Shown here piece by piece: positions 1 through 64,000 of a stretch of DNA of 64,000 nucleotides (within the stretch, counting starts at the first letter, position 1; each line of letters starts with the position of its first letter). Origin of the DNA: Leptolyngbyaceae cyanobacterium. Lineage in GTDB: Bacteria; Cyanobacteriota; Cyanobacteriia; Phormidesmidales; Phormidesmidaceae. A program made the translations under genes and the position numbers. The notes under the pieces were generated by a model. That model worked only from the letters and a program-made list of their open reading frames with translations. It made no database searches and had not been told where the DNA came from. The DNA lies in assembly GCA_965263355.1 (NCBI GenBank), contig CBDHHL010000032.1, forward strand, positions 1,440,001 to 1,504,000, given 5' to 3'.

Positions 1-1014
1 ACAGATGTTTACCAGGAATTTCGACGACAAATTTACAATCAGTTCCGTCTGCCCACACAAACAGAACCCAAATTTCAACCGGATCCCAACTCTCCGACGG
101 TGCAGCTATGGCCCTGGATGTATGGGGATACGGTACAGCTGGGAGGAGCACCCCAGGATGCCAATCAGTATCTGTGTTTGACCAATACGCAACTGATGAT
201 TTTAGAAAAATGGGTCGAGGGTGATTTTATCGATGATTTGAAATTTCATCATGGCGATGGCACCCATGTTGATATCGCCAAACTCTATCACCATACCCAT
301 ACCCACATTGAAAAGTATCCCATTGAGGAACAACCGTTAGAACTGGATCGGGCGGCCATGCATTTCTGTCTTGGCGGTGCATTTCACCCAGGTTGTGAGA
401 TGACCTGGCCCATGCGCCATGCCACCATGTATAGGGCTCCTTTCCGGATCCGTCCCCGCACAGACAAAAATCCCGAACCGGACTATGGCGACCATTTAAG
501 CCACAAAGAGGTGGTGGATGATAACGGACCATTGTATTTTAATGCGCCTGGGGATATTACTCGCTGGATGGCGGTACCCTGGCAGACGGATACCTCTAGC
601 TGTCGGTCTGGTTATATTCCCAAGTATGATCCATTTTTGCCCACGTTCTGGCCTGCACGGGTGCCGAACCATGTGCTGACTAAAAAGGATTATGCCATTG
701 TGATGGATCCTAAAAAGAAGAAAGAAGAGCGTTTAGAGGCCTTTAATCGTCGAGCAGTATGGTTACGGGGGTTACCAGGGGAATATTTGAGCCAGATTCG
801 TGAGATGGTGACAGAATTTGGCAAGCTAGGAGTTGTGGAGAAGAGAGAAGGCCCTGAGGATCCAGAGTTTCCGGATGTGATCTATGTGGAGTCTGAAGTG
901 GGCTATGAAGAACCGGAATCTCCCGATAAAAACTTGCTATGTGAGTATGTGCCATCGGCAAATGAGGCGCGCTACTGGCGTGAGCGTCAGGAACGGTTAG
1001 GCGGCGATCGCTAG
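1..1014 (+). CDS. LodA/GoxA-family CTQ-dependent amino-acid oxidase, C-terminal part (gene starts before the window)
   Basis: Frame is open from base 1. Family motifs GGAFHPGCEMTWPMRH, PGDITRWMAVPWQTDTSSC (CTQ Asp/Cys) and FWPARVP (CTQ Trp). Followed by a flavoprotein gene. Confidence 0.9.
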   Translation, partial: TDVYQEFRRQIYNQFRLPTQTEPKFQPDPNSPTVQLWPWMYGDTVQLGGAPQDANQYLCLTNTQLMILEKWVEGDFIDDLKFHHGDGTHVDIAKLYHHTHTHIEKYPIEEQPLELDRAAMHFCLGGAFHPGCEMTWPMRHATMYRAPFRIRPRTDKNPEPDYGDHLSHKEVVDDNGPLYFNAPGDITRWMAVPWQTDTSSCRSGYIPKYDPFLPTFWPARVPNHVLTKKDYAIVMDPKKKKEERLEAFNRRAVWLRGLPGEYLSQIREMVTEFGKLGVVEKREGPEDPEFPDVIYVESEVGYEEPESPDKNLLCEYVPSANEARYWRERQERLGGDR

Positions 1015-1027
1015 ACCCACCCCGGAG

Positions 1028-1043
1028 CCCCTCCCAGGAGGGG
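1028..1043. repeat. Short GC-rich palindrome (REP-like hairpin) between the lodA- and lodB-like genes
   Basis: CCCCTCC-CA-GGAGGGG inverted repeat. Confidence 0.5.
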
Positions 1044-1095
1044 AAAAGTTGTCCCGAGTGCCAGTGAGGGTTGTGGTAGATAGTTTTGCTAATCT

Positions 1096-2211
1096 ATGCC
1101 TACTGATTCAACAATGTTGACAGCTGACGTTGCCATTGCAGGCTCCGGCCCAGCTGGTTCCATCGCTGCCCTTGTTTTAGCCCAGAAAGGTCATTCAGTT
1201 TGTTTGATCGACGACGTGCAACCCGGTGCTCCAAAAGTGGGCGAGTCTCTCCCAGGGGCGGCTCGCCCATTGTTACGAGATTTAGGTCTGCTCACACTTG
1301 TGGAGGCGGGGGGCCATACCCCTTGTTATGGCAATCTCTCGGTATGGGGTTCCGATCAGGTAATCGAAACGGATTTTATCCGCGATCCGAATGGGTTGGG
1401 CTGGCATTTGGATCGGCCTAAATTTGATGAATCTCTTCGACAGGCTGCTTTAGCTGCAGGGGCACAGTACCATCAGTCGCGGGTTAGCTCAGTGCTGTGG
1501 TCTGGTGAGAATTGGTTGGTGACGTTGTCGTCTGGGCAAGAGATAACAATGCACTGGGTGTTGGATGCGACGGGGCGGCGGGCGGCACTGGCACGTCAGC
1601 TGGGGGCACGGCGGCAGCGGGATGATGATTTGGTGGCGGTGGTGACCTGGGTGCCGTCTTCTGAAGAGGATCGAGATACGCGGACGCTAATTGAGGCGGT
1701 GCCGGATGGATGGTGGTATACAGCGCGGTTACCGGGAGTTAAGCCTCAGCGGGTGGTGGTGTTTCATACGGTGCCGCAGGTGGCGGGTAGGCTACGGCGT
1801 GAGCCTAAGGTCTGGCTGGATTATTTGTCTCAGGCGCATCAGGTAAGCCGCGTGTTGGGGCGTATTTTGTCGGCGGATGAGCTGGCGGCGATGGTGGCGG
1901 CTCCTAAGCCGTTTTTGTTGACGGAGGCTTGCGGGGCGCGGTTGGATCGGTTTTGGGGGCCGGGCTGGTTGGCGGTGGGAGATGCGGCGCTTTCGTTTGA
2001 TCCGTTATCGTCCCAGGGGATTTTTAATGGGTTGTATACGGGGATGATGGCGGGGCGGACGGTGGATGCGGTTTTGTCGGGGCAGGCGGATGTACTACAA
2101 GGATATGCGACTCAGTTGGAAAGTATTCGGGCAGCGTATTTAAGACACCAGCAAATGTTTTATCAGGCAGAAGAGAGATGGTATAAGAATACGTTTTGGG
2201 CTCAGCGCTGA
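1096..2211 (+). CDS. LodB/GoxB-like FAD-dependent oxidoreductase (probable CTQ-maturation flavoprotein)
   Basis: Rossmann motif IAGSGPAG, KVGESL, DATGR, GWWY, AVGDAALSFDPLSSQGI; directly downstream of the LodA-like gene. Confidence 0.85.
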   Translation: MPTDSTMLTADVAIAGSGPAGSIAALVLAQKGHSVCLIDDVQPGAPKVGESLPGAARPLLRDLGLLTLVEAGGHTPCYGNLSVWGSDQVIETDFIRDPNGLGWHLDRPKFDESLRQAALAAGAQYHQSRVSSVLWSGENWLVTLSSGQEITMHWVLDATGRRAALARQLGARRQRDDDLVAVVTWVPSSEEDRDTRTLIEAVPDGWWYTARLPGVKPQRVVVFHTVPQVAGRLRREPKVWLDYLSQAHQVSRVLGRILSADELAAMVAAPKPFLLTEACGARLDRFWGPGWLAVGDAALSFDPLSSQGIFNGLYTGMMAGRTVDAVLSGQADVLQGYATQLESIRAAYLRHQQMFYQAEERWYKNTFWAQR

Positions 2212-2261
2212 ATTGCTAAATCTACACTCGTCCTACAGAGCATCCACAACGAAGAAAATAC

Positions 2262-2423
2262 CACGTAGGGTGGGCAAATGCCTATGGATATCCGTTATCC
2301 CCTTACCAATATCTATGCTTCCCACCATCACCGATGCTGCCCATTGAGTAAAAATCTTGAAAGAGGTGGGCAAAATGTAACGGTTGACAATGGCGCAGGA
2401 TATCTAGCCTACCATTCTACGTG
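2262..2423. repeat. Degenerate REP/MITE-like element of the GTAGGGTGGGCA type
   Basis: Left end CACGTAGGGTGGGCA, imperfect inverted right end GCCTACCATTCTACGTG, internal GGTGGGCA and CCCACC copies. Confidence 0.5.
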
Positions 2424-2773
2424 TTGACTATGCTCACTCTACTCTGACTCGTACTCAACAATTTATGACCATCCTATTAAGATAAAACAGTACTGCATCA
2501 ACCTTATTAGGGGCCATTATCACCAAGAAAAGCAGTCCACACTGGGGCTCATAAAAATTTTCAACACTTGGTCTGACTTGCTTTGCTATGCTGCTTAGTG
2601 GATAAAGTCGAGGTCAGGTGAGAAAATGGCGAAAAGTAGGATCTTCCTTAAACTGTATCCAGCTTATAAACAACGCAGTTATAAATGAGCTAGAACAATA
2701 ATATAGACAAAAAGTATCAGTAAATTGGAAGCTTAAGCAGTCTGAATTTCGCGCCATCTAACCATGTACTAAA

Positions 2774-3013
2774 ATGTTACTTTTTGAGCGGGGTCACTTT
2801 ATCTATGGCGGAACAACAGTTGCACTGTCGATGTTGATAACGGCAACTGCATGCCAGCCAGAAAATTTGTCAACACACTACATCGGCGATATTTTGCAGC
2901 CAATTGTGTTACCCAATAGTTTTGAACCCCCCGGCGATAAGTCCCCTAATCGGACTTCAGGCCTTGGTTCTCGTAGTTACCGGCAGCAGCCCTTTCAGAC
3001 AAGAATGGGGTAG
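2774..3013 (+). CDS. Small putative exported or lipo-peptide (79 aa) carrying a DUF928-N-terminus-like motif
   Basis: Hydrophobic leader ending TATAC; motif FEPPGDKSPNRTSGLGSR; convergent with a CHASE2 gene. Confidence 0.55.
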   Translation: MLLFERGHFIYGGTTVALSMLITATACQPENLSTHYIGDILQPIVLPNSFEPPGDKSPNRTSGLGSRSYRQQPFQTRMG

Positions 3014-3037
3014 TCTAGAAAATATCAATAATGGTTA

Positions 3038-5788
3038 CTACGTCAAATGGGTAGACGGGCACTGATTGGTGGGTTTGCCTAATAAGCTGCTAATTAATTG
3101 CTGATTTTCTTCACTCTCAGTTTGCTGGAGATATTCTAGGGCAATTTGGCCGACGGCAGGTTTTTCCTGGGAAATCATAACCAGTTGTTTTACAGTTTGT
3201 TGTAGTTGAATTCGCTTTAGTCGCTGGTTTGCCATAATAACAAATGCCAGGATAGACAGCCCCCAGGAGAGGACCGCCGGCAGCAAGGGTAACCATAAGC
3301 CTGCTAAAAAACTGGCATAACAGAGAAGAAATAGGACAATAAAACCCAGCGTGGCAATTGTTAAAACACGTCTCGGGGATTTGAGCCACCAAACCATACT
3401 GGTGCCCATCAATGCCCACATCAGCCCCCACAATTGTTCCTGGGGCTCCGACCATGTGTTTAATAGCGGTCGTTCATCCAGGGCTGCGGCTAACAGCTGA
3501 CTGATAATATTGGCATGGACTGCGATGCCCGCCATTTCCTCCTGGGGAAGTCCAAACCAAAAGGTATTGTAGGGGGTACCCACCAGGTTTTGGACACTCT
3601 CGGCAATGGGACCAACCAGAACAATGCGATCGCGCATCGCCCCTGTGGGTACATTTCCCGTCAATACTTGCTGTAAAGAATAGGTTTGGAATTTACTTTG
3701 AGTACCCCAATAGTTAATCAAGATTTGATAGCCACCATCATCTGCCCGGACATAGCCGCCATGATTACTTCGGAAGGGATAAAGCGTGGCCTGTCCTAAC
3801 CGAACGATGTGGGAAGACTGAGGTAACTCATTTGGATGAATGCCATCCGCCTTCAAATAATCTAAAGTTAGCTTTAAGGCAAGACTATGACGAAGTTTTC
3901 CATCGGGTGTACGCAGAGAGAGCAGGGCTCGCCGTAGGTTACCATCAGAATCAAATACCTGGTCTGTAAATCCTACCTGGTCAAGGCTAGCCAGTTGGAC
4001 AGGAGGTGCCACCTGGGTGCCAACAACTTTTTCAATGCCTACTAGATTCGGCATTGTGGCAAATAGCTGGTTAAGCTGTTGTGTGCCTGGTTCAACAGGC
4101 AAATCACGATAAAAAATTAGACCAATTTGTCGGGGTTGCTGAGCCGCCAGCTGTCGTAGGACATCCGCAATCACTTGGTCAGGAATAGGATAGCGGCCTA
4201 TCCGTTGTAAATCTGTTTCATCAATGGTAACTAGGGTAATGCGAGGATCCATCGGCACAGTGCCATGGCGTAGTTGAAAAAAACCATCTAGCAACGTCCA
4301 TTCACTTCCCTGTAGCCAACCGGTCAGACACAGTAACCATACCAATAGAGCCGTTGCCCCGCCCACCAAGAAAACCCACCAGGGAGGAATACGTAACCGC
4401 TTAACCCGTTGTCGGCTGGTTAATTTTGCCTGGGCCAGTACCTGATTGGCTTCGCGGGTAACCGCCAGGGCAAATTGAATTTGTTCTCGCTGTTGTTGTT
4501 CTTCTTCTAACTGAGTTTCAATACGGTATTGTTCTTGTTGTTGGCTAATTCTCAAAAAACGATAATCTAAATCGCTCAGCTGTTTTTCATCAGCCCAGGC
4601 AATGGCTTCTTGTAAGGCCAACCCTTTAAGCAGACAAGTTGCGTCCGTTTGCTCGGTGGCAATCCAGTTATCAAAGGCGGCTGAATAAGGGCGCAGTAGG
4701 GATAACTGCCGCGTTACCCAACTATTGTTAAAGATATTTCGGTAAATTGGATTTTTAACTTGGAGATGTCCCTGACGATTGACCACTAGTCCTGAGAGAA
4801 GTAGCTCCGTTTGTTCCCGACTCCCGTCACAGGGAACGTCCTGGTTTGCTAAGATTTGCTGATAAAGCCCTAGTAAACGCCCCGTAAGGGTGGGTTGGTT
4901 GAGGATGCGATCGCGAATAGTCCTCAAATGTTCAGGCTCATCGCGAGTTTCCCAATTTTCAATCAATCGGGTTTGCACTACCCAGTTGATCCAGTTAGTC
5001 TGGGCTGCAGAGTCTGTCGGGGGAGGGGCTGCTTCGATCAGCTGCTGACATATTTTTTGAGTCAAAAACGGTTGACCGGCGGTCCATTCCAACACATCCG
5101 CCAGGTGAGAGGGCGACAGACCTAGCCCTTGCAATCCGGTGGCCAGGGGAGTGGCTTCTGCTAGCGAAAAGCCTTCCAATGTAATCGCTTGGCCAATATT
5201 AAAAGGCGTTCGTTGCCTATCCTGGAGTAAATCAGCTGGACTGGCTACCCCAAACATAGCAAACGTAATACGATGATAGTTGGGATCTATAGCACGTCTG
5301 TTATAGCAGTGGCGAATCGTCGCGAAAAAGTCATCAACCGCAAAGGGAAGTCCCAGAACATTGTCAATTTCGTCTAAAAAGATATAGAAATGGTCGTCTG
5401 GATATTGGGCCAGAAGTTGATCCCCAATAAAACGACTAAATTTCTGGGGTAATGAGACATCACGTTGGCACTGCCACCAGTGTTGAAAGTGCTCCTCATT
5501 AGGCAGCCGTAGATCATGCCATAGTTCAGCCAATAGCCCTTTGTACCACTGTATAGGCGTTACCCGTTTACTGCCGATGCTGGTTAAATCTACCATGGCA
5601 CAGCGATGGCCTGCCTGCTGCAGTCGGAACTTTGTCCGCACCATGAGGGAAGACTTGCCCATCTGCCGAGAATTGAGCACATAGCAAAATTCGCCTGCTG
5701 TGAGTGCTTTTAGCAAGCTCGTATCGGTCTGTCGCTCCACATAGGTGGGATCTGTTGCATGCAGAGTGCCACCAACTTGATATCGCAT
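3038..5788 (-). CDS. AAA-like (AAA_35/STAND) ATPase fused to a transmembrane CHASE2 sensor
   Basis: Walker A NSRQMGKSS, Walker B FLDEID, TPFNIG, WTAGQPFLTQ; TM helix; CHASE2 motifs DPRITLVTIDE, YRDLPVEPG, GIAVHANIISQL; three C-terminal TM helices. Confidence 0.9.
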   Translation of the reverse strand: MRYQVGGTLHATDPTYVERQTDTSLLKALTAGEFCYVLNSRQMGKSSLMVRTKFRLQQAGHRCAMVDLTSIGSKRVTPIQWYKGLLAELWHDLRLPNEEHFQHWWQCQRDVSLPQKFSRFIGDQLLAQYPDDHFYIFLDEIDNVLGLPFAVDDFFATIRHCYNRRAIDPNYHRITFAMFGVASPADLLQDRQRTPFNIGQAITLEGFSLAEATPLATGLQGLGLSPSHLADVLEWTAGQPFLTQKICQQLIEAAPPPTDSAAQTNWINWVVQTRLIENWETRDEPEHLRTIRDRILNQPTLTGRLLGLYQQILANQDVPCDGSREQTELLLSGLVVNRQGHLQVKNPIYRNIFNNSWVTRQLSLLRPYSAAFDNWIATEQTDATCLLKGLALQEAIAWADEKQLSDLDYRFLRISQQQEQYRIETQLEEEQQQREQIQFALAVTREANQVLAQAKLTSRQRVKRLRIPPWWVFLVGGATALLVWLLCLTGWLQGSEWTLLDGFFQLRHGTVPMDPRITLVTIDETDLQRIGRYPIPDQVIADVLRQLAAQQPRQIGLIFYRDLPVEPGTQQLNQLFATMPNLVGIEKVVGTQVAPPVQLASLDQVGFTDQVFDSDGNLRRALLSLRTPDGKLRHSLALKLTLDYLKADGIHPNELPQSSHIVRLGQATLYPFRSNHGGYVRADDGGYQILINYWGTQSKFQTYSLQQVLTGNVPTGAMRDRIVLVGPIAESVQNLVGTPYNTFWFGLPQEEMAGIAVHANIISQLLAAALDERPLLNTWSEPQEQLWGLMWALMGTSMVWWLKSPRRVLTIATLGFIVLFLLCYASFLAGLWLPLLPAVLSWGLSILAFVIMANQRLKRIQLQQTVKQLVMISQEKPAVGQIALEYLQQTESEENQQLISSLLGKPTNQCPSTHLT

Positions 5789-6066
5789 AGGCTATAGCAA
5801 TTTTCTATGGCGATTCTGTTATTAATACTTCAAAAATAGAAAAATACTGCATCTGTTTTCGCTTATATTCAATTATTCAATAGGATGACCTAAATCATAG
5901 CAACAACAACTCAGTTTAATTTGTACTACTTTAATCTTCACTGGATAAGGCCTAAATGTCTTTAAGCATTAGAGGTGTTAGGCAATACAAATCTGAAATT
6001 ACTCACTTTTCTCACTATTTTCTCACTTGGACGACCTAACGGTACGGCAGTCAGAAGGGGACAATA

Positions 6067-6092
6067 TTCCGAACTCCGAACTCCGAATTCCG
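6067..6092. repeat. Heptameric short tandem repeat (TCCGAAC/TCCGAAT), STRR-like
   Basis: ttccgaactccgaactccgaattccg; related copies near 18516-18565, 53695-53710, 58248-58286 and 58850-58862. Confidence 0.65.
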
Positions 6093-6194
6093 TAGGGCTT
6101 TGCCCTTCTCGCAGAGTACTCTAGATCTCTGAGAAAATCGTCCCGCTTTATATTGGTACTCCTCCTAAATTTAATCCTTGTTATCTAATAACAT

Positions 6195-7601
6195 TTAGTG
6201 CACAAGGGCATCTAACTGATGGCTGAAATAAAGACGATAAAGTTCGCAACTTGGCTTAACTAGGGTACGCTCAAACCGAATTAGCCCCAAACTATCAAGC
6301 TTATAACTAGCAATGGCATCCAGGGCAATTCCTTCCTGACTGGTAACCACCTGATAATAGCTGGTTGCTATGGCTGGATCACTTTGGAGCATTGTCAGAT
6401 AGTTCTGAAGATGATGGCGATAAATCCCCTCGCTGGTAGCAGCCGTGGACACAATTTGCCCCAAAGACCTTTGGCCTTGCTGCAATGTATAAAATGCCAA
6501 CCCAGCTAAGTAAGGATGACCGTTGATCAGATGGTAAAAAGAAGGCAGCGATTGCCCGGAGGGTTCATGCAAAAACCTTTCCACACCATAATGATGGGCC
6601 AGGGTCGTCAACTGCTCCAGGGTAAAGGGGATTAATTTAATCGGCAAACCCACGTTAAAAGGAGATTGATTTAAATGCAATGGTACATAGAGATCGGTAG
6701 CGTGAACCAGGACCAGCCGTAGTTTTTGCCAAATAGCACTATCTTTAGAGCGTTCATGCCATACCCGTAGCATGGGCAAAAAGTCTTGGACAATAGATTC
6801 GTATTCAAATATGCGATTCAGTTCGTCAATCCCTAACACCAGGGGAGCCGCAATCTCTTTCAATAGATAGCGCTCAAAGTAAAGCTTACAATTGACTTTA
6901 CTACCCATTTCTACGTCCCACATGGCCTCTACCTTAGACGGTAGCCCCAGTTGCTGACTGGCATTCGCACATAACCAACGAAGAAATCGATCCAGGCGAT
7001 CAAAAATTTCTCGGTCAACTTCCTGAAAATTTAGGGTAACGGTATGGTATCCCTGACGACGACCATGGGCTAGCAAGCGATTGAGCAAGGAACTTTTGCC
7101 CATGCGACGAGGGCCTTTAATCCTCAATAGACAGCCAGGGTAGTCTAATTCGCTAAAAGCATTGGTTTCCAGCGGTAGGCGCTCAACATAGAGCGGCGAC
7201 TCTAACGATAAGGGGCCGGATGGAAATCGTCTTGCCGCCATGGCATAGTCTACCGTTGGCAGCAGGTGATAATTTATGGTGTCAGGCAGTGGCTCTAGGG
7301 TGGGGCTAATGCTGATGTGGCGTGATATCGGTGAGTTAGTGATCGAAGCTTGCTGCAAACGGTTGGGGGTCAACATCAACCGCAGACTTTTTTTGCTGAC
7401 GTTTTCGCCTAAGGCAACAGAGAGTTCTGACCACAGCTTAGAGCCGATCTGCTTGATATATTCCGTAGCATAGCTGGAGCTTTGGGCGATCTCAGCATAG
7501 CTACGCTGAGACCAAGACTCATTTAAGACCAAGCGCTCCAGCGTTCCCAACGGTCGTTGTAATAGCTGTTCTACTTCAAGTACAAGCGTATCTACATCCA
7601 T
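6195..7601 (-). CDS. N-terminal HTH plus AAA-like (AAA_35/STAND) ATPase
   Basis: HTH-like RSYAEIAQSSSYATEYIKQIGSKLW; Walker A GPRRMGKSS, GIDELN, QSPFNVG, GHPYL. ATG at 7601 preferred to the track start at 7685. Confidence 0.85.
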   Translation of the reverse strand: MDVDTLVLEVEQLLQRPLGTLERLVLNESWSQRSYAEIAQSSSYATEYIKQIGSKLWSELSVALGENVSKKSLRLMLTPNRLQQASITNSPISRHISISPTLEPLPDTINYHLLPTVDYAMAARRFPSGPLSLESPLYVERLPLETNAFSELDYPGCLLRIKGPRRMGKSSLLNRLLAHGRRQGYHTVTLNFQEVDREIFDRLDRFLRWLCANASQQLGLPSKVEAMWDVEMGSKVNCKLYFERYLLKEIAAPLVLGIDELNRIFEYESIVQDFLPMLRVWHERSKDSAIWQKLRLVLVHATDLYVPLHLNQSPFNVGLPIKLIPFTLEQLTTLAHHYGVERFLHEPSGQSLPSFYHLINGHPYLAGLAFYTLQQGQRSLGQIVSTAATSEGIYRHHLQNYLTMLQSDPAIATSYYQVVTSQEGIALDAIASYKLDSLGLIRFERTLVKPSCELYRLYFSHQLDALVH

Positions 7602-7759
7602 CAGAGAACAAGGTTGAGCTATAAAACAATTAGCGCTCAAAGATAATGCTAGACAGGCTCTACCATTACCAAGGTCGGTGAGCACTGAATATTGGTTTGA
7701 CGCTAGATTTTACAGAATCCTACCATTTTCGCTGGGGAACCTTGACTCCGGAACTCGTC

Positions 7760-8218
7760 CTAGGCTGCTTTCACAAGGACCGTGTCTCCCTCAATCATGG
7801 CATCATAGGCATCTAGCGGTCTGACGGCAGGTCCAACCGTTGCGGTACCGTCCGTGGCAAATTTTGAACCATGACAGGCACAGGAAAATTCTTTTTCCTG
7901 CCAATCAACGGTGCAGCCTTGGTGGGTACAGGTGGCATTGAGGGCAATCACACTGTCGGTATTAGCTGGGTCGCGCACTACGATTACAGCACCAGCTGCC
8001 AGGCCTTTCTTGGTCACAAAGCCTTTGGCGTCTAAATCTGCTACCGTGCCGACGGCAACAAAGCCATCGGTTCTGGAAGCTTCATTGGCTGGAGTTGCAG
8101 TCCCTTCTGTGGGGGTATCCGATGCGGTTTCTTTTGGGGTGCAGGCTGCGATCGCAACCGGCAACGATGTGGCCAAAAATCCCAACCCGACAAAGTTTAC
8201 AAATTCACGACGTTTCAT
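7760..8218 (-). CDS. Rieske 2Fe-2S protein (PetC-like paralog, Tat-exported lipoprotein)
   Basis: Tat motif MKRREF, AIAAC lipobox, CTHQGC and CACHGS Rieske boxes. Confidence 0.9.
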   Translation of the reverse strand: MKRREFVNFVGLGFLATSLPVAIAACTPKETASDTPTEGTATPANEASRTDGFVAVGTVADLDAKGFVTKKGLAAGAVIVVRDPANTDSVIALNATCTHQGCTVDWQEKEFSCACHGSKFATDGTATVGPAVRPLDAYDAMIEGDTVLVKAA

Positions 8219-8433
8219 AAAATGCTCCTCTCCATTCGTTATTAGCCGTTAATACCGATTCGTAGCCTTAAGCCACTGATTAGTCCGGCCAAGCCAAGAT
8301 TGCCTCAGGGGTAATAATCCCATTGCTGGAACCCCATTGGTTATCGCTGTCAGATAAAAGTGTACTGTGATCCTGAGGGTGGCAAAAGGGGTTTATTTTA
8401 CCGAATGGGTCAACGAACCCATGGGTCAAACTA

Positions 8434-9975
8434 TTATCCATAGATCACTGTTATCGTTCGTCCTGATGACGTGACAGCTGTCTCTATGCTGGTCCTTTCC
8501 GAGAGTGGTTCCGGTCCCTGGCGTTGATCAAAAATAACTAACCAGCCACTCTCTAGCCCTAGCCCTGTTAAATATCGATCCAGTTGCTTCAAGCCACGGT
8601 CCAACGGATTTGATTCTCCTTGACGCCATACCTTTAGCTCAATGCCTAATATTACTGCTCCATAGCGTAAACATAGATCCATACGACCTGAGCCAATTGC
8701 ATATTCGCGCTCCAGGATTCCACCGCCGTTCACAACTCGATGTAGAAACGCCATCATAACAATGTGTGGTGCAATCTCGTGATACGAGACACCGCGCAAT
8801 AGGGGTTGGCCATGCTGTCTCCAGAAAGCTACAAACGCATCCCGTAGAGCAACAATATCCAATTCTCCGGTTTCTGTTAGCCAGCTTGGGTTTAATCTGC
8901 CGAGGGATACCTCTGTTGTGAAGGCTAGGGTGCGGGGTAAAATTTCGCGATAAATTGGGTTGGCAATGGCTAAGTTGCCGGTTTCATCGATCCGACACAG
9001 GCCTAAATCTAGTAAAAACTCTATGTCGTCATTAGCTACTGGACCTAGCTCTTGACCGGCCAGCATGGGTTCCAAGATTGCTTGCACTCGAGTTTCTTGC
9101 AGGCGCTCAGCTAAACTATCGATGTGGGTATCGCGTCGTTGAATCAAACTCTCTCTTGCTTGATCAACTAAGTGGATATCAATGTTTTGAGTTGTATTAT
9201 CGATGAGTTCTTCAACGATTTCTTTGGCAATTGCATTTACTAACCAGGGCTGCCCCTGGGTCAGTTCAAACACGCGGGCAATGGCTGCTGGTGTAAATAG
9301 CTGACCTGTGGTGTCGGTATGTTGCTGGTATAGCTGCTGAACTTCTGTTTGGGTAAAGTTCCGCATGGTGAGCGATGCCACTTTAATGTTAAAAGGGCTG
9401 GATGTATTGAGGCGCTGACTGCCGCCAGAGGCGACTTTGTAGTCTCGAACGTCTCGCATGCCAATCAGCCCCAGGGCATGGGGAAAATGGTTAGGGCGAC
9501 GGGATGCGCCATCGCGCAGCTGGCGTAGAATGCCGATAAGGATATCGTCTTGTAGGGCGTCAATTTCGTCTATAAATATGACCAGGGGGCGGGGGGAGGA
9601 TTCTGCCCACAGTTGTAGGGCGGCATTAAGACGACTGCTGCTGGGGAGAGTGGACCAGTCGGGATGGAGTTCGGGGGGTAACCAGGCTCGGATTGCGCCC
9701 TGCCATGCGGTGAGGATGGCGGTTTCTGCGGCGTCCAGGGTTGGTTTGGCGGCCCCTACTTCGACGGATAGTAATATGGCAGTGTATTGGCCACTGGCAG
9801 TAAGTTGCTGGGCCAGGGTTAGCATGGCTGTTGTTTTACCGACCTGACGGGGGGCGTAGATGACGAAGTATTCTTGCTGGGTGATGATGCGCTTGACGTT
9901 TGGGAGTCGGTCAAGCGGGGGCAACATATAGTGGATTTCAGGACGACATGGACCTGCGGTATTAAACCAGGGCAT
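8434..9975 (-). CDS. AAA-type ATPase with a C-terminal PD-(D/E)XK-like nuclease domain
   Basis: FNTAGPC, Walker A APRQVGKTT, FIDEID, SPFNI; C-terminal REYAIGSGRMDL..GIELK..QLDRY. ATG at 9975 preferred. Confidence 0.85.
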   Translation of the reverse strand: MPWFNTAGPCRPEIHYMLPPLDRLPNVKRIITQQEYFVIYAPRQVGKTTAMLTLAQQLTASGQYTAILLSVEVGAAKPTLDAAETAILTAWQGAIRAWLPPELHPDWSTLPSSSRLNAALQLWAESSPRPLVIFIDEIDALQDDILIGILRQLRDGASRRPNHFPHALGLIGMRDVRDYKVASGGSQRLNTSSPFNIKVASLTMRNFTQTEVQQLYQQHTDTTGQLFTPAAIARVFELTQGQPWLVNAIAKEIVEELIDNTTQNIDIHLVDQARESLIQRRDTHIDSLAERLQETRVQAILEPMLAGQELGPVANDDIEFLLDLGLCRIDETGNLAIANPIYREILPRTLAFTTEVSLGRLNPSWLTETGELDIVALRDAFVAFWRQHGQPLLRGVSYHEIAPHIVMMAFLHRVVNGGGILEREYAIGSGRMDLCLRYGAVILGIELKVWRQGESNPLDRGLKQLDRYLTGLGLESGWLVIFDQRQGPEPLSERTSIETAVTSSGRTITVIYG

Positions 9976-10018
9976 GAACAGCTGAAGCAAGGAGCGGTTC
10001 TATTGTAAACTGTGCTTC

Positions 10019-10258
10019 CTATTCAAAATGCTCTTCATCTGTTTCCAAAAATTCTGTATGTAATTGACAAAAATCAGCAATATTGTGACTATAGAGCACT
10101 CGATCTTGTTCTGTTGCCAATCTCAGTTGTTCCTTATCAAGTAGTCCAGCCGTATCTGTTTCATTAACAGTTATCACATCAATATTACGAGCCCGCAATG
10201 CACGGACCAACGCTTGATCCATCGAATCTTCGTCGATGTAAAAACGAATTTGACTCAT
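10019..10258 (-). pseudogene. DUF5615 PIN-like toxin, probably C-terminally truncated
   Basis: FYIDED..LRARNIDV..D.EQL..A..QDRVLYSHN..DF motifs; stops at 79 aa where the family normally continues; overlaps the DUF433 stop codon. Confidence 0.65.
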
Positions 10259-10547
10259 GCTTGAAAACCTGTGAATTGAGCCTCAAGCCTTTTAGCCGCC
10301 TCTGCTTGAGCAGCTAAATCATCTTCAATTTCCTGAGTGTTAGCATGATAATAGGTTAGCGCTCCATAGACCTCTGCTAACGATAAGTGACCAAATTGCG
10401 ATGCAATTTCCTCTGCATTAAGCCCCTTTTTATACCAAAAAGCAATTTTACAAACCATCACTCCTTTACCGCTAATATGAGGCTTACCACCATGTAAACC
10501 AGGTGTTCGAGTAATTAGCGTAGAAATTCAACAAGTGCAGCAACCAT
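10255..10547 (-). pseudogene. DUF433 antitoxin-like gene with a frameshift near the 5' end
   Basis: ATG at 10547 (MVAALVE) is out of frame with ISTLITRTPGLHGGKPHISGKGV..EEIASQFGHLSLAEVYGALTYY, which has an in-frame TGA just upstream. Confidence 0.75.
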
Positions 10548-10716
10548 AAGCTTTACTCTTGGTAGGGCCTAGTATTATATCAGGTTGGACCATGCATTTC
10601 TTCTGCTAAAAAATTAGCTCTAAATTCTAGTAGTTTAATCAGAGAAAAGCCGTTAAGGAGTGGGGCGGCAGCTACTTGGATGATCTCATTGCTGCGACAG
10701 CTTATCTAATAGACAA

Positions 10717-11820
10717 TTAGTTGCCACCTGTACTCTTAAGCCACTGATTTTTAGTCTGATCCAGTTGAGATTGACTCAGGGGAAATAACCCCACCTCTGA
10801 AATCACGTCAGGCATCTCTTTCAAATAAAAAGTCACGACAGCTTTGGTGGGGGTACCCGGTGATAACTGTTTTTGATCCACATACAAGAACAAAGATTGA
10901 ACCAATGGATACGCATTACTGTTAACCGTGTCTAAACTGGCGCTAATGCCATTAATAGGAATCGCCTTAAATGTTTGGGTAAAGCTCCCATGGATAGAGC
11001 CATTAATAAAGGCCATACCATTTGGCCGATTGCTGAGTCTTTGCACCATCGGTTCTGGATAGTCATAAAAGGTGGTACCGGGAGCATTGAGTAAAACAGC
11101 CCCATCTTCCGAAAACAGTTTTTGCGTGAGCAATGCAACTGTTGAGGAATTAGGACCAATCATGGCCCGTTCAATCGGTGCATTGGGCCAGCTTGGGTCA
11201 ACCTCTGACCAGGTTTGACGGGTAAGAATAGTTTTCAATTTTTCTAGATTGACCCCCCGCACAAAGTCATTTTGTTTGTTGACTACCACTAGTAACGGAT
11301 CTTTACCAATGGCCAGCCCTAGAGGCTGACGTCCCTTACCTTGGCAGGCATTGATTTCTGCCTCAGTCATGGCCCGGTTAACGGTTAAAAAATTAATCGT
11401 CGGATTTTGACAAAATTGTTGAATAGCAGCCCCTGCTTTTAGTGCATTGATATCCAGCACACCACTGTAACCTGCCTGAATCAGTTGCTGATACATTTGT
11501 TCATTAAAGGCCTCCATTGTCGGCGTGCTGGCCATGGTCAAATCTCCCCGGATAGCTAAGGGCGCATCTTCAGGGAGAGTGATAGAGCCTTGGGCAACGG
11601 ATGCTGCTTGCTGGAGACGGCTATTGGTAAGACTGGCTAAATTAGGATCAATCAGCGGCTCGACTTCATTAACGGCCTGTCTAAACTGGGCATAGGGATT
11701 GTTGGGATTTTCCTCTGGTTGTGAGACAGCGGGTGGGGCAATTGGGGCACACCCTGCTGCTAAACCAACCATAATGAGCCCACCTAAGGATTGCCACAAT
11801 TGCTTGAATTTATAGAACAT
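10717..11820 (-). CDS. PstS-family (PBP) substrate-binding lipoprotein
   Basis: LAAGC lipobox; IGKDPLLVVVN, WSEVDPSWP, YPLVQSLFLYV; phosphate-ligand motifs look divergent. Confidence 0.75.
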   Translation of the reverse strand: MFYKFKQLWQSLGGLIMVGLAAGCAPIAPPAVSQPEENPNNPYAQFRQAVNEVEPLIDPNLASLTNSRLQQAASVAQGSITLPEDAPLAIRGDLTMASTPTMEAFNEQMYQQLIQAGYSGVLDINALKAGAAIQQFCQNPTINFLTVNRAMTEAEINACQGKGRQPLGLAIGKDPLLVVVNKQNDFVRGVNLEKLKTILTRQTWSEVDPSWPNAPIERAMIGPNSSTVALLTQKLFSEDGAVLLNAPGTTFYDYPEPMVQRLSNRPNGMAFINGSIHGSFTQTFKAIPINGISASLDTVNSNAYPLVQSLFLYVDQKQLSPGTPTKAVVTFYLKEMPDVISEVGLFPLSQSQLDQTKNQWLKSTGGN

Positions 11821-11827
11821 GGGGTGA

Positions 11828-12940
11828 TCAATCCTGGTGCACAGGAGCCGACTGAGAAATTGGCTGAAAGTCTGTTTTTACTCGGAGAATACCTTTGGCT
11901 AAACGCCCCAGACTATTCTTTTGGTTGGCGTAGTTAGCCAGGTCGGACACAGCCCAGGATGTTTTTGCATCTTGACGAGGACTGAGAATATGATTCAAAG
12001 CGGTCGCCATGGTCTCAACCTGATCGTAGCTTTGGGTCAAGGTGACTTGAGTCTGACGTTTCTGATACTGCAACCAGAGAATGCCACCAATAAGCAATAG
12101 TAAAAACCAAGTGTACATTAGCAAGCGATAGACTCTAGTATTTGCTAATGCCAGACGATAGCTGGCTTCCAAGGTGCTGGCGATGGGGGCAGTTGAGATA
12201 TCTAAAGGCTTTAGCAGCTGTGCGGTAACGTCTTCAATGAGAGGTTTTGCATTATAAATAATATTGGCATGGGATTGAACTAACTGTAAGGGTAGGTCTG
12301 CCTCTGAAATTTCCAGGGTATTTTGGAGTTGATTGAGTGTTTGCAACAGCGTCTGTAGTCTTGTAGAAAGCGCTTCGTCAGTGGTTGTCGTAAACAACAA
12401 TAAATTGCGGATGAGCTGGTTAAGCGTATTGTCTAAAACAGCGACTTTGTCAGCATCCAGGGCTTCTTTTAGTTTGGGGGTTTGCAGTTTCTCATCCAGC
12501 TGATCGCTCAAGAAGGGTAAATAGCGTAAGGAATTTTTTAATAGTGCATTGCGGGCTTTAAACCATTCGCTGACACTCTCTTTTTGCTCTAATGATGCTT
12601 GACGATTCTCTAGAAAACTATGAATCTGTTGCTGATCGCTAGCCTTAACAAAGCTAGGAATAGTTTTGAGGGAGGCCAGCACCTCCCCCTGTTCCACCAG
12701 GTTGTTTACAATGGGATCGTAATAGGCAAAGAGTTCATAGCGGGCTCGCAAGACTTCCTGGTAGAAGTTAGCCTCTAGCTCGCTGAGGCGGATGACCTTG
12801 TCCCGGTACTGCTGATACTGCTGGAAGGAAACCGGCAGACTTCTATAGATGAGCAACCCGGAAATTAGGAGAATGAATATGGCGTTTACAACCCCAAGTA
12901 CCTGCATCCACCGTTTCTTAAAAAGACGAGACTGCACCAT
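11828..12940 (-). CDS. DAHL-domain membrane protein without a kinase or cyclase output domain
   Basis: TM-periplasmic-TM layout; YDPIV and FKARNALLKNSLRYLP motifs typical of DAHL; short cytoplasmic tail. Confidence 0.75.
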   Translation of the reverse strand: MVQSRLFKKRWMQVLGVVNAIFILLISGLLIYRSLPVSFQQYQQYRDKVIRLSELEANFYQEVLRARYELFAYYDPIVNNLVEQGEVLASLKTIPSFVKASDQQQIHSFLENRQASLEQKESVSEWFKARNALLKNSLRYLPFLSDQLDEKLQTPKLKEALDADKVAVLDNTLNQLIRNLLLFTTTTDEALSTRLQTLLQTLNQLQNTLEISEADLPLQLVQSHANIIYNAKPLIEDVTAQLLKPLDISTAPIASTLEASYRLALANTRVYRLLMYTWFLLLLIGGILWLQYQKRQTQVTLTQSYDQVETMATALNHILSPRQDAKTSWAVSDLANYANQKNSLGRLAKGILRVKTDFQPISQSAPVHQD

Positions 12941-12944
12941 GGCT

Positions 12945-14000
12945 CTACTCCTGAATTTCGCCCGTCAATGACTGTAAAAACTGCATGATCAAGTCCACAT
13001 CGGCTTGGGGAATATCCACACCCAACTGGTATTTGCCCATAAGTTTAATGGCTTGGTCCAATGTTTGGGGATTGCCATCATGGAAGTAAGGTGAGGTAAG
13101 TGTGACATTGCGCAGTGTAGGCACCTTGAACACATGCTTATCTAGCTCGTTGTTGGTAACGTTGTAGCGCCCCAGATCAGCCTTAGTAATGGGTGAGCCT
13201 CGATCGGCAAAATAGTCTCCAAAAATGCCCAGGGTTTGGAACATGTTGCCGCCCACTAACATGCCCTGGTGACAGCTGACACAGCCGTAGGCCTTAAAGA
13301 GATCGTACCCCTGCTTGGCCTCCTGGGAAATGGCATCTTTTTGACCACGTAGGTATTGGTCAAAGGGGGCATTGGGGGTGTACAGAGAGCGTTGGAAGGT
13401 TGCGATCGCATCGCGAATATTGTCCGGCGTAATCCCATCACTGTAAGCCTGGGAAAAACTCTCCCGATAGTCTGATGACGTGCCTACTTTAGTCATCACA
13501 TCTTGCCAGGTCATACCTCCCATTTCGCCCACCTTGGAAATGGGGCCATTGATCTGTTCTTCTAGGGTGGCAGCACTCCCATCCCAATTCAGTCGGTGCA
13601 TAAAGCCGGTGTTTAATACCGTCGGCGAATTGAGGCCTGTATTCCCCCCGGCCATACCAATGGAAATGGGCTTACGATCAGTACCCCCCTTATCCAGAGA
13701 ATGGCATGTAGCACAGGACACCGTATTGTCAGCCGATAGTCGAGGATCGTGGAAAAGCTCATCACCCAGCTGTACCCTGTTGGGATCTAACTCTCCCTTC
13801 AATGTCAACGGAATTGGCTGAATCGGCTCAGCTAATAGGATCTCAGCTGCGACAGCAGCATCGGATACATCAGCAGCGGGACGTTGCCAAAAACGCGTTA
13901 TGCCAAACGCGGCTAAAATCGCCAAACAAAATAAAACCCCTAATGTGGCTACTTTTTTAAATCGATTTGACGTTCGTAAAGACCAGAGTTTTGAAATCAT
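12945..14000 (-). CDS. Di-heme cytochrome c peroxidase (CCP/MauG family)
   Basis: Two CxxCH motifs (CATCH, CVSCH), NSPTVLN, FKVPTLRNV, PYFHDG; N-terminal anchor. Confidence 0.92.
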   Translation of the reverse strand: MISKLWSLRTSNRFKKVATLGVLFCLAILAAFGITRFWQRPAADVSDAAVAAEILLAEPIQPIPLTLKGELDPNRVQLGDELFHDPRLSADNTVSCATCHSLDKGGTDRKPISIGMAGGNTGLNSPTVLNTGFMHRLNWDGSAATLEEQINGPISKVGEMGGMTWQDVMTKVGTSSDYRESFSQAYSDGITPDNIRDAIATFQRSLYTPNAPFDQYLRGQKDAISQEAKQGYDLFKAYGCVSCHQGMLVGGNMFQTLGIFGDYFADRGSPITKADLGRYNVTNNELDKHVFKVPTLRNVTLTSPYFHDGNPQTLDQAIKLMGKYQLGVDIPQADVDLIMQFLQSLTGEIQE

Positions 14001-14292
14001 AAGGAAACACGCCTAAATCAAATACTTACTCATTAATCCGCAATTCTAGCAATCCTCAGTTTGCTAGGGATTTTCTTCAATTTATTGAAGAAAGAAAGAA
14101 GCTAACGCAAAGTGTCAAAAGTATGGGTGAACAGGTGCATAGTCAATCTGCTCTTAGTAATGGCCATCAAGCCGTCTCCCGTACATATAAGTAAAGGCCT
14201 ACACGTTACAGGCTCGACCTGATCGCATAGAGTATGTTACCAACTTGTTGAATAATCGATGTTGAAAGGGCGAAAACGTTATCTCCCCATGG

Positions 14293-14634
14293 TCAAACGT
14301 CATCCCAGTACTTATATTTACCAGCATCAAGCTGAGCCTGCCATTGGTCTTGTTCTTTTATCAGAAAATCTAACTTTTCTAAGTCTCCTAACTTCTCTCT
14401 TCGCCAAATCTCACGCTGGAGCCAGCCTAATCTGATCCGAACATAGTAAGCGTCATAGATATCTTGAAAGCCAAATTTATGGTGCCACTGTCGGCTCCCT
14501 TGGTTGCAGATGTGATACGTGCTAAAGAGTTCGTTGAAGTTGGCCGATCGCAGATGATCAATTCCGGAGAGCACCATAGCGGTAGCCATACCCCGTCTTT
14601 GAAATAAGGACATGGGAACGTTTCGTCGCTTCAT
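14293..14634 (-). CDS. Probable GNAT acetyltransferase C-terminal fragment
   Basis: Acetyl-CoA motif QRRGMAT and NQGSRQWHHKFGF; the N-terminal half appears absent. Confidence 0.45.
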   Translation of the reverse strand: MKRRNVPMSLFQRRGMATAMVLSGIDHLRSANFNELFSTYHICNQGSRQWHHKFGFQDIYDAYYVRIRLGWLQREIWRREKLGDLEKLDFLIKEQDQWQAQLDAGKYKYWDDV

Positions 14635-14708
14635 CGCGATACCCTGGACAAAATCAGGCCGATTTTACCGCAACCGCCAGTGACCTTATGCAATTGAATA
14701 CGTAGAGC

Positions 14709-15089
14709 CTATGCATCCTGATAAGCTCGCCAGCCACCAAATTCTGTAATTTCCTTTTTCCCTTCCACCGTCAACGGTTCGCCGATAACGCCTAAAACCT
14801 CTTCACCATCGTGGAGTTTAACCTTGCCAATGGCCAGACCGGGTGGTTCCTGAGAAAGAATGATACCCAAACCTGCCAGGGGGACCTGCCATACTTCAAC
14901 CGCCACAGCAACGCCCCCTGAGCTAACCTTGATCATAGCCGGATAGTTGTCGTCTATGGACCAGATGCGGTAGCTGGGTTCTGTTTTAGCGTCCCGTTCA
15001 AAAGTGGCGTTAACATTAAGGAGATTTGGGTTGAGGGCAAGTCCTCGCATCAGGGTGCCATTGACGGCAAGTTTTATGGTTTCAGTCAT
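14709..15089 (-). CDS. Allophanate hydrolase C-terminal-like (gamma-glutamylcyclotransferase-fold) protein
   Basis: LAVNGTLMRGLALN, VEVW, EPPGLAIGKVKL, EITEFGGWRAY. Confidence 0.8.
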   Translation of the reverse strand: MTETIKLAVNGTLMRGLALNPNLLNVNATFERDAKTEPSYRIWSIDDNYPAMIKVSSGGVAVAVEVWQVPLAGLGIILSQEPPGLAIGKVKLHDGEEVLGVIGEPLTVEGKKEITEFGGWRAYQDA

Positions 15090-15092
15090 GGG

Positions 15093-16040
15093 TTATTCCT
15101 CCTTTCCCAATGCTCCCGGCAACCCCACCAATGTTCTCTGCGGCGAGCATGTCACTACCATAATCAATAATGTCAAAATATACGGGGCCGCATTAAACAA
15201 ATAATAATAAGAATCCACACCCACTGACTGAAATGCTGGACCAATCGCTTGGGCTCCCCCAAACAACAAGGACGCCCACAGACACTGAATGGGATTCCAC
15301 CGGGCAAAAATGACCAGAGCCACCGCCATCAACCCCTGACCGCTGGAGATCCGCTCCGTCCAGACGCCTGGATAATAGAGCGACAGACAGGCCCCACCAA
15401 TGCCAGCTAAAAAGCTCCCGGCAACAATGCTAAACATGCGTACCTTAAAGGTGGAAATCCCCATGGCTCGGGCTGCCTCGGGACTATCGCCCACAGCTCG
15501 GATATATAACCCCCAGCGGGTATAGCGAAAGAACCAATGGAGGAGAGGCGCGATCGCAACCCCCAACAAAAACAATGGACTAATTTTCAACGCCGCCTGG
15601 ATCGGCGGGCTTGAACTCCAATTTCCCCAGTCAAAGGTAAACAGCTGGGGTGCCTGGGGTTGAATAAAGGGTTTGCCTAGGAAAAAGGCTAACCCACTGC
15701 CAAAAACAATCATAGCAATGCCAGTGGCCACATCATTTACCCGAGGCTGTTGGGATAACCAACCGTGAATAGCGCCCAGGGCCATGCCAGATAAGCCTGC
15801 TACTAGCACACCTAACCACGGTGCCCAAAAGGGGCCGACCAGATCTTGAGACAGATAGGACACTCCGTAGGCACTCATGGCCCCCATCAGGAGAGTACCT
15901 TCCAACCCCAGGTTGATCTTGCCACTTTTTTCCGTCAGGCATTCTCCTAGACTGACAAACAAAAATGGAGCACTGCCTCGTAATGTTCCGGCAATAATTC
16001 CTAATGGGATTCCCCATAGCCCTAATGATTCTGTTGCCAT
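15093..16040 (-). CDS. ABC transporter permease (BMP/nucleoside type)
   Basis: EKSGKINLGLEG, IRAVGDSPEAARAMGI, GQGLMAVALVIFARW; multiple TM helices. Confidence 0.9.
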   Translation of the reverse strand: MATESLGLWGIPLGIIAGTLRGSAPFLFVSLGECLTEKSGKINLGLEGTLLMGAMSAYGVSYLSQDLVGPFWAPWLGVLVAGLSGMALGAIHGWLSQQPRVNDVATGIAMIVFGSGLAFFLGKPFIQPQAPQLFTFDWGNWSSSPPIQAALKISPLFLLGVAIAPLLHWFFRYTRWGLYIRAVGDSPEAARAMGISTFKVRMFSIVAGSFLAGIGGACLSLYYPGVWTERISSGQGLMAVALVIFARWNPIQCLWASLLFGGAQAIGPAFQSVGVDSYYYLFNAAPYILTLLIMVVTCSPQRTLVGLPGALGKEE

Positions 16041-16098
16041 GGCTGATAATCACCCCCGTTATAAATCTGCGTTTCCTTTGTTCTTTTCGCTGCCCACC

Positions 16099-17178
16099 CT
16101 ACCTTTCTGTTTCTCTGAACCAGGGTAATTTGCCATAGAGCGAATCGCTAAACAACACACACAGAAAGACAATTCCTTGAAACACTAATACCGTCGCATC
16201 GGGTAAATCGTGGGACCGCTGGAGAATACCACCACTGGCGAGAATTCCACCGAGCAAAATCGCGACTAAAATGGTGGCCAGGGGATTGTGGCGAGATACA
16301 AAGGCGACTAAAATCCCGGCGTAACCGTAATTGGACACCAGTGATTCGTTAATTCTTTTTTGTACAGCGGCCACTTCGACCATGCCTGCTAAACCGGCGG
16401 CGGATCCGCCTAAAAAGCAAACGGCCATGGTCAGTTTGCCCACGGGGAGTCCGGCAATGCGGGCAGCGCGCACATTGCCGCCAGCGGTGCGGGCGGCGAA
16501 GCCAAAGGTGGTGCGCTGGATCAGGTAATAGGCGAGCACACACACGATCAGACCGTAAAACAGTCCAACGTGAATGCGGCTGCCGGGAATGGTGCCAAGC
16601 CAAATGCTGGGGTCGAGTTGGGCCGATGAGGGCTTGGTGACAAAGCTGGTGTCGCGCATGGGACCTTCGACCAGATGGTTCATCAGTGCGATCGCAATAT
16701 AGTTCAACAACAAACTACTGATCGTCTCATTTACCCCCCGATAGTGGCGTAACGCTCCTGCCAACATAATCCACAGACCACCCATGGCCATGCCCGCCAT
16801 GGCCATACTTACCTGAGCCATTAAGGTCGGTAGAGATGTGCCCACCCCCAAACCCACCACCACCGCTGCCAGTCCCCCCATAACGAGAGCCCCCTCATTA
16901 CCGATAATCACCAGTCCCAGACGAGCTGGCAACGCTGTGCACAGGGCAGTCAACATCAGGGGCGCAGCGCGGATTAATGTATTTTGCCAGGCACTCCAAC
17001 GACCAAAGGCGGCCTTATAAATCGAACCGTAAACAGCAAACGGATTCGCCCCCGCCAGGGCACAAAAACCCCCGAAAAGTATGAGTGCTACCAGTAGAGC
17101 GGCCACTGGCAACAAAATGGCTTCTAAGGATCTGCGCCAGAGGCCAGAAACAGAGCCCGGCTGAGAGAGACTGACCAT
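16099..17178 (-). CDS. ABC transporter permease (BMP/nucleoside type)
   Basis: IGNEGAL, VNETISSLLLNYIA, GGNVRAARIAG, YGYAGILVA. Confidence 0.9.
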   Translation of the reverse strand: MVSLSQPGSVSGLWRRSLEAILLPVAALLVALILFGGFCALAGANPFAVYGSIYKAAFGRWSAWQNTLIRAAPLMLTALCTALPARLGLVIIGNEGALVMGGLAAVVVGLGVGTSLPTLMAQVSMAMAGMAMGGLWIMLAGALRHYRGVNETISSLLLNYIAIALMNHLVEGPMRDTSFVTKPSSAQLDPSIWLGTIPGSRIHVGLFYGLIVCVLAYYLIQRTTFGFAARTAGGNVRAARIAGLPVGKLTMAVCFLGGSAAGLAGMVEVAAVQKRINESLVSNYGYAGILVAFVSRHNPLATILVAILLGGILASGGILQRSHDLPDATVLVFQGIVFLCVLFSDSLYGKLPWFRETER

Positions 17179-18371
17179 TAACCGTCGATGCTGCCCTTAA
17201 CACCCTCAATCAGCCAATCCATTTTCTCTAATTCAATGTTTTGCTGTTCGTACTTTTCACCAGCAGACAAGATCGCCTTGCCCGTATTGTCCTTGAGTTC
17301 GCCTTCGTAAATTACTAGCTCACCCTTGAGGATTTTCTCCTTCGCTGCCTCCGCATCTGCCTTGGCCTCTTCGGTAACCGCTGGACCGTAGGGAGAGAGC
17401 TTACAGAACTTATCTGCCAAACCACCGCGTAAAATATGATCGATATCACCCGCCATCAAGGTTTTACCCGCGACAAACTGTTCCCCCAAGAAGGTATAGA
17501 TACTAATCCAGTCCCACTCAGCCCCGGTCAGATAGCCCTTAGGGGCCAATGGCCCTTGATTCGCGTGATAGCCAGAGCTAAAGATACCGCGCTTTTCAGC
17601 GGTCTCCATCACCACCTTCGGACTGTCCACATGGCAGGTAACTACATCAATGCCCTGGTCGGCCATACTGTTGGTAGCTTCCGCTTCCTTTACTGGCAAT
17701 GCCCAATCCCCAGTGAAAATCACCTGGGTCGTTGCCGCTGGGTTAATCGATTTTGCCCCCAGGGTAAAGCTGTTGATATTCCGTAGTACCTGGGGAATGG
17801 GTTTAGCCGCGACAAATCCTAGTTTGCCTTCCTTAGACAGGTGACCAGCAACCACACCAGCAATGTATTGCGCTTCATCGATGTAGCCAAAGTAGCTGCC
17901 CACGTTATTGGGATGGACGCCATCCTGGTACAGGCCACCCGCGTGGAAAAACTGTACATCTGGGAATTCAGTGGCTAGCTCTAAAATGTAAGGATCAAAG
18001 TAACCAAACGAGGTAGGAAACAACACCTTAGCGCCATCAATTTCGATCATGCTGCGCATGGTTTCCAGTACGGCGGTGGTTTCAGGCACGCTAGCTTCTT
18101 CAAGAATTTTGATGCCAGGAACAGATGCCATCGCGGCAGCCCCTTCAGCATGGGCCTGGTTATAGCCAAAGTCATCCTTTGGTCCCACATAGATAAAACC
18201 GACGACGACATCACTCGTGGCTGCATCGGTGGGTTCTGCAGCACTCTCTGTGGATGCTGTGGGCGCTGGGGTACAGGCGTTTAACTTAGTAGCTGCGCCA
18301 AACGCTGTGGTCGCCAGCAGTCCACGGATGATTTGACGACGGGAAAACCCGAAGGAGCTGCGATGGGGCAT
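17178..18371 (-). CDS. BMP-family ABC substrate-binding protein (Tat-type signal)
   Basis: SRRQIIR signal, GFIYVGPKDDFGYNQAH, FPTSFGY, NINSFTLGA. Confidence 0.9.
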   Translation of the reverse strand: MPHRSSFGFSRRQIIRGLLATTAFGAATKLNACTPAPTASTESAAEPTDAATSDVVVGFIYVGPKDDFGYNQAHAEGAAAMASVPGIKILEEASVPETTAVLETMRSMIEIDGAKVLFPTSFGYFDPYILELATEFPDVQFFHAGGLYQDGVHPNNVGSYFGYIDEAQYIAGVVAGHLSKEGKLGFVAAKPIPQVLRNINSFTLGAKSINPAATTQVIFTGDWALPVKEAEATNSMADQGIDVVTCHVDSPKVVMETAEKRGIFSSGYHANQGPLAPKGYLTGAEWDWISIYTFLGEQFVAGKTLMAGDIDHILRGGLADKFCKLSPYGPAVTEEAKADAEAAKEKILKGELVIYEGELKDNTGKAILSAGEKYEQQNIELEKMDWLIEGVKGSIDG

Positions 18372-18437
18372 GGAATTTCTCCGACTAGCTGGGACTATGG
18401 ATCATTCCTTAGCATTGAGAAAACTATGCGGGTTTGT

Positions 18438-18453
18438 TGTATCTAATGTTGCA
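18438..18453 (-). promoter_or_regulatory. Possible NtcA site upstream of the BMP ABC operon
   Basis: TGTATCTAATGTTGCA is GTA-N8-TGC, one mismatch from GTA-N8-TAC; no clean -10 box found. Confidence 0.4.
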
Positions 18454-18570
18454 TTTCATGAAATAAAAATCGCTGGGCTCAGCCCCCCTTTCCCCTTTCC
18501 CCTCTCTCTAAGTCAGAATTCCGAATTCGGAATTCGGCAAGGGAGCGTATGCCGGACTCCGAATTTTGCA

Positions 18571-19965
18571 TCATTGAGGAAATTGTTCTGCTTTGCGTTG
18601 ATGCCCGCGAGGAACATAAAAACTGGCAATAATCGCCATGGACATCCACCAAAGGGTACTGACTTGGGGACGATACCAGACGGTATCCACAAGACCGTGG
18701 ACGAGCATGCCAGAACAGGTTGCGATCGCACCGATCATCCAATAGCCCTGTATATTCATATCCATCCGCAGTTGTCGTAACTGTTGCCACCCTTGATAGA
18801 ATGCCGTACCCAACAGCCACAAAAAGGCTGTAAACCCAATTATGCCAGCCTCTACCAGATGTTCTAGAAAAACGGAATAGGCACTGAGGGCCGTGTAATT
18901 AGGCCGCTGATAAAACGGATAGATTTTGTTAAAGGCTTCATTGCCAGGGCCAATGCCAAACACCGGTCGAGCCCGAACCATATCCATGGCCCCTTCCCAA
19001 ACGTTAATGCGAAAATTGTTGCTGCTGTCACCACGCCCTGCAAACATGGTCATCACCCGTTCGCGTACTGGGCCAACAAACAACACAGAAAAGAGCACTA
19101 AACCGGCCATCATCCCCAGTAGGGCGGGCAATGCCCAGCGTTTCCAAAACGGCGGAAATAACTCACTCCACCAATAAACCAACAATATTGCCAGCACAAA
19201 GAAAAGCCCCAACAGCCCTATCCAACCACCACGGCTATAGGTCAATACCAAACAGGCCAAATTGATAAAAAAAGCAACCGCAGCCAACGCCTTTGGTAAC
19301 CAGCGGGGCCAAACAAAAAAGGCACTAACGCTCAGGGCCACCGCAGGCATCAAATAGGCCGCCAGTAGATTGGGATTTTGTAAGTAGCTGTACACACGGG
19401 TGGCCCCTGACAGATTTGAGGTGGGGTCTACCCAAGTGGCCAGGGCCTCAGCCCCAAAGAAGTACTGACGCATACCGTAGACGGCAACGGGCAATGTGGC
19501 CAGAATGTAAGTTGTGACTAACCCCGTCCGCAGCTTTGGCTGCCGTAACACCCGTGCCAGCAGCATAAACAACAACAGATTCAAGGTGAGCTTGATCAAT
19601 CCCGAAATTGCTTCAGACTTCACTGGAGATAGGGCCGTAGCCAGGATCATCGTGCCCCAATACAGGGTGACCGCCAAGTGAATGGGGGTGAGCATACCAT
19701 TGGCGTCATCGCTGATCGTCAGTAACGCCCATAGAGCCGCACAGGCCATCAACAAAATACCGATCAGAGTGGTGGAGGTATAGGGGGAGAGGATCAGCAG
19801 TACTGCTATGATGGCAGCCCCGATCAGGTCACCATGGGGTAAAAGCCCACTCCCCTTGCGCCATTGGCGTAGGGGGGATAACAGTCGATGAATCAGACTT
19901 ACCTGTCGCCATTGGTGGAGTGCAAACTGGCCAAAGGTCAGGGTGCGAAGAACGCTATCAATCAT
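18571..19965 (-). CDS. ictB: IctB family membrane protein (O-antigen ligase-like)
   Basis: LATWVDP, TRVYSYLQNPNLLAAYL, TYSRGGW, RGDSSNNFRINVW, GIGPGNEAFNKIYP, DTVWYRPQV. Confidence 0.92.
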   Translation of the reverse strand: MIDSVLRTLTFGQFALHQWRQVSLIHRLLSPLRQWRKGSGLLPHGDLIGAAIIAVLLILSPYTSTTLIGILLMACAALWALLTISDDANGMLTPIHLAVTLYWGTMILATALSPVKSEAISGLIKLTLNLLLFMLLARVLRQPKLRTGLVTTYILATLPVAVYGMRQYFFGAEALATWVDPTSNLSGATRVYSYLQNPNLLAAYLMPAVALSVSAFFVWPRWLPKALAAVAFFINLACLVLTYSRGGWIGLLGLFFVLAILLVYWWSELFPPFWKRWALPALLGMMAGLVLFSVLFVGPVRERVMTMFAGRGDSSNNFRINVWEGAMDMVRARPVFGIGPGNEAFNKIYPFYQRPNYTALSAYSVFLEHLVEAGIIGFTAFLWLLGTAFYQGWQQLRQLRMDMNIQGYWMIGAIATCSGMLVHGLVDTVWYRPQVSTLWWMSMAIIASFYVPRGHQRKAEQFPQ

Positions 19966-19991
19966 TAGAGTACGCTTGAGACTGGGCTTGA

Positions 19992-20198
19992 TTAGGTAAT
20001 AATCACGGTGATAATAATAGCTGCAAGGGAGATGATCACAGCCGATAGCAGGATACCAGCCGCCAGGTTACCCTTACGAATTTCTGCTTGATAGTCAATC
20101 GGGTCGAGAAAGTCGTAGAGTCGGATGCCACCATAGAACAGGAAAACACTAAGCAGCGTCCAGCCAAGGGTGGCACCAATGGTTTCAACTAGAGTCAT
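19992..20198 (-). CDS. DUF350 small membrane protein
   Basis: Two TM helices around PIDYQAEIRKGNLAAGI. Confidence 0.8.
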   Translation of the reverse strand: MTLVETIGATLGWTLLSVFLFYGGIRLYDFLDPIDYQAEIRKGNLAAGILLSAVIISLAAIIITVIIT

Positions 20199-20398
20199 CG
20201 TTGTGCTAAGGGTAGAACAGGCTTGCAGGAATTAAACCATGTTCAAGTTAAAACCTGTAGGGTTTTCACCGGAAAAATTTCAGTTCTGGATGTGAACAAG
20301 GTTTATATAGCTTTGCCTAGCGCATGTAACCGGTCAGCTAGCGGTAGAGTATCAGATAGCTCGGCTTGGGGAGTCAATGAGGGAAGGAACCAAATCAG

Positions 20399-21358
20399 AT
20401 GCCGCCTGTAATTAATCGAACAAGACGGTTTATGGATTACACGCCCTATTTCAGTTGGGCGTTGGCGCTGGGGTTAGTGGCTATCGCGGGGACTACCCCC
20501 AGCACATTGACCACCGATACCCTGACGCCTACACCGGTTAGTACATCCTCGGACCCAGCTCAGCCTAATTCTGTCCCCAGTCCTGAAAATATTGAACGCT
20601 CAGAAGCATTGAGTAAACCGATCTCGATTACGCCAAAGGACAATATTCAGCTCCGTCTGCAGGCTCCTAATCGAGGGTATTTTACCTTGCCTTATAAGGT
20701 AGAGCTTTTGGATGCCAATCAAGCACCGCTGCAACTTGACAATGGTCATAGGTGGACCCTGTCTAATGGCTCAGGGACAAGGACCTTAAATTTGCCAGTC
20801 AATGTAACTGAAACTACATCCATTTACATTCGTTTATCCCATTTAGGCACGACTACGGCTCCTCCCATTAGCTTACAGGTAAAGTCTTCGTCAGTTCTGA
20901 CTGACTATTTAGCAGCCGGTATTACAGGGTGTTTGGGTATCGGTGGGTTAGCCTTTTTGGCCACGACAAGATCGGGACGTGTCGTAGCTGAATCGTTTAA
21001 GCAGCGGGTAAATCAATCGTCAGTTGTTGAAATTCTGGGGGAAAACGATACCCTGGTCCGCGTCTCTTTGCGGGCAACGCTGACGGGTATGATACCAACC
21101 AAGATGACCTTCAGTCTTCAGGTGCTGGGTGAACAGGGACAACTGCTCTGGAGTGATGATCAAGTAGTTATACCCCAGCAACATCTGATGTTTCTGGGCG
21201 TCGCTACGGGGGTTTGGTTTTTGGTCTTACCCCAGCAACAAAATTATCGTCTGTTTGGCCAGATACAGGGGAATAAGACCGTTGATAGTTTGTTATTGTC
21301 GGTAATGGCAGGGGGACAAACCAATCGTCCAGTTGATGTTATTACAATAGAGCAGTAG
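20399..21358 (+). CDS. Hypothetical membrane or exported protein (first gene of the speE operon)
   Basis: 319-aa ORF with a signal/TM segment, S/T/P linker and second TM; alternative ATG at 20432. Confidence 0.6.
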   Translation: MPPVINRTRRFMDYTPYFSWALALGLVAIAGTTPSTLTTDTLTPTPVSTSSDPAQPNSVPSPENIERSEALSKPISITPKDNIQLRLQAPNRGYFTLPYKVELLDANQAPLQLDNGHRWTLSNGSGTRTLNLPVNVTETTSIYIRLSHLGTTTAPPISLQVKSSSVLTDYLAAGITGCLGIGGLAFLATTRSGRVVAESFKQRVNQSSVVEILGENDTLVRVSLRATLTGMIPTKMTFSLQVLGEQGQLLWSDDQVVIPQQHLMFLGVATGVWFLVLPQQQNYRLFGQIQGNKTVDSLLLSVMAGGQTNRPVDVITIEQ

Positions 21359-21393
21359 ACGAGACGCAATAAACGTGTTTAGGTGGGGGGACT

Positions 21394-21708
21394 ATGCCAA
21401 ACAATCCGTTTTCATTAACCTGTGCGTTGGTGGCGTTGGGTCTTGCGATCGCATCCGTTGCCCTCGCTAACCAAAGCCCCCGCCGGACCACACTACACTG
21501 GTCTGGCATCAGCAGTAGCCGCTCCAGTTACTACAATGCCAGACGTTCGTCTCCTAATACCCTAAATACGCCCAGTTCTGCTCCGTCTAGCTCAACTCCC
21601 TACCCCAACCCGACAACAACGTCTCCCTTACCACCTCCGCTAACCTCCCCCAATGCCAGACCTAGCAATTCTGGGTTTCGGGGTGGTGGCCCTGGCAGCG
21701 GTAAATAG
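21394..21708 (+). CDS. Small exported low-complexity protein ending in FRGGGPGSGK
   Basis: Signal peptide and S/P-rich body; Gly-rich GK terminus resembles small proteins of speE/DUF350/DUF4178 clusters. Confidence 0.65.
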   Translation: MPNNPFSLTCALVALGLAIASVALANQSPRRTTLHWSGISSSRSSYYNARRSSPNTLNTPSSAPSSSTPYPNPTTTSPLPPPLTSPNARPSNSGFRGGGPGSGK

Positions 21709-21725
21709 AGCGGATATCCAGAGCC

Positions 21726-23252
21726 TTGGCAACTCCACTGGCCAATCCCCAAGTTTTGACCCACTGGCAGCGCCAATGTTTGCTACTTACGGCAGCTGTT
21801 TCCTCAGGCGTCGGCTTAGCTGCTGAGTTGTTGCTAGGGACTTTAGCCAGTTATTTAGTGGGCAACCATGCCCTGGCCTATGGCCTAACGGTGGGTGGAT
21901 TTTTGGCCGCCATGGGTATCGGAGCCTATCTGAGTAAATTTGTGGCAGATCGGGGGTTGCTGAATGTTTTCTTTGCCATTGAACTGGCCCTGGCCCCCCT
22001 GGTAGGTCTGGTGCCCCTGGCCCTGTTTGCCTTATTCGCTGCCGATGGCCCGCTGTGGCTAGGGTTGATTGGCACCACGTTGCTGCTAGGCAGCTTAGCC
22101 GGCATGGAGGTGCCCTTACTAACGCGATTGGTGGAGCTACGGGATCCCTTGCGCGATGCCTTAGCTGGGGTGCTGGCGCTGGATTATTTAGGGGCATTGG
22201 TGGGGGCTTTACTATTCCCAGCCATACTATTGCCATGGATTGGGCTATTTCCATCAGCCATGGTGATTGGCGCATTGCCAGCGGTGATGGTGGTTATCCT
22301 GGGGCAAAGTTTTCGTCAGGGGCAACCCTGGCGCTATGCCGGGTTAGCGGTGGCAATCGCTTTGTTTTTGGGGGCTCCAGCGACATTACCCATTAGCCAT
22401 TGGCTAGAAAATACACTGTATCGAGCCCCAGTGGTTTGGCGGCAACAAACCCGTCACCAGCGGATGGTGGTTACTCGTCGCCAGGGGGATATACGTCTTT
22501 TCCTCAATGGTGATTTACAGCTGTCTACGGTGGATGAGTATCGGTACCATGAGTCTTTGATCCACCCAGCCATGGCTGTAGCATCCCCCCGTCGAGTGTT
22601 GTTATTGGGGGCAGGGGATGGATTGGCGCTACGAGAAGTCTTGAAGTGGCCCACCGTAGAACAGGTCACTCTGATTGAGCTGGATCCGGCGGTGGTGGCC
22701 TGGGGGCGCAGGGCGCTGCAGGCGGACTGGTTAGAGGATAAACGAGTCACCATCCGCTATGGGGATGCATTTCGTCTATTACCTAAATTGCAGGATACAT
22801 TTGATGTGATTGTGGCGGACTTTCCTGACCCGGATCAGGTGGATCTTGCCAAACTGTATAGTGTGGGGTTTTATCAGCAGGTGCGATCGCGCCTTACCCC
22901 CAATGGTCTTTTCGTCACCCAGGCCTCCAGTCCATTCTTTGCCCCCAATGTGCTCGCCTGTATTCAAAGCACATTGACCGAAGCAGGTTTTTTCACCTAT
23001 CCCTACCGTACCGAAGTCCCTAGTTTTGGCCTCTGGGGTTTTGTCCTTGCCGCCCAATCGCCCCAGTCCCCCCAATCCTTTTCAGCCTTGGAGTTACCCA
23101 TCTCCACCCGGTTTCTAACCGCAAGACTGATGAGCACTCTATTTGTCATGGGCAAAGATCTGCAGGTAGCGACCACAGCAGTACGCCCCAATCGACTCTC
23201 AGATCCAGTAATTGTGCGTTACCAGCACGACCCACGCTGGACATTTTATTAA
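21726..23252 (+). CDS. speE: Membrane-anchored polyamine aminopropyltransferase (spermidine synthase)
   Basis: About 7 N-terminal TM helices; LFLNGDLQ..DEYRYHESL, LLGAGDG, ELDP, DFPDP, VPSFGLWGF. Confidence 0.9.
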   Translation: MATPLANPQVLTHWQRQCLLLTAAVSSGVGLAAELLLGTLASYLVGNHALAYGLTVGGFLAAMGIGAYLSKFVADRGLLNVFFAIELALAPLVGLVPLALFALFAADGPLWLGLIGTTLLLGSLAGMEVPLLTRLVELRDPLRDALAGVLALDYLGALVGALLFPAILLPWIGLFPSAMVIGALPAVMVVILGQSFRQGQPWRYAGLAVAIALFLGAPATLPISHWLENTLYRAPVVWRQQTRHQRMVVTRRQGDIRLFLNGDLQLSTVDEYRYHESLIHPAMAVASPRRVLLLGAGDGLALREVLKWPTVEQVTLIELDPAVVAWGRRALQADWLEDKRVTIRYGDAFRLLPKLQDTFDVIVADFPDPDQVDLAKLYSVGFYQQVRSRLTPNGLFVTQASSPFFAPNVLACIQSTLTEAGFFTYPYRTEVPSFGLWGFVLAAQSPQSPQSFSALELPISTRFLTARLMSTLFVMGKDLQVATTAVRPNRLSDPVIVRYQHDPRWTFY

Positions 23253-23313
23253 GCTATAAAGCTAGAAGTCATACCAAATCCCAGTTCATATCCCCGATTA
23301 AAAATGCACCACC

Positions 23314-23375
23314 CCGTAGGAGTAATCCCTCGTGGTTGCCCTGCCATATTGGGCACAGGTAGTCAGGATTCCGTA
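23314..23375. repeat. Degenerate GTAG-type REP element
   Basis: CGTAGGAGTAATCCCTCGTGGTTGCCC..GGGCAC in the intergenic space. Confidence 0.45.
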
Positions 23376-23410
23376 TAATTCAACATTAAGCCAAGTCTCT
23401 TTCACCATCC

Positions 23411-24031
23411 ATGATTCCACTCTTTTGGTTTTATGTTTTCGCAATCCTGATTGGCCTGGCCATCTGGCTTTGGGTTCGTTGGTCTCAACAATCAGGACCC
23501 CGGCGTCCACGGTCTGCCCCCACCCGTCGTCCCCCTAAAACTCGTCAGCCCACATTGTTTAATCTAGCCATCGGTGACATTGTGCAGTATCAAAACGATG
23601 ACTGGGTGGTAGAAGATATTTTGACCTACAATGCATCGGGCTGGACCTGGAAAGAATATCAGTTACAAAACAAAGATCAGGTACGCTGGCTAAGCGTGGA
23701 ACAGGATGACACCCTGGAACTTAGCTGGACTGAAACTATCCAGTTATCAGTGACTAATCCACCCCCCAAGGATATTACCTATGGCAACACGGTCTACCGG
23801 CAACAGGAATTTGGGCCGTTGACCATGACCATGAAAACTAAACCTGGGACAACGCTTAAGGGATACTACTTTGACTATGCCAGTGCAACGGGTGAAGAGC
23901 TTTCCTTAGAACAGTGGGGTGACGATGCCTCCTTTGAAGTCTCTGCTGGACATTCCCTCACACCGAGAGCATTAAATCTCCTACCCGGTGATGGCCAAAG
24001 TATTTATCGCTATGGTAGCCAAGACAGCTAA
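23411..24031 (+). CDS. DUF4178 domain protein
   Basis: N-terminal TM; GDIVQY, WKEYQL, WLSVEQDD, YFDY, LSLEQW. Confidence 0.8.
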   Translation: MIPLFWFYVFAILIGLAIWLWVRWSQQSGPRRPRSAPTRRPPKTRQPTLFNLAIGDIVQYQNDDWVVEDILTYNASGWTWKEYQLQNKDQVRWLSVEQDDTLELSWTETIQLSVTNPPPKDITYGNTVYRQQEFGPLTMTMKTKPGTTLKGYYFDYASATGEELSLEQWGDDASFEVSAGHSLTPRALNLLPGDGQSIYRYGSQDS

Positions 24032-24032
24032 A

Positions 24033-24641
24033 TCACAAGAATAGCTCACCCATTAACAATTTATCCGTAGCCAACGTTAACGTTGGAAATACCAATGATT
24101 GAATAAGTTTAGAGTTGTCATAATAATGCTCTTTATAAGTCTCATTTATGAGAGTACAAACAACAACCTGCTGTCTATGGCGATCAATAATCCAATACTC
24201 TGGAACTTGCCACCATTCATACTGTTGCCGTTTCCATTCATAATCACGCCGATAGTTTGCACTACCTTCACTGCCTGGGCTAACAATTTCAGCGATAAAT
24301 ACGGGGGCAGGCATGTCGAAGAGGATAGCATTCTTCTTCAGACCTTTCATTAGATCGAGATGCTCAGGCTGTAGGACAATCACATCCGGTTTTCGATTTA
24401 CTCGATTATCACCCACCGGATGCACCTGTATTTCGGTGGAAGAACTCCTAACAAGCCGTCTATTGCTGACAAATTTCTTTAATAACTCAGCCAATTCGTC
24501 AGCAATAAAGTCATTTTCCGCATCTTCCGGTGGCAACTCAATTACCTCTCCAGTACTAAGCAAGCGAAAATTACCATCCGGACTGAGGTCAGCGTCCAGA
24601 TACTGTGAGTAAGTCCTATATCGTATAGATGTGTGGATCAA
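24033..24641 (-). CDS. Uma2-family (DUF820) endonuclease
   Basis: RKPDVIV, AEIVSPG, RDYEWKRQQY, PEYWIID. Confidence 0.9.
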   Translation of the reverse strand: MIHTSIRYRTYSQYLDADLSPDGNFRLLSTGEVIELPPEDAENDFIADELAELLKKFVSNRRLVRSSSTEIQVHPVGDNRVNRKPDVIVLQPEHLDLMKGLKKNAILFDMPAPVFIAEIVSPGSEGSANYRRDYEWKRQQYEWWQVPEYWIIDRHRQQVVVCTLINETYKEHYYDNSKLIQSLVFPTLTLATDKLLMGELFL

Positions 24642-24782
24642 CGTTGACGTCAGGGTAAGTAACTTAGTGATTCTGATTGGAGTATAGCAAAACCGACATT
24701 CAACTCAGTTAAGTGTCTTTCCTAAGCTCATCTTTGGGATGGGCTTTTAACCATGGTTATCATAATCGTTTATGCATAATCA

Positions 24783-25391
24783 TCATAGGGGTGATTGCCC
24801 AATAACATTGCCTGGTGGTCTATAGTTATAAATCATTAATTTTCCATAAATTCTATGGGGTGCGACACCACAGCCAAGCTCCGTGGTATTCTGCCAAATC
24901 ATCTGCGTGTAATGCCCACAGGTTTCACCCTTGCATTGCCCAGTCGATAGATCATAGTTTTCTTTCTCTTCTGCCCATAAACCAAGCATTAACTCTACAG
25001 AACTACCCGCAGCAATGTTTTCCCCTGCTCCACTACGATTACCACTCCTAGGACTATGTCCAAAAGTCCCACGTCGCGATAGCTCATCTGCCCAATCTTG
25101 ATCGGTGCTAGCTAACTCGGAAGACCACGATAAAGATGGCACATTAACCTCAGCTCGCAGCTGATTATGGGTATCGAGTATTTCTTGCTCTTCCTCAGTA
25201 AGCTGTGAGGAATCTTCTGATTGCTCAGGAGTTTGCTGTAGCCTTAGGTCATTCAATAATTGTTCAACATCTGCAGACCAATTTTCTTCGTTTAAGAAAT
25301 CTTCAACTGCTGGAGACTCAAAGGCTTCTTCTAAGTCAAACGTTTCTCTGGTTAGAGTTTCAGCTACTAAAACCCCACCGACACCACCCAT
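24783..25391 (-). CDS. CAP (SCP/PR-1) domain protein, possibly 5'-eroded
   Basis: HNQLRAEV..LSWS, GENIA, CGHYTQMIW, LGCG, NYRPPGN. Confidence 0.8.
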   Translation of the reverse strand: MGGVGGVLVAETLTRETFDLEEAFESPAVEDFLNEENWSADVEQLLNDLRLQQTPEQSEDSSQLTEEEQEILDTHNQLRAEVNVPSLSWSSELASTDQDWADELSRRGTFGHSPRSGNRSGAGENIAAGSSVELMLGLWAEEKENYDLSTGQCKGETCGHYTQMIWQNTTELGCGVAPHRIYGKLMIYNYRPPGNVIGQSPL

Positions 25392-25621
25392 ATCACTTGC
25401 GAAACGTAATGATAAGCGCTTTTACAATTTCAAACTTACCTTGATCTTATAGGTCCCCATAACCCTGATCGCAATTCACCGTCATAGTCTCTAGGGTAGA
25501 TGATGCCCTTCAAGAAATCGACTGGCGATGATTCTGTTCCAAGCAATAGGATTGTTCTAGCCCTAAGCTTTTTCAATTGCATAGGTAGCTATGTACATTG
25601 CAAAACCCTAGGGCAGTAACA

Positions 25622-26083
25622 TTAAAATTGAGACCATTGGCCAATCTTAAAGCTTGTTTGACTGTGGTGATTAAAGCCACTGATACAGTTGTGGGTAGAT
25701 GAATTGCCATCTAGGCGAAACTCATCCTCAAGAGCTTTTGCATTGATATGAAAGCCTCTGAAAAGATTACGCTGGCATTCAGCATCCATAGTAATAAGAT
25801 AGATTTGTTTTGGCTGTCCATTGACACCTGCATCTCTCATGTTTGGACGACTCATTTTGAGTTTTGATAGTCTAGTTTGAAAAGTTGCTACAGAGGGGGC
25901 TGTTGTTCGGCTTTCAAACACACAATCGGTGCAGCCGTACAACTCAATGCCGTTACCGAGCAAATCGCTACCATCTCTAATATCAGAAGCCGTGTCTGGA
26001 TAGAATAGAGCATTGCCGTTCGAGTCTTTTTGCCCAGTTGGCACGGGAGTTGGTGTGCCAATGCCAATTTTTCGAAATGTCAT
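25622..26083 (-). CDS. Hypothetical protein (possibly a gene fragment)
   Basis: 153-aa ORF with no recognised motif. Confidence 0.35.
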   Translation of the reverse strand: MTFRKIGIGTPTPVPTGQKDSNGNALFYPDTASDIRDGSDLLGNGIELYGCTDCVFESRTTAPSVATFQTRLSKLKMSRPNMRDAGVNGQPKQIYLITMDAECQRNLFRGFHINAKALEDEFRLDGNSSTHNCISGFNHHSQTSFKIGQWSQF

Positions 26084-26402
26084 GCCATGGCAGTTTCTGA
26101 GTCGATAGATGGGCTTTTCTGCAGTTCCTTCGTTAGCATGTATTATCTCTAGCTCGGAATAGTATTAAGCAATTGCAAAGGAAACCTTGTTTGGATTCAG
26201 CTGATTTTTCTGGTCCCTTTTAGGAGTTTGGTATTGGAATTGCGATCGCATCTATGCCGATTTTATTTTGCGATCGCACCCACCTAACTGGCTGTTATGC
26301 TCAGCTTAATTTGTAACACCTCACAAAATTTCCAGGGAGGGAGTCAAAAAAACAGCAAAGGTCATCTATAACCAAAGCCTTTAGTGAAAGACAGTATTCA
26401 AG

Positions 26403-28475
26403 TTAGAGAGTTATGTCTGGTGCAAACAAGCTTTGAAGTCTTAGCAGTTGTGCACCTCTTAAATACAACAAATCCCCCTTACCCAGCAGGTTGACTGCAT
26501 CTCCTTGCTTACCACCTAGGATAATCGCTGAATCAGCATCGCTTGCTGTTCTCAGGGCAACTCGTCCAGGCAAATTGGAACGAATCAGCGGGGTAACCAC
26601 CTGGGCATCGGGTCGTTGGGTAGCAATGATGAGATGAATGCCAGCAGCACGGGCCATGGCTCCCAGACGTTTGATGCTTTGTTCTATGGCAGTGCGGCTT
26701 TCTTTTTCTGCCATAAAGTCGGCATATTCATCAAAAATGCAAACAATTCGAGATATGGGGCTGCTGACCTTCTGATTGTAGCGAGTCAAATCTGTACAGC
26801 GGCTCTGCTCAAATCGTTGGTAGCGGCGATCCATCTCATTCATCAAAGTCTCCATCAAAGAGATCGCACCTTCGGTATCTTTTACAATGGGCTGTAATAA
26901 CCAGGGATTGGCTTCAAATTCGGGAAATGTGACGCGTTTGGGATCTACCAGCGCAATTTGTAAATGATCTGGAGAGTGGCGCTTTAGTAGACTTAGGAGG
27001 AGCGATCTCAAAAATTCACTTTTACCACTGCCGGTCGTCCCACCCACTAAAAAATGACAGGTATTGGGATCTGATAAATCTGCTTCAACTAAGTTACCTT
27101 CCAAATTAACACCAATAGCAATTTTGACCGGATCAGTAGGTGTCAGAGCCTGAGGCTGAATATATTGGTCAAACAGGGCAGACTGACGATCTGGGCGAGG
27201 TAAATCAACACTGACATAGCCTGCCTGGGGCGCAATCATTGGCGGAGCTTCCAGACCGAGCTGTACCCGTAAATCATCGGTCAGGCGCAGGATAGAATTC
27301 ACTTTCACACCCAGCTGCGGTTTGAGTTTGACTCGCAAGAAAGCAGGGGCTAAGGCAATTCCTTGTAAATCAACGCCAACGCCAAAGGATTTTAAGGTTT
27401 TTACCAGGTGCGCAGCGATCTCTTCTGATTTTTCTGGTTTTCGTGCCTTCTCTTTTGGTGTCGATGTTGGTGATGTCTTGGGAGGTCTGGGCGGCTTAAA
27501 CTCTTCAGACCTGGTCGATTTATCAGTGTTGCTAGATGTTGGTTTTTGAGAAGACGGTTCGGTTTTCTGTTTTTCTTTAGGAGCTGCTTCCGTTGCCTGG
27601 GTTTGAGGCTCAAAATAGGTTTGACACTTTTTATACTGAGGACACATATCACATAGGTCCAGCCGCAGCGTTTTCGGGGGTGGAGGGTCCTGGCCAGGAT
27701 TCCAGGCTAGCCAGTCACGGATATGCATAAGCTTTTGAGGAATCAGCTGATGTACCGTATCTTCTAGCTGAGCCCAAGGATACACCTGTTCTTGCCAATC
27801 GGGTAATACGCTATAAACTGCAGAATCGATGGGAACACCAATCTTTTCCCGCAGCATATAGCTATAGAGGGCGACTTGGGCTAGCTGAGCGGACGGATCC
27901 GGCGACTGATAGGTCTTATATTCCACCACACAGAGTCGATGATTAGCAAAGTCATACACCAGGCTGTCAAAACGTCCCTGTACTAACTGCTGGTCATTGT
28001 TGGGCAGAGTAAATGTATGTTTGACACTGAGTTCCTGGCCTAAAAATGTTTTTTGCATCACCTCCTGGGTGCTACAGGAACGACGATTGCTCACTAGTAG
28101 CTCTACCCAACGTTGAATAAGTCCCTTCAGGCCTTGCCAGAGCTGATGAAGTGCCTGGGCTTTATCGGGTTTCTCAGCAATAGTTTGCTGGAGATAGGGA
28201 AAAAAGATTATTTGGTAAAGTCGTTGTTCAAAGTTTTGTGCGATCGCTACACTATCCAGTTGTTCTGGATCCGCTGCTAACAATGTTTCAAATTCCAGAT
28301 CAGACCGCAGCTGTCGTACAAATTGCTCAGAAAGCTGGTGGAATGCACTACCAATACCCAGAGTCTTCCCTGGTGGTAAAAACATAGTCATCCCACCAAA
28401 ATGATGGCCTAAATAGAGCAAACGGGGGCACTCAAAGGCAATTCGAACTTTACTAACACTCAAAGAAGAAGTCAT
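26403..28475 (-). CDS. Cas4/AddB-like PD-(D/E)XK nuclease fused to an FtsK/SpoIIIE motor domain
   Basis: FECPR plus CDMCPQYKKC (4 Cys), GRFD..VEYKT..QVALY; linker; GGTTGSGKS, IFDEYAD, IATQRP, LLGKGDLL. ATG at 28475 overlaps the upstream TGA (ATGA). Confidence 0.9.
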   Translation of the reverse strand: MTSSLSVSKVRIAFECPRLLYLGHHFGGMTMFLPPGKTLGIGSAFHQLSEQFVRQLRSDLEFETLLAADPEQLDSVAIAQNFEQRLYQIIFFPYLQQTIAEKPDKAQALHQLWQGLKGLIQRWVELLVSNRRSCSTQEVMQKTFLGQELSVKHTFTLPNNDQQLVQGRFDSLVYDFANHRLCVVEYKTYQSPDPSAQLAQVALYSYMLREKIGVPIDSAVYSVLPDWQEQVYPWAQLEDTVHQLIPQKLMHIRDWLAWNPGQDPPPPKTLRLDLCDMCPQYKKCQTYFEPQTQATEAAPKEKQKTEPSSQKPTSSNTDKSTRSEEFKPPRPPKTSPTSTPKEKARKPEKSEEIAAHLVKTLKSFGVGVDLQGIALAPAFLRVKLKPQLGVKVNSILRLTDDLRVQLGLEAPPMIAPQAGYVSVDLPRPDRQSALFDQYIQPQALTPTDPVKIAIGVNLEGNLVEADLSDPNTCHFLVGGTTGSGKSEFLRSLLLSLLKRHSPDHLQIALVDPKRVTFPEFEANPWLLQPIVKDTEGAISLMETLMNEMDRRYQRFEQSRCTDLTRYNQKVSSPISRIVCIFDEYADFMAEKESRTAIEQSIKRLGAMARAAGIHLIIATQRPDAQVVTPLIRSNLPGRVALRTASDADSAIILGGKQGDAVNLLGKGDLLYLRGAQLLRLQSLFAPDITL

Positions 28476-30463
28476 GCGGGGACGTAGCAAATTAACTGGG
28501 CTTCACGGCTTGCCTGGGGATCAAGCAGTTGCAGACGTTTCTGATCACAGAGGGTTTGAATTTCTTGTTCAATCTCCTGCTCCTTAATATTAGAGAACTG
28601 TTGCCGTGTTGTTTCAATTAATACCAGCAGTCCAATAAAGGATTGTGTTGCCATCAGGTTAACAATATAATCTGCTACGGCTTGGCTGGGGGGTGTAGGT
28701 TCCAAGTCACCTTCCACAATCTGTAATTTTTGCAATAGGGGACACTGATCTAACACCCCTGATTCTCGCACAACAGCCTGCAAGTCTTTCAGATGAGGTG
28801 TTTGATCACCCAGCACTAGCTCGCCAGCGCGGGCGGCACTGGCAAGCTGATGATAGGTTTCCAAATATTGCACCGAGAGTAAATCGGGCTGAAAATGGGC
28901 ATAGGATGCTTTACCATTAAATATCTGATAATAGATTTGATTTCCTTTGGTTTTTGACTTGCCTGTGCCAGCGGCACGAATTAAATAAAGGCAATCACAA
29001 ATGTCTTTATCAATTGCTTTCTGACAGGCTTTCATCACATGAAAGAATGTGTTCATGTTTGGGTCTTCATTCCAAACGATACCCATTTTCAATTTTTTGT
29101 GTCGATGTGAGAGAGAGTAAGATGCATATTTACTACCTTGCAAAAACTGAGTTTCTATTTGGGAGACCTCCAGAGCCTCTAATACCTGACGTAGCCGCCA
29201 GATCAATTCTGGAGAAGTAAACTGGCCAATTCGTGTTACAGCTTTTTGGTTTGCCTGAAATTCTTTATCCCAAATCAGTTGAAAGCTAGGTTTTAGAGCT
29301 GGTGGCGGTGACGGTGACGGTGGCGGTGGCGAAACTGATTTATCGGGAAGTTTACTGTACTGCTTATAGTGGGTAATTAATCTTCGACCCAGATCTAGCG
29401 CTGTACGGGGTAAAGTGCGTTTTCCAGGAAATGCGTGAGCAAGCCAGTCGTGACTAAGGGGAGCAATCTCAGTTTCCGGCGTTGGTGTGACCTGAGCATG
29501 TAGAGGTGCTAACCGACTTGCCCACAATGCTTCTGCTTGATCCAAATTAATTCGTTTAAGCCGCAAGATGTCATTGATGCGTGCCTCGTCTGCTGGTTGA
29601 ATCTGTTTACGATATTCGCGCCAGGTACCTGTCACAATACTGATAAGTACTAAAAAATTATGCAGATTTTCATTATGAATTGTGGTGTTTAGATGGAATA
29701 ACCGCTGCAGATCGGGTTTATTATTGGCTAGCCTGGGAATACTATCTAAGTTGTCAAAACATAGAACAATCGGCTGAGTAGAAGTGGCAATGCGCCCAAT
29801 GTTATTGAGTATCTTTTGCGCGGCGTCTTCAGAATCGATCGGCTGCTTTACTCGCAGTGTTTTAAGCTCTTCTTTGTCCAGGTTATCGCCTTTTAACCAG
29901 GCATAGGCCAGAATACGCAGCTCAGGATTGGTGGCCAAGTCATAAAGTACGCCGAAAAACTCCCTGCCGTTATATACAACTGGGAAGCTGGCATGTAAAT
30001 CTTGAATAAACTTTCCTCGTTCCCCTAGCACCCATTTAGCCAAGCTACGCTGATGCAGACTAGATATCCCCTTAAGCCAGAGCAACATCTGTGATTCCGA
30101 TTGCCCTTCGGGCACTTTAACCAGGCTATCGACCACATTACGTAACGTATGCCGCCAGAGATAGTTACTATCGGGCCAGGGGCCGATGTAGGCAAAAAAA
30201 GCGTTATCGTTGAGCTGCCGCTTTAGACGTCCGAGAAGATAGCTTTTGCCTGCACCTGAATCACCCGTCAATAAAAGTGTTTGAGTTTTGTGATCCGTGC
30301 TAATTTGTTGGAGAGTATGACTTATGGCGTCCAGAATTTCTCCATGGATAGTGTCAACTTCCATGACTGTGTTTTGGCTTTCCTGCCAAAAATTACCAGG
30401 TCGGAAGCTACTCCGATCAAAAGGGTTTAACTGACGCTGAATAATCTGTTGAAGCGAAGTCAC
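28472..30463 (-). CDS. rcaG: P-loop AAA-type ATPase, RcaG-like
   Basis: NPFD..PGNFWQE, Walker A GDSGAGKS, Walker B VLCFDNLD; C-terminal winged-helix-like segment; follows the rcaD-like gene. Confidence 0.7.
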   Translation of the reverse strand: MTSLQQIIQRQLNPFDRSSFRPGNFWQESQNTVMEVDTIHGEILDAISHTLQQISTDHKTQTLLLTGDSGAGKSYLLGRLKRQLNDNAFFAYIGPWPDSNYLWRHTLRNVVDSLVKVPEGQSESQMLLWLKGISSLHQRSLAKWVLGERGKFIQDLHASFPVVYNGREFFGVLYDLATNPELRILAYAWLKGDNLDKEELKTLRVKQPIDSEDAAQKILNNIGRIATSTQPIVLCFDNLDSIPRLANNKPDLQRLFHLNTTIHNENLHNFLVLISIVTGTWREYRKQIQPADEARINDILRLKRINLDQAEALWASRLAPLHAQVTPTPETEIAPLSHDWLAHAFPGKRTLPRTALDLGRRLITHYKQYSKLPDKSVSPPPPSPSPPPALKPSFQLIWDKEFQANQKAVTRIGQFTSPELIWRLRQVLEALEVSQIETQFLQGSKYASYSLSHRHKKLKMGIVWNEDPNMNTFFHVMKACQKAIDKDICDCLYLIRAAGTGKSKTKGNQIYYQIFNGKASYAHFQPDLLSVQYLETYHQLASAARAGELVLGDQTPHLKDLQAVVRESGVLDQCPLLQKLQIVEGDLEPTPPSQAVADYIVNLMATQSFIGLLVLIETTRQQFSNIKEQEIEQEIQTLCDQKRLQLLDPQASREAQLICYVPA

Positions 30464-30506
30464 TGTTTTTGATCTACTTTTTTAACAACGTAATATTATT
30501 TTCTAT

Positions 30507-31406
30507 TCACTCGATTACACTGATATAGAACAAAGCACCGCCGATTGGTTGGGAAATCCCTGCTGCTGCTTGTTCTTCACTGTATTCAATAACATCTTGT
30601 AGGGTGCTGAATTCAATTAGATCCTGACTTTGTAATTCAAACAAGATTTTGTCTAAACCATTTCGGTCGAGGGGCGGCTGTAACTTTTCTCGCAAATGAA
30701 AGATTGGTAGAAAATTGTCCGTATCTAATTGTTGATCCAGTATTCTAATAGTTTCTAGCACCGACTCTGGCGATATATCACTAACGTTGGCAATGATCTG
30801 AGAAGGTGCTAAATATTGTTTCTCTGTTAAACCAGATTGGTTTTTAGGAAAAATTTCAGCTATTTCAGACTTACCTAAAAACTGTCGTAGAAAAGATAGG
30901 TAGTTGCCCAACAGTGCAAACTTTAGATCAGCTCTAGGTTGAGTTGGCATATAGTCATGTAAGAGATAGCGAATGCCATCTTGGGTTAACCAGACATCTT
31001 TGATCTGATCTTTAGTGATCTGAATCAACCCTTGAGCATCAAGTTCATAAAGCAATCGGTGTCGATCTTCCGCTGGTACCTTCTTAGCTTGACTAGGTGT
31101 AGTATAGGATTTAGCTTGCGCTGCTTTTTGCAGTAGTTCTAACTTATGCGGAGATAAGGTTATAGATAACTGCTCGGGGTCTGAATTCAGCAAACTTTTA
31201 CCAGGTGGTTCTATCCGATATCGTTGTACTTCGTTTGCATACCCTATCAACCCCTTAGCACAGAGGCTCTCGCATGCTTTATTCCGTTTTGATGTATTGC
31301 CTACTTCAATTTTACTGATACGAGTTCGATAGTCTGGGATATTTCCCAACAACCGCAGCAAAAATTTTAATTCTATAGATTCTAATTTGAGCGAAGATAG
31401 ATCCAT
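30507..31406 (-). CDS. rcaD: RcaD-like multi-winged-helix DNA-binding protein
   Basis: ELKFLLRLLG, VWLTQDGIRYL, LDTDNFLPIFHLREKLQPPL, GISQPIGGALFYI recalled as RcaD-family motifs; ATG at 31406 preferred. Confidence 0.75.
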   Translation of the reverse strand: MDLSSLKLESIELKFLLRLLGNIPDYRTRISKIEVGNTSKRNKACESLCAKGLIGYANEVQRYRIEPPGKSLLNSDPEQLSITLSPHKLELLQKAAQAKSYTTPSQAKKVPAEDRHRLLYELDAQGLIQITKDQIKDVWLTQDGIRYLLHDYMPTQPRADLKFALLGNYLSFLRQFLGKSEIAEIFPKNQSGLTEKQYLAPSQIIANVSDISPESVLETIRILDQQLDTDNFLPIFHLREKLQPPLDRNGLDKILFELQSQDLIEFSTLQDVIEYSEEQAAAGISQPIGGALFYISVIE

Positions 31407-31684
31407 AGGATTTATGGTTTCGATAGCAATAGAACATTTCAATCAGCATAAAAAAATTAGAACTTCATAAATAGAAGGACTATTGCTTCTTGTATGAACT
31501 GATTATTCCCTATAGTTTATGAAGGTAGCTCAAACACGTCGAGGCTTCTTTATAAAAGCTATAAGATCTTGCGATAGTTCCATCTTTATGCGTCAAAGTC
31601 AAGCATTCATGGTAGCTGCTGTTTCAGCGTCATAGCCCATTCGGACGTCCCCAAATGGCTAAAGTAAGAAAAACCTCGTAAACG

Positions 31685-32287
31685 ATGGTCTACAGTGACT
31701 TTACAATCAATGCTATTAAAAGGCAGTTTGGGGTGGAGCTGATTGAAGATCAGGCGTTGTTTGCTAATGTTGAGTCCCAGATGCCGCCCCAGTGGTTATC
31801 GGACTTTTTAGAGATGCACCTACCCCTAGCTAACGCCATTGGCACAGAGAAAGCCAAGTCAGAATTTATTGTAGCTCCGATTTTATCGGCTGCTCGGGAG
31901 TTGTTAGAACGCCAGATTAGTTTGTTCTCTGGAATTGAGTTTACGGTGGATAAGGAGTAGGGGCTAACCGGACACTGTGATTAGATTCTTAGTCGGTCGC
32001 GATCGCAATACAGTCTCTCAGCCCCTGTCCTGACATTAGTCGAAACCAAAAATGGTCGTGCCAGATTAGGTCAATGCATGGTAGAAATGATTGCCGCAGA
32101 TCTGTTCAACCGCCAGGAAGAAAATGATCTTACAACAATCTTTGGCCGTGTTACCACAGGAGATCTGTGGCGGTTTCTAAAGCTTCAATGAGCAAATGAG
32201 CAAAAAACCATTTTCATCGACACCAAACAATACTTTGCGACAGAGGTAGACGAACTACTAGGAATCTTGAAAAACATAGTCTTATAG
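31685..32287 (+). pseudogene. Pseudogene of a cyanobacterial restriction-endonuclease-like hypothetical family
   Basis: One frame, MVYSDF..TEKAKSEFIVAPIL..GHCD..VETK..GQCMVEMIAA..VTTGDLWRFLKL, broken by three in-frame stops (first at 31958-31960). Confidence 0.8.
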
Positions 32288-32566
32288 GGACATGCTCTTG
32301 TGACTGTCTTTCCAGCTTAAAGCAACTGAAGCCATACATACAGAAGGTGTTGCTCAGGACTAAATAGAGCAGCAACAATTTCTGTGACAAAATCTTTTAG
32401 AGGAATACTCCCTGTTTGAAAGCTGAACTGACTAATCTTTAAATTGCGATCGCCCGTTGCCCAACCCGATGAACGAATTAACAAAATCAGTGAATTTCGG
32501 TCATTTTCCAGCCTACCCGTCATACTCAAAATGACCCAACGCAAACCCGACTGATCCCCCATTCCC

Positions 32567-34087
32567 ATGCAAGACTTCAACTGGAAAAAGCTCCAAAATG
32601 GCTCGGACATCCGTGGTGTTGCCATCGACGGCGTCCCTAACGAACCCGTCAACCTCACCCCAGAGGTAGCCCAGCGCCTCGGCCAGGCCTTTACCACCTG
32701 GCTCGCCACCAAACTCAGCAAACCTGCCACAGAACTCCAGCTCGCCGTCGGTCGTGATAGCCGCATCTCCGGTCCTACCCTGATGCAATGCGTCATGGAG
32801 GGTATTATGTCCCTCGGCGCAAACGTTTACGACTTTGCCATGGCCTCCACCCCTGCCATGTTTATGAGCACCGTCACCCCCGGCTTTGAATGCGATGGTG
32901 CCATCATGATGACCGCCAGCCACCTGCCCTACAACCGCAATGGCCTTAAGTTTTTTACGGCCCAAGGCGGCCTCGGTAAGTCAGATATCACCGAAATCCT
33001 TACCCTGGCTGAGCAAAATGACTTTACCCTAGTAGCCACAGCCGGGATCATTGAATCCCGAGACTTTATCTCCGTCTACGCCGACCAGCTAGTTGAGAAA
33101 ATCCGTACTGCCGTTAACCATCCCGACCACTTCGACCAGCCCTTAAAAGGACTCAACATCATCGTCGATGCCGGTAACGGCGCAGGGGGTTTCTATGCCA
33201 GTAAAGTTCTCGAACCCTTAGGCGCTGATACCACCGGCAGCCAGTTCCTAGAACCCGACGGCATGTTCCCTAACCATATTCCCAATCCCGAAAATCACGA
33301 TGCCATGGCCTCTATCTGCCAGGCCGTACTTACCCATAAAGCAGACTTCGGCATTATTTTCGACACCGATGTAGACCGCTCCGCCGCCGTCGATCACCAG
33401 GGTCAGGAACTCAATCGTAACCGCCTGATTGCCCTAATTTCTGCCATCGTACTACAAGAACACCCAGGCTCTACCATTGTTACCGACTCCATTACCTCCG
33501 ATGGACTGGCCCAGTTTATCGAACAAGACCTGAAGGGCAAACACCATCGCTTTAAGCGGGGCTACAAAAATGTTATTACTGAAGCCGTCCGTCTTAACCA
33601 AACCGGAGAAGACTCCTGGCTAGCCATCGAAACTTCAGGCCATGGAGCCATGCGGGAAAATTATTTTCTAGATGATGGCGCTTACCTGGTGAGTAAGCTG
33701 TTAATCGAGCTGGCCAAAACGAACCAGGTTGGCCGCTCGCTAACGGATTTAATCGCCACACTCAAAGAACCCAAGGAAAGTCGTGAGATCCGTATAAAGA
33801 TTGGTGTTAATGAGTTTAAGGCCTATGGCGAAAGTGTTATTGAACAATTAAAAACCTTTGTTGAAGCACAGGCTGGCTGGTCATTAGTGCCCAATAATTA
33901 TGAAGGTGTTCGTGTTGCCTGTTCATCCCCAGAAGAAGACGGTTGGTTTTTGTTGCGACTGTCTCTCCATGATCCTGTATTGCCCTTAAATATTGAATCA
34001 AATGTGGACGGCGGTGTGACTAAAATCATTGAACAATTGTTGACATTCTTTAATAATGTTGAATCTCTAGATTTAACCGCCTTCTAA
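32567..34087 (+). CDS. pgm: Phosphomannomutase/phosphoglucomutase
   Basis: NGSDIRG, catalytic TASH, metal loop FDTDVDR, ETSGH. Confidence 0.92.
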   Translation: MQDFNWKKLQNGSDIRGVAIDGVPNEPVNLTPEVAQRLGQAFTTWLATKLSKPATELQLAVGRDSRISGPTLMQCVMEGIMSLGANVYDFAMASTPAMFMSTVTPGFECDGAIMMTASHLPYNRNGLKFFTAQGGLGKSDITEILTLAEQNDFTLVATAGIIESRDFISVYADQLVEKIRTAVNHPDHFDQPLKGLNIIVDAGNGAGGFYASKVLEPLGADTTGSQFLEPDGMFPNHIPNPENHDAMASICQAVLTHKADFGIIFDTDVDRSAAVDHQGQELNRNRLIALISAIVLQEHPGSTIVTDSITSDGLAQFIEQDLKGKHHRFKRGYKNVITEAVRLNQTGEDSWLAIETSGHGAMRENYFLDDGAYLVSKLLIELAKTNQVGRSLTDLIATLKEPKESREIRIKIGVNEFKAYGESVIEQLKTFVEAQAGWSLVPNNYEGVRVACSSPEEDGWFLLRLSLHDPVLPLNIESNVDGGVTKIIEQLLTFFNNVESLDLTAF

Positions 34088-34132
34088 ACCATGGGATAAC
34101 TTTTCCCTTTTGGGAGGCTACAGTGTATACAC

Positions 34133-34160
34133 GTAGGGGTATTGGATGCAATACCCCTAC
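34133..34160. repeat. Perfect GTAG-type palindrome (REP or terminator-like) downstream of pgm
   Basis: GTAGGGGTATTG-GATG-CAATACCCCTAC, 12-bp stem. Confidence 0.7.
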
Positions 34161-34469
34161 CGGGGTAAACTTTGAAACGAATTTAAGGAATTAGGATTTG
34201 GTATCAAAATATTTTTATAGTGCCCCTATGGACTTTAATTACAGCCTTTTAAGAATTGCTGCTCAATACCGGATTAAAAAGTATCTTATAGTACATTTTG
34301 AGGGCTAATATTCTAGATAACTTGCGAGATTATTTTTTTCTCTTTACTTATATGTTTGTCCATTACAAACTTCGACTAATTGTTAGTTAACACAGCTTAT
34401 ATCAGTTTAAGTATTGGTCGATGTTGCTACTATGGCTTACGGGAACCCTAAAGTAAAAATAGGAGGACT

Positions 34470-34610
34470 ATGATGAACTTAGATGGACTAGGCGAAGAGC
34501 AAATACATACGCTCTTAATGTTAATCACCTTAAATATGATTGTATTTGCGGCACTAATTGTAAAAGTTCAGGCTGAAGTTGCTGTTTCAGGTATATGTGC
34601 TTTGTTCTAG
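34470..34610 (+). CDS. Putative 46-aa single-TM small protein, missing from the ORF track
   Basis: AGGAGG at 34461-34466, then ATGATG; MMNLDGLGEEQIHTLLMLITLNMIVFAALIVKVQAEVAVSGICALF*. Confidence 0.5.
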   Translation: MMNLDGLGEEQIHTLLMLITLNMIVFAALIVKVQAEVAVSGICALF

Positions 34611-34639
34611 CTCAATAGAAGAGTTGTGTCAGAGAAGAG

Positions 34640-35482
34640 TCACTGACTAACCTCCTGAGCCATTGTTGCTTGGGTATTGATGTGGTGGGTTGCAATTTCA
34701 CCACATGTGGTCAGCCAAACCTCTTCATAGGATTGAATATGATCAATCAGCCGCCCCAGCATTAACAATCGAGCCGGGCGGCCTATGATCTCAGGATGCA
34801 TGGTGAGAATAAACGCACTATTGTAGTGATAGAGACCTTCAAACTCTTCTTTCCAGAGTTGAAATGCTTTCTCACAGGTTTCGATCACCCCTCCACCAGT
34901 GGGCGGATCCACCGTGAACGCAAATTGTTCCCAATCATCATTGGTCCAGTGCACAGGAATCTCTACCAGACTGCCGCTATCGGTGGACAATGTGTAGGGC
35001 GCATCATCGTCCATTAAAGAAGAATCGTATTGCATTCCATGGCGCGCTAGTAAGGCCGGACTACTTTGCTTAAGATCCCACCAAGGCGCACGATAGCCAA
35101 CGGGCTTTTCACCCGTAATCTCCTTCAAAATTTGACAGGTCTTAACTAGAGCCGCTTCTTCTTCAAGATCATCTAAATCTGAAGGTTTATGATGTATGTA
35201 ACCATGTACACCAATCTCATGGCCTTCCTCATGGATACGCTTAACCAACTTTGGATATTGCTCTGCCGTATACCCTGGAACAAAGAAACTGGCCTTAACT
35301 TTCTTTTCCGCCAGCAAATCTAGAATGCGGGGCACGCCTACCTTAGGGCCATACCGTGCCCAGGATAGGGCCGATAGTCGCTCAGCATACTTTGGATTCA
35401 CCGCTAAGATTCCGGCTTCACCATCAACATCAAAGCTTAAAGCTGCTGCACATCGCTTTTCCGCAGGCCAAGGGTAAGACAT
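34640..35482 (-). CDS. Polysaccharide deacetylase family (CE4, PuuE/HpPgdA-like amidohydrolase)
   Basis: LSFDVD, YGPKVGVPRIL, HEIGVHGYIH, GYRAP, YDSSLM, MHPEIIGRP. Confidence 0.88.
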   Translation of the reverse strand: MSYPWPAEKRCAAALSFDVDGEAGILAVNPKYAERLSALSWARYGPKVGVPRILDLLAEKKVKASFFVPGYTAEQYPKLVKRIHEEGHEIGVHGYIHHKPSDLDDLEEEAALVKTCQILKEITGEKPVGYRAPWWDLKQSSPALLARHGMQYDSSLMDDDAPYTLSTDSGSLVEIPVHWTNDDWEQFAFTVDPPTGGGVIETCEKAFQLWKEEFEGLYHYNSAFILTMHPEIIGRPARLLMLGRLIDHIQSYEEVWLTTCGEIATHHINTQATMAQEVSQ

Positions 35483-35513
35483 TTGGCACCTTTTGTATCA
35501 TTCTAAGCTTTTT

Positions 35514-35557
35514 ACTATAGTTCAGAAAGCTATGGCTGTAGTGTTCTTTTTGTTACA
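35514..35557 (-). promoter_or_regulatory. Candidate NtcA-activated promoter of the deacetylase gene
   Basis: Minus strand reads TGTAACAAAAAGAACA (GTA-N8-AAC), then 23 nt later TATAGT (TAN3T). Confidence 0.55.
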
Positions 35558-36036
35558 AAACTAGGGGGTAATACTGAAGCTATTTGGAAGATCAGAATGA
35601 GGGAATTTTGATTTTGTGTACAGATGTTACATGCGAGGTCTCTCGATAAAAAATTTAAGCCTAATGTAAGTAAGTGGTCACAATTAGCTATCAGATATCG
35701 AAGTTCCCTTCAATGGCTACCGTGTTACCCATTTAAAGGATTGAACTGAACCGTAGCTCCAAATCCTGCATTAGCCCACTCTGCGAGAATAGCAAAGCTC
35801 TATGTCCTAAGTCCTTGTCATCAGGGGAGAATGACTTTGAGGCTAGTTCTCCTGATGAGAAGGGTATATGTGCACTAATGCATGGATTGCAGACCATTCT
35901 ATTAAACTATGTCGTTTACCTAATTAATTTAATTACTCAGGTAAGCGACATAGCTTGTTTAAGCTGACCATTTTTAAGTCACTGGTATCATCTACCGTAG
36001 GATCTATCCGCACAGAGCATGAGAGGGGGCAATCAA

Positions 36037-36798
36037 ATGCGACTGGATGGCAAGGTGAGTTTGATTACTGGTGCTGCTTCTGGCATCGGTCGGGCCACAG
36101 CTGAATGTTTTGCACGGGAAGGGGCAACTGTCATAGCAGTCGATGTTAACGCCGATGCAGCCCAGGCTACGCAAGAGAGCATTACAGCTGCTGGGGGCCA
36201 TTGCCTAGGGGTAGGGGTAGATGTCAGTGATGAAGAACAGGTGATGGGTGCGATCGCAGAAACCGTCCAAACCTTTGGTCGTCTCGACATTCTCTTTAAC
36301 AATGCAGGCATTTCTATTCTAAAACCGATCACCGAAACCACCGAAGCTGACCTGGATAAACTCTTAGGCGTCAACCTTAAAGGCGTTTTCTTTGGTTGTA
36401 AACACGCCATCATTCAGATGCGCACCCAGGGCGGTGGCATCATTATCAACACAGCGTCAGAATTAGGACTAGTAGGACAACCCCTCTACAGCGCTTACTG
36501 TGCCACTAAAGGCGGCGTACTCGCCCTAACCCGAGCCTTAGCCACCGAATGGGCAGCTCAGAATATTCGCATCAACGCCATCTGCCCCGGCCCCATTGAT
36601 ACCCCTATGATTCACGCAGAGTTTCATATCGGCAGCGATCCCATTGCAGAGGAGAAAACAGTCATCTCTACCATCCCTGCCGGACGATTGGGTAAACCAG
36701 ACGACATCGCCCGAGTGGCTTTGTTTTTAGCCACCAGCGATGCCGAATTTGTGCATGGAGCCGCCATTGTGGCAGACGGCGGCAAAACCATTATTTAA
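36037..36798 (+). CDS. SDR family NAD(P)-dependent oxidoreductase
   Basis: TGAASGIG, NNAG, YCATK, NAICPG. Confidence 0.92.
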   Translation: MRLDGKVSLITGAASGIGRATAECFAREGATVIAVDVNADAAQATQESITAAGGHCLGVGVDVSDEEQVMGAIAETVQTFGRLDILFNNAGISILKPITETTEADLDKLLGVNLKGVFFGCKHAIIQMRTQGGGIIINTASELGLVGQPLYSAYCATKGGVLALTRALATEWAAQNIRINAICPGPIDTPMIHAEFHIGSDPIAEEKTVISTIPAGRLGKPDDIARVALFLATSDAEFVHGAAIVADGGKTII

Positions 36799-36808
36799 AT
36801 AGGTCAGT

Positions 36809-37408
36809 TCAACCCGCCATTGAGTCGTGCCGAAACTCGTAAAACTTAAGCTTGCTATGAATGTTTTTCACATGTTTTTTGACTGTATTGACAGTAATAA
36901 ACAACTCAGCTGAAATTTCCTTGTAGCTGCGATCTGCCCGTCTCAGCAACCAAATCTCAGCCTCACGAGACGTTAAACCATACTTTTCCGCCTCTGTAAC
37001 CGCCAAGCTTTGAATAGAACGATGCTGATCCTCTAAAAGAATCAACACCAGCGGATGTTCATAAGCATCTAACTGCAGCCACCGGGCTCGAATCCGTAGT
37101 ACACTTAATCGCTTGTCACCGATTTCAGACTCAATCACCACAGGATTTTCAGGATATAGCTCACAGCTATCCAAAACCGCCTGATAGATTCGCTCAATTT
37201 CTCGGCTTATGTTCTGAAACTGGGTTTCATTGTGCGTAAACTTTTCAAGAACTTTTCGAGCATTGCTATTGATGTGAACAAACTCGCTCTGTTGGTTCAG
37301 AATCAAAATACCATCCATAAACCCTTCCAGCACCCCCTGCACTAAAACACTATCGAAATGACCACTATGAGTATTTAAATTTTTAAGTGCTTCTACGAAA
37401 GTATCCAT
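36809..37408 (-). CDS. LuxR-type HTH regulator with a PAS-like N-terminus
   Basis: LTSREAEI..SYKEISAELFITVNTVKKHVKNI; start uncertain (37408 or 37459). Confidence 0.85.
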   Translation of the reverse strand: MDTFVEALKNLNTHSGHFDSVLVQGVLEGFMDGILILNQQSEFVHINSNARKVLEKFTHNETQFQNISREIERIYQAVLDSCELYPENPVVIESEIGDKRLSVLRIRARWLQLDAYEHPLVLILLEDQHRSIQSLAVTEAEKYGLTSREAEIWLLRRADRSYKEISAELFITVNTVKKHVKNIHSKLKFYEFRHDSMAG

Positions 37409-37631
37409 CAGGCAGACTTCTCCTTGTTTTAACCTTGACCACATCCAGGACCAGGGCATTGCCGCAGAGAAAACGACAGGTTGAAACTTGGACGTGGTTT
37501 ATAAATCTGCTGCAGAACAGCACCATTTATTGGTAGGTGCAGGGCATTTCAGGCTATGCAGTTTGATCAAAAAAGTCTTACACAAAATAAACCCAAGTTC
37601 ATTTAAAAAATGACACTATGGGTTTAGTCAG

Positions 37632-37670
37632 AAAAAACGGTTGGACAGTACAATTGCACTCCAACCGTTT
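37632..37670 (-). terminator. Rho-independent terminator for the minus-strand gene ending at 37721
   Basis: AAACGGTTGGA..TCCAACCGTTT 11-bp stem running into a T tract on the minus strand. Confidence 0.6.
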
Positions 37671-37720
37671 CCTAAAAGAATTTTTTAGGCACAGATTGTA
37701 CTAATTTATATAGCTAATAT

Positions 37721-38224
37721 TCAAGCATTATCCTCTACAGGGGTGCATTCAAAAATGCGGTAGTGCTCATTGTCGTCTTTAATGACGGTTACGAATACAT
37801 CCACTTCTGCCTGAGTATTATCTTCTGCCTTGAAGGTTACACAAACAACAGTGCCACCATTATTTGAACCTATCAGCTTTGATCCAATTCGCTGTTTTAA
37901 CCCACCTCGATCTTTAGTATATTTCTCCCATTTTTCTTTGATTGTAAGTGGGGTTATCTCTTTCTGCTTAGAATAATCCAGCATATCCCAGGCCAACCCA
38001 TAATGGTCTTTACTTAGTTCATAAAAAAACTTTTCAGCGACCAATCTAGTAATCCATGGTTTCTCATTATCATCATTGTTTGGAAGCGATAGCTGAAACA
38101 TGTCTTTTGTGTCTGCCAAAATATTAAGCGTATTTTCGTCAGGGATCAGTCGATTGATCCATGGCCGTTCACCATTACCATTTTGGGGCCTTCTTACTCT
38201 TTCTTTCTTAAATCGCTGAAGCAT
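37721..38224 (-). CDS. Hypothetical protein (DUF3887/NTF2-like C-terminus, repeated N-terminal motif)
   Basis: GAGGAGG RBS region; ERPWINRLI and EKPWITRLV repeat; AEKFFYELSKDHYGLAWDML. Confidence 0.6.
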   Translation of the reverse strand: MLQRFKKERVRRPQNGNGERPWINRLIPDENTLNILADTKDMFQLSLPNNDDNEKPWITRLVAEKFFYELSKDHYGLAWDMLDYSKQKEITPLTIKEKWEKYTKDRGGLKQRIGSKLIGSNNGGTVVCVTFKAEDNTQAEVDVFVTVIKDDNEHYRIFECTPVEDNA

Positions 38225-38473
38225 TATCTGATTCCCTCCTGAGGATCTTAAAAAGAAGATGAGTGGTTATAGCCAAGGGGTGGTTTTCAAACCACTGCCT
38301 ATATATAGACTGAGACACTCAAAGCTTATGCAGTTCTCCGATGAGGTGACTTAGACGATTCTTAGCTAATTGTTTTGAGTCCATAACCGAATTCTAGAAA
38401 GAAATTTTGCTGAGGCTCAATGTTTTCAGAATCAATAGTATTTTCAAAATCTATTTGGATAGATCAGAGCATA

Positions 38474-40909
38474 TTATTGTTTCTTAATGGAATTCAGGAC
38501 ATACGTCCAAAATATGCACGACGGAAACAACCAGGGCAGTAAAATATTGGCCCAAATGTATGTTTGCAAACCAATTACCCCATAGGTAACTGTGGCTACA
38601 GCAAAGAGCCACATATATCGCTGATAATATGAAGCTTGCTGATGGTTTAATGTTAATGCCGTCCATTTTCCCAGGAGTGTTGCGGCGAAAATCATCCATA
38701 AATCTGGAATTCGGATAACTCGATGGGACGCTAATAAATGATGTGTTGTATAGGCGTGGAGTTCTCCCCCTGTAAGAGATTTAGGACAACTTTCCTGGGC
38801 ATACGCCCGCCCGTATTTCAAATCGCACCAATATTGTAATGCTGGTAGTATGGTACGTTTGTCCTGGGCGTCATAATACCCCCCAGCAGCGATGATGGCG
38901 ATTTGCTGATTAAACTCCTGCTGAGTACCTGCGTTATCTAACAATTGCCAAGCAGGAATACGTTTGTAAACGTAATCTGGTGGAATGGAATAATCAATAA
39001 CAACGGGCAAATTAAAGGGGGACTTAGCTTTTCTGAGAAAAGAATACGGAAGACCTTCTTGATTTATATCTAACCGATTAAGGAAAACATTTAATTGTTC
39101 TTGAAAGATACCTCGACTTTGCAAACTTGGCTGGGGAAGATCGGGCAATTCCTGCTGATTTAATATCTTTGCCAGTGACAGCATGTAGGCAAATGGACAG
39201 ACTTCAGGACATGTAGCATCAAAAGGTAGCTTTACTTGCCAATAATGGGCATAAACGTCCCCATTCAAGCTCCACATGGGACTGGCAATTTTCTCGTGTA
39301 CTCGCAGGTCATCCCGTTCCATTGAACCAAAAACCAACCACACCCCCTGCTGCTGAACCGACTGTTGAACAACAGTTGCCAGTTGCTCTTCTTTTGATTT
39401 TTCTTCATCCAAAAGGTAGTCTATACCAATGATTTGAATGCCGGAGTCTGAAAGCTGCTGAATTAAGTCAGCCAGATACCCACGATCCATGGGCTGATGT
39501 TGAAACCCTTCCAGCTCATTACGAGCCCGATTAATCGATTCTTGATCGATGGCAATTAATAGCACAGGGGAGATATCGTTCTGAGGAATTTGATTGGTTA
39601 TATTACGGTATAAAGCCTGTGACCAAATCCGTCTGTTTAAAAGTTCTAGCCCTAGATCCTTCAATGGTGACCATGGAGCAGAGCTGGAAAACGCAAGCAA
39701 TATTGCTGTTGTAAAGACAACGGCTTCTTGTCTTGTCGGCCACCATTGGTGAAGCTGCTTTTTCCAACCAAACGGGGTGATCCGATAAGCGATCGCACCA
39801 GAAGGACTAAAAAATGAAGGGATTAGGTGCGTGGAAGGATAGGTAAATTGTTCGACAAATTGGAGATGATGACTGGCTGTCAATAAGGCACTATGAATAT
39901 CTTGGTGCTTCGCTAATTGCTTGCAGAGAGGTTTTAGAAAACTCTGGGCGACATCGTTACGAATGGGCTCGCGCATAACCACCACCTGTAGTCCCAGGGC
40001 AACTAATGAGTTAGCAATGCTAAGACCACTGCAGGAGTTAAAAATCGCTAGCTGGAGACCATTTTCCCTGGCTTGGGTTAAATATTCTTCAATTTCACTA
40101 ATGGACAGGGAGACATTGGGGGTAATGGCTATGCGCCCCCCAGTTGCAGCTGTTTCGTCGCTGTGTCCCGCAAAAAATAGCACATCCCAGCCACGGCTAT
40201 CACAAATTGTGTTGGCAAACGTTTGTTTAATGGTGGTAACACTATCCTCCGGTTGCCAGGTAAATTGTTCAACATGGGCAATGGATCGGAGCGATCGCAC
40301 CGCCTTCCAATCTTCCTGCAGCGGCAGATTCGGATCATTGCCCAAAACCGCAAGAATTCGGGCCTTCGTCCCTCGAACTCTCTCCTTAGAACTCAAGGGA
40401 GCCTCGGGTTCATCCATCGCCGTGCGCACAATCCGCAACCTATCAGGCGGGAACATGTCTGCATTTAAAGCCAATAGCTCCCAAGGTAGCCTGGCTATTT
40501 CATCAGAATTGCAGGCCAAAAACACATCTACCCCCGGTTTTATAGCAGGGTTAGCATTCATCTGAGTGAGCTGGGCTAACTCGTCTTGAATGCGTTGCTG
40601 AATAGTACGCCCATCGTTGTCGCCTAACCAGCGTTGGAACCCCTTAACCAATTCTCTTTCGGCCTCTGTTAGATCATGAGCCAGATCACCTGAACCAGGG
40701 TTAAGCCGACCGCTATTACCAGGGGACTGGGGCGCAGAGAATTTATAAAACCTGTGATACCGTTGTCGCCAGAGTTGATAAGACTTTTGCAAATCGCTAG
40801 GATAGGGCAAACTAGCCGTCAATTTTTTGCTGCGATTATCCCAAAGCAACAAAAGAAAACATGATCGCTCATCTTGATGCCAAACTTTTAATTCAAAAAT
40901 TGTACGCAT
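38474..40909 (-). CDS. CHAT (caspase-like) protease fused to a transmembrane CHASE2 sensor
   Basis: RLPWELL, His in FFAGHS, Cys in IFNSCSG, VVMREP; TM; CHASE2 motifs LIAIDQES, IGIDYLLD, GGELHAY; C-terminal TMs. Confidence 0.88.
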   Translation of the reverse strand: MRTIFELKVWHQDERSCFLLLLWDNRSKKLTASLPYPSDLQKSYQLWRQRYHRFYKFSAPQSPGNSGRLNPGSGDLAHDLTEAERELVKGFQRWLGDNDGRTIQQRIQDELAQLTQMNANPAIKPGVDVFLACNSDEIARLPWELLALNADMFPPDRLRIVRTAMDEPEAPLSSKERVRGTKARILAVLGNDPNLPLQEDWKAVRSLRSIAHVEQFTWQPEDSVTTIKQTFANTICDSRGWDVLFFAGHSDETAATGGRIAITPNVSLSISEIEEYLTQARENGLQLAIFNSCSGLSIANSLVALGLQVVVMREPIRNDVAQSFLKPLCKQLAKHQDIHSALLTASHHLQFVEQFTYPSTHLIPSFFSPSGAIAYRITPFGWKKQLHQWWPTRQEAVVFTTAILLAFSSSAPWSPLKDLGLELLNRRIWSQALYRNITNQIPQNDISPVLLIAIDQESINRARNELEGFQHQPMDRGYLADLIQQLSDSGIQIIGIDYLLDEEKSKEEQLATVVQQSVQQQGVWLVFGSMERDDLRVHEKIASPMWSLNGDVYAHYWQVKLPFDATCPEVCPFAYMLSLAKILNQQELPDLPQPSLQSRGIFQEQLNVFLNRLDINQEGLPYSFLRKAKSPFNLPVVIDYSIPPDYVYKRIPAWQLLDNAGTQQEFNQQIAIIAAGGYYDAQDKRTILPALQYWCDLKYGRAYAQESCPKSLTGGELHAYTTHHLLASHRVIRIPDLWMIFAATLLGKWTALTLNHQQASYYQRYMWLFAVATVTYGVIGLQTYIWANILLPWLFPSCIFWTYVLNSIKKQ

Positions 40910-40965
40910 CTCACTGTAGTTAGAAATTCAGGAATTAATATCGTCTTTATGGCGTTGTTAGCATC

Positions 40966-42285
40966 TTATTCTAAGATAGCCGAGTCAAAACTATAGGGGT
41001 CTAATGGCAACACTTGCCCTGTCGGTGAAACGATAGTCGCGACAAGCTCTGTACCCTGCTTAGCCTCGGCGCGAACATACAGTAACTCCGTATCTAGGGA
41101 ATCTTCTTCTTCTTTTACACTACCCATGGGATCAACCACACGCAGTTTGAGACCATCCGGCAAGAACGTCCCCATCTGGTTCCTTAAAATTAGTAATAGG
41201 GACCAAACCGGAGCCGGTGAGGCCCAAGCAGCTGCATAAATTTGCAAAAGCTCCCCTTCGTATTCAATGGTTTTGAAGACAGGACTTAGCTGAGCAGGAA
41301 TATCCATGCCCTGATACCTGAGTTCTTCTATGGCAATGGTGAACCGATCGCTGGAGCGAAATTCTGGGGTGCCGGTCCCTAACATTGAGAGCGAATACCA
41401 GCCTAACTGCTGAGATACTTGGTCTAGCTCGGCCCGGAGCCACTGGGCGGTGTTAATGGTTTGTCGAGTTAATCGGGTAAAGATTTCTGCAATTCGGACC
41501 CGCAGGGATGTTGGCTGTTCTGACGATTGTTGCCACTGATAGAGCAGGTTTAGTAATTCAGAATTTTGCAGGAGTGCTGCGCCTTGTTCCCAAGGCAAGA
41601 TTTGCCAGAGTCGTTGTTCAGACGACTGTAGGTGAGACAAGAGGGCATTCAGGTCAGTCTGGGTTATTTGGCTGGAATCAGTCTGGGAGGTAACCCTGGG
41701 CAACGTAATCGCCGCAGTGTCTAAAAAGCGTAAATTAAACAATAGGTGATTGGGTTCAGCATCAAACAAAAAACAAGGAAACCCATAATTCCAGCTATCA
41801 TCAGCCGATAAATTCATCCGTTGTCGGTAGCTAACTAATTGATCATAACGTCCATAGCCCCGAATGATCACCTGTGATAGTTCCTCCTGCACTTCAACCA
41901 CCACATAGAAATGGGCGGCAAATTCAGGTAGATCAATGGCTGCCCTTGGTATGGTTATCTCTTCATTTAGCCAATTCTCAGTGGCAATCAAACATAGTTT
42001 GAAACCACCTATCCATAGATTAAAAACAGCCTCAATGGCATTAGCATAATGAGGTTGAGCGAGAGAACACTGTGCTTGATTGAGAGAAATGCGTGAATCT
42101 TGTTCAGACAACCACTGGGTAAATCCCTGCAGACCAAGGGTATTTAAGTAAGTTTGCCACTGACAGGCTTCCCCAAGTACCTGGTTACTTATGTGAGTTG
42201 CTTGCCCAAAGCTATCGGATTCTAGATCAATATACTCTGGTTCGAGCAGTCTCAAATCATCAAAATCAATCACAGCACATAGCAT
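40966..42285 (-). CDS. DUF1822 family protein
   Basis: WQTYLNTL, FKLCLI, IPRAAIDLPEFAAHFYVVVEVQEE, LPDGLKLRV. Confidence 0.85.
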   Translation of the reverse strand: MLCAVIDFDDLRLLEPEYIDLESDSFGQATHISNQVLGEACQWQTYLNTLGLQGFTQWLSEQDSRISLNQAQCSLAQPHYANAIEAVFNLWIGGFKLCLIATENWLNEEITIPRAAIDLPEFAAHFYVVVEVQEELSQVIIRGYGRYDQLVSYRQRMNLSADDSWNYGFPCFLFDAEPNHLLFNLRFLDTAAITLPRVTSQTDSSQITQTDLNALLSHLQSSEQRLWQILPWEQGAALLQNSELLNLLYQWQQSSEQPTSLRVRIAEIFTRLTRQTINTAQWLRAELDQVSQQLGWYSLSMLGTGTPEFRSSDRFTIAIEELRYQGMDIPAQLSPVFKTIEYEGELLQIYAAAWASPAPVWSLLLILRNQMGTFLPDGLKLRVVDPMGSVKEEEDSLDTELLYVRAEAKQGTELVATIVSPTGQVLPLDPYSFDSAILE

Positions 42286-42299
42286 TTTCTGAACTCCTT

Positions 42300-43751
42300 T
42301 TATCTCTCTAAGTAGTAACGTAATCGTTGAGCATATAAACTATCCATGGAATGGCTTTTGGCTGTTTTTATTTCTGCGATCGCCGCCTGAAATGCCTCGG
42401 CATCCACAAAGGCTTCGATATGCTGCATCAAATTCGTTAAGTAATCTGGATCTGTGGATATCGTCGCCAGCTTAAGACTAGTTACCTTAGCCGAGAGAAT
42501 TTGAAAAAACTGCTCTACGGTCCAATAACGAACTCGTTTGAGTAATGTAGTTGGATTGAGCACACGACTCACCTGGGATTGATTGGTCATCCCCAATGTA
42601 TCAGCGATTTTACTTTGAGATTGCCTCTGAAAATAGACAAGCTTTAAGATTGCCTTCACCTTGGATGCAAACCTTGCATATCTTGGCCGTTGGTGCAGGC
42701 TATTAATATGTTCGCAGATGCCTTGGTTGATCCCCCAATCTAAACACTCAATTAACTGCCGATGACAAAATTCCTTGAGTTCTTGCTGGGCGATCTGCTC
42801 TAAATCATTAGTTGAATTGGGATCACAAAGCTCTCGTTGGGCACCAGAATCAGGATTGGCCAGGGGTTCGGCTTGGGGCATGCCATTACTACTCCAGATT
42901 GCATAATGACGCAAGAGCTGGCCAATTTGCTTAAGCTCTATGGGTAGCTGTGTCGGTGAATTAAATGTAATTCCCTCTGTCTGCAACTGTTGTTGCATTT
43001 CGTCAAGCTGGGCCAGGGTCGGTGCAGGGCACTTCAGATGGTTTTGCTGTTGCTGGCGTCGATCTCGACGGTAAACCGCATGAAACGCTTTGACAATGAG
43101 ACATTCGCGCAGTGAAAGCTTTTCTAACTGATGTTGCCGAGCCCGATTAAGCAGGGCCCAATCACTTACCTTATAAAATCCTCGTTCTGATAATACTTTT
43201 TTTAGCTCTTGATTTTGTCGAATTTGGAGATGAACCCAGTTATCTAGACTGGTTACACGTTGTCCATTTGGATTAAACTTGCGCAATACTTCCACCGAGA
43301 ACAGTTGATAAGAAGACGGCTCCCGTTCACCATTACGATTAATAACCCATTGTTGTTTATCATCTTGATCTAAGACAACTTGCGTCTCACCATCATCATT
43401 GAGCACGTAAGGGAGCAAATCTCGATAGGTAAGCTGCCCAGTGGCAGAAAATTTACTGGCAAGGATTTTGCACGCCGCCAAAATGGGATACGAAACATAT
43501 GCTCGCAAGCACAGTCCCGCTTTGGCTTGATGCTGTAAATCAACCACATCGGATTGAGCTGTAAATTGATTGTGAAGCAACTTCTGAACAATGCGATTTC
43601 GCTGAGCAGCAGGTATGCTCGCCTCCATCAGATCGGCAAACTCCGTCTGAAAGAATTGGGAGGCTAGGGGTGACGATTGCTTCCTATAACCGCATCCTTT
43701 ATCCCCAGGATCAATTCTCAAAATTTCCCAATATTTCGATAGAAGCCCCAT
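42300..43751 (-). CDS. Divergent sigma-70-like (HetZ-related-type) factor
   Basis: CLRAYVSYPI, LLPYVLNDDG, SLDNW, SDWALLN; region-4-like HTH QSQSKIADTLGMTNQSQVSR; directly upstream of DUF1822. Confidence 0.65.
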   Translation of the reverse strand: MGLLSKYWEILRIDPGDKGCGYRKQSSPLASQFFQTEFADLMEASIPAAQRNRIVQKLLHNQFTAQSDVVDLQHQAKAGLCLRAYVSYPILAACKILASKFSATGQLTYRDLLPYVLNDDGETQVVLDQDDKQQWVINRNGEREPSSYQLFSVEVLRKFNPNGQRVTSLDNWVHLQIRQNQELKKVLSERGFYKVSDWALLNRARQHQLEKLSLRECLIVKAFHAVYRRDRRQQQQNHLKCPAPTLAQLDEMQQQLQTEGITFNSPTQLPIELKQIGQLLRHYAIWSSNGMPQAEPLANPDSGAQRELCDPNSTNDLEQIAQQELKEFCHRQLIECLDWGINQGICEHINSLHQRPRYARFASKVKAILKLVYFQRQSQSKIADTLGMTNQSQVSRVLNPTTLLKRVRYWTVEQFFQILSAKVTSLKLATISTDPDYLTNLMQHIEAFVDAEAFQAAIAEIKTAKSHSMDSLYAQRLRYYLER

Positions 43752-44015
43752 AATTCCACTATTCCTTCGGTGGACTTATTTTCTCAAACTCGACTGATTG
43801 TCTCTAGTACCCCAATGGGTACTATCTCTGGCTATGGCTATTCCACAGGCAGTCAACCTGCTTAACCCAGATAGTTGTATTCAAGCATACCTGCTGGGAT
43901 GGCTTCTATTTTCTGGAGTCAGGCTAGTTGAGTCTCTTTGCTGAAACGGCCATTAGCCATCAGTTATTGCCCACCTTGGCGATGGTACTGTTATAAACAC
44001 CATGAAATTATTGGG

Positions 44016-44147
44016 ACTGGTTCCGCCTGATGGGATGATTCAGCCAAAATGCTTGTAATGCAAGGGATACAGCCGTTTTAGAAGAAGCTCGCTCAAATCG
44101 TTACTCTATAGGCCTTTCAGGCATTTTTCCCATTACACGGAACCAGT
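44016..44147. mobile_element. MITE (132 bp) with 20-bp imperfect terminal inverted repeats
   Basis: ACTGGTTCCGCCTGATGGGA matches the reverse complement of the right end, ACTGGTTCCGTGTAATGGGA, at 17/20; no coding capacity. Confidence 0.7.
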
Positions 44148-44167
44148 GCCCCTGCCTTTCCTTCGCT

Positions 44168-44800
44168 TTAATCCTCCAGCTGTTGACGTAAATTTCGAAT
44201 CGCCATCCCCGTTCCCTGCTCTGAGGCTATTTGGAACACACCTTCCACTAATACTGGTAGTTCTATATTAGGAAAATAACGGCTAAACGTCTGTTGTTGA
44301 TAGCTATCAGTTTGCAATGTATAAATTTTCAACCCTGTTTTTCTCAACAGCCAAACTTCTGGCACCTTGTAGGGTAAATAATCTGCTACTGCCGTATAGC
44401 TAGTCACATCAACCTCAAGCACCAAATCAGGGGGAAGACTGTTGCTCCAGTCAATGCGTTCCTTCCCAACAGCTACTCGCCAATTCTCAATATAGAAACA
44501 ATAATCAGGCTCGATCCCCCCTTCCTCCGGCAGCTCCATTGTAATCGGGGTAAATGCTTCGTAGTTGCGATTCTGGCTGTCCAATAGGGCTTTTACGATG
44601 TCAGCTAAAATATTAGCTTCCCGTCCATGTCTGGGCATTGGACTCATCAGCAAAATCTCATCGTTACAAAATTTGATGCGAGGAATAGAATTATCCCCCC
44701 GACTATCCCTGAGGAAGCAGTAATCTTGCCAGGTGCCCGGTACCCGCATCACAGTCCCCGTTGGCAGCTGTATTTCTTCTTTAGAAATGACCGCGTACAT
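44168..44800 (-). CDS. Uma2-family endonuclease
   Basis: LMSPMPRH, IEPDYCFY, PPDLVLEVDVTS, VPEVW. Confidence 0.9.
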   Translation of the reverse strand: MYAVISKEEIQLPTGTVMRVPGTWQDYCFLRDSRGDNSIPRIKFCNDEILLMSPMPRHGREANILADIVKALLDSQNRNYEAFTPITMELPEEGGIEPDYCFYIENWRVAVGKERIDWSNSLPPDLVLEVDVTSYTAVADYLPYKVPEVWLLRKTGLKIYTLQTDSYQQQTFSRYFPNIELPVLVEGVFQIASEQGTGMAIRNLRQQLED

Positions 44801-45054
44801 GCCTTAACACCTAACCTAGTTTATCGCTAATGCTTCTATCATAATCCCTACGTTTTACCTCGGCTGCCTACCAATGCCTACTTAAAAAACTAGTATCTTC
44901 TCAAGTCCTCTTTGCTCCCCTGCTCCCTTCATAGTAGTACAGGTTTACTTGCAGGCAGATTGCCTTAGCTATACTATAGTCATGCTCAAAACCTTCTTTC
45001 TGGAAGGTGTCTTGGGCCTATCGGCTAGCTACCTAGCTATTATCGTGAGTAACC

Positions 45055-46662
45055 ATGCGCAAATTTCATTCCTATGAAGAAATAAACAAAAAACTGCATT
45101 ATTATGTTCCCCGCACTGCCCTGATTGAGCAGATTTATCAGGGGTTGTTAGGCGATGATCCCAACTATGGTGGGTCTTACATTACCGTATGGGGCCCCCG
45201 TCAGTCTGGAAAAACCTGGATTATGCGGGAAGTCATTGAGCGGTTTAGCAATCGAGATAATTCAGAGTCACCGTTTGACGTGGCCATGCTAACGATGCAG
45301 GCAGGCCAAACGATAACTACCGATACAGAAATTCTCAATCTATTTCGACAGAAGTTAAGCCAGTGGTTTGATCGACCCTTGCCTTCCCTGGACGAATGGT
45401 CAGCTCTAGAGACGTTTCTTTCACATAAATCTTTTAGCAAACCCTTAATTTTAATTCTGGATGAGTTTGACTCCATTGGAGATGATTTTATCAACAAATT
45501 TGCCAATCAATTTCGACATATTTATACGAGTCGTTTAAATCAACGAGATAAAAAAAGTGATGAGAAATATTGTTTGCTGCATGGTCTGGCGCTGATTGGT
45601 GTCCGCAGTGTGTTGGGTGTAGAAAATGTTGGCAGTGGTTCTCCATTTAACGTGCAACGCAGTTTATCCATTCCCAAACTAACCTTTAAAGAAGTGGACT
45701 CCATGTTTCACTGGTATGAACAAGAAAGTGAGCAACCTGTTGAGCAGGTCGTGATTGATCGTATTTTTTATGAGACTCAAGGACAACCAGGACTAGTGGG
45801 TTGGTTAGGAGAACTTCTTACGGAAAAGCCGCTTAATCCAGACCGTAGCCAGCCAATCACGGTCTCTCATTTTGAAAGGGTTTATGCATCTGCTATTTAT
45901 GACCTACCCAACAACAACATTTTGAACTTAATTAGTAAAGTTCGACAAACCCCATATCGCAATTTTGTTTTGAATCTATTTAATACGGAAACTGCGATCC
46001 CATTTTCCTACGATGATGAGATTATTAACTATCTATATATGAATGGTGTGGTTGATCGCCAGGTTACGGTAGATAACCGTCGCTATGTTAAATTTACTAG
46101 CCCATTGGTACAAAAACGGCTGTTTAACTATTTTTCCCGTAATTTGTTTCAAGACCCTCATCAACTCTATCCACCGTTTACTGACCTGTCGAACGTGATT
46201 ACGATAGATAGTTTGAACGTAAAGAATCTGCTGCGGCTGTATGAACGCTATCTGCAAACAAATCGCACCTGGCTCTTGGCAGATGCCCCCATGCGGAAAG
46301 ATCTACGTATCTACGAAGCGGTTTTTCATTTTAATTTGTACAGTTATCTGCAGGCATTTCTCCAACCTTGGCATGGTCACATTTATCCTGAGTTCCCTAC
46401 AGGCAATGGTCAAATCGATCTGCTAATTACCTATCAAGGACAACAATATGGTATCGAGGTAAAAAGCTTCCAAGATGAGCGCAGCTACCAGGTAGGCTTA
46501 GCCCAATCAGTTTGCTATGGTAAACGATTGGCCCTAAAAGAAGTAGTCCTGGTTGCCTTTATTGAACAGGTGCCTGATTCTATTCGTCAGAAATACGAAG
46601 CCCCTTATCTAGATAAGGAAACAAACATCACAGTATTGCCCATTTTTGTGGTGACGGGTTAG
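45055..46662 (+). CDS. AAA-like ATPase with a C-terminal PD-(D/E)XK-like nuclease domain
   Basis: Walker A GPRQSGKT, ILDEFD, SPFNV; PEFPTGNGQIDL..GIEVKS. Confidence 0.85.
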   Translation: MRKFHSYEEINKKLHYYVPRTALIEQIYQGLLGDDPNYGGSYITVWGPRQSGKTWIMREVIERFSNRDNSESPFDVAMLTMQAGQTITTDTEILNLFRQKLSQWFDRPLPSLDEWSALETFLSHKSFSKPLILILDEFDSIGDDFINKFANQFRHIYTSRLNQRDKKSDEKYCLLHGLALIGVRSVLGVENVGSGSPFNVQRSLSIPKLTFKEVDSMFHWYEQESEQPVEQVVIDRIFYETQGQPGLVGWLGELLTEKPLNPDRSQPITVSHFERVYASAIYDLPNNNILNLISKVRQTPYRNFVLNLFNTETAIPFSYDDEIINYLYMNGVVDRQVTVDNRRYVKFTSPLVQKRLFNYFSRNLFQDPHQLYPPFTDLSNVITIDSLNVKNLLRLYERYLQTNRTWLLADAPMRKDLRIYEAVFHFNLYSYLQAFLQPWHGHIYPEFPTGNGQIDLLITYQGQQYGIEVKSFQDERSYQVGLAQSVCYGKRLALKEVVLVAFIEQVPDSIRQKYEAPYLDKETNITVLPIFVVTG

Positions 46663-49600
46663 ACTGCGTCCTCTTCACATAACGCCCGATCTTCTTCTGC
46701 AATCTCAGGACTGGTGCGTAGGTAATCAGCAAGCCAACTGCAGGCTAGCTCTAGTTCATCCAATGCCAGAATCCGATCTAAATGCCAGATAATCGCTGTT
46801 TGGTCAGCACTCCCCGACACTAAAAACGTACCGTCGGGGTTAAAGTCGGTAAACTCAATTTTACTGGTGTGACCATAGAGTGTGTTCAACAGCTTACCTT
46901 CGACAGACCAAAGCCTTACCGTTTGGTCAGCACCGCCCGAAGCGACAACATCGCCATTGGGGCTAAAGTCCACGTCGTATACTTCTCCCCCATGGCCTGT
47001 TAATGTAGTCAACAAATCGCCATTTGTCTGCCACAGCTGTACCGTACCATCCCAATTGGCAGTGCCAACGGTTTGCCCATTGGGGCTAAATGCAGGAATT
47101 ACTGCCCCTGCGTCCAAGGTGGCCAGCAGCGTATCATCCAATTGTTTTAGCGCGACCTGATTATTTTGTTGGGCAACGGCCAGTTGTTGACCATCATTAC
47201 TCAAATCCAACCCTAAAATGCCATAGGGTTGTTTTACTGTTTGCAATCTCTCACCAGCCATATCCCAAAGGCTGACATTGCCTTTGATACTACCAGAGAG
47301 CAGGGTTTCTCCATCCGGAAGGAAACGCACCGCCATGACTGAGCTAGTATGTCCACTGAGGGTTTTCTCTAGTTCACCCGTTTGAGTGTTCCAAAGCTTA
47401 ATGGTGCTATCGCTAGACCCCGATGCCAACCGCCGTCCATCGGGACTAAACGCTAGGGTAAAGGCCCGAGCCGTATGGCCGATCAACGTTCTAATGCGTT
47501 GACCATCAGGCTGCCATAGATTTATAACTCCATTTGTATGGGCAGACGCGATGGTTTGGCTATCGGGACTGACCACCACTTCAAAAACCGGTGATGATGA
47601 TGTCAATACGGTCTTGAGGGGATGCCTGAGCTGCCAAACCCGAATGGTTTTATCTTCACTGGCAGAGAAAAGCTGTTGTCCATTGGCACTAAAGACAACG
47701 TCGTATACCCCTCCCTGATGTCCTGCCAATACCTGTAGTAAACGTCCCTGGAGGTCCCAGAGTTTGATGGTGCCGTCAGCACTGGCCGAGGCAAAGATAT
47801 CTCCATCGGGACTAAACTGTAGATCCCTAACCCAGCTATCATGGGCCTCTAGGGTGATTTTTTCGGTAACCTGTTGAGTGTTTTGATCCTGTTGCCAGAT
47901 CTTGATTTTGCCATCGGCATCCCCAGAAACAAGAAATTGACCATTGGGGCTAAAGGCAATCCCATAGGTGGCACTTTGATGCCCTTTCAATGTGGTTAGC
48001 GGTGTGCCATCTGAGCGCCATAGGCGCACCGTTTTATCCTGGCTAGCGGAAACGAACCGTTGACCATCGTAGCTAAAGCTTATATTGACTGCAGTCGCCT
48101 CATGCTCCCTCAGGGTGGCGGTGAGCTGCCCCTGATGGTCCCATAGGCGAATGGTGCCATCTGAGCTGGTGGAGGCCAAGGTCTTACCATCGGGGCTAAA
48201 ATCAACCGAGTAAAGTTCGGCGGTATGACTTGCTAATGTAGTTTGCAGATTTCCATCTGGATCGTACAGGCGGATTTTACTATCTTGCCCACCCACGGCA
48301 ATACGCTGTCCATCGGGACTAAAGCTGACTTTGACATAGGGAGAGACATCCCCTTCGCGAGTACTCCATACCAAGGTGCCATCCCGTTTCCAAAGCTGAA
48401 TATCTGTGGTGCCCCCCACTGATACCAAGGTTTGTTCATTAGGCCCCCAGTCTAGACTCCAGAGACCGCTGGCCGCTTCTGAAAAGCGGTTGATTTCTTG
48501 TGCATCGTAGATGGCCTGGTTTAAGGTGTTTTTGGCTTGGGCTATGAGGGGAGGTGGAGCCGCCTGGTCAAGGGTTTGCAGTCGTCGGGTCGCTTTGATG
48601 CTATAGATCAATGCGTCCAGCGTTTGGTCAGAGGCCACATTGCCCTGGGCCGATGAAATCAGGGCCGTCACCTCACTGATTCTAGCCTGTTGTTCACTGG
48701 CCACCGCCCGACGGTATTGTCGCCAAGCAAACATCAATATTCCTAACAGTACAATTGAAAAGACGCCCAAACCGCCTAAAATTAGACGCTGCCAACGGGC
48801 TAAAATCTGTTCTTGCTGAAGTTTATCTTCTAAAGCCTGGACCCTCTCCGCTTTAAGTTTGGCTTCACTTTCGTTGCGATCGCAGGTTTGGCTAGCCGTC
48901 AAAAACTGATAATCAGCATCGCTCAAACGTTTGCCTTGGGCCCAGGCTTGGGCCTCTAGTAACGCCTGTCCTCGCAAAAGCCGTGACGTATCTGTCCACT
49001 CAGAAACCTGCCAACTGGTGAAGGACTGGGCATAGGGACGAAGATTGTGTAGTTGTTGTGTTACCCAGTTTGAGTCAAACACAGCCTGATAGATCGGATT
49101 TTTAACCCTTAATTGCCCCTGCTCGCTGACTACTAAACCAGATAACAACAGTTCTATATGTTCGATGGAATGATTGACAGTGACTGCTGGACCGGGATGC
49201 TCAGGCTCACAGGCCGCTAGGACTTGTTGATATTCACTCAGGAGACGACCAGCCAAATCATTTTGGCGTAGGATGCGATCGCAAATAGTTCTCAAATGCT
49301 CCGGTTCATCCTGGGTTTCCCAATGGTCAATAATCTGATCATAAACAATTTGAGCAACCCAATCAACATCAGGCAGTTCGGTATCTAGTGATATCTGACT
49401 GGTATTGACCACCAATTGACAGAGCTTTTGAGTCAAAAACGGTTGTCCCCCAGTCCAGTCCAAAATGGCATGGAGAATACTGTTGGGATCCCGTTCACCC
49501 ACGAGTAACCCCGTTGCCAGGTGTGAGGCTTCTACTCTAGAAAAGCCATTTAAGGTCACCGCAGTTCCAATATTAAAGGGGGTGCGCGTTTTATCTCGAA

Positions 49601-50189
49601 TGAGCGCAGCGGGGGTAACCACCCCAAACAGGGCAAATGTTATCCGTTGAAACTCAGGCACTAATGCCCGTTGGTTATAGCAATACCGCACCAGGGCAAA
49701 GAAATCATCCACCGCAAATGGCAAGGACAGGACACTGTCAATTTCATCCACCATGATGAACAAGTTTTGCTTTGGCAGTTGTTTGAGTAACACATCACTC
49801 AAAAATCGACTCAGACGTTGCAATAAGGGAATATCCCGCTGCTGTTGCCACCAAGCTTGAAAATCTTCTAGGGAAAAATTAAAGGGTGTATCGTCCAGCA
49901 ATCCACTAATAAGCTCTCCCAAGATGCCCTTATACCATTGTGACGGTGTGATGATCTCAGTACCTATCGTACTCATATCTAGGGTGAGACATTGATGACC
50001 GTCCTGATGCAGCCGTTTTTTAGTCCTGACTAACAGCGACGACTTCCCCATCTGTCGCGTATTGAACACATAGCAAAATTCTCCCGCTTGCAGTTGTCGA
50101 TAAAGATCTTCATCTGCCTGACGTACCACGTAGGTTGGATCATAGTTAGTTAGGGTGCCACCAATCTGGTAACGCATCGGGTATTGCAT
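46659..50189 (-). CDS. AAA-like (AAA_35/STAND) ATPase-TM-WD40 repeat protein
   Basis: NTRQMGKSS, MVDEID, TPFNIG; one TM; about 14 WD40 repeats (FSPDG..ASxSxDxTIxLW). Confidence 0.92.
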   Translation of the reverse strand: MQYPMRYQIGGTLTNYDPTYVVRQADEDLYRQLQAGEFCYVFNTRQMGKSSLLVRTKKRLHQDGHQCLTLDMSTIGTEIITPSQWYKGILGELISGLLDDTPFNFSLEDFQAWWQQQRDIPLLQRLSRFLSDVLLKQLPKQNLFIMVDEIDSVLSLPFAVDDFFALVRYCYNQRALVPEFQRITFALFGVVTPAALIRDKTRTPFNIGTAVTLNGFSRVEASHLATGLLVGERDPNSILHAILDWTGGQPFLTQKLCQLVVNTSQISLDTELPDVDWVAQIVYDQIIDHWETQDEPEHLRTICDRILRQNDLAGRLLSEYQQVLAACEPEHPGPAVTVNHSIEHIELLLSGLVVSEQGQLRVKNPIYQAVFDSNWVTQQLHNLRPYAQSFTSWQVSEWTDTSRLLRGQALLEAQAWAQGKRLSDADYQFLTASQTCDRNESEAKLKAERVQALEDKLQQEQILARWQRLILGGLGVFSIVLLGILMFAWRQYRRAVASEQQARISEVTALISSAQGNVASDQTLDALIYSIKATRRLQTLDQAAPPPLIAQAKNTLNQAIYDAQEINRFSEAASGLWSLDWGPNEQTLVSVGGTTDIQLWKRDGTLVWSTREGDVSPYVKVSFSPDGQRIAVGGQDSKIRLYDPDGNLQTTLASHTAELYSVDFSPDGKTLASTSSDGTIRLWDHQGQLTATLREHEATAVNISFSYDGQRFVSASQDKTVRLWRSDGTPLTTLKGHQSATYGIAFSPNGQFLVSGDADGKIKIWQQDQNTQQVTEKITLEAHDSWVRDLQFSPDGDIFASASADGTIKLWDLQGRLLQVLAGHQGGVYDVVFSANGQQLFSASEDKTIRVWQLRHPLKTVLTSSSPVFEVVVSPDSQTIASAHTNGVINLWQPDGQRIRTLIGHTARAFTLAFSPDGRRLASGSSDSTIKLWNTQTGELEKTLSGHTSSVMAVRFLPDGETLLSGSIKGNVSLWDMAGERLQTVKQPYGILGLDLSNDGQQLAVAQQNNQVALKQLDDTLLATLDAGAVIPAFSPNGQTVGTANWDGTVQLWQTNGDLLTTLTGHGGEVYDVDFSPNGDVVASGGADQTVRLWSVEGKLLNTLYGHTSKIEFTDFNPDGTFLVSGSADQTAIIWHLDRILALDELELACSWLADYLRTSPEIAEEDRALCEEDAV

Positions 50190-50398
50190 AGTATCTCCCT
50201 AACAAGCAATTATTCGCCGGTTGTCCGCTCACTGTCGTCAATCTCTAGATTAGTATGTAATTAAACTTAGGCCAACTAACGGGCACGATACTCACGCTGG
50301 TTTTCCTTTATTGAATAAGCTATGTTCAGAGAGCAATACACGAGGGTGTTGTGACAGGAGCCGATTACCTGCACAGGGGTCCTTACTGTATATCTGTT

Positions 50399-51481
50399 AT
50401 GAAGTCTGCAATATTTAATGCTTGTGATGCAGCTGAATTTGAGTCGATAACGCCTGCAACGATTCAATTGTCAACGGCGGTTATGGACAAAATAGTGGAA
50501 CAGTTTGCTGTAACCGTATCTGACGATGGCAAATGGCAAGCCTGGTTAAATGTCATTGCCAGGATGGCCGTTATCCAATGGTTGCAGACTGGGCTAATGC
50601 CCCCGACCCCCGTAGTCGATGTCGACAATACTCACAATACGATTCTCTATGTTGGTGAACATCGTCTGTGTGTGCTGGCGATAGGCACCATCAGTACTCC
50701 GTCCATAGAACTGCCCCTAACCACATCGACGGGCACGCCTGCCGCTCAGTTTTACCTGCTGGTGGAAGTTTATGAAGAGCTAGGCCAGGTGAACCTTATC
50801 GCCGGCATGCGTCACGATCAGTTGCTGGCTAAACATCCGGTATTAACAGAAAAGCGCCACACCATGCTTTTGTCCCAGACAGTGGTGGTGCCATTGAGCC
50901 ACTTTCAACTGACACCTGAGCAATTGTTGCTGTATTTAAGTTGTTTGTCTCCCCAGCCAGAACCTAAACTGTTGACAGCGCAACTGATTGATGCTAGCCA
51001 ATGGTTTCGTAAGCAATTGGATGCGGTATCCTGTCAACTTGCTTGGGCGTTGTTACCACCACCAGTGCTAGCAATGCGTTCTGTACAAATTATGGCTCAC
51101 AGTCTTTTGGAGAGATTGGCAACCCAAGGGATTACGCTACCTACCTGGGCCAAGGGTGCGGCGGGTCCCATGCAGATTGGGACGACTACCTGTGAATTGT
51201 ATACCTGGGTGTGGCCACTGATGGGCACTGATGAACCGGAGTGGAGTTTGTTTTTAGTGCTGGGACCGGCAGCAGGAGAGACTCTGGTGGAGGGGACAGA
51301 GCTGACTGTGTGGGATATGAGAAAGGTATTGGCTCGGACAACTGTGGGGTGCGATCGCACCTATTTATACACCCAGGTCATCGGCACCTGGCAGGAACGA
51401 TTTTGGGTACAGGTAACTATCCCTGGAGAAGCGCAAGTAATATTGCCTGGTTTTTGTTTTGGTGAATTGAATGATGATTGA
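50399..51481 (+). CDS. DUF1822 family protein (second copy)
   Basis: WQAWLN, HRLCVL, AQFYLLVEVYEE, EWSLFLVLGP, YLYTQVIGTWQERF; ATG at 50399 preferred. Confidence 0.8.
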   Translation: MKSAIFNACDAAEFESITPATIQLSTAVMDKIVEQFAVTVSDDGKWQAWLNVIARMAVIQWLQTGLMPPTPVVDVDNTHNTILYVGEHRLCVLAIGTISTPSIELPLTTSTGTPAAQFYLLVEVYEELGQVNLIAGMRHDQLLAKHPVLTEKRHTMLLSQTVVVPLSHFQLTPEQLLLYLSCLSPQPEPKLLTAQLIDASQWFRKQLDAVSCQLAWALLPPPVLAMRSVQIMAHSLLERLATQGITLPTWAKGAAGPMQIGTTTCELYTWVWPLMGTDEPEWSLFLVLGPAAGETLVEGTELTVWDMRKVLARTTVGCDRTYLYTQVIGTWQERFWVQVTIPGEAQVILPGFCFGELNDD

Positions 51482-51616
51482 ATAGAACTAGACTATGGGA
51501 GAGGACTTAACCGAAATCATTCGCCAGGAATAGCCAAAATTTTTCTAAATTTGAATAAGCTTATACGGACCAGCGCCATAGACTAGAAGCAGCCTTAGAT
51601 TGAAGCCTCTTTGTCT

Positions 51617-52495
51617 ATGCGTTATCATCTTGTGAATAACTCCAAGCACCCTTGCACTGGCCTATTTAGCTTGATTACCACAGCTGTACTACTACCCACT
51701 AGTACGGTTACGGCAATGACTGCCGAGCGTCAGATCAGGACGTTCTCAGGAAATTTGAATTCAAATTTTAAGGTGGTACTGGCTGATTATCAGACGCAGC
51801 AAACTAGCCAGCAGCAAATTGTCAAAACTAACAAAGCAGAAAGTACGCAATCAGAGGAAGCTGAGCGACTGAATCAAGAGGGAATCAAGCTTGCTGATCA
51901 ATCTAGATATTTAGAAGCACTAGAGCGGTTTGAGCAATCACTATTAATTCGACAGGAGATTGATGATCAGCGTGGCATTGGAGAGTCAATTAATAATATC
52001 GGATTCATCCACTCTCGTCTGGGTGAGTATGAAAAGGCATTAGAGTTTTATGAGCAATCGTTAGTGATCTCAGAAGAGATTGATGATCAGCGTGGCATTG
52101 GAGAGTCACTTAATAATATCGGATTCATCCACTCTCGTCTGGGTGAGTATGAAAAGGCATTAGAGTTTTATGAGCAATCGTTAGCGATTCGGCAAGAACT
52201 TGACGACCGTCGTGGCATTGGGGAAGTACTCAACAATATCGGTGGTATCTACGATGAACTGGGTGAACATAGAAAAGCGCTAATTTTCTATGAGCAATCG
52301 TTAGCCATTCGGGAAGAGATTAATGATCGTCGTGGTACTAGCGAAGTACTCAATAATATTGGCAGTGTCTATTCTCGTTTAGGTGAGTACGAGAAAGCAT
52401 TGGAGTTTTATGGGCAATCGTTATCGGTCTACTATTCGCGATATTGCCGATTGGTCATTGGCAAATGTGGACTTGGTGGTGTTGAGTGCTTGTGA
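51617..52495 (+). CDS. Tetratricopeptide-repeat protein, apparently truncated
   Basis: Signal-like N-terminus; five 40-aa TPR units (GESLNNIG..LGEYEKALEFYEQSL); repeat register breaks at the C-terminus. Confidence 0.75.
   Translation: MRYHLVNNSKHPCTGLFSLITTAVLLPTSTVTAMTAERQIRTFSGNLNSNFKVVLADYQTQQTSQQQIVKTNKAESTQSEEAERLNQEGIKLADQSRYLEALERFEQSLLIRQEIDDQRGIGESINNIGFIHSRLGEYEKALEFYEQSLVISEEIDDQRGIGESLNNIGFIHSRLGEYEKALEFYEQSLAIRQELDDRRGIGEVLNNIGGIYDELGEHRKALIFYEQSLAIREEINDRRGTSEVLNNIGSVYSRLGEYEKALEFYGQSLSVYYSRYCRLVIGKCGLGGVECL
51956..52185 (+). repeat. Near-identical 120-bp tandem duplication within the TPR gene
   Basis: GAGATTGATGATCAGCGTGGCATTGGAGAGTCA..GAGCAATCGTTAG repeated at a 120-bp period. 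Confidence 0.85.
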
Positions 52496-52779
52496 AACAG
52501 GTCTGGGGGGTTTTGACAATATTGGCTAGGTGGTGGACAGTCGTTAGTAGTCAGATCAATATCATTGTGATTACGGATACCGTTATTAAGCTGAGAAAAC
52601 TATAAGGAATAGTACAGTGCCACGATGGAGCTACAGGGAACTCCCCCCAGGAGCAGCTGGTCATAATTACATAAATAGCCTGCTTTGAGGGGTAGTAATC
52701 AAACAAACATAGTAGTCTGTCAAGTTCACAATTTTGAGTTAAGACGGTGAGTGGTGAGTATAGTTAAGAGGCGCGTAAG

Positions 52780-53622
52780 ATGAAGCGAATAGTTACACTT
52801 TTTGGCATCGTGATAGCCACAATGATGGGTTTCTCAATGCCTGCCGCAGCCCAAACCAGCGAACAACAGCACTCGGTGACTGCAACAGCTTGTACTGCAG
52901 CCACTCCAGCCGAACGGGTAGCCCTCAATGCAGCCAAAAATGAAGCACGGCAAATGGCAGAAACTATCAATGGCGGTCTGACTATGTATCGGGCTGAGGC
53001 AACTATGCACGGAGCCGCTACTCGTACCCCTTGTGCCATGATCGAACCAGGGGTTTGGCGCTTTACTTTTAGAGGTGGTGAACCGACAGCTGTTGCTTTA
53101 GGTGAAGGCTATACACTATTTACCGTTGTCACGGTTGATAATTCGGTTGGTTCTGAGCGTCGCATTGATTTGGAGTATAACGGCCCCATTGAAGATTATA
53201 CGGGCGTGATCTACGAGGCGTTTGGAGAAGAGGATTTTGCCCTGGTGCGCAGCCCGATAGCCCCTGTGCCAGGAAATGCTTGCATTGCCGGTACTCAGGC
53301 TGAGCAAAGGGCGGTAAATGCGGCTAAGAATATGGCTCGTCAGGCTGCTGAACGGGCCAATGGTGGATTGAGTGCTTATCGAGCTGAACCGGCTATGTAT
53401 GGAGCGGTAGTTAATTCGCCTTGCGAAAAAATCGGCGAAAATATGTGGCGGTTTACGTTTAGGGGCGGTAGCCCAACTGCTGTTTCTCTGCGCGCAGAAT
53501 ATTCCACGTTAAGCGTTGTCACCGTGGAAGGTATAGGCAATGAGAGCACATTTGCGGTGGAGTATAACGGCCCTATCGATGAATATGATGCTCAGGGTTT
53601 AACGGAGCAAACTGATACGTAG
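52780..53622 (+). CDS. Secreted hypothetical protein with two tandem copies of a ~120-aa domain
   Basis: Signal peptide ending AAA-Q; repeated NAAKNxARQxAExxNGGLxxYRAExxMxG..C..WRFTFRGG..EYNGPI. Confidence 0.8.
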   Translation: MKRIVTLFGIVIATMMGFSMPAAAQTSEQQHSVTATACTAATPAERVALNAAKNEARQMAETINGGLTMYRAEATMHGAATRTPCAMIEPGVWRFTFRGGEPTAVALGEGYTLFTVVTVDNSVGSERRIDLEYNGPIEDYTGVIYEAFGEEDFALVRSPIAPVPGNACIAGTQAEQRAVNAAKNMARQAAERANGGLSAYRAEPAMYGAVVNSPCEKIGENMWRFTFRGGSPTAVSLRAEYSTLSVVTVEGIGNESTFAVEYNGPIDEYDAQGLTEQTDT

Positions 53623-53992
53623 TAGGGAACCGAACAACATATGAGTCGTTTTTTCGGGTCTCAACTCTAGCCGGGAAACTTAGGCTGGGGCTAAAGTCGG
53701 AAGTCGGAAGAAGACCGGATTACAGGTTTTAATGACTGAACTGTAAATCCAGCAAAATTTCCCGCATTAAATTGGTACCCAGCCAACCGCTAAATCACTG
53801 CCGATACTCTACACAATCGGCCCGGACAAAACGTGCCCGACAACTAAAAAATACTCAATTATTTTGATTTTTCAGTAAAAGCACCGAAAAACTAGACTAA
53901 CGTCTAGAAAATCACCCAAAATAATCGTTATTCAAGATAAATAAAGAATAATCAAAGATATTTTATGTGTAGTAACGATTTGGCAATATGGC

Positions 53993-54343
53993 TCATGCAG
54001 ATACTTGGGTAAGTTGAGGTAAATTACCCGCTTTGAGCAAAACAATCAAATGTTCAATGTGTTCATATTCATCTAACGCCTGCTGCTCAGCACTGTTTAA
54101 TGCTTCAGCTTGACTTTGGGCTAGCAAATATTGCATTCGGGTTTGCATCTCTGCCGTTGGCCGAAAAGCAGCAATTTGCTCAGCCGTCGGTTGATTAGCA
54201 ATAAAGTCAAGCACATATCGATAGACCTGAGCGGGTAATGCCAGGGGATGTAAGCAACTTTGCAATAAGTTAGGCAGTTGATCACGAATTGGCGCAATCT
54301 GCTCCATTAGCTCATCAGGAATTTCAATGGTTAGCGTAGCCAT
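53993..54343 (-). CDS. Hypothetical antitoxin-like protein
   Basis: RHH-like MATLTIEIPDEL, FIANQPTAEQIAAFRP, LDEYEHIEHL; recalled as usually preceding an HNH nuclease gene. Confidence 0.65.
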   Translation of the reverse strand: MATLTIEIPDELMEQIAPIRDQLPNLLQSCLHPLALPAQVYRYVLDFIANQPTAEQIAAFRPTAEMQTRMQYLLAQSQAEALNSAEQQALDEYEHIEHLIVLLKAGNLPQLTQVSA

Positions 54344-54445
54344 AGGACTAATATTCGGGCGACGGGTTTGTATAGATATGAATTGTATTTAGTTTAGCAA
54401 GCCACTATTTGGTCTTACCCTAGTATGTGGAATGGGTAGCTCTGT

Positions 54446-57400
54446 TTACATAGCTATGTGTTGAGATTCCATCACACCATAGCCACCGCCGCCGGGGGTC
54501 TCGATCACAAACACATCACTGGATTGCATCTGGGCAATGGCCTTACTGCCTAGCTTTTCTGTAGTACCGTCCTGACGTAGTACATAATTTTGCCCCACTT
54601 TGCCAGACTCACCCCCCTTTAAGCCAAAGGGAGCAACCTGGCGGTGATTAGCAAGAATGCCCGCAGTCATTGGTGCTCGAAACCTAATGCGACGGATTAC
54701 CCCATTGCCCCCTGAGTGTAACCCCTGACCACCGCTCCCCTGTCGAATTGCGAACCGCTCTAACAAAACCGGAAATCGCCATTCCAAGATCTCCGGATCC
54801 GTCAGACGAGAGTTCGTCATATGGGTCTGCACTGCATCAGTGCCATCATGATCAGCACCTGCACCAGAGCCACCACAAATGGTCTCGTAATACTGATGGT
54901 GCTCATTGCCAAAGGTAAAATTGTTCATAGTCCCCTGGGACCCCGCCATAATCCCCAAGGCCCCATAAATTGCATCCGTAATCACCTGGGACGTTTCCAC
55001 GTTACCAGCCACCACAGCAGCAGGATACTCGGGGTTGAGCATACATCCAGACGGAATAACAATGTCCAATGGCTTCAAACAGCCTGCATTAAGCGGAATC
55101 TTGTCCTCAACCAATGTGCGAAAAACATAGAGCACCGCTGCTTTACAAACGGCAGCTGGGGCATTGTAATTAGTAGCCTGCTGGGGGGAAGTACCCGAGA
55201 AGTCAATGCGGGCGATACGGCGGATGCGATCGCAACTAATCGCCACCTGCACCTGAGCCCCATCGTCCATTTTATAAGTAAACTCCCCTGAATTTAGCAC
55301 CTCAATCACCTGACGCACCGACTCTTCCGCATTATCTTGCACATGTTGCATATAGGCCTGCACTGTTTCCAGGCCATAGTGTTGCACCATTTTACCTAGC
55401 TCTTGCACCCCCTTCTCATTGGCCGCAATTTGGGCCTGGAGATCGGCAATATTCTGTTGCGAGTTTCTCACCGGATACTCTCCCTGGGTAAGCAACGCCA
55501 GCAGTTCCTGTTCACGAAAATGGCCCTGGTCCACTAGCTGAAAGTTGTCAATCAGGATGCCTTCTTCTGCCACCGTTGTACTGTTGGGGGGCATGGAACC
55601 GGGGGTGATGCCACCGATGTCGGCATGGTGGCCACGGGAGGCGACGTAGAAGAGGGGGACTTGGTCCACCCCATCAGTAGCATGACCCACCATGGCATTG
55701 GGGAGAAAAACGGGGGTGATGACGGTGATGTCAGGGAGGTGGGTGCCGCCGTTGTAGGGATTGTTTAGAATGTACACATCGCCGGGTTTGAGAGTATCAC
55801 CTTTGGCGGCAATCAGGCTTTTGACGCTTTCGCCCATGGACCCCAGGTGGACCGGAATATGGGGGGCATTGGCTACTAGCTGGCCTTGATGGTCAAAAAT
55901 AGCGCAGGAAAAGTCTAAACGCTCTTTTATATTGACCGAGTAGCTGGTCTTTTGTAGGGTAAATCCCATCTGTTCAGCGATGGCCATAAACAGATTGTTA
56001 AAAATCTCTAGCATCACTGGGTCAGGCGTATTTAAGCCCTGCGGAGAAGTATCTGTAGATGTTTTCTCGAAATCGTAATTAAGGTCTTTAGTCAGCAATA
56101 AATGATTGCGATCGCTAATCTCCACCTGCCACCCTGGCTCTACCACATTGGTTCCCGTGGCTTCCACAATAATGGCTGGACCTACAATCTGGTCTCCCGG
56201 TCGCAGGGCATTACGTTGAAAGAGAGGCGTCGATTGCCAGGTATTGGCGGTAAACATCGACACGGTGGTGACCGGCGTGGGGGGCTCAAAGCGAGGAGAC
56301 TCATAAACTGGCTCCGTTGGCATCGGCATTTTGCCCACCACTTCCACCGAAACCGCTTCTACGATTAATGGTTTTTCTGGCATGGTAAAGCCGTAGCGCT
56401 GGCGATAGTCTTGCTCAAACTGGGCCACCATGGAAGACACCTCTCCAAAGGTCACCCTTAATGGCGCATCAGTCCCGTCATAGCGTAAATGAACCTTGGG
56501 CAGAGATTCAATCCGCTCATCGGGAACGTTCTGTTGTTGCACCTCCGCAATGGCCACAGCCGTAATCTCGGTGAGAATCGCTTGAAGGTGTGGCAACAGA
56601 TCTACCGCCAAAGGTTGTTCTACCGTCATCTGGCGTAAGGCTCGCAAGTCCGCTAAACCCATGCCATAGGCCGACAATACCCCCGCCAATGGATGAATAA
56701 AGATCTGTTGCATACCCAGGGCATCGGCAATCATACAGGCATGTTGCCCCGCTGCTCCACCAAAGCACACCAGGGTGTACTCTGACACGTCATGACCCTG
56801 TTGTACAGAGATTTTTTTGATGGCATTGGCCATATTTTCAACGGCAATGGCCAGAAAACCAGCGGCTACCTGCTCGGGGGAGCGCACATCGTTAGTTGCC
56901 CGTTGAATCTGTTCAACCAGGGCCGTAAATTGTTGTCTAACAGTTTCAACATCAAGGGATTGGTTGCCGTCAGGGCCAAAGACTTGGGGAAAGAAATCTG
57001 GCTGGAGTTTACCCACCATGACATTACAGTCGGTGACGGTAAGTGGTCCTCCTTTGCAATAGGCTGCCGGGCCAGGGTGAGCACCAGCGGATTCGGGGCC
57101 CACCCGATAGCGTGCTCCATCAAACCTTAGGATAGAGCCACCGCCTGCCGCCACGGTATGGATCGCCATCATCGGTGCCTTAATACGCACCCCTGCTACC
57201 TCGGATTCAAACACCCGCTCGTACTCGCCGTTGTAGTGGGAGACATCGGTGGAGGTGCCACCCATGTCAAAGCCAATGATTTTGTGCAGGTTTGCGATCG
57301 CACTCGTCTGCACCATACCCACCACACCCCCCGCCGGTCCCGACAGAATGCTGTCTTTCCCGCGAAACAAATGGGCATCGGTCAACCCCCCATTGGACTG

Positions 57401-58186
57401 CATAAACATAAGTTGGGGCGGTTCTGGCGGAGCATCTGCTCGGGTGTCTGGCAAGGCCCTCTCCTTGCTAACTGCCCCCAGTTCTAACGCGATACGGTCG
57501 ATATAACGTTTTAGGATAGGTGACAAATAAGCATCCACCAGGGTGGTATCTCCCCGGCTGACCAGCTTTATTAGGGGACTGACTTCATGGGAAACCGAAA
57601 TCTGAGTAAAGCCTATCTCCTTAGCCAGGGTGGCCACCTGATTTTCATGGTCAGGGTAGCGGTAGCCATGCATAAGTACAATGGCGCAGGCGCGAATACC
57701 CGCATCATAGGCTTGTTGCAACTGCGGTCTGAGAGGCTGAATCTGGACCGGTAAAAGCTCTTCTCCCTGGGCGCTATAGCGTTCGTCTACCTCAATCACC
57801 TGCTCATAGAGCATATCTGGCAAGATAATCTGACGGGCAAAAATATCGGGGCGATTCTGGTAACCGATGCGCAGCGCATCACCCAAGCCCTGGGTAATAA
57901 CTAGAACGGTGCGATCTCCCTGACGCTCCAGCAGGGCATTAGTCGCAACAGTGGTACCCATTTTCACCAACCCGATTTGCTCCGTCGGCAGCGGCTGCCC
58001 CGATGCTACCCCCAAAATGTTGCGAATACCCTGCAGGGGCGCATCCCTGTAATGCTCAGGGTTTTCAGAAAGCAATTTATGGATAACAAGACTGCCGTCA
58101 GGACGCTGGGCAACTAAATCAGTAAACGTACCCCCTCGATCAATCCAAAATTGCCAACGATTTTCAAGGGTAGGCGATTGTTCCAT
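54446..58186 (-). CDS. oplA: 5-oxoprolinase (fused hydantoinase A/B, ATP-dependent)
   Basis: [60 protein letters not shown]. Confidence 0.93.
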
Positions 58187-58286
58187 TATGGCGAAATACT
58201 AGGTTAAAACCATTTGCTACAATAAAGCATAAGACAACTGAACTAGAAGTCGGACGTCGGAACGTGAAACTCCGAATTCCGAACTC

Positions 58287-58550
58287 TCAATAATGGTAAC
58301 GACACGAAATAATTGTTAAATAATTGTCATCGACAGCATAGACAAGGCGGTTGGTGTCATCAATGCGCCGTGACCAAAATCCTGATAGATTTTCTTTCAG
58401 GGGTTCTGGTTTACCAATTCCTTCGAAAGGAAGATTTTTAGTTGCTTGGATTAGCTTATTGATTCTTTTAAGTGTTTTTTTGTCTTGGCTTTGCCAGTAA
58501 ATATAATCTTTCCAAGCTTCGTTGGTCCAGGCTAGCTTGCGATCGCTCAT
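58287..58550 (-). CDS. yoeB: Txe/YoeB toxin
   Basis: AWKDYIYWQ, GIGKPEPLK, WSRRID, CRYHY. Confidence 0.95.
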   Translation of the reverse strand: MSDRKLAWTNEAWKDYIYWQSQDKKTLKRINKLIQATKNLPFEGIGKPEPLKENLSGFWSRRIDDTNRLVYAVDDNYLTIISCRYHY

Positions 58551-58805
58551 TTAATCATCCAATAGCTCCCGTTCGACAACCTGGCCTTTTTTATATTGCT
58601 CAATGGATCGCTCTAAATGGGCTACATTCGCTGGAGATTTTAGTAAATGAACAGTTTCAAGCAAACTATTAAAATACTCCAGGGACATAACAACAGCGTC
58701 ATCGGCGTCACGTCGGGTAATGACGGTAACGTCAGCATCATTGACGACTTGATCTAGGATGGCTTTGAATTTATTTCTGGCTTCACTAAAGGTGACAATA
58801 TTCAT
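58551..58805 (-). CDS. yefM: YefM/Phd antitoxin
   Basis: FSEARNKF, ITRR, AVVMSL, ETVHLLKSPAN. Confidence 0.95.
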   Translation of the reverse strand: MNIVTFSEARNKFKAILDQVVNDADVTVITRRDADDAVVMSLEYFNSLLETVHLLKSPANVAHLERSIEQYKKGQVVERELLDD

Positions 58806-58813
58806 TGGTTAAA

Positions 58814-58833
58814 TTGTACAGCTAGTTGTACAA
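58814..58833. promoter_or_regulatory. yefM-yoeB autoregulatory operator
   Basis: Two TGTACA palindromes (58815-58820, 58827-58832), 12 bp centre to centre, matching the known yefM operator architecture. Confidence 0.8.
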
Positions 58834-59015
58834 GTATAGCACAGGGAATGAATTCGGAATTCCATCGATACCCTCCATCGGTCCATCGGTCCTTGACTCT
58901 TTAAAGAATTGCCAACACTGGCAAAACTAACTATCTACATTTCCGCTAGCGGAAAGCATTGGCCTTATTCCGTAGCCATACTGTTATCAAAGTTAATTAG
59001 ATTGCAGGTAACGCT

Positions 59016-59285
59016 ATGACTATCAATCAACTGCAGACTCAGACAGTATGTTCTCCTCTATTATCAGTACAACAGCTTTGGCAACAAACCCAACGGTTGG
59101 CTAGCCAAATTGGAGAATCACTACTACAGCGCCTGACCATTGCTTCAGAGCCGCAAGTTGTTATGGATTGCGATCTCAACAACCAAATCACCATTCAAGT
59201 TAAAGACCCTCACCATGGCACCTTTCATACCTTTACCAATGAGGAAGATGCACGCATCTGGTTAGAAAAGGGACGTTTTATGTAA
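59016..59285 (+). CDS. Small conserved-looking cyanobacterial hypothetical protein
   Basis: 89 aa; SEPQV..KDPHHG..FTNEEDARIWLE. Confidence 0.7.
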   Translation: MTINQLQTQTVCSPLLSVQQLWQQTQRLASQIGESLLQRLTIASEPQVVMDCDLNNQITIQVKDPHHGTFHTFTNEEDARIWLEKGRFM

Positions 59286-59379
59286 GTAGTGCCACTGAGT
59301 CAGTAATGCCCTGTTGAAACTGCTTTCAGTAAACGAGACACCATGCTAGGGTAAGCAGACACATTAACAGGGAAAGCAA

Positions 59380-59610
59380 ATGGTTCGGCTAAACCTGAAA
59401 ACTCTAATGGCACGCTACGCCATAACCCAGGAAGCGTTAGCCAAAGAATGTGGAGTGTCTTGCGGGTTGATCAACGAATGGGCCAACAATCGTAAATAGC
59501 CACAACGGAAAAATATGGGTGCTCTTTTGAAAGCGCTGAGAAAATTGGGAACCCCTGACGTGGTTGAGGCATTCCCAATCGCAGTTAAGGACTTGATTAT
59601 AGAATCGTAG
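59380..59610 (+). pseudogene. XRE/Cro HTH regulator with an internal stop codon
   Basis: MVRLNLKTLMARYAITQEALAKECGVSCGLINEWANNRK*PQRKNMGALLKAL..VKDLIIES*; TAG at 59497-59499. Confidence 0.75.
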
Positions 59611-59635
59611 AGTATCCTCAGAACCAAGTCTGACT

Positions 59636-61423
59636 CTACACTAGGCGTCCTTTGGCCAGCCAAATCTGGGTGTTTACTGGAGACTTTGCCTGGGCCAACA
59701 TCTCTTTGAGCTGTTCTCCCTCCAGCACATCGTCTGTCAGTAATGTCTGGGCCATAGAATTTAGCAGATCTTGGTTCAGCGTCAATACGGCCTTGGCCAC
59801 CTCATGGGCCTGGTGAATCGACTGCTTTACTAGTCGATCAATCTCTGCAGCCACCTCACCACTCATGGGACGGCGAGTGGTGTTGCTGTTAAGAAACTCT
59901 GACTGGGTATCTGAAAAGGCAATGGGTCCCAGATCCGCAGACATGCCATACTGAGTAACTGCCCGCTCCGCCAGATCTGTTGCCTTTTGAATGTCGTCAC
60001 TGGCCCCCGATGACACCTTGCCAAACATCACTTCCTCAGCAGCACGACCCCCTAACAGCGTCGCTAACTGCCCCCGTAGTTCATCCTCTAACATCAGGTA
60101 GCGATCTTCCTCAGGGGTTTGCATAGTGTATCCAAGGGCTCCCTTCCCACGGGGCACAATGGAGATTTTGGCAACTTTGGTACCACCCGGCATCAGGGCA
60201 CCGACAATGGCATGGCCCACTTCATGGTATGCAACAGTTTTACGCTCGATGGGGGAGAGGATACGCGATTTTTTCTCTAACCCGGCAATGACTCGCTCCA
60301 TAGCTGCATAAAAGTCGGGCATCATTACGGCCTGACGGTCATTGCGGGCAGCGAGTAGGGCCGCTTCGTTAATCAAGTTGGCGAGATCGGCCCCGGCAAA
60401 CCCTGAGGTTTGGGTTGCGATCGCAGCCAAATCCACATCCTCCGCCATCAATACACCGCGAGCATGTACTTTCAGAATCTCCAGGCGACCACTACGGTCA
60501 GGACGATCCACCAGCACCTGTCGGTCAAACCGCCCAGCCCGCTTCAAGGCAGGGTCTAAAATCTCAGGCCGATTTGTCGCCCCGATCAGCATCACCCCGC
60601 TATTCTCATCAAAGCCATCCATTTCGGTTAGCAGTTGATTAAGGGTTTGTTCCCGCTCATCATTACCGCTGTGGGGACTGCCACCCCCACGAGACTTACC
60701 AATGGCATCCAGCTCATCAATAAACACAATACAGGGGGCCTGTTTTTTCGCCTTGTTAAACAGGTCTCGTACACGGGAGGCCCCCACCCCCACATAGAGT
60801 TCCACAAATTCTGACGCTGCCACATTCAAAAACGGCACATTAGCTTCGCCTGCAACAGCTTTAGCTAGCAAGGTTTTTCCCGTTCCCGGTGGCCCCACCA
60901 GCAGGACACCCTTGGGCAGTTTGGCACCAATCTTGCGATACTTGGCACCGTCCTTAAGAAAATCAACCACCTCTTTTAGCTCTTGCTTAGCCTCATCCAC
61001 ACCGGCCACATCGGCAAAGGTCACCGTTGTTGTACCACCACGCTTTGCCCTAGCTGGAGTAGCACTGTAGGGTTTGACTCTACTTTTACCCACTCCCACC
61101 ACATTGCCACCAGGACTGTTTTTGAGCAACCATGCCAGTGTCCCCATTAAGGCTCCACTGGAGAGCAGTAGGGCCATCAAGCCTGCTATCGCATTAGTAT
61201 TGTCAGACGGAGTCACCACATCAACCTGATACTGACGTAACAGATTAGGAATATCATCGGTATTGCCCACAGGCCGGGTAGTATAGAAGCGCTTAAACCC
61301 AAAAGCAGGCTTGAGAGTGTAGTCAATGCGATTGGGTCTGAGGGTCACTCGCTGAACCTTTTGGGCTTTTACCTGTTCAATAAAGGTACTGTAGGCTGCA
61401 TGGGCGATGGTTGCCGTCTTCAT
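59636..61423 (-). CDS. ftsH: ATP-dependent zinc metalloprotease FtsH paralog
   Basis: [46 protein letters not shown] zinc motif. Confidence 0.95.
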
Positions 61424-61774
61424 GGTTGTTGTCTCTTGCTGCGCGTCTCAACAACCCGATTATGCAGGGAGATTTTTATGAAAAATAGATGAGATTACCT
61501 CACTTATTAAAATAGCTTTAGCATTGTGAAAACCTCTCTATACGGTTCTCTCTACCTACGTAGTCGGTTTGCCGAAGAGATTATCTAATTTTATTCACGA
61601 TGCACCATAGAAGCCTTGGCTAACCCGAACGTTAATGTCGGGTTACCCCCCAGCCAATTAGCGGATCTTAATGATTTATCCACGCTCCAATAACTAGCAA
61701 GCCATTTTTAATGGCGTAGTTGCCGAACCACTTTCGCTACTTTTTATTTTTCACTTTTTATTTTTTTCCTGGGC

Positions 61775-62002
61775 CTACGACACCGACCGCCGCTTCCGAT
61801 ACGCATACTGTCCATGGATATTGACAGAATAGGGAACAGCGTAGGTTAGCAATCCAGCCAACCACCGGGAAGGTGTCATTTTGCCATTGGCCAGGGCAGG
61901 CCCATGGTTGATGGTAAAGAGAAGAGTACCGACGACGAGGGCAACCTTTACAGCACTGGGTCTAAGGTCTTGGTCGATGAGGGCGGAAAAATAGCCTTTC
62001 AT
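61775..62002 (-). CDS. nrtS: Nitrate/nitrite transporter NrtS
   Basis: AVKVALVVGTLLFTINHG, LTYAVPYSVNIHGQ; NtcA box upstream; ATG at 62002 preferred. Confidence 0.85.
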   Translation of the reverse strand: MKGYFSALIDQDLRPSAVKVALVVGTLLFTINHGPALANGKMTPSRWLAGLLTYAVPYSVNIHGQYAYRKRRSVS

Positions 62003-62060
62003 TGCAAATTCTAATAGGGAACATTTAATTTCATATGTATGAATAAAAATTAACACAAAA

Positions 62061-62076
62061 TGTATCGAGTCGTACA
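62061..62076. promoter_or_regulatory. Consensus NtcA binding site
   Basis: TGTA-TCGAGTCG-TACA, about 60 bp upstream of nrtS. Confidence 0.8.
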
Positions 62077-62296
62077 GTTATCAGTGCACTGACTGCTCCT
62101 GTTTTTAGGCTGGGTAAGTTTAATTAGGGAAAAAAGACTGCCGATACCGCGTCTGGGTGATGCCTTGCACAGTGGCTATTAGTCAGTTTTTCCAAACTTG
62201 TAGGGAATCTTGAGCTGTTTTTGTGTAGTTCTTTTAGCCGTCTGTTATGGCAAGTTTTGGGGTGTTTGAGTTTTGAGTTAAAGCCCACAAAAATAT

Positions 62297-62872
62297 TTGG
62301 TTTGTATGCTCTCTACGCCCGCTTATCCGTTACTTGCGGTAATATCTTCCTGGGCTCAAATTGCGATAATTTTAGCGATCGCAACCATCCCCATCGCTGT
62401 GCTAATTATCCTGATTAAGGGGATGCAACAGCAGCGGCATTTGCGGGTGGCACTCCCCTGGTTTGTGCGCTCACTGGTCGCAGTCAGCGTTATATCCCTT
62501 GCCATACGAGGGGGGGCGGCTGTGATCGGCTACCTGATTTTTATAGTTCTCCCTGGTTCCGGCATAGTCGGCCTATTGCTAGGACTGATCGCTGCACCCA
62601 TAGTCAGTTTAGTGCGCAGGTCGTTCTGGACTGGGGGGCGCATCAGCTTAAGCATGGTCAAAGGTAGCGTGCTTGCAGCTGTGCTTATATTTGCCATTAG
62701 TTGCCATCTGATTGGGGCACCTATCTTTGAAGAACTTGCCAATCTGGAGGAAGCGGGCGACAGTATGTTGGGCATAACCCATCATACGTTAGTGCTATGC
62801 TTGGCCGTACTTCCCGCCAGTTTGATAGGTAGCCTTATGGGAGGCATTAGCAATGCAATGCTAGATGGTTAA
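62297..62872 (+). CDS. Hypothetical multi-pass membrane protein
   Basis: About 5 hydrophobic segments; start uncertain. Confidence 0.6.
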   Translation: MVCMLSTPAYPLLAVISSWAQIAIILAIATIPIAVLIILIKGMQQQRHLRVALPWFVRSLVAVSVISLAIRGGAAVIGYLIFIVLPGSGIVGLLLGLIAAPIVSLVRRSFWTGGRISLSMVKGSVLAAVLIFAISCHLIGAPIFEELANLEEAGDSMLGITHHTLVLCLAVLPASLIGSLMGGISNAMLDG

Positions 62873-62956
62873 ACGTGAAAAGCTCCAGTTAGCACCCAAT
62901 CTACAGTTAGTGCTAACCGGAGCTTATAAGGGAATGGAACTGTTTGAAGTCTACGC

Positions 62957-63808
62957 TCAGCTAACAGTCATGGTGATAACAGTTTCCACAGTCTCCTGGG
63001 GAAATGCGGTCAACAAAAAGTCTCCTGAATTGATGGCATTGCGAGGACCACTCCAGGGCTCTAGACAGTAAAAGTCTTTACCTTTCACAGTCCAGAAAAC
63101 AAGTGTTGAATAATTCTCGTCATAGGCAATAGTCAATGTACTGTCACCATCTTTAACCGTGGCGGTTTGACCTTCGAGATTGATAAAGGCAAAGTCAATC
63201 TCGTCCTGGTCAAAGTCAAACTGACCATTAAAGGCATAGACCTCTTTGCCACCTTTGACTTTGTAATCGGTAGACGGAATATCAAAGGTAAGCTTACTCT
63301 TATCAGCGATCGCAAAATAGGGATGGGTGCCAGTGGAGAATGGCATGGGTTCTTCCGACAGATTTGTATGGCGGAAGCGCTGTTCTAACGTGTTGCCTTT
63401 GAGGGTATAGACATAATCAAGCTGGAACTCAAAGGGATATACGGCGCGAGTTTCCTCACTGCTGGTAAGAGTGACCGTTAGGCTAGCACCATCGTCAGTG
63501 GACTGCTGAGTCACTTCCCATGGCAATGTACGAGCAAAACCATGTTGCTTCATCTTGAAGGTTTCGTCATCCAGGGTGTATGTGTCGTCCACCAGGTTGC
63601 CGCAGATGGGAAATAGCAGAGGAATGCCGCCCCGTACGGATAGGTTAGGATCCTTAAAGCGTTCTGCATCTAGATAGAACACCTCGTTGCCATTGACTTG
63701 CCAACTAATAACGATGCCGCCCCGTTCTGGTACCACAGCGACCTTAGAATCGCCATCAGCCAAGATATAGGTCAAATATTGTTCGTTTTCAGTAGTAATT
63801 GTGCTCAT
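62957..63808 (-). CDS. Aldose 1-epimerase family protein
   Basis: PERGG, RGGIPLLFPICG, QHGFAR, HPYF, FYCLEPW. Confidence 0.92.
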   Translation of the reverse strand: MSTITTENEQYLTYILADGDSKVAVVPERGGIVISWQVNGNEVFYLDAERFKDPNLSVRGGIPLLFPICGNLVDDTYTLDDETFKMKQHGFARTLPWEVTQQSTDDGASLTVTLTSSEETRAVYPFEFQLDYVYTLKGNTLEQRFRHTNLSEEPMPFSTGTHPYFAIADKSKLTFDIPSTDYKVKGGKEVYAFNGQFDFDQDEIDFAFINLEGQTATVKDGDSTLTIAYDENYSTLVFWTVKGKDFYCLEPWSGPRNAINSGDFLLTAFPQETVETVITMTVS

Positions 63809-64000
63809 AGGAATTTCCTCGGGGCGTGGAAAGTATTTAATAACCGTGCCATATCACGGTCACTTCGCCATGCAATCTGCAACACTGCTAAGTAATCTTT
63901 ATAGCTTTCTACAGCAGTTTTCTTGGGAGCCTTACGTTAATATTCTGGCTGACCTTGATTGACTGTGGAGGTTTAGCCCCATGTCCACTGCCTATCCTCG

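Follow-up and report, generated by a model that had tools for sequence, protein, structure and literature searches.

Archaeal HerA-NurA and bacterial AddAB/RecBCD couple a DNA motor to nucleases as end-processing machines, and ORC/Cdc6 and TnsC proteins choose sites on DNA, to which they bring ring enzymes or transposases. A nuclease-FtsK architecture may reportedly have appeared already in Iyer et al. 2004, and RcaD and RcaG of Calothrix PCC 7601 are said to have been presented as regulators of phycobiliprotein operons in Noubir et al. 2002. From genome comparisons, Rakesh, Aravind and Krishnan (Nucleic Acids Res 2024, PMC10853773) predicted an anti-invader class, the Orc/CDC6-coupled "HerA/FtsK capture" systems, that would capture and restrict invader DNA. 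According to that paper, these systems combine an AAA+ ATPase of Orc/CDC6 type, in which an inserted domain precedes the C-terminal winged helix, with a nuclease of active restriction-endonuclease fold, an FtsK motor bearing FtsK-alpha, and a separate, fast-evolving protein with two to four winged helices, features that are shared with the locus studied here. Neither cyanobacteria nor RcaD or RcaG are named in its main text. Of 14 papers found to mention RcaD in connection with cyanobacteria, none deals with capture systems, and two papers on the latter make no mention of RcaD.

The locus lies on the minus strand of a 64,000-nucleotide stretch of Leptolyngbyaceae cyanobacterium DNA (the window), where the list of open reading frames contains three co-oriented genes at 26403-31406, as originally reported. 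The first, an rcaD-like gene (30507-31406), encodes a 299-residue protein with three winged-helix units; its long frame spans 30507-31442, and the database form (P0004) begins at the ATG at 31406. The second, an rcaG-like gene (28472-30463), encodes a 663-residue AAA+ ATPase of the ORC/Cdc6 clade, as judged from its predicted fold. The third (26403-28475) encodes a nuclease::FtsK fusion of 690 residues (P0088) when read from the ATG at 28475 in a long frame of 26403-28490. The last two genes are coupled by an ATGA overlap at 28472-28475, in which the rcaG stop codon occupies 28472-28474 and the fusion's long frame has its sixth codon, a methionine, at 28473-28475. In the closest relatives (loci L001-L004 and L008) the last 13-16 bases of the match to RcaG already belong to the match with the fusion's start. 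A consensus scan for promoters and terminators over 25300-32400 returned fewer sites than shuffled sequences (6 vs 11.4 and 4 vs 6.2, respectively) and no usable signal.

Pfam divides the fusion protein into a nuclease (PDDEXK_1, 1.2e-12, residues 9-289) followed by an FtsK motor (FtsK_alpha, 1.7e-10, and FtsK_SpoIIIE, 9.9e-41). The nuclease domain, encoded at 27606-28475, is of the Cas4/AddB-like PD-(D/E)XK type with a four-cysteine cluster. Of 51 orthologues, 50-51 retain its D/E-x-K motif, QxxxY motif and four cysteines (in P0003 numbering D175, E190, K192, Q205, Y209 and Cys21/280/283/289). In the alpha plus beta (RecA-like) motor domain, encoded at 26406-27458, all 51 carry an unvarying Walker A (GGTTGSGKS), Walker B (DEYAD) and TQRP as well as R643, and the motor is 65-94% identical between cyanobacterial orders. 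Cellular FtsK/SpoIIIE proteins have the alpha and beta motor and all of its ATPase motifs in common with the fusion. However, the N-terminal 289 residues of the fusion form the nuclease where cellular FtsK has its membrane domain, and the protein ends just past the motor, with no family corresponding to the gamma (KOPS/XerD) domain among the Pfam matches at E up to 0.01. The pairing of a motor with a Cas4/AddB Fe-S-type nuclease resembles HerA-NurA and AddAB/RecBCD; unlike those machines, the fusion is a single polypeptide, and nothing in them corresponds to its partners, the ORC/Cdc6-like protein and the winged-helix protein.

A search with PADLOC v2.0.0, suggested by the original prediction, named no system at this locus and returned weak Cas4 matches and an SspH match confined to the FtsK part of the fusion (4.8e-68, residues 296-675). 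This alpha/beta part corresponds to the C-terminal motor of SspH, at profile positions 1341-1736 of 1766. DndH and SspH (of DndFGH/SspFGH) differ in being proteins of about 1,500-1,800 residues with other domains, only the last ~400 SspH profile positions being matched here. No SspF/G or DndF/G partner and no phosphorothioate gene was seen beside the triad in the PADLOC results or among the neighboring genes. Most relatives carry an additional 3'-5' exonuclease domain (PF01612 at 1e-24 to 2e-30 in L017, L013 and L072), as do some capture systems, in which it is likewise fused to the motor (PMC10853773). That domain is absent from the fusion protein of the window and from the whole 64 kb, and five genomes of the window's clade contain no close stand-alone copy, only DEDDy proteins of 30-35% identity.

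The RcaG-like protein matches AAA_16 (1.9e-9) and KAP_NTPase in Pfam. Its model (pLDDT 85, pTM 0.83) comprises an AAA+ ATPase at about residues 1-385, an inserted alpha/beta domain at about 417-560 and, at 586-662, a C-terminal winged helix. Foldseek aligned the model with Orc4, Cdc6 and Orc1 (E 5e-5 to 1e-3). With VIA-align the N-terminal half matched Cdc6 at Z 12.6-13.7 (one alignment at Z 12.6 covering 242 residues with an rmsd of 4.0) and TnsC at Z 12.4, and the C-terminal winged helix scored Z 12. As far as the model can tell, then, RcaG is ORC/Cdc6-like. The Walker A residues G67, G70, G72 and K73, together with D237, are invariant in 26 of 26 sequences. The inserted domain precedes the winged helix, as in the capture class, and had no fold or sequence match that would give it a restriction-endonuclease-like identity. 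Across the C-terminal half no Pfam family was found, apart from a weak winged-helix match in one relative, and in hhalign the P-loop was the sole region shared by RcaG and the fusion. The initiator-clade AAA+ fold of the N-terminal half (Z 12-14) recalls ORC/Cdc6 with MCM and TnsC of Tn7-like elements, but membership of these families does not extend to the sequence level, and a loader role for RcaG would be only an analogy with them.

The AlphaFold model of the RcaD-like protein (pLDDT 79) places winged-helix units at about residues 10-65, 86-140 and 213-299, with a disordered linker at 180-208. Pfam gave no match, Foldseek found nothing at E up to 1e-3, and VIA-align returned generic winged-helix matches at Z 8-9. 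PADLOC hits were weak and confined to models carrying winged helices, and none of Foldseek, VIA-align and PADLOC revealed kinship to DndG, SspB or FokI. The homologues P0031, P0066 and P0068, 42-54% identical, are named "transcription factor RcaD" in NCBI/UniRef. Judged by homologue names and gene order, the first two genes belong to the same families as RcaD and RcaG of Calothrix (Fremyella/Tolypothrix) PCC 7601, in which rcaG is likewise directly downstream. Conservation within the protein is highest in the C-terminal unit (69-76% identity vs 44-60% in the N-terminal units). At the protein level the rate of evolution of RcaD is about 4.5 times that of the fusion (dN 0.36 vs 0.08, window vs L006), in agreement with the 2024 description of the winged-helix component (PMC10853773); dS is saturated, and dN/dS gave no demonstration of positive selection on RcaD. 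The RcaD comparison of the window with L002 was left out because its pN of 0.73 was implausible.

The original prediction relied on a link between RcaD and the fusion, and a survey of RcaD neighborhoods indicates that the fusion is not rare there and that the gene arrangement goes well past coincidence. In a phylum-wide sample of 251 genomes, the fusion was found in 31; RcaD was present in all 31 and lay within about 5 kb of it in 29. RcaG adjoins RcaD in 80 of 80 related loci, with rcaG directly downstream, and 61 of these contain the nuclease domain; of the 19 without it, 10 end less than 1.3 kb past rcaG. Among 151 genomes of a heterocystous family, 75 have both RcaD and the fusion, 9 have RcaD alone, 1 has a fusion fragment alone and 66 have neither. 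The genes also decay together, in G366, G285, G352, G314 and G315. Because they co-occur, are lost together and overlap, the three genes constitute one conserved functional unit.

These findings bear on the possibility that RcaD and RcaG simply control phycobiliprotein operons, as ordinary regulators of transcription, and that the nuclease-FtsK gene is a mere neighbor. The published role of the pair is to co-ordinate phycobiliprotein operon expression. According to PMC2799420, an RcaD homologue bound DNA in gel-shift assays, RcaD was reported to bind the cpc2 promoter and to change the expression of red-light operons, and RcaG was proposed as a helper of RcaD binding. The adjacency of RcaD and the fusion in 29 of 31 genomes, the overlap of rcaG with the fusion gene, and their shared loss and decay argue against two regulators beside an unrelated gene, and an ORC/Cdc6 fold would be unusual in a transcription cofactor. 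Moreover, RcaD was not found in 67 of the 151 heterocystous genomes, all of which are generally taken to be from phycobilisome makers. Accordingly, we regard this explanation as very improbable.

We instead favor, at about an even chance, the reading that assigns this cyanobacterial operon to the Orc/CDC6-coupled "HerA/FtsK capture" class. Its three parts would work as a machine to seize and degrade DNA, likeliest against foreign DNA. From the domain content we infer the following sequence of steps. RcaD, a fast-evolving triple winged-helix protein, would recognize a DNA site or structure. RcaG, as an ORC/Cdc6-type AAA+ switch with its inserted alpha/beta domain and C-terminal winged helix, would then bind at that site and recruit or load the ring-forming FtsK alpha/beta motor. 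The motor in turn would reel double-stranded DNA into its own Cas4/AddB-like Fe-S nuclease and, in most relatives though not in the window, would also feed the fused 3'-5' exonuclease. Its likeliest role would be the destruction of incoming or segregating foreign DNA, such as plasmids, conjugative elements or phage DNA. The idea of a sensor, an ATPase loader and a cutting motor, put forward in the original prediction, agrees with these folds, including the ORC/Cdc6-like fold of RcaG, and coincides with the independent proposal from comparative genomics. The same prediction called the set an undescribed DNA-targeting defence machine. The set does look DNA-targeting, but the architecture had already been described (PMC10853773), so that in place of a new system the operon is, judging by its genes, a predicted member of that class and in this sense largely matches an already named one.

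A complex prediction provides weak support for association of two of the subunits. The fusion paired with RcaG residues 388-663 scored 0.58, with a contact agreement between runs of at least 77% and a partner pLDDT of at least 80, and the best of three controls scored 0.00. Of 157 solved complexes, 116 pass the mark used for this score, as do 2 of 215 mismatched pairs, and scores of 0.60 or under account for 18 of the 157 and for both of the mismatches that pass.

The AAA+ ATPase of the Orc/CDC6 clade, the active nuclease and the FtsK-alpha motor of the capture class are all present in the operon, as are three winged-helix units in a separate protein. It departs from the class in lacking the exonuclease fusion, a feature of a subset, and in its setting. 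Capture systems are described as mobile gene neighborhoods (PMC10853773), whereas the cyanobacterial operon is inherited vertically in a housekeeping setting, is often lost and often provides the sole FtsK-family gene. A quick tree of the fusion agrees with taxonomy, and the recurrent neighbors of the triad are glycosyltransferases, ParA-like genes, a PALP enzyme and IleRS. Among these recurrent neighbors we saw no methyltransferase, known defence gene or self/non-self modification partner. RcaD was found on a single plasmid out of 72,556, and RcaG in no phage out of 50,697. The accessory, defence-island setting that had been proposed for the locus was therefore not borne out. The operon is not core either: it is found in about half of the family sample and has been lost repeatedly. 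In this scarcity on plasmids and phages, and in its tree and neighbors, the operon is unlike a typical mobile defence system, and PCC 7601 RcaD reportedly binds host phycobiliprotein promoters (as cited in PMC2799420); both observations count against a role in defence.

We also considered whether the operon could be part of the DNA-transfer or replication apparatus of a mobile element, as a conjugative pump of the FtsK kind with an initiator resembling ORC. FtsK-family pumps serve conjugation, weak TraB and TraD matches appeared, a divergent triad resides on the 328-kb conjugative megaplasmid of Pseudanabaena PCC 7367, and the class itself has been termed mobile. However, across 80 loci the triad has no integrase, relaxase or replication gene as a recurring neighbor, its chromosomal setting in Nostocales is stable, the tree agrees with taxonomy and RcaD was found on just one of the plasmids, leaving this the least probable of the explanations, and a very remote one.

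Vertical inheritance also fits a host chromosome-handling machine, a possibility that we consider appreciably less probable than foreign-DNA capture. The fusion would then be a soluble, nuclease-bearing FtsK of large-genome, polyploid cyanobacteria, aimed at their own chromosome and not at invaders, and RcaD and RcaG would direct it to sites on that chromosome where, for instance at division or following breaks, it would resolve, resect, clear or cull copies. Consistent with this idea, 3 of 5 genomes inspected have no FtsK_SpoIIIE match other than the fusion, and of the 44 genomes among the 251 with an FtsK-family match of any kind, 31 owe it to the fusion. Vertical inheritance, housekeeping synteny, the high conservation of the motor between orders, the lack of a visible self/non-self modification gene beside the triad and the reported binding of RcaD to host promoters (PMC2799420) point the same way, as does a ParA-like gene that, in 24 of 55 loci with a complete fusion, lies on the same strand no more than 3 kb downstream. 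On the other hand, no fusion was found in 220 of the 251 genomes, nor was the operon in about half of the family sample, and pseudogenes are frequent, and the operon is therefore dispensable. The fusion has neither a membrane anchor nor a gamma domain in Pfam, the DNA-recognition protein evolves fast, and nuclease-motor fusions with ORC-like ATPases are otherwise classed as conflict systems (PMC10853773). A stronger form of this proposal, that the operon is the cyanobacterial FtsK replacement, with RcaD and RcaG loading the nuclease-tipped translocase of polyploid cells onto particular sites of the chromosome, where copies would be resolved, cleared or culled, and with the phycobiliprotein effects as a by-product, appears to us slightly more doubtful still.

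Whichever DNA is targeted, RcaD and RcaG, textbook light-color regulators, sit by gene order and evolution as subunits of a nuclease-tipped DNA pump, and their function is therefore reopened. The operon also offers the predicted capture class a vertically inherited test case, in a three-gene form with intact catalytic sites. Most sampled cyanobacteria have no other FtsK-family gene, and the operon thus bears on the management of both chromosomal and foreign DNA in polyploid cyanobacteria; that it has been lost again and again suggests that it carries a real cost besides its benefit. In the window itself, the neighbors originally noted were recovered: a Uma2 gene at 24033-24641 (Pfam, 3.5e-22), a CAP gene at 24783-25391 (3.8e-19) and, as a nuclease-like pseudogene, a decayed frame at 31682-32287.

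Open reading frame calling in the window recovered three minus-strand genes where the original prediction had placed them. Gene 1 (30507-31406 from its ATG, minus strand) encodes a 299-amino-acid RcaD-like protein, gene 2 (28472-30463, minus strand) an RcaG-like P-loop protein with AAA_16 and KAP matches, and gene 3 (26403-28475, minus strand) a nuclease::FtsK fusion with PDDEXK_1, FtsK_alpha and FtsK_SpoIIIE matches. The ATGA at 28472-28475 is common to the gene 2 stop codon and the gene 3 ATG. The predicted neighbours were also confirmed close to this triad: a Uma2-family gene (24033-24641, minus strand) that matches the PADLOC candidate model PDC-S03 (1.6e-50), a CAP-domain gene (24783-25391, minus strand) and a decayed nuclease-like frame. 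The CAP-domain gene and a 153-amino-acid open reading frame without a family (25622-26083, minus strand) lie between gene 3 and the Uma2 gene, and no counterpart of either occurs among 80 related loci. A counterpart of the Uma2 gene (84% identity) is also found downstream of the triad in Leptothoe spongobia (L002). At 31682-32287 on the plus strand are three successive short frames of 92, 68 and 31 amino acids, the first of which matches PADLOC PD_DExK (2.8e-7) and is 89% identical in L. spongobia; together they look like a nuclease-like gene that decayed and was retained next to the operon in two genomes.

An RcaD profile search of species-representative genomes returned 332 relatives, and among the best 80 of these 332 loci RcaG was present in all 80, a nuclease domain in 61 and nuclease plus motor in 55. 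Ten of the 19 nuclease-less loci end within 1.3 kb past rcaG; the other 9 continue for at least 4.2 kb downstream with no nuclease in that stretch. The full fusion was found in 31 and RcaD in 36 of 251 genomes sampled across the phylum; RcaD was present in all 31 fusion genomes, on the same strand within ~5 kb in 29 of them. Counted as raw genomes, uncorrected for shared ancestry, 151 genomes from one family of heterocystous cyanobacteria included 76 with a strong fusion match and 84 with RcaD (both, 75; RcaD alone, 9; fusion fragment alone, 1; neither, 66). At least three of the 66 (G317, G351 and G049) retain motor fragments, and RcaD and the fusion have decayed jointly in several genomes (G366, G285, G352, G314 and G315). 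This co-occurrence and joint loss, added by the present analysis, is near-perfect and bears out the predicted coupling: the triad is real, and its three genes are one unit. Complex prediction of the fusion with RcaG residues 388-663 scored 0.58 compared to 0.00 for the best of three controls. Of 157 solved complexes 116 attain the mark, as do 2 of 215 mismatches, and scores at 0.60 or under belong to only 18 of the 157 solved complexes and both passing mismatches. Contact agreement between runs was at least 77% and partner pLDDT at least 80, weakly suggesting a contact between the C-terminal half of RcaG and the fusion.

Several loci depart from this arrangement. In Leptolyngbya sp. PCC 7375 (L006, 10958-14041; G005:C5:7880387-7883479), rcaG is in two pieces, separated by ~1 kb and by stop codons, and seems to be interrupted by an insertion. 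In L035, L041, L053, L059, L064 and L079, RcaD is followed by two tandem RcaG paralogues with no fusion directly downstream; L041, L053 and L059 also carry, a few kb past the paralogues, a 3'-5' exonuclease as a stand-alone gene or a fragment. An Okeania sp. SIO2F4 locus (L080, 8152-9030) has a nuclease domain (41% identity) and no FtsK motor in the ~2 kb downstream, and is a stripped-down form. One genome has an additional nuclease-only frame (G219:C126:13933-14781; 287 amino acids, 45% identical) immediately upstream of RcaD, with the fusion also downstream.

Gene 1 has no family in Pfam, NCBIfam or PADLOC; its homologues, some named 'transcription factor RcaD', are cyanobacterial without exception. 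In its predicted model (pLDDT 79), a disordered linker joins three winged-helix units. The RcaG model (pLDDT 85, pTM 0.83) has three parts: an N-terminal half with an ORC/Cdc6 fold (Foldseek E 5e-5; VIA-align Z 12.6-13.7; TnsC 12.4), an alpha/beta domain at residues ~417-560, for which fold and sequence comparisons gave no identifying match, and a C-terminal winged helix (VIA-align Z 12). Identity between the window and its relatives is 54-59% for RcaD, 71-76% for RcaG, 80-90% for the nuclease and 88-94% for the motor. With dS saturated, dN is 0.33-0.36 for RcaD, a range that leaves out L. spongobia, versus 0.08-0.14 for the fusion.

The gene 3 nuclease is of the Cas4/AddB type, and the D...ExK motif, QxxxY, four cysteines and every motor motif are conserved in 50-51 of 51 orthologues. 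The protein has neither a membrane domain nor a gamma domain. In most other lineages, orthologues begin with an additional DEDDy 3'-5' exonuclease of ~200 amino acids (PF01612, 1e-24 to 2e-30), which is missing from the window's clade and from certain further lineages, Pseudanabaena PCC 7367 among them; the exonuclease-less form in the window is one addition of the present analysis. No close stand-alone copy was found in five genomes of the window's clade. Most family-sample genomes, including those without the operon, carry a stand-alone ~310-amino-acid frame 55-60% identical to the fusion's exonuclease domain (for example, G002:C1:1473702-1474256).

Only 44 of the 251 phylum-sample genomes have any FtsK_SpoIIIE match, and the fusion is the sole match in 3 of 5 genomes examined. 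As the present analysis adds, it is usually the genome's only FtsK-family gene. For the three model strains, a 2020 review lists nothing as 'FtsK' beyond HerA/YjgR-type proteins and one plasmid gene (PMC7766704), from which we infer that these strains lack the operon; this would be why it has gone unstudied.

The names RcaD and RcaG come from Calothrix PCC 7601, where the two were described as factors in the expression of phycobiliprotein operons, and a Lyngbya RcaD homologue is described as DNA-binding with an RcaG-like neighbour (PMC2799420). [quoted passage not shown] The original prediction had called its sensor, ATPase loader and cutting motor a candidate undescribed machine. The mechanism it guessed had already been predicted for this class (PMC10853773), and the triad therefore belongs to a known, so far only predicted kind. 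'Cyanobacter', 'RcaD' and 'RcaG' have no occurrence in the main text of PMC10853773, and among the papers searched on RcaD in cyanobacteria and on FtsK with exonuclease and RecB in cyanobacteria we found none connecting the two lines.

A quick maximum-likelihood tree built from 51 fusion proteins agrees with taxonomy: the heterocystous clade comprises 34 rows (support 100), and the window clusters with Leptolyngbya PCC 7375 and L. spongobia (support 99). Among the 80 loci, recurrent neighbours are glycosyltransferases, ParA-like genes, a PALP enzyme, IleRS and a porin, with no defence gene or methyltransferase, and the flanks of the window's operon are shared only with L. spongobia. A single plasmid among 72,556, a Pseudanabaena megaplasmid bearing the whole triad, carries RcaD-like genes, and RcaG was found in none of 50,697 phage records. 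As added here, the operon in cyanobacteria behaves as vertical and non-mobile. Our best guess is a role in defence against foreign DNA, though the operon may instead serve to handle the chromosomes of its host.

The plasmid, pPSE7367.01 of Pseudanabaena sp. PCC 7367, is a 328-kb conjugative megaplasmid whose complete triad (L081, 8902-13861) is divergent, its RcaD-like protein being 28% identical; neighbouring genes encode a phycobiliprotein lyase, and a DEAD/DEAH helicase accompanied by a SWIM protein. Of the 55 complete-fusion loci, 24 have a same-strand ParA/MinD-like gene <3 kb downstream of the fusion (for example, L011, 14272-15174); what is found instead in loci of Oscillatoria and Laspinema is a convergent gene encoding an HSDR_N restriction-endonuclease-like domain fused to a ParA-like ATPase (for example, L059, 11526-13010).
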